Positions 1 through 9,718 of a stretch of DNA of 9,718 nt are shown piece after piece. Source of the DNA: a virus (taxonomy: Duplodnaviria; Heunggongvirae; Uroviricota; Caudoviricetes). The notes beneath the pieces are model-generated. The model was not told where the DNA came from, searched no databases, and saw only the letters and a list, made by a program, of their open reading frames with translations. A program made the translations under genes and the position numbers. The stretch lies in IMG/VR virus record IMGVR_UViG_2609459856_000010. One strand, given 5' to 3'. How positions within the stretch are numbered: position 1 is the stretch's first letter; every line of letters begins with the position of its first letter.

Positions 1-240
1 CCATTAAAAAATCTTCCAAGTTCAGACGAGATGCTGACTTTAAGTTCCACAACTAATGCCTTGTCCCCGGACAGTATTGATGCCACTAATTCGTTAATTG
101 GTAATGATGATTACAACTGTCTGATTGAAGGAAATAAAAATAACAAACGAACGGCGACGGGGTTGAGTACCAGTATTGTCGGTGCAGCAGAGACACGCCC
201 ACGTAATATTTCATTTAATTACATTGTGAGGGCTGCATGA
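1..240 (+). CDS. Tail fiber protein, C-terminal variable (receptor-binding) part; gene starts upstream of the window
   Basis: Frame 1 is open from base 1 to the TGA at 238-240, so the listed ORF 31..240 is the tail of a longer gene. It sits directly upstream of, and overlaps (ATGA), a tail fiber assembly gene, the usual fiber/chaperone arrangement. AT-rich, as is typical of variable fiber tips. Confidence 0.6.
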   Translation, partial: PLKNLPSSDEMLTLSSTTNALSPDSIDATNSLIGNDDYNCLIEGNKNNKRTATGLSTSIVGAAETRPRNISFNYIVRAA

Positions 241-842
241 TGTATAACGCCATCTTAAATAGTAAATTTATTGCCACAAAGGCAGGAGAGATTACCGTTT
301 ATAACTATGACAGTGAGACACGGGAGTATATTTCTGCATCAACTGAATATCTTGCTGTGGGTGTCGGTATCCCTGCATATTCCTGTTTAGATGCTCCTGG
401 CACACATAAGGCTGGTTATGCAATCTGCCGTTCGGCAGATTTAAACTCATGGGAATATGTGCCAGACCATCGCGGTGAAGTTGTCTATAACACCGAAACG
501 GGAGAATCAAAAGAAATCACAGCTCCGGGTGATTACCCTGAAAATACAACCACTATCGTCCCGTTAACGCCATACGATAAATGGGATGGTGAGAAATGGG
601 TGACGGATACCGAGGCACAGCATAGCACCGCAGTAGAAGCGGCAGAAGCACAGCGCCAGTCGCTGATTGATGCTGCAATGGCTTCCATCAGTCTGATTCA
701 ACTGAAATTACAGGCCGGGCGGAAACTGACTCAGGCAGAAACAACCCGACTTAACGCCGTGCTGGATTACATTGACGCGGTGACGGCAACAGATACCAGC
801 ACCGCGCCGGATGTCATCTGGCCTGAACTGCCGGAGGCGTAG
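237..842 (+). CDS. Tail fiber assembly protein (Tfa / P2 gpG-like chaperone)
   Basis: 201-aa ORF coupled to the fiber gene by an ATGA overlap. The C-terminus carries the motif DTSTAPDVIWPELPE, which recurs in the convergent paralog at 814..1242. Family assignment is from recalled Tfa/gpG similarity. Confidence 0.85.
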   Translation: MMYNAILNSKFIATKAGEITVYNYDSETREYISASTEYLAVGVGIPAYSCLDAPGTHKAGYAICRSADLNSWEYVPDHRGEVVYNTETGESKEITAPGDYPENTTTIVPLTPYDKWDGEKWVTDTEAQHSTAVEAAEAQRQSLIDAAMASISLIQLKLQAGRKLTQAETTRLNAVLDYIDAVTATDTSTAPDVIWPELPEA

Positions 843-1242
843 GCCATTCAATATCGGGTGCTGTTGACGTATCAACACGCATCAGCAGCACACGGTATTT
901 CTTCCATTGGGTGAGAGTTGTAGCTTCTTCATCAGTTGCGATATCAGCATCAACAGCATCCTGACGCCAGGATATTTCACTGTCAGCTTTTTCCCGTAAT
1001 TGGGATTTTTTAACTTCAGCAATAGCTATTAATTCCTTTTTGGTCGGCTGAGGAATATCTATCAGTGCTGGTTTTCCATTCAGTGTTCCAATCTGTTTTC
1101 CTGGTGGAATATCCATAAATAACTTTTTATGTTCTTCCTCACTGACTATTACACCATCATCAGGCCACAGACCTGATGCCTCAAATTTTTCTTTCTCCGA
1201 TATGGGGAAAAAGCCATTTGCTTTAGCGCTCCATACGTACAT
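814..1242 (-). CDS. Tail fiber assembly protein, alternative cassette (Tfa')
   Basis: 142-aa ORF ending VDTSTAPDIEWPTPP, the same C-terminal motif as the + strand Tfa. It is convergent with that gene and immediately downstream of the minus-strand fiber cassette (4-nt spacing). Confidence 0.8.
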   Translation of the reverse strand: MYVWSAKANGFFPISEKEKFEASGLWPDDGVIVSEEEHKKLFMDIPPGKQIGTLNGKPALIDIPQPTKKELIAIAEVKKSQLREKADSEISWRQDAVDADIATDEEATTLTQWKKYRVLLMRVDTSTAPDIEWPTPPAVQAR

Positions 1243-1243
1243 A

Positions 1244-1579
1244 TCAATACCCCACCGCTATAATGTCCACATTAAATCCCCCGGGACCTGCCTGCCAGAT
1301 GCTGGCCCCTGTTAATGATTTTGTTTGATGAACAACCGCCACATTTGCTGGCGATTGTGTTTCAGTTGTTGCAGTACCGATATCATTCCAGTTAATTGAG
1401 ATTGAATAGTTCGTTGTTGTAAACGACCGGGGGAAAGTTATGTGTCTTACATTGGTGCCGACAGGAAATCCAAGATAAACACGCTGAATTATCATTCCTC
1501 CAGGTAACATAACCCAGTTAGCACCTTCTCCAAAACCAACGTTTATGAAAATGCAGAGATAACGGGTAACTGGCATCAT
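1244..1579 (-). CDS. Alternative tail fiber C-terminal cassette (Sv'-like), silent in this orientation; only the part below the crossover site (about 1244..1525) is likely real fiber coding
   Basis: Minus-strand ORF followed directly by Tfa'. The hix-like site at 1526-1551 lies inside the ORF and encodes IFINVGFGE. The ATG at 1579 is probably fortuitous; after inversion this cassette would be fused to the constant part of the fiber gene upstream of the window. Confidence 0.6.
   Translation of the reverse strand: MMPVTRYLCIFINVGFGEGANWVMLPGGMIIQRVYLGFPVGTNVRHITFPRSFTTTNYSISINWNDIGTATTETQSPANVAVVHQTKSLTGASIWQAGPGGFNVDIIAVGY
1526..1551. other. 26-bp hix/gix-like crossover site for the DNA invertase (right boundary of the invertible fiber segment)
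   Basis: TTCTCCAAAACCAACGTTTATGAAAA at 1526-1551. It has the AAAACC-NN-GGTTT-like dyad architecture of hix/gix sites and matches Salmonella hixL, as I recall it (TTCTTGAAAACCAAGGTTTTTGATAA), at about 22 of 26 positions. It lies 55 bp upstream of the invertase start, as gixR does relative to gin in Mu. Confidence 0.65.
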
Positions 1580-1606
1580 CTCCGGTTTTTATTCAGGGGG
1601 ATGCTC

Positions 1607-2206
1607 ATGCTTATTGGCTATGTACGCGTGTCAACAAATGACCAGAACACGGAATTGCAGCGTAACGCGCTGGAGTGCGCAGGATGTGAGCTGATTTTTG
1701 AGGACAAAATCAGCGGCACGAAGTCCGACCGACCGGGACTGAAAAAACTGCTCAGAACATTATCAGCAGGTGACACTCTGGTAGTCTGGAAGCTGGACAG
1801 GCTGGGGCGTAGTATGCGGCATCTGGTCATTCTGGTTGAGGAACTGCGCGAACGCGGCGTTAATTTTCGCAGCCTGACAGATGCTATTGATACCAGCACG
1901 CCGATGGGGCGTTTCTTTTTTCACGTCATGGGGGCTTTAGCAGAAATGGAACGTGAATTAATTGTTGAGAGAACACTGGCCGGACTGGCAGCTGCACGCG
2001 AACAGGGACGCATTGGCGGACGTCGCCCGAAGTTGACAAAAGAACAACACGAGCAAATAGCGAGGCTGATTAAAAACGGTCATGACAGGAAACAACTGGC
2101 GATCATTTACGACATCGGCATATCGACGATTTATCGTTATCACCCTGTAGGCGATATACAGGCTGAAGAAACAACCAGGCAGACTCAGGAAAATGAAAAC
2201 CGCTAA
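1607..2206 (+). CDS. Serine recombinase DNA invertase (Hin/Gin/Cin/Pin family)
   Basis: The N-terminus MLIGYVRVSTNDQNTELQRNAL contains the catalytic-serine motif, followed by VVWKLDRLGRSM, GRFFFHVMGALAEMERELI and a C-terminal HTH (GRRPKLT...ISTIYRY), all typical of this family. Start is placed at the ATG at 1607 because the GGGGG Shine-Dalgarno at 1596-1600 is too close to the ATG at 1601. Confidence 0.9.
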   Translation: MLIGYVRVSTNDQNTELQRNALECAGCELIFEDKISGTKSDRPGLKKLLRTLSAGDTLVVWKLDRLGRSMRHLVILVEELRERGVNFRSLTDAIDTSTPMGRFFFHVMGALAEMERELIVERTLAGLAAAREQGRIGGRRPKLTKEQHEQIARLIKNGHDRKQLAIIYDIGISTIYRYHPVGDIQAEETTRQTQENENR

Positions 2207-2225
2207 TCTGACCATTAGCGGTTTT
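2196..2225. terminator. Bidirectional intrinsic-terminator-like hairpin between the convergent invertase and U genes
   Basis: Perfect 12-bp inverted repeat AAAACCGCTAAT (2196-2207) / ATTAGCGGTTTT (2214-2225) with a 6-nt loop. It has an A-tract on one side and a T-tract on the other, so it forms a U-tailed hairpin on either strand. It overlaps the invertase stop codon (2204-2206). Confidence 0.45.
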
Positions 2226-2232
2226 GCGTTAA

Positions 2233-2721
2233 TCAAAACAGCCCTTTAACGGAGCTGGCCGCGCTGTTAAGGGATGATGTGACCTTATCTTTGAAGCCGG
2301 ACAGCATATCACTGAACGATGAGGATTGCAGGCGCTCCCGCAAATCCTCATCACAGCGTTCAAGAGTCAGTGAAAACTCTATCTTTTTCGCCTTGCCGTA
2401 GCGATCAAACTCGGAGCGGGTCGTACTTGTGTCAGTCAGAACATACATGCCGTAAATCTGCCCGACGCCATCAATCAGAGGCCAGGGGCGTCCTGTATAC
2501 GCCTGCGTGGTCAGCAGCGAAAGCGACACTTCGCCACCTGTAATTTCAGGATAAAGCACGCCAGAAAGCACGATGCGATCATCACCTGCACCGATATACT
2601 GCCAGCTTGCTGAGCGGTTAACGCGTTCATTTTTCACATGCCGCCAGCTTTTGTTTTGCTGTAACTGCTGATGCGGCAATGTGCGCAGCTCAAAAACAAA
2701 CATGCCGTAGATCATCATCAT
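2233..2721 (-). CDS. U: Phage tail protein U (P2 gpU-like)
   Basis: The ORF starts MMMIYGMFVFEL and contains GGEVSLSLL, a P2 gpU-like pattern from memory. It lies directly downstream of the tape measure gene. Start is chosen at the ATG at 2721 (GAGGAG at 2730-2735, about 8 nt spacing); the ORF is open to 2727. Confidence 0.8.
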   Translation of the reverse strand: MMMIYGMFVFELRTLPHQQLQQNKSWRHVKNERVNRSASWQYIGAGDDRIVLSGVLYPEITGGEVSLSLLTTQAYTGRPWPLIDGVGQIYGMYVLTDTSTTRSEFDRYGKAKKIEFSLTLERCDEDLRERLQSSSFSDMLSGFKDKVTSSLNSAASSVKGLF

Positions 2722-2733
2722 GGCCATGACTCC

Positions 2734-5541
2734 TCAATCTTTATCGTAAAAACTGCCACGTCCGGCACGAGCACGCCGTTCCACCTCTGCCCTGACCATT
2801 TCACCGACCAGTTTCGCCAGTTCGCGGGGATTCTGCGTAACAACGTTATGCAGATGAACATGAATTTCACCACCAAATCCGGAGGCAACAGGCTCCCGGT
2901 TACGGGAAGTTACAGGAACTGATGCCACAGGAGATCGTATGGCCTCCGCCACCGGGCGGGAGCTGGCCGCAACAACAGGGACCAGCGCCGGAGGCAGCGG
3001 AGCCGGGACCACGGGGGTGATATTAATTGCGGGGGCAGGCTTACTGACCTGCGCAATCTTCCGCTCCTGCCACTCCCCACGAACAGCAAGTGCGCGGGGC
3101 AGGTTTTTAAAGACAATATCGCCGGGGCCAATGCGTTTTTTCGTCTCCTCAACCAGCTTACCTGTGTTATCAGCAATTTTGCTGAGTCTGCGCAGCGTAC
3201 CGGTATTGCTGTCTGTGAGCGGTTTGTTGTCTTTGGGGTTATCACCTCCGGTGCCATTGCCATTTTCTACAGGCTTCGGCGGATTGATTTTCGCCAGGTC
3301 CCCCTGAAGAAAGGCAACCTTGTCCTGAAGAATGGCCGCACGCTGTGCGTCTTCGATTTTCTTTCTCGCCCTTTCCGCTTCATCCGGAAGAACACCTAGT
3401 TTTTCAAGTATCCACGCCAGCGTATCCAGCAACATTTTTGCAGGTGTCAGAACAAGCTGTAACGCGCCACCAAGAACGTTACCGAATATCTCGCCAGCAC
3501 TGGTACATTTATCCAGCGTTTCCTTGCTGGACTCCATCGGTGACAGCAGCGATTTAAACCAGTTAAACACCTGGCTGATCCCGATTCCGATTGCGTCAAA
3601 AACAGGACCAAACCGTTCAAAGGTTTCGCGCAACGGGGTCAGCATTTCCATAATCCCGCTGAACACCCCGGCAAAAAATGCCCTGATGGGATCCCAGTAT
3701 TTCCAGATGAGAATGGCAGCTCCGGCAAGCGCAGCCACGATAAGACCAACCGGACTGAACAGCGCCCCGATAGCGCCTCCCAGCAAAGAAACAGAACCCG
3801 TCACCATTCCCCACAACGCAGGCAACACCCTGATGACATTCATTGACCGGGTAAGAATGTCAAAACCAAGACGCAGGGTGGCCAGCTTCCCGTAAAGCAC
3901 CCCAATAACCAGCGACAACGAGCCAATCGTTGCAGTCATTGCCAGCAACGCACCGCCTGCTATCAGTAGCTGGCGCGTCAGTACCGGATGGGCCTGCGCC
4001 AGCGAGGTGATTTTTTCAAGCACCCGCGTGAGCCACTGCGTGACAGAACGCAGCGGACCGTCAACCAGATCACTGATGCGAATACGAAGACCTTCCCATG
4101 CGCTGTCGAGATTTTTCAGGTCCCCATCAAGATTATCGGCCATTACTTTTGCAACGCGATCGGCCTCTCCCCTTGCCCCCTGCAATTCTCTGGTCAGTTT
4201 TTGCAGCTCTCCTGAACCAGCCGCCGCAACAAGCGTCTGCAAACCAACGAACGCCTCTTCTCCGGCGATGTCCTTGAAGAAGGAGACCTGGTCCACCTGT
4301 CCGTATTTTTGTGTCGCCTTATAGAGATCAAGCAGCACATCCTCCATCGGGCGCATTTTGCCTCTGGCGTCAGCAACTGACACCCCCAGCTCTTTCAGTG
4401 CATCAGCCGCAGCTTTTGGCGGTGATGCAAGGCGGGACAGACTTGCGCGCATGGCCGTGCCAGCATCGCTTCCGCGAAGACCATTATTGGCAAGCATCCC
4501 GGCCATGGCCGCCGCTTCTTCAAGACTGATACCAAGTTTTGCGGCAACCGGACCGGTATACTTCATGGTTTCGCCCAGCGCGCGTAAATCAGTATTGGTC
4601 CGGGTGAATGCCGCTGTCAGCGTATCGCCAACCCGGTCCATTTGATCGGCTGTCAGGTTGAACTGTGTGAGGATATTGGAGCCTATATCCGCCGTCTCGC
4701 CGAGTTCGACGCCACCTGCCAGCGCCATATTAAGAACACCGGGCAATGCGGCCTGAATGGCCTGCGGAGTAAAACCAGCCATTGCCAGAAAGCTCTGCCC
4801 ACTGGCGGCATCACTCGCAGTAAACTGTGTTTCAGAGCCAAGTTTTAACGCCTGCTCACGCAGCGCCTTAAACTGCGGGCTGTTTTTGTCGATTCGCGTC
4901 AGTGCCTGAACGCGGGACATCTCTTTGCCGAACCCGATCGCAGGCTGCAAAAAACGCCCGGCAGCATAGCCGCCCGCCGCTGCCGCACCAATTGCCAGCG
5001 CACCACCTGTTTTCAGTTTTCCCGCTGTTTCCTGCGCGCGCGAATACCGCTCACGCGCCCGCGTTACACGCGCAAGCGCCTGCCGTTCGCGTTCAAGCTG
5101 GTTGTTGTACTGTTCGGTGCGTCTGATGGCCTGCTGGATGGTGTTATCGCTACCTGTCAGGGAAATGCCGTGGCGTTTCAGCTCTCCGCCAAGTTCCCGC
5201 ATTTTCTGAATTTCCCGTGTGCGCGATTCATTCAGGCGTTCAAGCCGGGTGCTTAACTGCTGCATCAGCTTTTGTTGTTTTTCGCTGAGCACTGTACCCG
5301 TGCGTTGTAACTGATTAAGGGCGTTAAGCTGGCGTCGTGCTTTCACGATGCCCGCATCCGCTTTACTGACAGCGTCACGGGCGCGCTCAAATGAACGCGC
5401 CTGACGCTCGAGATTTTTGATCGCCCCCTGCGTTCGCTGGATGGAGTCACCAAACTGCCCCATCAGGCGGCGGGCGTTTTCGGCAGGCCGGGTCAGCCTG
5501 TCAACGGCGCTGAAAGCGACCCGGATATCAAGAGTCTTCAT
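2734..5541 (-). CDS. T: Tail tape measure protein (P2 gpT-like)
   Basis: About 935 aa. Charged, coiled-coil-like N-terminal region rich in R/Q/E, Gly/Ala-rich hydrophobic central segments, and a Pro/Val-rich C-terminal region. It sits between E/E' and U. Start is uncertain: GTG 5577, ATG 5550 or ATG 5541, the last having a GGGAA motif upstream. Confidence 0.9.
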   Translation of the reverse strand: MKTLDIRVAFSAVDRLTRPAENARRLMGQFGDSIQRTQGAIKNLERQARSFERARDAVSKADAGIVKARRQLNALNQLQRTGTVLSEKQQKLMQQLSTRLERLNESRTREIQKMRELGGELKRHGISLTGSDNTIQQAIRRTEQYNNQLERERQALARVTRARERYSRAQETAGKLKTGGALAIGAAAAGGYAAGRFLQPAIGFGKEMSRVQALTRIDKNSPQFKALREQALKLGSETQFTASDAASGQSFLAMAGFTPQAIQAALPGVLNMALAGGVELGETADIGSNILTQFNLTADQMDRVGDTLTAAFTRTNTDLRALGETMKYTGPVAAKLGISLEEAAAMAGMLANNGLRGSDAGTAMRASLSRLASPPKAAADALKELGVSVADARGKMRPMEDVLLDLYKATQKYGQVDQVSFFKDIAGEEAFVGLQTLVAAAGSGELQKLTRELQGARGEADRVAKVMADNLDGDLKNLDSAWEGLRIRISDLVDGPLRSVTQWLTRVLEKITSLAQAHPVLTRQLLIAGGALLAMTATIGSLSLVIGVLYGKLATLRLGFDILTRSMNVIRVLPALWGMVTGSVSLLGGAIGALFSPVGLIVAALAGAAILIWKYWDPIRAFFAGVFSGIMEMLTPLRETFERFGPVFDAIGIGISQVFNWFKSLLSPMESSKETLDKCTSAGEIFGNVLGGALQLVLTPAKMLLDTLAWILEKLGVLPDEAERARKKIEDAQRAAILQDKVAFLQGDLAKINPPKPVENGNGTGGDNPKDNKPLTDSNTGTLRRLSKIADNTGKLVEETKKRIGPGDIVFKNLPRALAVRGEWQERKIAQVSKPAPAINITPVVPAPLPPALVPVVAASSRPVAEAIRSPVASVPVTSRNREPVASGFGGEIHVHLHNVVTQNPRELAKLVGEMVRAEVERRARAGRGSFYDKD

Positions 5542-5794
5542 TGTCTGCATTCCCGCTGCGAAGTGCCGCCCGCTCACGCCAACTAACCACTTCGCCGGGC
5601 GTCATCATGAAGATTTCGGCGGGCGACCAGTTAAAAATGGCGGCGATATCTGCCACCAGATCTTCGATGTGCTCAAAGCACACCAAGGTGATTACGCTGC
5701 CGTCTCCTGCACGCTCTTCGCGCCAGAGTCTGGCTCGCTCATAAAATTTACAGCCACAGCGCACAACTGAATAAAATCGCGTGACGACATTTTT
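5528..5794 (-). CDS. E' extension: -1 frame segment producing the gpE+E' tail assembly chaperone fusion by programmed frameshift
   Basis: The -1 frame relative to E opens exactly inside the A7 run (the -1 frame TAA is at 5797-5795) and stays open to 5528, overlapping the start of T. This matches the E/E'/T arrangement of P2 as I recall it. Confidence 0.6.
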   Translation of the reverse strand, partial: KNVVTRFYSVVRCGCKFYERARLWREERAGDGSVITLVCFEHIEDLVADIAAIFNWSPAEIFMMTPGEVVSWRERAALRSGNADNEDS

Positions 5795-6066
5795 TTAATC
5801 ATCACTTCATCCAGTCGTGGCGAGGTCACGCGAGGCAACAGCGTGAACATGGTATCCGCTTTCAGATTCAGCACATCAGACAGCGACAGACCACGCAGGG
5901 ATCCAGCCTGTTCAATAGCCCCGGTGATCTCCACATACGTGATTTTTTCGCCACCACGCTCAATTGGTCGAGTCAGTTTTACGCCACGTTCGACAGCCAT
6001 ATCCTCACCTGCCGTCACATCATCCGCCACGGTGTTATTCCGGGTTTCAGTATCGATGTCTTTCAT
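5692..6066 (-). CDS. E: Tail assembly chaperone gpE (P2 E-like)
   Basis: 124-aa ORF between the tube and tape measure genes, with Shine-Dalgarno AAAGGAG upstream of the ATG at 6066. It contains the slippery run at codons 90-92 (I-K-K). Confidence 0.8.
   Translation of the reverse strand: MKDIDTETRNNTVADDVTAGEDMAVERGVKLTRPIERGGEKITYVEITGAIEQAGSLRGLSLSDVLNLKADTMFTLLPRVTSPRLDEVMIKKMSSRDFIQLCAVAVNFMSEPDSGAKSVQETAA
5790..5796 (-). promoter_or_regulatory. Candidate -1 ribosomal frameshift slippery run (A7 in mRNA sense) for E to E'
   Basis: The mRNA reads AUU AAA AAA AUG in the E frame. The overlapping -1 ORF becomes open at this run. Homopolymeric A runs are known slippery sequences. Confidence 0.5.
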
Positions 6067-6121
6067 CAGTTTTCTCCTTTTCAGTCAGAGGCGACGCACT
6101 GCGCCGCCTGCATATTACTTA

Positions 6122-6634
6122 TCAGCCAAGCCCGAGCGCGGAACGGATACGGTCAGGCACAATGTCCTTGCCGTCCTTCCGGTAAATGAAGTTCAGCAGG
6201 TCAATCTCCCACAACGGGCGATCGTTAACACTCAGCTTGTAGTAGGTGTTTTTAATGGCGTAAGTGTGTGATGTGGCTTCGCCCTGTTTGGCTTCCCCCA
6301 TATCAATTTCCGTCACACGTCCGCGCATTTCGACTTCATACAGGTCGCTTTCTGCATCGGTGTAGTATTCACCCGCAAAACGCAGCAGCGTGCCGTCAAT
6401 CGTGCCGCCATACTTAAGGAACAGCTCACGAACTGCGCCCCCCATGACAAAGCTCGCATCAAGCGCGGAGTCGTCCAGACCGAGATCAATACTTACCGCA
6501 CCCATCATGCCACCACCCCGGTAGCTGTCGGTTTTGCGCGTCAGCTTAGGTAGAGTGACGGACGTCACCTTACCCACTTCGTTTTCACCATCCACAAACA
6601 GCGTAAAAAAGCGAAGATGTTTTGGCACAGCCAT
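6122..6634 (-). CDS. FII: Tail tube protein (P2 FII-like)
   Basis: 170-aa ORF immediately downstream of the sheath gene, start overlapping the sheath stop. Size and position fit P2 FII. Confidence 0.9.
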   Translation of the reverse strand: MAVPKHLRFFTLFVDGENEVGKVTSVTLPKLTRKTDSYRGGGMMGAVSIDLGLDDSALDASFVMGGAVRELFLKYGGTIDGTLLRFAGEYYTDAESDLYEVEMRGRVTEIDMGEAKQGEATSHTYAIKNTYYKLSVNDRPLWEIDLLNFIYRKDGKDIVPDRIRSALGLG

Positions 6635-7818
6635 CAGGCACCTCCCAGCACCGCAAATGCGGGTTCAAAGTATTCATCAGTAAACGTCTGGTAAAGCTCC
6701 ATGTCTTCCAGCGGGGGAACAGGCGTATATTTGTAGCGAATACGCACACGCCCCTGACGTAAATCCGTGGTGCTGTTATCCACCACGTCATACCAGCACT
6801 CCGCGCCAATCAGTTTCCCGGCAGTAACCAGTGAATCCAGTTTTGCCCTGATGGCACTGATAACATCCTTCACGTTCGCAGGCGTCAGTGGACTGTCGAT
6901 GGTTTCAAACTGCGCTTCCGCAATTGAATCAGCCAGCACCTGTGCGGTTCGGGTATACACCTCAAAGATGTAGGCGTTCGTTTCCGGGGTGCGGTTGCCC
7001 CAGAAGCGGAACCCGTTGCGACGAATAATGGTCGTGATTTCTTTGTTGTTGAGGCTGTTGGCATCACTGTCTTCGGCCTGCAACGACCAGAACACATGCC
7101 TGGACATCCCCAGCACATTTTTAACCGGAACGTTGGACAGCGATTTGTGCCAGCCCTGCTCATGGTCAATGTACGCACGAAGGCCGCACGCATAGGCAGG
7201 CGCGGGGAACGTTTCGTTTTTGCCACTTTTCGGGTTGTAGGCGATGAAGTCCGGCCATAAGAGCATCACCTCACGTTCGTTGAATTTCTGGCGGTAGGTA
7301 ATCGCCTCAGCCATCGTGTTACAGCCGTGACATGAGGCATACACAAACGCGCGCAGTTTACCCGCAATCACGCACAGGGATTTTGTTACCGCCTCCGTGT
7401 CCAGCTCCGGCGCGGCCAGAATACGCGGACGGTATCCGATGCTTTCATCCTGCTCTGCAACAAGCAGCGCATACATCCCCGTATAGCTGCCGTCAGATTC
7501 AGAACCACCGATAACCAGTTGATCCTGCGTTTTTCCGTCTTCTTCTTTGTGTTCAGCCACGCGAACGACGATCACCTTTGTGCTCACCTGGTCTGCGATG
7601 GCCTTAAGCGCACGATAAAGCGTCCCCGTTGTTCCGCATTTTCCCAGCACGTCATTGACGCGGGTCAGCAGTGTGGGCTTGTTCAGCGGGAACAGCTCCG
7701 CATCCGCATCATCCGCCGTTGCCACGATACCGATAACACTGGAATCAACATCATTAATCGCTGTTACCAGGTCGGTACTTTCCGTAACACGGGCACCATG
7801 AAAACGAGTTTCACTCAT
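6634..7818 (-). CDS. FI: Contractile tail sheath protein (P2 FI-like)
   Basis: 394-aa ORF starting MSETRFHGARVTE, first gene of the minus-strand block, with Shine-Dalgarno AAGGGG about 8 nt upstream of the ATG at 7818-7816. Size and sequence are sheath-like. Confidence 0.9.
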   Translation of the reverse strand: MSETRFHGARVTESTDLVTAINDVDSSVIGIVATADDADAELFPLNKPTLLTRVNDVLGKCGTTGTLYRALKAIADQVSTKVIVVRVAEHKEEDGKTQDQLVIGGSESDGSYTGMYALLVAEQDESIGYRPRILAAPELDTEAVTKSLCVIAGKLRAFVYASCHGCNTMAEAITYRQKFNEREVMLLWPDFIAYNPKSGKNETFPAPAYACGLRAYIDHEQGWHKSLSNVPVKNVLGMSRHVFWSLQAEDSDANSLNNKEITTIIRRNGFRFWGNRTPETNAYIFEVYTRTAQVLADSIAEAQFETIDSPLTPANVKDVISAIRAKLDSLVTAGKLIGAECWYDVVDNSTTDLRQGRVRIRYKYTPVPPLEDMELYQTFTDEYFEPAFAVLGGA

Positions 7819-7974
7819 AGCTTCAGCCCCTTGTATCCGTTAAATGATTCGGCAACAATCATCACCCACCACGCGCGTAATCTCCCCCCTGCGCCGTTCT
7901 CCCGCCACGGCGACAACAAAAAGCAGTAACCCCCTCCGCACGCACATGCGACCATGCTGCACAGGGAGGGAAAG

Positions 7975-9084
7975 ATGACCGACACCACCATGCAATTGCT
8001 CAGTCAGGGCACAGACCCCGTGAAAATGCCGGATTTTGATATTCTCGTGGAGGGGGAAACGCTGTCCGGCGTGGCAGAGCGCCTGATGAGCCTGTCACTG
8101 ACCGACAACCGGGGATTTGAAGCGGACCAGCTCACCATCACGCTGGATGATGCGGATGGTCAGTTGCAGCTACCGCCACGGGGCGCGCGCCTGACGGTTC
8201 TCATTGGCTGGAAAGGAGAACCGCTGACAGAAAAAGGCACTTACATTGTTGATGAAATTGCTCATGAAGGACCGCCCGACAGACTGACCATTTCAGCCAG
8301 AAGCGCAGATTTTCGGGATGAATTTAACGTCAAGCGCGAAGTATCCTGGCATGATGTGACCGTTGAACGCGTGGTGTCTGCAATTGCTCACCGATACGGC
8401 CTGAAACCGCAAATCAGCGAAATGCTGATGGATATTGAAATCGACCACGCCGACCAGACCGAAGAAAGCGACATGTCCTTCCTTACGCGCATGGCGGAAA
8501 TGCTGGGCGCAATCACCACGGTAAAAAGCGGCAATCTGTTATTCATCATGCCAGGTGGTGGCGTGAACGCACAGGGCCAGCCGTTGCCCTCGTTCGCCAT
8601 TACACGCAGCAGCGGCGATCGCCATCAGTTCCGTATTGCTGACCGCGAGGCGTATACGGGGGTACGCGCCTACTGGCTTGATCTTAATTACGGGAAAAAG
8701 AAAAAAGTCAGCGTAAAACGCCGTAAACCGCCAAAACCCAAAAAGGAGAAAAGCAGCAGCCGTGAAGGTGATTATATGGAAGGCGCGGAAGGCAATGTGT
8801 TTGTGTTACGCAAGACTTATCAGAACGAGCAGGCAGCAAGACGCGCAGCGGCGGCAAAGTGGCAGCAGCTACAACGCGGAGCCGCAGCGTTCTCCATCAC
8901 ACTGGCACGTGGACGCGCAGAACTCTACCCCGAAATGCATGGCACGGTAACAGGATTTAAAAGCGAGATTGATAATCAGGACTGGATTATTGCAAAAGCC
9001 GAGCACACCATTGATAACAGCGGCTTTACCACGCAGCTTGAGCTTGAGGCAAAAATCCCGGAATGGATAGCAGAAACAGACTGA
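7975..9084 (+). CDS. D: Phage late control / tail protein D (P2 gpD-like)
   Basis: 369 aa from the ATG at 7975, preceded by GGGAGGG; the ORF is open from 7954. Central lysine-rich stretch (KKKKVSVKRRKPPKPKKEK) and overall gpD-like sequence. Followed by ogr, as in P2. Confidence 0.85.
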   Translation: MTDTTMQLLSQGTDPVKMPDFDILVEGETLSGVAERLMSLSLTDNRGFEADQLTITLDDADGQLQLPPRGARLTVLIGWKGEPLTEKGTYIVDEIAHEGPPDRLTISARSADFRDEFNVKREVSWHDVTVERVVSAIAHRYGLKPQISEMLMDIEIDHADQTEESDMSFLTRMAEMLGAITTVKSGNLLFIMPGGGVNAQGQPLPSFAITRSSGDRHQFRIADREAYTGVRAYWLDLNYGKKKKVSVKRRKPPKPKKEKSSSREGDYMEGAEGNVFVLRKTYQNEQAARRAAAAKWQQLQRGAAAFSITLARGRAELYPEMHGTVTGFKSEIDNQDWIIAKAEHTIDNSGFTTQLELEAKIPEWIAETD

Positions 9085-9126
9085 GCAACTTAGAATAGCG
9101 GCAGCACCACGTTAAGGGAGGTCGCT

Positions 9127-9387
9127 ATGTTCCGTTGTCCGCTTTGTGGCGCATCTGCCCGTATCCGCACCAGTCGTCCGGAAAATGATTCAAACACCGT
9201 GCGGCAAAAGTATTACCAGTGTAACAACCTGGAATGCGGCGTATGCTTCTCAACACTGGAAGCTTTCCATAAATTCACATCGAAACACGCCTCCGGCGTT
9301 CACTCATCAGAAGGTATCCCGTGGCATGAGCTGCCAGCTTCACACAGGGGAAACAATCAGATGAGTTTGCCTTTATCTCAGAATTAA
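9127..9387 (+). CDS. ogr: Ogr/Delta-family zinc-finger late transcription activator
   Basis: 86 aa starting MFRCPLCGASARIRTSR, with Cys-X2-Cys ... Cys-X4-Cys (CPLC ... CNNLEC), characteristic of P2 Ogr. Shine-Dalgarno GGGAGG is 5 nt upstream. Confidence 0.85.
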   Translation: MFRCPLCGASARIRTSRPENDSNTVRQKYYQCNNLECGVCFSTLEAFHKFTSKHASGVHSSEGIPWHELPASHRGNNQMSLPLSQN

Positions 9388-9547
9388 CAGGCAGAATTGC
9401 CGGAGTAACAAAAAAGCGATAGATTACGCGCGGGTGCCTTTCGGCTGATGGTCGGAGGGAATACCCGAAGGCCAGATGTGGAAAGGCCCCGGAAAACATC
9501 TCTGTTTAACCGAGGCCCTAACCGCATTACCTTAGCAAGTGATAGGT

Positions 9548-9577
9548 TAGCGCCTCCCTGAAAAAGGAGCAAGCGCT
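9548..9577 (+). promoter_or_regulatory. Possible Shine-Dalgarno-sequestering hairpin in the hok-like leader
   Basis: AGCGC (9548-9552) can pair with GCGCT (9573-9577), and CTCC (9554-9557) with the GGAG of the Shine-Dalgarno (9566-9569), enclosing the ribosome binding site up to the ATG. By-eye prediction only. Confidence 0.25.
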
Positions 9578-9718
9578 ATGTCGCAAAAATCGCTTACGGC
9601 CATCACGTTCTGCGTGACGGCAATCCTCATCATCTGGATGCTGCACGGTTCGCTGTGCGAAATACGGATGAGCTTCTGGGGAGCGGAGTTTGCGGCGTTC
9701 TTACAGTGTAAGCAGTAA
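9578..9718 (+). CDS. Hok/Gef-family type I toxin (small membrane peptide), 46 aa
   Basis: ATG at 9578 with AAGGAG 8 nt upstream; the stop is at 9716-9718. Not in the supplied ORF track because it is short. Translation: MSQKSLTAITFCVTAILIIWMLHGSLCEIRMSFWGAEFAAFLQCKQ. It has an N-terminal transmembrane helix followed by SLCEIR-x6-E-x-AAF, which aligns with the conserved SLCEIRYRDGHREVAAF core of Hok as I recall it. Confidence 0.6.
   Translation: MSQKSLTAITFCVTAILIIWMLHGSLCEIRMSFWGAEFAAFLQCKQ

Follow-up and report, generated by a model that had tools for sequence, protein, structure and literature searches.

The window, by which we mean the whole 9,718-nucleotide stretch analysed (bases 1-9718 of JNMN01000004.1), opens on a compact group of tail-fibre and recombinase genes. 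Its bases 1-2206 very probably comprise the recombinase gene and the right-hand two thirds of a Pin-type invertible tail-fibre segment. The remainder is missing because the source contig stops within the switch: base 1 is the contig end and lies about 299 nt inside the segment, so that no upstream extension of the window is possible, and neither Sc, the constant fibre part, nor the left crossover site falls within the window or the contig. The features to which we refer are these:

1-240, plus strand: Sv, the end of the plus-strand variable fibre exon (last 79 codons and stop; the frame is open from base 1 and closes with TGA, 238-240)
237-842, plus strand: tfa, TfaE-like chaperone paired with Sv, 200-201 aa (Caudo_TAP, E 9e-32)
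814-1242, minus strand: tfa', second, convergent chaperone, paired with Sv', 142 aa (Caudo_TAP, E 7e-33)
1244-1579, minus strand: Sv', the cassette adjoining the invertase (Gp53-like_C, E 5e-6)
1526-1551: right crossover site, 26 bp, TTCTCCAAAACC AA CGTTTATGAAAA, with the core dinucleotide AA at 1538-1539
1607-2206 (ORF from 1601), plus strand: serine DNA invertase of Pin/Gin type, 199 aa (Resolvase, E 2e-51; HTH_7, E 2e-12)
1628-1691: putative Fis-dependent recombinational enhancer at the 5' end of the invertase gene, with two G-N13-C cores
2196-2225: hairpin (12-pair stem, then a T run) where the invertase gene converges with gpU
9127-9387: ogr

The two cassettes converge, and in each the fibre C-terminus precedes a Caudo_TAP chaperone of its own, the arrangement known from invertible tail-fibre switches. 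An earlier, sequence-only reading of this DNA had described a fibre end plus Tfa on one strand, Tfa' plus a second cassette on the other, and then an invertase, and the open reading frames and their Pfam families fall at the coordinates it gave. Sv is a collar-type fibre tip with a type-specific end; its Pfam match (S_tail_recep_bd) is weak (E 2e-4, under the gathering score), and relatives have full-length fibre proteins with an identical C-terminus. In the window orientation Sv' has no constant part joined to it: the alternative C-terminus takes up 97 codons, which begin at the crossover (1537) and descend to the stop at 1244, and the codons upstream of the site, at 1540-1579, form a non-fibre leader. 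The peptide GFGEGANWVMLPGG... of Sv' is the C-terminus of a 373-aa fibre in the genome GF8. When Sv and Sv' were compared, nothing was found in common except the peptide encoded by the site, as the claim that the two tips are unrelated had implied.

The chaperones likewise differ from one another. Tfa is 90.5% identical to TfaE of e14, and its similarity to Tfa' is confined to the C-terminal 64 aa (36% identity). The 3' end of tfa' overlaps tfa by 29 bp, and in genomes that carry the segment flipped it is tfa' that is co-oriented with the fibre gene.

The invertase probably starts at 1607, a start favoured because the ATG at 1601 abuts a GGGGG Shine-Dalgarno sequence. Its product matches the Gin structures 4M6F and 3UJ3 in the PDB at E 6e-92 to about 1e-91, and gamma-delta resolvase far more weakly (E 2e-30 vs. 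6e-92 for Gin). The catalytic Ser9 aligns with the residue mutated to alanine (S9A) in 3UJ3, conservation extends to the DRLGRS motif and the E-helix, and identity is 84% to e14 PinE and 73% to Mu Gin; judged by these alignments, the enzyme belongs to the Gin/Pin group, in line with the Hin/Gin-family assignment made previously. The identical protein occurs in 53 blocks of a public assembly collection, from which 24 contigs were read. A crude scan of positions 1-2400 found no sigma-70-like promoter.

Within the 5' part of the invertase gene lie two candidate Fis-binding cores, GTGTCAACAAATGAC (1628-1642) and GCGCAGGATGTGAGC (1677-1691), which span 64 bp and stand about 90 bp from the centre of the crossover site. 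The cores were chosen by their resemblance to the hin sequence. In an alignment, the region corresponds to the 5' end of Mu gin; since this is coding sequence, such conservation proves little. For Hin, the enhancer is 65 bp long and lies about 100 bp from hix (PMC3798978), and by this analogy 1628-1691 may serve as a Fis-dependent enhancer. The hairpin at 2196-2225 is probably a bidirectional terminator that closes the module; a search against Rfam returned no RNA family match anywhere in the window.

Crossover sites and the host prophage

Translated on the minus strand, the right site keeps the reading frame and gives I-F-I-N-V-G-F-G-E, residues 10-18 of the 1244-1579 open reading frame; the proposal that it is embedded in the frame of the silent cassette is correct. 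Mu gixR, which stands at an equal distance from its invertase start, can be aligned with it column for column, and it is identical to the right site of e14 at 25 of 26 bases; its sequence marks it as a pix/gix-type crossover site. The 26-mer is unique in the window even when 3 mismatches are allowed (chance expectation, 0.00), and no second or third crossover site was found in the window, either with the 26-mer (exact or with up to 3 mismatches) or with a degenerate core. The left site lies outside the window, as had been supposed. A multi-site shufflon was also considered; because 1526-1551 is the sole site in the window, we rejected it.

The relatives indicate where the partner should be. 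In contigs L013-L017, which encode the identical invertase protein and whose right-hand flank is the same P88-like backbone (97.5-98.8% identical), the left site reads TTCTC(G/T)CATACC TT GGTTTGGGAGAA; it occurs in L001 and L002 as well, and a left site with core TT is present in every relative whose contig extends far enough. Judged from these relatives, the partner is expected at about -311 to -286 relative to base 1 (approximately 300 bp upstream), about 1.84 kb from the right site and inside gene H, and was presumably retained in the source strain. The sequence-only reading had placed it within roughly 100 bp of base 1, which is too near; it had also put the plus-strand variable region at 80 codons, a figure that holds for the portion in the window, whereas the full variable part has 178 codons.

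We are highly confident that the prophage carrying the segment is P88-like (P2 family, Peduoviridae) and that its host is E. coli. According to the Pfam families of the called genes, the window (L018 among our contigs) contains the P2-type tail genes, namely U, tape measure, E/E', tube, sheath, D and Ogr, and its positions 1608-9718 are 92-94% identical to phages P88, P884B11, 500465-2 and Shae_phiSM, which places it in the P2 family. The operon from sheath to gpU runs on the minus strand, which is not the case in P2. An aberrant large inversion of this operon was rejected: the same arrangement is found in P88, P884B11, 500465-2 and many E. coli prophages, and there are no matching inverted repeats on its flanks.

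Inversion in close relatives

Two sibling pairs of complete E. coli genomes, GF75/GF8 and 571/613, carry a segment 97% identical to that of the window, and within each pair its orientation is opposite. Base-level comparison shows GF75 and GF8 to be identical over 6 kb apart from one inversion, itself with 0 mismatches, between the two sites, and the boundary of this inversion falls at the right crossover site. The fibre is 454 aa long in one state and 373 aa in the other, fused in frame at ...LAYL-G, and the chaperone is swapped; strains 571 and 613 differ by the matching swap at the level of annotated proteins. The expectation that inversion fuses the alternative C-terminus to the constant part and exchanges the chaperone is therefore borne out in both pairs. 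Inversion with in-frame fusion is real in these 97%-identical relatives, and it is in them, not in the source strain, that the mechanism is shown. Among complete E. coli genomes generally, at least 22 have the segment oriented as in the window and at least 9 have it flipped.

Three independent Logan contigs, each of 1838 nt and 99.7-99.9% identical to window positions 1-1539, run from the core TT to the core AA, stopping exactly at ...AAACCAA. These limits are the graph branch points expected from reads that include both orientations, and two cassette copies residing in different elements of one genome could also yield them. A further Logan contig, L005, was considered as a flipped form of the window prophage and rejected: it matches L004 at 100% identity, and L004 is another element, e14-like, where the same cassette stands in the opposite state beside an invertase of its own.

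How the switch would work, and its alternatives

In the model that we favour, the tail-fibre gene H has a constant 5' part (Sc) that can be joined to either of two 3' cassettes, Sv-Tfa and Sv'-Tfa', which lie on opposite strands. The invertase would bind the site at 1526-1551 and its inverted partner about 1.84 kb away in gene H, and would be helped to cut both sites, much as Hin and Gin are, by an enhancer that binds Fis within the 5' end of its own gene; cleavage at the central TT/AA dinucleotide, followed by rotation and religation, would leave the segment flipped. Both sites are in frame (CTT-GGT and GTT-GGT), and either orientation should therefore yield a complete fibre, with a collar-type tip of 178 aa (...LAYL-GLGEGSALP...) in state 1 and a gp53-like tip of 97 aa (...LAYL-GFGEGANWVMLPGG...) in state 2, the matching chaperone being encoded directly downstream of the tip in each. 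Because the tip sequences are unrelated, the two states probably differ in adsorption, and hence receptor, specificity, and a population of lysogens would release virions with two presumed receptor specificities.

It might be argued that the switch is a frozen relic in the source strain, where the fibre gene or the left site could have been broken just upstream of base 1, by an IS for example, leaving no functional inversion or none that affects virions. IS elements and other repeats often end contigs, and this contig stops within Sv, 299 nt from the expected left site, whereas a graph broken by heterogeneity alone would end at a crossover point; e14 is itself a defective prophage with a pseudogene for stfE, and one relative, GPEC1189, has an IS5 inside tfa'. 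The position of that IS5, however, differs from base 1, and it is the sole IS5 found in the relatives, which provide no precedent for an insertion at base 1. Against a relic also stand the intact open reading frames of the invertase, both chaperones and both tips, the completeness of the flanking tail genes in the window, and the occurrence of the left site in every relative that has the identical invertase protein and a sufficiently long contig; in addition, further Pin-family invertases encoded elsewhere in a genome can supply the activity in trans (PMC12529663). On balance we consider a relic unlikely.

A functional switch could also serve mainly the lysogen, if the fibre-derived protein of one orientation masked outer-membrane receptors and so blocked superinfecting phages. 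P2-family late genes are normally silent in the lysogen, being under Ogr control, and the ogr gene is present at 9127-9387; moreover, the cassettes are part of an apparently complete P2-family tail operon, and the tip sequences are unlike those of e14. These features make such a role extremely unlikely in our view, despite a precedent in e14, where inversion of the P segment by PinQ is reported to make StfE2, a protein that blocks T2 adsorption (PMC12529663), and although the window module is that segment's nearest relative, with identities of 90.5% between Tfa and TfaE, 57% between Sv and StfE and 84% between the invertase and PinE. The broader proposal that the segment, besides diversifying virions, would act as a recombinase-triggered host defence, in which the fibre product of one state masks receptors and other Pin-family invertases flip the segment in trans, is very unlikely as well.

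Read as a switch that diversifies the tail fibres of virions, the locus has consequences mainly for annotation. The 'gp53-like domain-containing protein' ORF of relatives (1244-1579 here) is then an alternative fibre-gene exon that goes unexpressed, and both the length of the fibre gene and the identity of the chaperone in such prophages depend on the switch state that the assembly happened to catch. The switch also accounts for the tendency of draft assemblies to break at this locus. Host-range prediction and phage engineering should take both tips of the prophage into account; beyond correct annotation, the importance of the finding is small.

Comparison with known systems

The switch is of a known kind, represented by the e14 P segment, the G segment of Mu and the C segment of P1, and inversion in P2-like prophages has already been published. 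The inversion of fibre cassettes by Pin, Gin and Cin has been textbook knowledge since the 1980s. The C segment of P1 with Cin, and p15B with Min, have invertases of the same subfamily, 26-bp sites and the same Fis/enhancer logic, Min being a multi-site, shufflon-like system; Hin flips a promoter and not coding cassettes. Salmonella Hin shares the subfamily, the 26-bp sites and the Fis/enhancer logic (PMC3798978).

The Mu G segment has the same Sc/Sv split, convergent S-U and U'-S' cassettes, and an invertase right after the right site; Gin is 73% identical, and the Mu site and invertase start align position for position with those of the window. It differs in its gix core (GA/TC vs. AA/TT here), in its size (3 kb) and in its chaperones, which have just 27-43% identity to those of the window over partial alignments.

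The P2-like prophages of EPEC E2348/69 and P88/Xuanwuvirus belong to the same family as the window prophage, and their fibre region likewise has gene H on one side and the tail sheath/tube operon on the other. Sequencing has revealed co-existing orientations in P2-like prophages and in e14, with PCR in addition for the e14 locus (Goldberg et al. 2014, PMC4272514). One EPEC E2348/69 locus has three repeats and four variants, whereas only a two-state switch is seen in the window. The backbone of P88 is 92-93% identical to window positions 1608-9718, but its module is Mu-like (gix-type, with a Gin-like 5' half), in contrast to the Pin-type module of the window; the P88 paper does not mention inversion (PMC5285337).

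The sequence-only reading had matched the locus to Mu G, P1 C and e14 P together, and the architecture agrees with this; the closest system is specifically the Pin/P segment of e14 rather than Mu G or P1 C. In E. coli K-12, e14 has the gene order and strands seen in the window (stfP/ycfK-tfaP, tfaE-stfE, pinE), and to the identities in invertase (84%), TfaE (90.5%), StfE vs. Sv (57%) and right site (25/26) can be added identical C-termini of TfaP and Tfa' (...APDIEWPTPPAVQAR), a segment of about 1.8 kb and a TT/AA core, as in the window module. The two differ in that e14 is defective, with stfE a pseudogene, whereas the window module resides in a P88-like P2-family prophage whose tail operon is full. 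The two also have different tips, the end of Sv being type-specific and the gp53-like Sv' having only the site-encoded peptide in common with StfP, and the C-terminal third of the invertase is unlike that of PinE (199 aa here vs. 184 aa). For this closest counterpart, the e14 P segment, inversion has been demonstrated experimentally (PMC4272514; PMC12529663).

Layout of the segment and its crossover sites

The arrangement of genes that the sequence-only reading had described as an invertible tail-fibre switch, with two alternative fibre tips (Sv and Sv') and their matched chaperones (Tfa and Tfa') beside an invertase, was recovered by ORF listing, and the assignments are backed by Pfam.

Features of the window (coordinates, strand, description)
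1 to TGA 238-240, plus: Sv fibre frame, open from base 1 (ORF listing, first 3 kb read)
237-842, plus: Tfa, 201-aa ORF (Pfam Caudo_TAP, E 9e-32)
814-1242, minus: Tfa', 142-aa ORF (Pfam Caudo_TAP, E 7e-33)
1244-1579, minus: Sv' cassette, 111-aa ORF (Pfam Gp53-like fibre C-terminus, E 5e-6)
1601/1607-2206, plus: invertase, 199/201-aa ORF (Pfam Resolvase, E 2e-51; HTH_7, E 2e-12)
Rest of window, minus: gpU, tape measure, E/E', tube and sheath (P2-family tail region)
After the minus-strand tail genes, plus: gpD, Ogr and hok-like ORF (P2-family region)

Pfam also matched the plus-strand Sv fragment, below threshold, to the receptor-binding domain of the T4 short fibre (E 2e-4). The genes tfa and tfa' converge, with an overlap of 29 bp at their 3' ends (814-842). 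The C-terminal peptides that they encode, ...WPELPEA and ...WPTPPAVQAR, recur unchanged in e14 TfaE and TfaP, so that the cassettes, otherwise variable, meet at a conserved joint in the middle of the segment.

The right crossover site, TTCTCCAAAACC-AA-CGTTTATGAAAA at 1526-1551, occurs once in the window with up to three mismatches allowed (chance expectation 0.00), and neither this 26-mer search nor an additional one found a further crossover site in the window. Its alignment with Mu gixR runs column by column, at an equal distance from the invertase start, and a single base separates it from its right-hand counterpart in the e14 P segment. Its minus strand (ATT TTC ATA AAC GTT GGT TTT GGA GAA) reads IFINVGFGE, residues 10-18 of the 111-aa ORF, and the site is therefore in frame within the silent cassette, as had been proposed.

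The left site lies outside both contig and window. The window matches the first 9718 bases of the JNMN01000004.1 locus (range 1-10206; assembly GCA_000700365.1) at 100%; because the identity begins at base 1 of JNMN01000004.1, window base 1 is the contig end, which falls 299 nt inside the invertible segment and away from the crossover site. E. coli 602687 matches window 1-1992 at 97% identity, and its best inverted repeat, TTCTCGCATACC-TT-GGTTTGGGAGAA, lies within the fibre gene, 286-311 bp before the equivalent of window base 1. A left site of the form TTCTC(G/T)CATACC TT GGTTTGGGAGAA is present in every relative with an identical invertase protein that reaches far enough (L013-L017). Three Logan contigs (public assembly-graph contigs, 1838 nt each), all with an identical Tfa protein and with 99.7-99.9% identity to window 1-1539, start TTGGTTTGGGAGAAGG and finish CCTTCTCCAAAACCAA; these ends place the core TT 298-299 nt upstream of window base 1. 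The variable part on the plus strand thus amounts to 178 codons, versus about 110 under the earlier expectation of a partner within roughly 100 bp of base 1, a distance that E. coli 602687, L013-L017 and the Logan contigs show to be off by about 200 bp.

Inversion in sibling genomes

A flipped version of the locus was built and searched against complete E. coli genomes: At least nine carry it across no less than 80% of its length, and in at least 22 the orientation is that of the window. GF75 and GF8, chicken-meat isolates with matching chromosomal coordinates, are identical across the 6 kb compared, save between the two sites, where the sequence is an exact reverse complement with no mismatches. 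The fibre gene of GF75 encodes 454 aa (...GLLAYL-GLGEGSALPIGVPVPWPS..., terminus ...ETRPRNISFNYIVRAA) and is followed by a 200-aa Tfa; that of GF8 encodes 373 aa (...GLLAYL-GFGEGANWVMLPGGMIIQRVY..., terminus ...DIIAVGY) and is followed by the 142-aa Tfa'. Strains 571 and 613 differ by the same fibre and chaperone swap, as judged from their annotated proteins, and the two sibling pairs are decisive for real inversion. The predicted in-frame fusion of the alternative C-terminus, together with the exchange of chaperones, is directly seen in GF75/GF8; the demonstration is on a segment copy 97% identical to that of the window, in relatives, with the source strain standing apart.

Because the k=31 graph of the Logan contigs branches at either end right on the core dinucleotide, the reads hold two different outer flanks. 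These boundaries fit a mixed-orientation culture and are supporting evidence, not proof, because two cassette copies in different elements of one genome give the same result. Published work documents co-existing orientations in e14 as well as in P2-like EPEC prophages (PMC4272514).

A full-length Sv from an identical contig, when compared with Sv', had only the crossover-site peptide in common with it and aligned nowhere else, in agreement with the claim that the tips are unrelated. Likeness between Tfa and Tfa' is limited to the C-terminal 64 aa (36% identity). That the tips confer two receptor specificities is a reasonable inference from these sequences. In E. coli GPEC1189 (L024, 2314-3807), an IS5 lies inside tfa' and splits the chaperone of the gp53-like tip, such that this copy of the switch would yield a chaperone-less fibre in one orientation.

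A frozen relic (a switch incomplete in the source strain), the main uncertainty, strikes us as very unlikely. It draws on the contig break, and since that break is away from the crossover point, something else stopped the assembler. The cause is possibly a repeat common to another fibre cassette, in that the upstream collar-domain part is about 90% identical to e14 stfE, with homology ending 66-106 nt short of base 1; the break might also be due to an insertion sequence, although the IS5 in the relative's segment sits at another position. Still more improbable is a role of the switch in host defence, as in the StfE2 report for e14 (PMC12529663), for which the one line of support here is homology. 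The original observation of an invertible switch was correct, and its interpretation is supported in all but the distance to the partner site.

The invertase and a mosaic module

Against crystal structures of Mu Gin the invertase scores E about 1e-91, and against gamma-delta resolvase about 1e-30. Alignment to the Gin structures shows that the DRLGRS motif and E-helix are kept and that the nucleophile Ser9 is present (the aligned position in 3UJ3 is S9A). Because the ATG at 1601 abuts a GGGGG Shine-Dalgarno sequence, translation most likely starts at 1607, in agreement with Gin, PinE and RefSeq calls in relatives. The enzyme shares 84% identity with e14 PinE and 73% with Gin; Tfa and TfaE agree at 90.5%, and Tfa' ends in the same 15 residues as TfaP. 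By its invertase, site and chaperones, the module is therefore specifically of the e14 Pin type.

Inversion by Hin-family enzymes depends on an enhancer of 65 bp, bounded by two Fis sites and usually situated about 100 bp away from one of the crossover sites (PMC3798978). In the window, a 64-bp span that begins about 90 bp away from the centre of the right site is bounded by two G-N13-C cores (1628-1642 and 1677-1691) and falls in a stretch aligning with the 5' end of gin; because this region is coding, its conservation proves little. Chosen by resemblance to the hin enhancer sequence, the two are putative enhancer cores.

Compared block by block (60 nt each), the first 300 nt of the invertase gene are of segment type (85-98% identical to L001, E. 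coli 602687), and the last 300 nt, HTH domain included, are of P88-like backbone type (93-100% to L002, a backbone relative). The module is mosaic, and segment, sites and 5' invertase half seem to have been exchanged as one cassette. Homology to same-backbone relatives (L013-L016 and L020; 98-99% identical) stops precisely where the right site has its outer edge (1525), and that to same-segment relatives of the L001 type at about 1992-1995, inside the invertase gene. The same cassette, 99.9-100% identical to window 1-1548, occurs in L004 (1122-3869; GCA_054663155.1, BAAFOM010000037.1) and L005, within a different, apparently degraded element, where a 184-aa PinE-like invertase and a LEM-3-type GIY-YIG gene adjoin it. 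Its state there is opposite: A short upstream ORF is joined to the gp53-like tip, and it is the collar tip that adjoins the invertase.

P88-like surroundings and known systems

The remaining window is 92-94% identical to phages P88, P884B11, 500465-2 and Shae_phiSM, and 94-98% identical to many E. coli prophages. Its sheath-tube-E/E'-tape measure-gpU operon (2233-7818) runs against the direction of the fibre genes and of gpD/ogr (7954-9387). In the P2-like L001, operon, fibre genes and gpD/ogr all share one orientation. A strain-specific rearrangement was rejected: The arrangement is kept in P88-like phages and is therefore a lineage trait. Within the operon, gpE (5692-6066) and a small GpE-family ORF (5528-5683) overlap the tape-measure start, presumably the usual P2 E/E+E' programmed-frameshift arrangement (5528-6066). 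Downstream of ogr lies a 46-aa hok/gef-family toxin ORF (9578-9718), annotated in relatives as MokW-like or Hok/Gef, at which Rfam reported no family (e.g., Sok, hok mRNA) at the gathering threshold.

Phage P88 shares its backbone genus with the window, but a Mu-type module replaces the Pin-type one, with gix-like sites of TC/GA core at 1849-1874 and 4920-4945, a Gin-like invertase 5' half and U/U'-like chaperones of 175-177 aa; the text of the P88 paper (PMC5285337) contains no word beginning 'invert' or 'inversion'. Near-identical copies of the present system occur in dozens of complete E. coli genomes, where they are routinely annotated (pinE, tfaE), and inversion in P2-like prophages is already published, so that the finding is an ordinary one. 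By every testable feature, i.e., those other than the left site in this contig, Fis dependence and host range, the system is a member of the Mu G / P1 C / e14 P inversion family.

What the first reader, a model, noticed from the sequence alone, without database searches (positions are those of the whole stretch)
2196..7974. Tail operon FI-FII-E-E'-T-U is inverted relative to the fiber genes and D-ogr
In P2 and the relatives I can recall, the fiber genes, FI FII E T U D and ogr all run on one strand, with D as the last gene of the FI operon. Here the fiber/Tfa genes, the invertase, D and ogr are on the plus strand, but the contiguous FI to U block (7818 down to 2233) is on the minus strand. U therefore converges on the invertase across a bidirectional hairpin, and FI diverges from D across a 156-bp spacer (7819-7974). 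Flipping the 2.2-7.9 kb block would restore the canonical order exactly. This may be a natural inversion, a lineage-specific architecture, or an assembly error. If real, D is uncoupled from the FI operon and needs its own promoter. I saw no inverted repeats or hix-like sites at the two junctions that would explain invertase-mediated inversion.
Basis: partly seen in the sequence, partly recalled or inferred. Interest (0 to 1): 0.6.

Follow-up and report, generated by a model that had tools for sequence, protein, structure and literature searches.

The report
Normal gene order of P88-like prophages
The "flipped" tail-gene block is real, but it is the fixed, inherited gene order of a large branch of P2-like phages found in about a quarter of E. 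coli genomes, so it is ordinary rather than an error or a genetic switch.

Summary
U-T-E'-E-FII-FI (2233-7818) lies on the minus strand between the invertase and D-ogr on the plus strand. A two-way terminator hairpin sits at 2196-2225, and a 156-bp spacer separates FI from D.

It is not an anomaly. The same layout occurs in functional phages P88 and PhiSM and in five ICTV genera of Peduoviridae. It also occurs in 61 of 80 surveyed Enterobacterales prophage loci and in 1,358 of 5,426 complete E. coli genomes. No E. coli genome has the flipped version (0 of 1,414). FI and D trees both split cleanly into inverted and canonical groups. More distant P2-like phages are canonical, so this was one ancient inversion.

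The invertase plays no part. Most clade members lack it, and its only hix-like site (1526-1551) belongs to the fibre-tip cassette.

The spacer holds one conserved Ogr-type dyad (7898-7915). A -10-like hexamer starts exactly 43.5 nt from the dyad centre on both sides (57/58 and 52/58 distinct spacers). This is the geometry of P2's shared pP/pO divergent late promoters.

Low interest; the layout is already in public annotated genomes.

The parts
1..240 (+). 3' end of the tail fibre gene (variable receptor-binding tip; the ORF runs off the window start)
   Evidence: ORF 31-240; Pfam S_tail_recep_bd, weak; P88 and 500465-2 annotations
237..842 (+). tail fibre assembly protein (Tfa)
   Evidence: Pfam Caudo_TAP 9e-32
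814..1242 (-). alternative Tfa of the invertible fibre cassette
   Evidence: Pfam Caudo_TAP 7e-33
1244..1579 (-). alternative fibre tip of the invertible cassette
   Evidence: Pfam Gp53-like_C
1526..1551 (.). only good hix/gix-like recombination site in the window (TTCTCCAAAACCAACGTTTATGAAAA); it borders the fibre cassette, not the tail block
   Evidence: 19 of 24 matches to the hix consensus; the next best site has 15
1601..2206 (+). Hin/Gin/Cin-type serine DNA invertase
   Evidence: Pfam Resolvase 2e-51 + HTH_7
2196..2225 (.). two-way intrinsic terminator hairpin shared by the invertase and the FI-U operon
2233..2727 (-). gpU tail protein, last gene of the FI operon here
   Evidence: Pfam Phage_P2_GpU 3e-39
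2734..5577 (-). gpT tape measure protein
   Evidence: Pfam PhageMin_Tail 9e-57
5528..5764 (-). E' frame: frameshift extension of the tail chaperone E+E'
   Evidence: Pfam Phage_P2_GpE 2e-12; annotated as a separate 156-nt tail protein CDS in P88
5692..6066 (-). gpE tail assembly chaperone
   Evidence: Pfam Phage_TAC_7, weak and below the curated cut-off; supported by position and the P88 annotation
6122..6634 (-). gpFII tail tube
   Evidence: Pfam Phage_tube 8e-47
6634..7818 (-). gpFI tail sheath, first gene of the leftward operon
   Evidence: Pfam Phage_sheath_1, Gp18_domIII_N and Phage_sheath_1C
7858..7863 (-). predicted -10 of pF (GATGAT on the minus strand); predicted start site near 7851
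   Evidence: A2/T6 hexamer at exactly this offset from the dyad in 57 of 58 distinct clade spacers; same geometry as P2 pF and pO
7898..7915 (.). Ogr-type activator dyad TCT-N12-ACA (FI sense: GTTGT CGCCGTGGCGGG AGA), centre 7906.5, proposed to be shared by pF and pD
   Evidence: conserved in 59 of 62 distinct spacers, many with a perfect TGT-N12-ACA; the only two-sided site in the window; resembles the annotated P2 activator sites
7937..7950 (+). conserved GC-rich alternating block just upstream of the predicted D -10; function unknown
   Evidence: P2 pP has CGCGGGGCGCG at the equivalent place
7950..7955 (+). predicted -10 of a D promoter (GACCAT); predicted start site near 7962
   Evidence: A2/T6 hexamer at exactly this offset in 52 of 58 spacers, against at most 8 of 58 at any other offset on the D side; equals the position of P2 pP's TAGCCT
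7975..9084 (+). gpD (late control D / baseplate hub)
   Evidence: Pfam Phage_GPD; the start equals the P88 annotation
9092..9097 (+). -10-like TAGAAT in the D-ogr spacer; candidate separate ogr promoter
   Evidence: read directly from the sequence; the P2 record annotates an ogr promoter in the same interval
9127..9387 (+). Ogr/Delta zinc-finger late-gene activator
   Evidence: Pfam Ogr_Delta 5e-14

Best explanation
The window is a typical prophage of the P88-like branch of Peduoviridae (Xuanwuvirus, Gemsvirus, Senquatrovirus, Novemvirus, Reipivirus and many unclassified Enterobacterales prophages). One ancient inversion in the ancestor of this branch turned the FI-FII-E-E'-T-U block around. 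Its breakpoints lay just upstream of the pF activator site and at the U/D boundary. The orientation is now fixed. It is not switched by the neighbouring invertase, which serves only the fibre-tip cassette.

Shown: the layout, its distribution, its fixation and the clade structure.

Inferred: late expression runs from a single Ogr-binding dyad at 7898-7915 in the FI-D spacer, which serves two back-to-back late promoters. pF fires leftward (-10 GATGAT, start near 7851) and transcribes FI to U, ending at the two-way terminator at 2196-2225. A promoter for D fires rightward (-10 GACCAT, start near 7962) and transcribes D, probably reading on into ogr. This arrangement matches how P2's single activator site serves the divergent pP and pO promoters.
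For: Layout and gene identities.

Colinear single-piece matches across both junctions at 92-94% identity to P88, P884B11, PhiSM and 520873; 500465-2 matches at 94% in three pieces. Their annotations show the same strands. The same layout is found at 55-76% FI identity in SEN4, phiT5282H and ST16-OXA48phi5.4, which have no invertase.

The junction search finds colinear FI-D matches in E. coli, Citrobacter, Enterobacter, Serratia and Klebsiella phages. In the genome survey, 61 loci are inverted, 18 canonical and 1 disrupted, and only 8 of the 61 have an invertase. 1,358 of 5,426 complete E. coli genomes hold the intact FI-D junction at 95% identity or better. None of 1,414 holds the hypothetical flipped U-D junction.

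NJ trees of FI and of D each give a clean inverted|canonical bipartition, 65 against 15. The outgroups RSY1 and phiX216 are canonical.

P88 and PhiSM are viable phages (PMC5285337, PMC6456863).

Promoter model: the dyad is conserved in 59 of 62 spacers. The GTTGT half-site lies 92-99 nt from the FI ATG, against 93 in P2 pF. A2/T6 hexamers start 43.5 nt from the dyad centre on both sides (57/58 and 52/58; other offsets reach at most 10/58). The P2 record annotates one activator site for pO and pP, with start sites at centre +/-55.5, and P2's -10 hexamers TAGCCT and GAAACT sit at +/-43.5. The dyad is the only two-sided site in the window, in the P88 locus and in the whole phiT5282H genome, against 0.095 expected per shuffled genome.
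Against: No transcript or binding data were available, so both promoters are predictions.

The window's dyad has one mismatch (TCT rather than TGT), and an exact TGT-N12-ACA search finds nothing in the spacer.

The D-side -10 is weak (GACCAT, 3 of 6 to consensus). The predicted leader is only about 13 nt.

The sequences compared are related by descent, so part of the positional conservation may reflect shared ancestry rather than selection. However, the hexamer sequence varies while positions 2 and 6 stay fixed.

An in-situ inversion cannot be formally distinguished from replacement of the module in the opposite orientation.
Confidence: 0.85

Rival explanations
1. Assembly error: the 5.6-kb block was misoriented when the contig was built.
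For: None found.
Against: The same junctions are present in 1,358 complete E. coli genomes, in independently sequenced phage isolates and in 61 loci from about 30 genera. No genome has the alternative junction.
Confidence: 0.01
2. The block is a second invertible segment flipped by the adjacent Hin/Gin-type invertase, giving phase-variable tail gene orientation.
For: The invertase gene abuts the block at the U end.
Against: No hix-like sites or inverted repeats lie at the junctions. The only hix-like site is at 1526-1551, on the fibre cassette. 53 of 61 clade loci lack an invertase near U yet have the same orientation. 0 of 1,414 E. coli genomes show the other orientation.
Confidence: 0.01
3. 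The block was not inverted in place. Instead, an ancestor replaced its FI-U module with a homologous module from another contractile-tail element, inserted in the opposite orientation.
For: Phage genomes are mosaic. FI of this clade is only 46-49% identical to P2-type FI. The N-terminus of D and the C-terminus of U do not align with P2.
Against: D, which lies outside the block, shows the same divergence from P2-type D (48-53%). It also gives the same clean bipartition as FI, as expected if block and flank diverged together. The pF activator geometry is retained relative to FI. The rest of the late region is P2-ordered.
Confidence: 0.1
4. D is not expressed from a late promoter that shares the dyad. 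It is expressed from some other signal, such as a constitutive or early promoter, or antisense read-through. The D-side conservation would then reflect another function, such as an RNA structure or a binding site at the GC-rich block.
For: The D-side -10 is weak. A conserved GC-rich palindromic block lies beside it. The sigma-70 scan finds no promoter in the spacer.
Against: The A2/T6 hexamer is fixed at 43.5 nt from the dyad centre in 52 of 58 spacers while its sequence varies. The geometry equals that of mapped P2 pP, which also has a GC-rich block and a weak TAGCCT -10. Activator-dependent late promoters are expected to fail a sigma-70 consensus scan.
Confidence: 0.25

Closest known systems
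Escherichia phage P88 (Xuanwuvirus), Escherichia phage 500465-2 (Gemsvirus), Citrobacter phage PhiSM
   Same: 92-94% nucleotide identity, colinear from the invertase through ogr. Same genes, same strands, same 157-bp FI-D spacer with an identical dyad, and the same hok-like gene after ogr.
   Different: The fibre-tip and Tfa cassette differs, as is usual for these phages. 500465-2 carries an extra gene between D and ogr.
Bacteriophage P2 FETUD operon (also 186, PSP3, SopEPhi/Fels-2)
   Same: Same gene set (FI, FII, E, E+E', T, U, D, ogr) and the same order within the block. The activator dyad sits at a similar distance upstream of FI, and ogr lies downstream of D.
   Different: In P2 all of these genes lie on one strand, D is the last gene of the pF operon and overlaps U. 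Here FI-U is inverted, D is separated from the operon, and D sits back to back with FI. Protein identity is only 46-53%.
P2 pP/pO divergent late promoters with one shared activator-binding site
   Same: One dyad lies midway in a spacer of about 160-170 bp between two divergent late operons. The -10 hexamers start 43.5 nt from the centre on each side, with start sites at +/-55.5. A GC-rich block lies upstream of the weaker -10.
   Different: It controls FI-U and D rather than P-Q and O-S. Its function here is predicted, not mapped.
Hin/Gin/Cin/Pin invertible segments (Mu G segment, P1 C segment, e14 P segment)
   Same: The window contains such a system: an invertase, a hix-like site and paired alternative fibre tips and Tfa genes at 1-2206.
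   Different: That system covers only the fibre cassette. The 5.6-kb tail block has no recombination sites and exists in only one orientation.

Membership tests
P2-like (Peduoviridae) tail and late-control module | Homologues of FI, FII, E/E', T, U, D and an Ogr/Delta zinc-finger activator | tested here: met
   Pfam hits for all of them. E is weak (below the curated cut-off), but E' scores 2e-12.
P2-like (Peduoviridae) tail and late-control module | Canonical P2 arrangement: FI-FII-E-E'-T-U-D-ogr on one strand as one pF operon | tested here: not met
   FI-U is on the minus strand and D-ogr on the plus strand. P2 and SopEPhi are canonical. This feature defines the P2-type layout, not family membership; ICTV places phages with the inverted layout in Peduoviridae.
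P2-like (Peduoviridae) tail and late-control module | Ogr-type dyad (TGT-N12-ACA) about 55 nt upstream of late start sites | tested here: inconclusive
   A dyad with one mismatch lies at 7898-7915, conserved across the clade and with correctly placed -10 hexamers. No start sites or binding data are available.
P88-like sublineage with inverted FI-U block (Xuanwuvirus, Gemsvirus, Senquatrovirus, Novemvirus, Reipivirus) | FI adjacent to and divergent from D; U converging on the fibre/Tfa/invertase region | tested here: met
P88-like sublineage with inverted FI-U block (Xuanwuvirus, Gemsvirus, Senquatrovirus, Novemvirus, Reipivirus) | FI and D group with the inverted clade in phylogenies | tested here: met
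   Clean bipartition in both NJ trees, with the window on the inverted side. 98-99% protein identity to P88 and 500465-2.
Din-family (Hin/Gin/Cin) invertible DNA segment, as applied to the 2.2-7.9 kb block | A pair of inverted hix/gix-like 26-bp sites flanking the segment | tested here: not met
   No repeat above chance links the junctions. The only hix-like site is at 1526-1551.
Din-family (Hin/Gin/Cin) invertible DNA segment, as applied to the 2.2-7.9 kb block | Both orientations occur among closely related genomes | tested here: not met
   1,358 genomes hold the FI-D junction; 0 of 1,414 hold the flipped junction.
P2 pP/pO-type bidirectional late promoter with a shared activator site | A single dyad centred between divergent late operons, with -10 elements symmetric about it | tested here: met
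   Hexamers at +/-43.5 nt in 57/58 and 52/58 spacers. P2 pP/pO has identical geometry.
P2 pP/pO-type bidirectional late promoter with a shared activator site | Ogr-dependent transcription initiating in both directions | not testable with these tools
   Needs 5'-end mapping or reporter assays.

The most novel reading that the evidence does not exclude
The FI-D spacer of this lineage is a second pP/pO-type bidirectional late promoter: one symmetric Ogr-binding dyad drives both the FI-U operon and D(-ogr). I found no description of this in the searchable literature. On this reading, the symmetry of the activator site is what allowed an ancestral 5.6-kb inversion of an essential operon to be viable, because the dyad carried along with FI could at once serve the stranded D gene.
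Probability: 0.6. Interest if true: 0.3.

Novelty: already known. Interest (0 to 1): 0.15.

Why it matters
It matters mainly as a correction. Annotators and scanners that use P2 as the template should not flag this layout as a rearrangement or misassembly, because it is the standard order for a very common group of enterobacterial prophages.

There is also a modest biological point. The comparison suggests how an essential operon can be inverted without loss of regulation. The activator site is a dyad, so after the flip it can serve promoters on both sides, as P2 already does at pP/pO. That gives a clean, testable example of promoter co-option after an inversion.

Tried and rejected
- An exact TGT-N12-ACA search found nothing in the spacer. 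The site has one mismatch (TCT) and was found only by aligning relatives.
- The sigma-70 consensus scan found no promoter in the spacer. This is expected for activator-dependent late promoters and says little.
- I first took CATGCT (7952-7957) as the D -10. I rejected it because P88 has CATGCC there, whereas GACCAT at 7950-7955 is the positionally conserved hexamer.
- A strict composite scan failed to recover P2's own late promoters, because their dyads end in CCA. I replaced it with a direct check of P2's annotated sites.
- P2 pF's -10 fits best one nucleotide further out (44.5), as do both hexamers in phiT5282H's P-O spacer. The +/-43.5 rule therefore has about 1 nt of play.
- Inverted and direct repeat searches between the two junctions gave only chance-level matches.
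- Rfam found nothing at gathering thresholds.
- I searched the papers on P88, SEN4/SEN5, PhiSM, P2-like phylogeny, Burkholderia P2-like phages and the 2026 P2-like diversity survey for 'inver', 'orientation', 'rearrang' and 'gene order'. None discusses this block. Subscription-only literature, such as the original Christie and Calendar promoter papers and Pelludat 2003, was not searchable.
Full report
**1. Observation**

On the plus strand:
- a fibre tip (to 240) and Tfa (237-842)
- a Resolvase/HTH_7 invertase (1601-2206)
- gpD (7975-9084)
- Ogr (9127-9387)

On the minus strand:
- gpU (2233-2727)
- tape measure T (2734-5577)
- the GpE' frame (5528-5764) and E (5692-6066)
- tube FII (6122-6634)
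- sheath FI (6634-7818)

The window also has a second Tfa (814-1242) and an alternative fibre tip (1244-1579) on the minus strand. These are the other half of an invertible fibre cassette.

The invertase and U converge on a 12-bp-stem hairpin at 2196-2225. It folds on both strands (-16.9 and -15.7 kcal/mol; z -4.3 and -3.0) and has a U-run on each side.

FI and D diverge across 7819-7974. D's start at 7975 has a strong Shine-Dalgarno sequence and equals the annotated P88 start.

**2. Is it unusual? No.**

Phage database matches:
- A megablast of the window against phage records gives single-piece, colinear matches from the invertase through ogr at 92-94% identity to P88, Xuanwuvirus P884B11 and Citrobacter phage PhiSM. 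500465-2 (94%) and 520873 (93%) match in three pieces.
- The annotations of P88 and 500465-2 show exactly the same strands.
- The same layout appears at 55-76% FI identity in Salmonella phage SEN4 (Senquatrovirus), Enterobacter phage phiT5282H (Novemvirus) and Klebsiella phage ST16-OXA48phi5.4 (Reipivirus). None of these has an invertase.
- A distant DNA search with the FI-D junction finds colinear matches in E. coli, Citrobacter, Enterobacter, Serratia and Klebsiella phages.

Genome surveys:
- A scan of one genome per bacterial species with a D-protein alignment returned 80 loci. Of these, 61 have FI divergent from D at 140-320 nt, 18 have the P2 layout with U directly upstream of D, and 1 is disrupted.
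- The 61 come from about 30 genera of Enterobacterales, and only 8 have an invertase next to U.
- In complete E. coli genomes the intact FI-D junction occurs at 95% identity or better in 1,358 of 5,426 genomes.
- A synthetic "flipped" junction, made of the window's U 3' end joined to its D 5' end, is contiguous in none of the 1,414 genomes that contain either half.

P88 is inducible and lytic on new hosts. PhiSM is spontaneously released, forms plaques and lysogenises (PMC5285337, PMC6456863). The layout therefore belongs to working phages.

**3. Origin**

FI identity is 55-99% within the inverted group and below 49% to P2-type phages. D behaves the same way. Neighbour-joining trees of FI (inside the block) and of D (outside it) each contain a branch that separates all 65 inverted loci from all 15 canonical loci. 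More distant P2-like phages of Ralstonia (RSY1) and Burkholderia (phiX216) are canonical.

The simplest reading is a single ancient inversion in the ancestor of this branch, followed by vertical co-divergence. Replacement of the module in the opposite orientation cannot be formally excluded. It is less likely, because flank and block diverge together and pF keeps its geometry relative to FI.

No repeat links the two junctions above chance. The only hix-like site in the window (1526-1551; 19 of 24 to consensus) borders the fibre cassette. The invertase is therefore irrelevant to the block.

**4. How it most likely works**

An exact TGT-N12-ACA search finds nothing in the spacer. Aligning the spacers of relatives does reveal one conserved dyad, T(C/G)T-N12-ACAACAA. 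It lies at 7898-7915 in the window, and SEN4 and many other clade members have it as a perfect TGT-N12-ACA. It is present in 59 of 62 distinct spacers.

FI side:
- In FI sense the GTTGT half-site lies 92-99 nt from the FI start codon, against 93 nt in P2 pF.
- A -10-like hexamer follows 54 nt after the half-site in every member examined.

Both sides, across 58 distinct regions centred on the dyad:
- A hexamer with A at position 2 and T at position 6 starts exactly 43.5 nt from the dyad centre on the FI side in 57 regions.
- The same is true on the D side in 52 regions.
- No other offset exceeds 10 of 58.
- The hexamer sequence varies (GATTAT, GAATAT, GATGAT on the FI side; AATCAT, AACTAT, GATCCT, GACCAT, GACGAT on the D side) while those two positions stay fixed. 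This is the signature of a -10 element.

Comparison with P2:
- The P2 GenBank record annotates one activator-binding site for the divergent pP and pO promoters, with start sites at 3016 and 3127.
- That dyad is centred at 3071.5, so both start sites lie at +/-55.5. P2's hexamers at +/-43.5 are TAGCCT and GAAACT, both with A2 and T6.
- The window's spacer has the same geometry. The predicted start sites are about 7851 on the minus strand for FI-U and about 7962 on the plus strand for D.

Specificity:
- The dyad is the only two-sided site in the window, in the P88 locus and in the whole phiT5282H genome, against 0.095 expected per shuffled genome.
- phiT5282H's own P-O spacer carries a near-identical dyad.

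All of this is comparative inference. No transcript or binding data were available.

ogr probably also keeps a promoter of its own. A TAGAAT hexamer at 9092-9097 sits in the 42-nt D-ogr spacer, matching the interval where P2's ogr promoter is annotated.

**5. Comparison with known systems**

The window is a member of the P88-like branch of Peduoviridae. It works like P2 except that the FETUD operon is split into FETU and D, arranged back to back.

It fails the "single-strand FETUD operon" feature of the P2-type layout. It also fails both defining features of an invertase-flipped segment, namely flanking sites and two orientations. It meets the sequence-level features of a pP/pO-type shared-site bidirectional late promoter. 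The functional feature of that promoter type could not be tested here.

**6. Novelty and verdict**

The arrangement is already present and annotated in RefSeq/ICTV phage genomes and in about a quarter of complete E. coli genomes, so the finding as stated is already known and ordinary. I found no paper in the searchable library that comments on the inversion or on a shared FI/D activator site. The promoter inference may therefore be a small new point.

Interest is 0.15. The most novel reading still open is that dyad symmetry allowed the inversion and created a second bidirectional late promoter. I give that a probability of about 0.6 and an interest of about 0.3 if true.

Noticed in passing
window 1-2206 (hix-like site 1526-1551): A classic invertible fibre-tip cassette: two convergent Tfa genes, an alternative fibre tip on the minus strand and the invertase. 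The only good hix-like site (TTCTCCAAAACCAACGTTTATGAAAA) lies inside the alternative tip ORF. Its partner must lie left of the window start.
   Followed up: partly
window 7937-7950: A GC-rich alternating block (CGCACGCACATGCG here; CGCGCGCGC in most relatives) is conserved across the clade immediately upstream of the predicted D -10. P2 pP has CGCGGGGCGCG at the equivalent position, and phiT5282H has a similar block on the P side of its P-O spacer. Its function is unknown.
   Followed up: partly
window 9085-9126: The 42-nt D-ogr spacer has a good -10-like TAGAAT (9092-9097) ahead of a GGGAGG Shine-Dalgarno sequence. It is a candidate separate promoter for ogr, as annotated between D and ogr in P2.
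   Followed up: no
window 9579-9718: A 46-aa Hok/Gef-type toxin ORF (MSQKSLTAITFCVTAILIIWMLHGSLCEIRMSFWGAEFAAFLQCKQ) lies downstream of ogr. It is annotated as MokW-like/hok in P88 and 500465-2. No Rfam family (for example a Sok-type antisense RNA) reached its gathering score.
   Followed up: partly
L010 (NZ_JBQPOM010000071.1, 'Vagococcus sp. WN89Y'): A 226-kb contig labelled as a Gram-positive Vagococcus carries a prophage 97-98% identical at protein level to this enterobacterial one. This is most likely contamination or a mislabelled assembly.
   Followed up: no
L002 16589-17922 (phage 500465-2): Phage 500465-2 has an extra 1-kb gene on the opposite strand between D and ogr, where the window has only 42 nt. 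The D-ogr interval seems to be a cargo insertion spot in this lineage.
   Followed up: no
L046 (Klebsiella sp. WOUb02): This is the one clade locus with a disrupted junction. FI is truncated and lies 846 nt from D, probably through an insertion or deletion. The orientation is still the inverted one.
   Followed up: no

Follow-up and report, generated by a model that had tools for sequence, protein, structure and literature searches.

A complete hok/sok type I toxin-antitoxin moron very probably occupies positions 9397–9718 of the window (the whole stretch of 9,718 nucleotides of viral DNA that was analyzed) and extends a further ~110 nt outside it; it is carried in the variable stretch that separates ogr from the attachment site in a P88-like prophage. 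The coordinates of its parts and of the neighboring phage genes are given in Table 1.

Analyses of the ORF directly downstream of ogr indicated that it encodes a Hok/Gef family protein. The ORF begins with ATG, specifies a product of 46 aa (MSQKSLTAITFCVTAILIIWMLHGSLCEIRMSFWGAEFAAFLQCKQ) and has its TAA stop codon as the last three bases of the window; its Shine-Dalgarno sequence lies 8 nt 5' of the ATG. The protein has a single N-terminal hydrophobic stretch (residues ~4–27; Kyte-Doolittle 19-residue mean 1.9–2.0) and contains SLCEIR (residues 25–30), MSFWGAEF (31–38), E.AAF (37–41) and Cys44. Its size of ~50 aa, one transmembrane helix and the SLCE Cys in a polar C-terminal part are all features of the Hok/Gef family. 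Pfam HOK_GEF (PF01848) matched residues 7–44 at model positions 5–42 of 42 (29.9 bits, E 4.1e-7), thereby passing the curated gathering threshold of 22 bits, and PHROG_251 ('MokW-like host killing') matched end to end (80.6 bits, E 1.3e-22), well beyond what chance would produce. The original prediction, made from the letters and open reading frames, is borne out in these respects: there is a 46-codon ORF with a good ribosome binding site directly 3' of ogr, it is complete and ends exactly at the window edge, the quoted hallmarks (one N-terminal transmembrane helix and an SLCEIR...E.AAF core) are all present, and the Pfam search proposed as a check was positive. It had also described the tail as divergent, with a second Cys. 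Both features are indeed there, but they are not novel, both being common to K-12 HokA (E.AAFL.CK), and they mark a known branch of the Hok family.

Conservation was assessed in 11 related loci of the 46-aa hok subfamily (alignment A1). The ORF had exactly 46 codons and no indels in these diverged loci, whose DNA differs by up to ~25%, and pairwise dN/dS values were 0.3–0.6. Judged from its sequence, the product is a genuine Hok-type membrane toxin. Toxicity has been demonstrated for its relatives R1 Hok and HokW (PMC9841398, PMC8621323). Our literature search found no experiment on the 46-aa HokA-like subfamily, and nothing specific on hok in P2-like phages, in P88 or beside ogr.

Table 1. 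Positions in the window of the predicted hok/sok elements and of the neighboring phage genes.
Feature	Position	Strand	Details and basis
Predicted hok promoter	9397–9425	+	-35 TTGCCG 9397–9402, 17-nt spacer, -10 TAGATT 9420–9425
hok mRNA leader, 146 nt	9432–9577	+	Rfam RF01794 match and RNAalifold
tac	9432–9446	+	GGGUGCCUUUCGGCU; part of leader
ucb-like box	~9475–9491	+	Part of leader
Sok target	~9480–9536	+	Part of leader
Anti-SD CCUCC	9553–9557	+	Part of leader
37-codon leader ORF	9448–9561	+	Ends at a TGA 2 nt 5' of the hok SD; rejected as a gene
Predicted sok promoter	9544–9572	-	-35 TTGCTC 9572–9567, 17-nt spacer, -10 TAACCT 9549–9544
Predicted Sok-like antisense RNA, ~57 nt	~9480–9536	-	Fold and conservation; ends inferred
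hok Shine-Dalgarno AAGGAG	9564–9569	+	Read from the sequence; paired with upstream CCUCC in fold models
hok coding sequence, Hok/Gef family membrane toxin	9578–9718	+	Pfam, PHROG and RefSeq identity
ogr	9127–9387	+	Pfam Ogr_Delta, E 5e-14; directly upstream of hok
gpD gene	7954–9084	+	Phage_GPD; upstream of ogr
Tail sheath	6634–7818	-	
Tail tube	6122–6634	-	
Small tail-protein gene	5692–6066	-	
Tape measure	2734–5577	-	
Further tail protein	2233–2727	-	

The region between ogr and the toxin ORF was found to resemble the leader of a hok mRNA. Rfam RF01794 matched positions 9432–9591 (plus strand) over its full model with 44.8 bits (E 9.7e-9), which is below its gathering score of 59, and the match begins exactly at the predicted hok transcription start (G9432). 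On an R1-type plasmid control (L014, 332–503), the same model scored 87.2 bits in the hok-sense orientation, its match spanning everything between the 5' terminus of the mRNA and the hok AUG, and the match in the window therefore probably represents the homologous hok leader. As a side observation, RF01794 is named 'sok antitoxin' and in effect models the hok leader. Four sister loci of the subfamily scored 35.6–51 bits, so that the whole 46-aa subfamily falls below the Rfam threshold and is missed by default Rfam annotation.

Both the hok and the sok promoters were placed by homology and conservation and not by a scanner. A consensus promoter scan of the locus listed neither of them, both being weak by consensus; the hok promoter has 8/12 matches to the consensus, where the scanner needs 9/12. 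A TTGC-N17-TAnAnT element was nevertheless found at a constant distance from GGGTGCC in 11/11 related loci, and the homology between genomic contexts ends just upstream of the hok -35. RNAalifold on alignment A1 returned an alternative tac/ucb hairpin (columns 8–22 with 55–68) in which all pairs are kept. In the fold models, the hok Shine-Dalgarno sequence forms a local hairpin with the upstream CCUCC, with an unpaired probability of 0.28.

On the opposite strand, the leader appears to encode an antisense Sok RNA with its own promoter and a terminator hairpin. The original prediction had anticipated an antisense RNA within about 9440–9580, and a conserved antisense promoter and hairpin do lie there, at the level of sequence. 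The sok -10 was invariant in 11/11 loci, the -35 was TTGCTC, TTGCCT or TTGACT, and the spacer was 17–18 nt; at the homologous place, the R1-type locus L014 has TTGCGC-N17-TATCCT. The Sok parts comprise a variable single-stranded 5' tail of 18 nt (9536–9519), a conserved hairpin (9518–9484) and a UUUCC end. The hairpin with its U-run folded with -31.5 kcal/mol (z = -3.3). Nine distinct sequence versions all preserved the hairpin, two of its pairs having changed in both partners; where the Sok stem has a U-G pair, the sense strand has a C-A mismatch. The 5' tail was the most variable stretch of the whole leader, as expected if it were the specificity determinant. A promoter-less sokW mutant of prophage Sp5 has been made with primers YO-421/422 (PMC8621323), and by our own reading of the published primer sequences these would abut at the homologous GGTTAGCC site.

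The original prediction had also proposed folding the region in search of a tac/fbi-like long-range pairing, and this pairing appears once the 3' context is taken from L001, a prophage locus with 99.4% identity. The fold of its full-length RNA (z = -7.4) contained 15 bp between tac (GGGUGCCUUUCGGCU) and fbi (GGUCGAAGUGGCACCC). The fbi lies 49–66 nt past the window end and is followed by a GC-rich hairpin and a U-containing tail. A tac/fbi duplex of 15–17 bp was found at stop+47..+52 in 11/11 loci, despite five different fbi versions, with energies of -26 to -31 kcal/mol against a shuffle mean of ~-17 in a per-locus duplex calculation; for the three P88-like loci, the 200 shuffles included at least one with an energy equal to or better than the observed one. 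Covariation in the duplex was mostly one-sided because tac is nearly invariant. RNAalifold did not return tac/fbi from the 11-locus alignment, since MAFFT puts the fbi versions out of register, and the duplex was calculated for each sequence instead. In a model without fbi, tac switched to the ucb box and the accessibility of the Sok target rose from 0.28 to 0.50; such switching of tac on 3' trimming is the behavior described for R1 (PMC9841398). The hok Shine-Dalgarno sequence was largely paired in both the full-length and the truncated models, which therefore leave the activation step unexplained. BLAST similarity between contexts stops at the last fbi base (query position 360, L001 4784) and, with the limit at the -35, this sets the hok -35 and fbi as the ends of the mobile unit.

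Another element of the hok 3' UTR is a hairpin, GACGGGGGAG...CCCCCGUC, between the stop codon and fbi (L001 4728–4751, 9–32 nt past the window end). It is conserved, and four of its pairs are changed on both sides among the 11 loci (A1 columns 310–334). A consensus terminator scan of the locus gave only a minus-strand terminator-like match, which lies on the 3' UTR hairpin.

The canonical place of mok is empty in the window. In R1, Mok translation is required at least up to the hok Shine-Dalgarno sequence, and mok starts 57–58 nt upstream of hok; the R1-type control has a 71-codon ORF from -57 relative to hok, to which the window has no counterpart. The GAGG that serves as the mok Shine-Dalgarno sequence in R1 is retained and conserved, but it is followed in the window leader by no ATG, GTG or TTG start codon, and the hok reading frame is closed by two TAG codons upstream. 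Among the 11 loci, leader ORFs begin at different places, use different frames and end between -58 and +82, and we saw in them no sign of a conserved mok that would be coupled in translation through the hok start. The 37-codon ORF of the leader was rejected as mok, its ATG being ACG in two (ykgM-linked) loci and its frame and end varying, although its translation could in principle open the local CCUCC/GGAG hairpin. Two further candidates for a mok-like start, a 3-codon GUG mini-ORF (9539–9550) and an AUU at 9526, were dropped as they are not conserved. It should be noted that mok is a regulatory accessory of R1-type loci and lies outside the definition of the Hok protein family.

A type I toxin-antitoxin mechanism is well supported by homology with R1 hok/sok, and we consider it highly likely to apply here. 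The protein family, the leader similarity, the conserved promoter positions and, as model folds, the tac/fbi and Sok hairpin pairings are shown by the present analysis, and the transcripts, their processing, the toxicity and the role would follow from R1. By that homology, transcription from the weak promoter would begin at 9432 and yield a stable ~390-nt hok mRNA, and in the full-length RNA the 5' tac would pair with the 3' fbi to give an inert fold. Slow 3' trimming would remove fbi, whereupon tac would pair with the internal ucb and the Sok target would be exposed. The short, unstable Sok (~9536 to 9480) would then bind this target and block Hok synthesis, probably with RNase III cleavage. 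Sok supply could cease because the prophage is lost or induced or because an infecting phage shuts off transcription; the 46-aa Hok would then be made and would insert in the inner membrane, leading to depolarization or lysis.

With no conserved mok, the way in which Sok blocks Hok translation may differ from that in R1. We tentatively speculate, while regarding it as on the whole doubtful, that the 46-aa HokA-like subfamily is a mok-independent form of hok/sok. Sok binding to the 5' arm of the target hairpin (9511–9536) would free the 3' arm, with its CCUCC at 9553–9557, to close the hok Shine-Dalgarno sequence, or RNase III decay alone would exert control; the compact cassette, from -35 to fbi, would have moved in one piece among the moron sites of prophages of the P2 family and of the Stx and lambdoid kinds, acting in lysis timing or phage exclusion. 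Given the apparent lack of mok, these loci would offer a ready natural example in which to ask how translation of Hok is controlled when there is no coupling to a leader ORF.

Comparison with named systems placed the protein closest to K-12 HokA (b4455; NCBIfam NF007290), the best-scoring named Hok, with 43% identity over 47 aa (E 4e-11). The two proteins share MxQK, W-M, SLCE and E.AAFL.CK including the C-terminal Cys, and the K-12 hokA 3' region carries GCACCCAAATTTA, as does the fbi region of the window locus. HokA has 50 aa compared to the 46 aa of the window protein, and the K-12 locus is disrupted by IS150 and carries an annotated mokA, whereas the window locus is without an IS. Against the HokA equivalog model (NF007290), the protein scored 34 bits, far below the cut-off of 89; HokA is the closest named relative, and the assignment of the protein as HokA itself was rejected.

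The likeness to R1 hok/sok (parB), whose mechanism is summarized in PMC9841398, lies in the arrangement of the whole locus: a weak hok promoter, a predicted structured leader, tac/fbi with a tac/ucb alternative, a Sok hairpin, and a one-helix toxin with SLCEIR. In both, the antisense Sok promoter overlaps the hok Shine-Dalgarno region and has a 17-nt spacer. R1 Hok is 39% identical to the window protein over 31 aa. The window leader is ~27 nt shorter than that of R1, with the hok AUG at +147 versus +174, and the R1 copy resides on a plasmid whereas the window copy is on a prophage.

The hokW-sokW locus of the Stx2 prophage Sp5 (933W family) is likewise a prophage-borne type I toxin-antitoxin system of the same phrog_251, and it was shown experimentally that HokW is toxic and is neutralized by sokW (PMC8621323). 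The sequences of the published primers indicate that its -10 lies in an identical TAACC(T) context. By our reading of primers YO-357 and YO-369, HokW is a HokC/D-like protein of 51 aa. The possibility that the window gene is hokW was rejected, as the published hokW primers encode a different protein (MKQQKAM...). Separate from the hokW-sokW locus, the Sp5 and 933W records each contain an unannotated 46-aa hok with 73.9% identity to the window protein (VT2-Sakai (Sp5), AP000422.1 47015–47152; 933W, NC_000924.1 45660–45797).

The toxin gene itself proved to be already known. Its 46-aa product is identical to RefSeq WP_000078916.1 ('Hok/Gef family protein'), which is also the gene product in E. 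coli CFS3292, where a 719-nt segment comprising the end of D, ogr and hok is 99.4% identical to the window. Among 5426 complete E. coli genomes, this segment (>=80% of the 719 nt) was found in 1179 and the hok mRNA module alone in 1701. The survey covered phage and E. coli collections, and one Citrobacter phage was seen. The same D-ogr-hok order was present in phages P88, Chuche, PhiR44_2, Xuanwuvirus P884B11 and Citrobacter phage Shae_phiSM (97–98% identity), and P88-like records label the gene 'MokW-like host killing / hok/gef family protein'; P88 gp52 (YP_009113095.1, 'MokW-like host killing, hok/gef family protein') is the same gene as the window hok. Copies in P88-like phages and prophages encode proteins 97.8–100% identical, with DNA 96.8–99.4% identical over D-ogr-hok, and show no substantive difference from the window; only the cargo 3' of hok varies.

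The sharing of the D-ogr-hok arrangement among P88-like phages and prophages identifies the element as a P88-like prophage (Peduoviridae, Xuanwuvirus; P2-family) and not as P2. In the P88-like lineage, hok after ogr is the rule and no unusual insertion. The original prediction had described a Hok-like type I toxin carried as a moron beside ogr, which is supported, but its frame of reference was P2. It was right that canonical P2 has no such gene there, ogr in P2 being directly followed by a terminator, attP and int. With the identical gene annotated in over a thousand E. coli prophages, and the sequence already named in RefSeq and in phage records, the feature is to be seen as an ordinary one. 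Standard pipelines (PGAP, PHROGs) name the gene correctly, and it is carried by ~1/5 to 1/3 of complete E. coli genomes. The value of the present description is accordingly modest: the sok of this subfamily escapes annotation, and the Sp5 and 933W reference records leave their hok copy unannotated.

The 46-aa module (75–83% DNA identity) was also found at other kinds of site: downstream of a lom-like gene in Stx and O157 prophages, in a lambdoid prophage between J and a tail fiber gene, between tail fiber genes in phage 1720a-02, and beside ykgM in an island with traT remnants. In some P88-like prophages, hok is directly followed by the host gene serS at the right end, and in others by variable cargo (a TM2-domain gene, com and a DNA methyltransferase) and then raiA or a phage integrase. 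In L001 (4855–6289), the cargo consists of a TM2-domain protein and a Com-family regulator whose gene overlaps that of a DNA methyltransferase, much as in Mu com/mom, followed by host raiA.

Taking the cassette to be real, its main role may be addiction (post-segregational killing) or defense (abortive infection against transcription-blocking phages), a reading that we find plausible while holding it to be somewhat less than probable. R1 hok/sok has such roles, namely plasmid maintenance and partial T4 exclusion (summarized in PMC8621323), and the module is very widespread among prophages and shares the variable cargo region of the prophage end with other accessory genes (TM2-domain protein, Com and DNA methyltransferase). 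However, integrated prophages are rarely lost, so that killing after loss would be of little benefit, and T4 exclusion by R1 hok/sok needed a high-copy plasmid (PMC8621323). For the 46-aa subfamily, a role in addiction or defense would be carried over from R1 by analogy.

The main role of a real cassette could instead be in helping the phage, with Sok lost on induction and membrane damage by Hok advancing or augmenting lysis and release, which we view as possible but rather unlikely. The hokW-sokW locus of Sp5, the only experimentally studied prophage hok/sok locus, points this way, since without it ~two-fold fewer phages were released, and HokW production was RecA-dependent (PMC8621323). In addition, hok lies directly 3' of the late regulator ogr and our scan detected no intrinsic terminator between the two, unlike in P2, which makes late read-through conceivable. 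HokW is, however, a different, 51-aa Hok. Since the cassette carries a promoter of its own and the module also functions from unrelated positions, coupling to ogr is not required, and a 5'-extended read-through RNA would not begin with tac. In P88-like phages, a role in release would be an analogy to Sp5. These loci form a very common prophage-borne subfamily of putative toxins, and the only prophage hok/sok that has been studied, hokW-sokW, had an unexpected pro-phage role.

That the locus is instead a decayed, silent hok relic with no active toxin, like several K-12 chromosomal hok loci, is suggested by the inactivation of its closest named relative (K-12 hokA, which has IS150 in its leader and mokA and sokA annotated as pseudogenes), by the lack of a conserved mok and by the Rfam leader score below gathering, but is highly improbable given that the ORF, Shine-Dalgarno sequence, both promoters, tac, fbi and Sok hairpin are intact and conserved in position in 11 loci (<=25% divergence), that dN/dS is below 1 with no IS or frameshift, and that the module has reached genomic sites of at least four kinds.

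Outside the cassette, D and ogr, the window is taken up by a P2-family tail module and a DNA invertase with tail-fiber assembly genes. In P2, U, D and ogr all run in one direction, whereas in the window the tail genes are on the minus strand and D and ogr on the plus strand; this divergent layout is common to the window and phage P88. The invertase is of the Hin/Gin type (1601–2206, plus strand; PHROG_125, E 1e-99). Beside it are tail-fiber assembly genes at 237–842 (plus strand) and 814–1242 (minus strand) and a tail-fiber C-terminal fragment at 1244–1579 (minus strand), and the region 237–2206 looks like an invertible tail-fiber segment. A search of 1–2400 for inverted repeats of 18 nt or more gave none, so that one crossover site is probably outside the window. 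Finally, in L001 (3232–4085), the PGAP call for gpD is 801 nt long ('contractile injection system protein, VgrG/Pvc8 family') and is accompanied by an overlapping pseudogene fragment. The window D is an uninterrupted ORF of 376 codons, and the difference probably reflects a choice of start site or annotation.

Follow-up and report, generated by a model that had tools for sequence, protein, structure and literature searches.

The plasmid R1 hok/mok/sok locus (parB) and loci of its type encode a Hok/Gef toxin, and in their leaders an ATG or TTG located 7-9 nt after a GAGG motif opens a mok frame of about 70 codons that overlaps hok. The hairpin that holds the hok Shine-Dalgarno (SD) sequence of R1 is opened by the ribosome translating mok. 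Another type I system, tisB/istR-1, works by ribosome standby control: the toxin initiation region is locked in structure, the antisense RNA binds well upstream and there is no coupling ORF. The closest characterised relative of the locus described here is hokW-sokW of the Stx phages 933W, Sp5/VT2-Sakai and 75/02. [quoted passage not shown] 2021, PMC8621323). A 2026 survey of Hok proteins deliberately set Mok aside as hard to call (bioRxiv 10.1101/2025.08.07.668861).

The DNA analysed here, referred to as the window, is a stretch of 9,718 nt, the end of which corresponds to the tail/late-control region of a P2-family prophage, with gpD at 7954-9084 and ogr at 9127-9387. Its last gene, on the plus strand (9578-9718), encodes a 46-amino acid toxin, and the window ends with the stop codon of this gene. 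The toxin belongs to the Hok/Gef family: it matches the Pfam model HOK_GEF (PF01848) with 29.9 bits (cut-off 22, E = 4e-7) and PHROG 251 with E = 1e-22, and its best NCBIfam match is HokA (E = 2e-8, under the cut-off). The gap of 190 nt between ogr and hok carries a complete hok promoter, a leader and an antisense sok gene, all of the hokW type. The region from the -10 element through hok to a downstream element termed fbi is 82% identical to hokW-sokW over 307 nt, and the two loci have the same architecture from promoter to fbi: a Hok of 46 aa with matching ends, the same tac, ucb, target hairpin and SD hairpin, the same Sok promoter, a prophage location and no canonical mok. Together with the Pfam match and a match to the Rfam model RF01794, this bears out the initial annotation of the region as a hok/sok-type locus and places it in the hokW-sokW subgroup. 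In our judgement, positions 9397-9718 are probably a type I toxin-antitoxin module of the hokW/sokW type, which a P88-like (P2-family) prophage carries as cargo between ogr and its own end, and a 37-codon ORF in its leader is a by-product rather than a functional mok. The locus would thus be of a known and experimentally characterised kind; toxicity, its neutralisation and cleavage by RNase III are expected here by analogy with the 82%-identical Sp5 locus. The Sp5 and 933W copies differ from that of the window in lying after lom in lambdoid phages, not after ogr in a P2-family prophage, and Sp5 carries another allele of the hypervariable Sok 5' tail/target loop (9524-9545).

The module is widespread. 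The 619 bp from ogr to hok are found at 95% identity or higher in more than 1,100 complete E. coli genomes; phage P88 and further members of Xuanwuvirus have them at ~97% identity. Among 5426 E. coli genomes, 1750 have modules of the hokW type, commonly in multiple copies; these amount to about a third of the complete genomes, and such modules also occur in many P2-like and Stx phages. For comparative analysis, relatives were gathered by means of a search pattern placed in the coding region of hok, which leaves the sample unbiased as to the leader. The set comprised 120 IMG/VR loci and 8 E. coli loci, which gave 96 distinct modules of 500 nt; 83 modules are distinct between the predicted transcription start and the hok stop, and their 68 distinct leaders are 60-100% identical to that of the window. 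A chromosomal copy (L001) that is 100% identical to the window served as the source of the 3' UTR beyond the window end. As positive controls, 77 distinct R1-like hok loci, sampled across many genera of enterobacteria, went through the same scripts, and intact hokA was examined alongside; the K-12 hokA leader is interrupted by IS150, and the intact O157 copy was taken instead. The hok coding sequence itself is under purifying selection, as judged from its alignment: variable sites fall on the three codon positions as 5/5/18, a clear third-position bias, and 95 of 96 relatives are free of indels.

The sense promoter proposed in the initial annotation, with -35 TTGCCG (9397-9402) and -10 TAGATT (9420-9425) separated by 17 bp, has the sequences described and is conserved in position, although it falls under the threshold of a consensus scan. 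Counterparts are found in copies located after lom, after gene J, beside ykgM-like genes and after ogr. In these relatives with unrelated upstream flanks, the -35 variants TTGCCG, TTGCCC and TTGCGG stand at a constant distance from the mRNA 5' end (GGGTGCC), and the -10 element (TAGATT, TAAATT, TACAGT, TACATT or TAGAAT) retains the pattern TAnAnT; BLAST homology with distant copies begins at ~9411. A consensus promoter and terminator scan of 9000-9718 returned no match, the hok hexamers being under threshold, so it is positional conservation that carries the promoter calls, and promoter function is a prediction. The mRNA is predicted to start 6 nt after the -10 element, at the beginning of the Rfam model and of the 5' element 'tac', GGGUGCCUUUCGGCU (9432-9446). 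The leader would therefore span 146 nt (9432-9577) and not the full 190-nt intergenic gap, as had been assumed initially; the leader of R1, by comparison, is 174 nt long.

RF01794 ('sok') is the only significant Rfam match within 9000-9718. The match, on the plus strand (9432-9591, E = 1e-8), takes in the model from end to end (positions 1-157). Since the model finishes in the hok AUG, it represents the sense-strand hok leader despite its name. The score of 44.8 bits is below the curated gathering score of 59; other loci of the hokW clade score 35-51 bits and R1-like loci 89-110 bits. Beyond aligning over the whole model, the window shares with R1 the alternative tac/fbi and tac/ucb pairings, a GAGGC...GCCUC target hairpin, a sequestered hok SD and a Sok promoter in the same place, with the -10 element in the 3' arm of the hairpin and the -35 element over the hok SD.

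The leader had been described as structured, and this proved correct: positions 9432-9580 fold at -63.2 kcal/mol compared with -44.2 +/- 3.8 kcal/mol for 200 shuffled sequences (z = -4.98), none of which was as good. We scored structure conservation in 45 aligned relatives on the minimum free energy (MFE) structures of the window itself, with slide and shuffle controls, and not on an RNAalifold consensus of all 45, which was spoiled by five outliers with recombinant 5' ends. Paired cells amount to 89%, as opposed to ~42% with slid partners. The covariation that had been suggested as a check on the structure was found as well, with 26-31 pairs carrying compensatory (double) changes compared with 9-24 in controls and covariation scores of 0.16-0.18 compared with 0.04-0.08. 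In the full-length fold, tac pairs with fbi, GUCGAAGUGGCACCC, which is located in the 3' UTR of the hok mRNA ~340 nt downstream of tac and outside the window (L001 3672-3686). This 15-bp helix, which joins GGGUGCC with GGCACCC, is 87.7% paired in the 45 relatives, and four of its pairs have changed on both sides. In the truncated fold, tac (9432-42) pairs instead with 'ucb', GGAAAGGCCCC (9480-9490), in a helix that is also part of the leader MFE structure (10 bp, 94.8% paired, two compensatory pairs). Of the complementary segments named in the initial annotation, GCCTTTCGG (9436-9444) and CCGAAGG (9465-9471) are both present, but their mutual pairing is not the one with comparative support, as the 5' end pairs with 9480-9490 or with fbi.

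Downstream of ucb, the Rfam alignment and the folds agree on a Sok-target hairpin, GAGGC-CCUAACC ... GGUUAG-C-GCCUC (9512-9556), with a hypervariable apical part (9524-9545). Its stems are 91% and 77% paired in relatives, and its R1 homologue is the hairpin that bears the mok SD and AUG. A second hairpin, at 9548-9578, sequesters the hok SD by pairing CUCC (9554-57) with GGAG (9566-69) and UAGCGC (9548-53) with GCGCUA (9573-78), as had been anticipated. Folded alone it has a predicted energy of -12.8 kcal/mol, and in the 45 relatives pairing is kept at 100% and 90% in its two helices, with changes on one side only. Partition-function calculations over the same relatives predict that the hok SD is unpaired with a probability of ~0.20 in the full-length RNA, 0.21 in the truncated RNA and 0.20 in the truncated RNA with the Sok target masked. 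We also considered an anti-SD switch, in which Sok pairing would free GCGCCUCC (9550-57) from GAGGC to clamp the hok SD. This is unsupported: the change had the expected direction in 34 of the 45 relatives, the effect was negligible and SD opening stayed at ~0.2 in all states.

The antisense RNA gene postulated in the initial annotation is recognisable at the sequence level as a minus-strand Sok gene within the leader with a promoter of its own; its homologue is transcribed in Sp5 (PMC8621323). The promoter consists of -35 TTGCTC (9572-9567), which overlaps the hok SD, and -10 TAACCT (9549-9544), the same hexamer as in hokA. It was found in all 45 aligned relatives, with a spacer that is 17 nt long in 37 of them and 18 nt long in the other 8. 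Variants at -35 are TTGCTC (30 sequences), TTGACT (6), TTGCCT (4), TTGTCT (3) and TTTACT (2); at -10, TAACCT accounts for 42 of the 45, TAAGCT for 2 and TATCCT for 1. The complement of the -10 element makes an invariant in-frame TAG at 9548-9550, upstream of hok. With this stop codon created by the Sok -10 element and the Sok -35 element overlapping the hok SD, the constraints on the sequence just before hok overlap. The predicted Sok RNA covers approximately 9478-9536 on the minus strand and consists of a 17-nt 5' tail (9536-9520), a GC-rich hairpin (9519-9484) and UUUCC; its calculated fold has an energy of -24.9 kcal/mol (z = -3.6).

Within the leader, the initial annotation had pointed to an ORF of 37 codons, running on the plus strand from ATG 9448 to TGA 9559-9561, with 16 nt separating its end from the hok ATG (9578). 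Its coordinates, length, peptide and distance to hok are all correct, and its stop lies 4 nt before GGAG. Two readings had been offered, a variant mok architecture and a fortuitous frame, and the comparison of relatives favours the latter. Of the 83 distinct relatives, only 16, all of them near-identical P88-like copies, have a frame that runs open all the way from ATG 9448 to the hok SD. In most clades this frame is shut after 4-6 codons, where a T at 9466 changes the reading to ACC-TGA, with the TGA at codon 5-7; in Sp5 a stop follows 4 codons, and in two relatives (L008 and L009) the ATG is replaced by ACG. In the fold, 9466 is the helical partner of 9457, and since GC (19 sequences), GU (16) and AU (8) all occur there, the U-to-C change that opens the frame is neutral with respect to structure. 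Small indels are tolerated: of the 49 sequences in the P88-like group, 17 vary by +/-1 nt in length over 9448-9561, and in phage P88 itself the frame is shifted by indels of 1-2 nt, leaving no leader ORF that approaches hok. Thus, the conserved start and open frame across relatives that would mark a leader-peptide regulator are not seen. Variable sites of the ORF are spread over the codon positions as 13/10/13, without the periodicity seen in hok; as mok function is independent of the peptide, this argues only weakly against the ORF. Searches of Pfam, NCBIfam and PHROGs with leader ORF peptides gave no family match. When the leader is shuffled with its dinucleotides preserved, 40% of the shuffles contain an ATG ORF that begins in the leader and has 37 codons or more. 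Moreover, AUG 9448 has no SD, is located 16 nt from the 5' end and lies in RNA that is paired in both conformers (upstream region 0.02-0.22 unpaired). Taken together, comparative sequence data indicate that the 37-codon ORF is most likely accidental and not a functional mok.

The stop codon of this ORF, which the initial annotation took at face value, is a rare local polymorphism. TGA at 9559 occurs in the window, in its chromosomal copy L001 and in two further relatives (L020 and L057); relatives otherwise have CGA or CGG, and in 15 close relatives the same frame then continues across hok, in the -1 frame, to a length of 70 or 87 codons.

A mok gene is expected to have an ORF whose start closely follows the GAGG in the Sok-target hairpin and which reads into or over the hok start. 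The window has no such ORF, a feature of the whole hokW clade that had previously gone unremarked in the annotation of this locus. At the position homologous to the R1 mok start, the window reads CCCTAACCGC, which contains no start codon, and the hokW clade reads GAGGCCCTAAC...; the 37-codon ORF starts 64 nt further upstream than the mok position after GAGG. A canonical start (ATG, GTG or TTG located 4-12 nt after GAGG) is absent from the window and was found in one of the 83 hokW-clade modules, with read-through into hok in none. By contrast, 65 of the 77 R1-like controls have such a start, all 65 reading into hok, and a leader ORF that reads into hok is present in 75 of the 77. Intact hokA of O157:H7, which shares with the window the Sok -10 hexamer TAACCT and a GAGGCCC motif, differs from the hokW clade in having kept canonical mokA: GAGG is followed after 7 nt by an ATG at -60, which opens a frame of 70 codons. 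Near-cognate starts (CTG, ATT, ATC and ATA) after GAGG, including ATT 9526, were also considered and rejected as a mok common to the clade; 55 of 83 modules have one, 19 of 83 read through and the position is not conserved. Leader ORFs with ATG, GTG or TTG starts that end 25 nt or less from the hok ATG, or beyond it, were found in 41 of 83 modules, compared with 79.7 of 83 expected from shuffles, suggesting that ORFs reaching hok are not enriched in these leaders and are, if anything, depleted.

The strongest alternative is that the leader ORF is a working, lineage-specific analogue of mok, translated from AUG 9448 or, more plausibly, from GUG 9478, such that termination at 9559-9561 would melt the SD hairpin and Sok would block the frame without any overlap with the hok start. 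The geometry is suitable, and at this locus the ORF might lend such help incidentally. The ORF stop lies far enough downstream to open the hairpin, which is stable and predicted to be closed in all states; the frame runs within the Sok-complementary region; translation of R1 mok is needed only as far as the hok SD (Le Rhun et al. 2022, PMC9841398); and the 70- and 87-codon versions in relatives cross hok in the same -1 frame as R1 mok. The best-looking initiation site in the leader is the motif GAAGG-N4-AUGUG (9467-9480, plus strand), in which AUG 9476 overlaps GUG 9478, the latter in frame with the 9448 ORF. It is kept in 74 of the 83 relatives, and AUG 9476 is predicted to open upon truncation of the mRNA, with the probability of being unpaired rising from 0.03 to 0.64. 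We nevertheless rejected it as a true mok start. The ORFs that it opens end at widely scattered positions, between -100 and +134 counted from the hok ATG, and include AUG-UGA and AUG-UAA forms, and the number that reach the anti-SD/SD region (41 of 74) is at shuffle level (35.8 expected). The same scatter over the clade is seen from either start; AUG 9448 has the drawbacks given above, and the frame tolerates 1-2 nt indels. Finally, Sp5 hokW is translated at its native locus, and every ORF in its leader stops at least 28 nt short of the hok ATG. We therefore consider a mok analogue in the window unlikely.

These results raise the prospect that the hokW/sokW lineage, including the locus in the window, is a naturally mok-less branch of the hok family, in which synthesis of Hok is uncoupled from an upstream frame; we see this broader proposition as evenly balanced. 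The mok start is strongly conserved in R1-like loci, whether on plasmids or chromosomes, and in hokA, and yet absent from the hokW clade, although its Sp5 member is experimentally active. Weighing against a mok-less control is the SD hairpin, which is closed in every modelled state; with the hairpin predicted to be closed everywhere, something must open it. If the lineage is mok-less, Sok would have to act in another way, for example by duplex-directed decay through RNase III, by occlusion of a standby site in the target loop or through a thermodynamically unresolvable refolding. The second possibility recalls tisB/istR-1, with which hokW appears to share a locked initiation region, an antisense site at least 30 nt from the SD and the lack of a coupling ORF; the two systems are unrelated in sequence, the hok family is otherwise mok-dependent and a standby site in hokW is an analogy only. 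The three-gene hok/mok/sok logic would then not be obligatory in the hok family. The contrast between the lineages offers a concrete, testable case for mok-independent control of Hok, albeit a modest variant of a 30-year-old paradigm. In the literature searched, which did not extend to Steif & Meyer 2012 ('The hok mRNA family'), we found no statement that mok is absent from the whole hokW lineage.

For the module as we read it, with an accidental leader ORF, the following course of events can be proposed. A weak constitutive promoter (-35 at 9397, -10 at 9420) would give rise to a hok mRNA starting near 9432. The full-length mRNA would be locked by pairing of tac (9432-9446) with fbi in the 3' UTR until trimming of the 3' end, a step inferred from R1 (PMC9841398) and Sp5 (PMC8621323), allows tac to switch to ucb (9480-9490) and exposes the target hairpin (9512-9556). 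Sok, an RNA of ~57-71 nt made from the conserved promoter inside the leader, would pair with ~9478-9536 and lead to cleavage by RNase III, a step for which the same two systems are the models, so that toxin synthesis is blocked. The Sok site would lie at least 30 nt upstream of the hok SD, itself presumably held in the stable local hairpin. The 37-codon ORF may owe its opening to the structure-neutral U-to-C change at 9466; its early stop would come from a C-to-T change at 9559, a position in the SD hairpin loop.

A hok relic in decay and no longer functional, comparable to several hok loci of K-12, would explain both the ORF and the loss of mok as erosion; the absent canonical mok and the Rfam score under the gathering threshold would fit such decay, which IS150 in K-12 hokA shows to happen. 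It is nonetheless a very improbable account of a module in which the hok coding sequence is under purifying selection without indels and in which conservation, with compensatory changes, extends to the promoters, to tac, ucb and fbi, and to the Sok promoter. Its frequency and often multicopy state in E. coli genomes also speak against decay, as does the Sp5 homologue, which is toxic, regulated by sokW and affects phage release (PMC8621323). The idea that the leader is some other cis-regulatory RNA (a riboswitch, a thermosensor or an attenuator with a leader peptide) controlling the toxin or reading through from ogr, to which the high structure z-score and an ORF beside hairpins might point, can practically be set aside, given that the hok leader is the sole significant Rfam match, that the structure maps element by element to the hok mRNA paradigm, that the leader peptide is not conserved and that 9000-9718 contains no terminator-like site.

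For annotation purposes, the 37-codon frame should not be labelled as a gene or as 'mok'. Names already in databases use this term in another sense: 'MokW' (51 aa, PMC3667801) and the PHROG description 'MokW-like host killing' both denote the Hok ORF itself.

Among aligned relatives of the module, the segment at 9524-9545 is hypervariable; it forms the top of the Sok-target hairpin (9512-9556) and also the 5' tail of Sok. The variants of this segment are discrete alleles, which are shuffled between leaders that are near-identical elsewhere in the alignment. Because up to nine copies of the hokW-type module are found per E. coli genome, this allele variety may represent specificity diversification, averting Sok cross-talk.

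Two hokW-type modules lie in tandem on one viral contig in the related loci L031 (4318-4676 and 5040-5399) and L110 (5545-5902 and 6000-6362). The Sok-target alleles of the two modules differ in each of these loci. In two other related loci, L004 and L071, the 5' end is recombinant (GGACGCC or GGACACC) and the Sok-target region is a different one. The 3' fbi partner in these loci (GTCACCC or GGCACCC) is no longer a full match to the 5' end of the hok mRNA; such copies are possibly mosaic or inactive.

A helix joins the hok start-codon region, 9578-9592 (AUGUCGCAAAAAUCGC), to the 3' end of the coding region, 9685-9699 (GAGUUUGCGGCGU). It comprises 13-15 bp and is approximately 96% paired across the 45 relatives used for structure comparison. 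This pairing might be the reason why the DNA of TTGCGGCGTTCTT hardly varies. The same helix would lock the hok AUG in addition to the Shine-Dalgarno sequence.

Both PHROG 251, "MokW-like host killing", and the 51-amino-acid protein that O157 strains carry under the name "MokW" or "HokW" correspond to the Hok toxin ORF itself, and neither is a mok reading frame, the upstream frame that is coupled to hok in R1-type loci. The 51-residue form appears to result from the addition of five codons upstream, up to the preceding in-frame stop. In RNA-seq of strain Xuzhou21, the "MokW"/"HokW" gene was listed among the most highly transcribed (PMC3667801). The hits of the Rfam family RF01794, named "sok antitoxin (CssrC)", lie on the sense strand, and its model ends in the hok AUG; it therefore models the hok mRNA leader, not Sok RNA. 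At its gathering score, RF01794 misses the entire hokW clade.

The window ends exactly at the hok stop codon (9718), as do many predicted prophage contigs (e.g. the IMG/VR loci L018, L019, L053, L054 and L067). Contigs ending there lose the 3' UTR, in which fbi and the terminator together lie at 3672-3725 of L001, the 100% identical chromosomal E. coli copy. This truncation seems attributable to prophage-boundary callers. The prophage end is a cargo ("moron") region that begins with hok/sok. Downstream of hok, L001 encodes a TM2-domain protein, a Com-family regulator and a DNA methyltransferase (3755-5189), followed by the host genes raiA and bamD.
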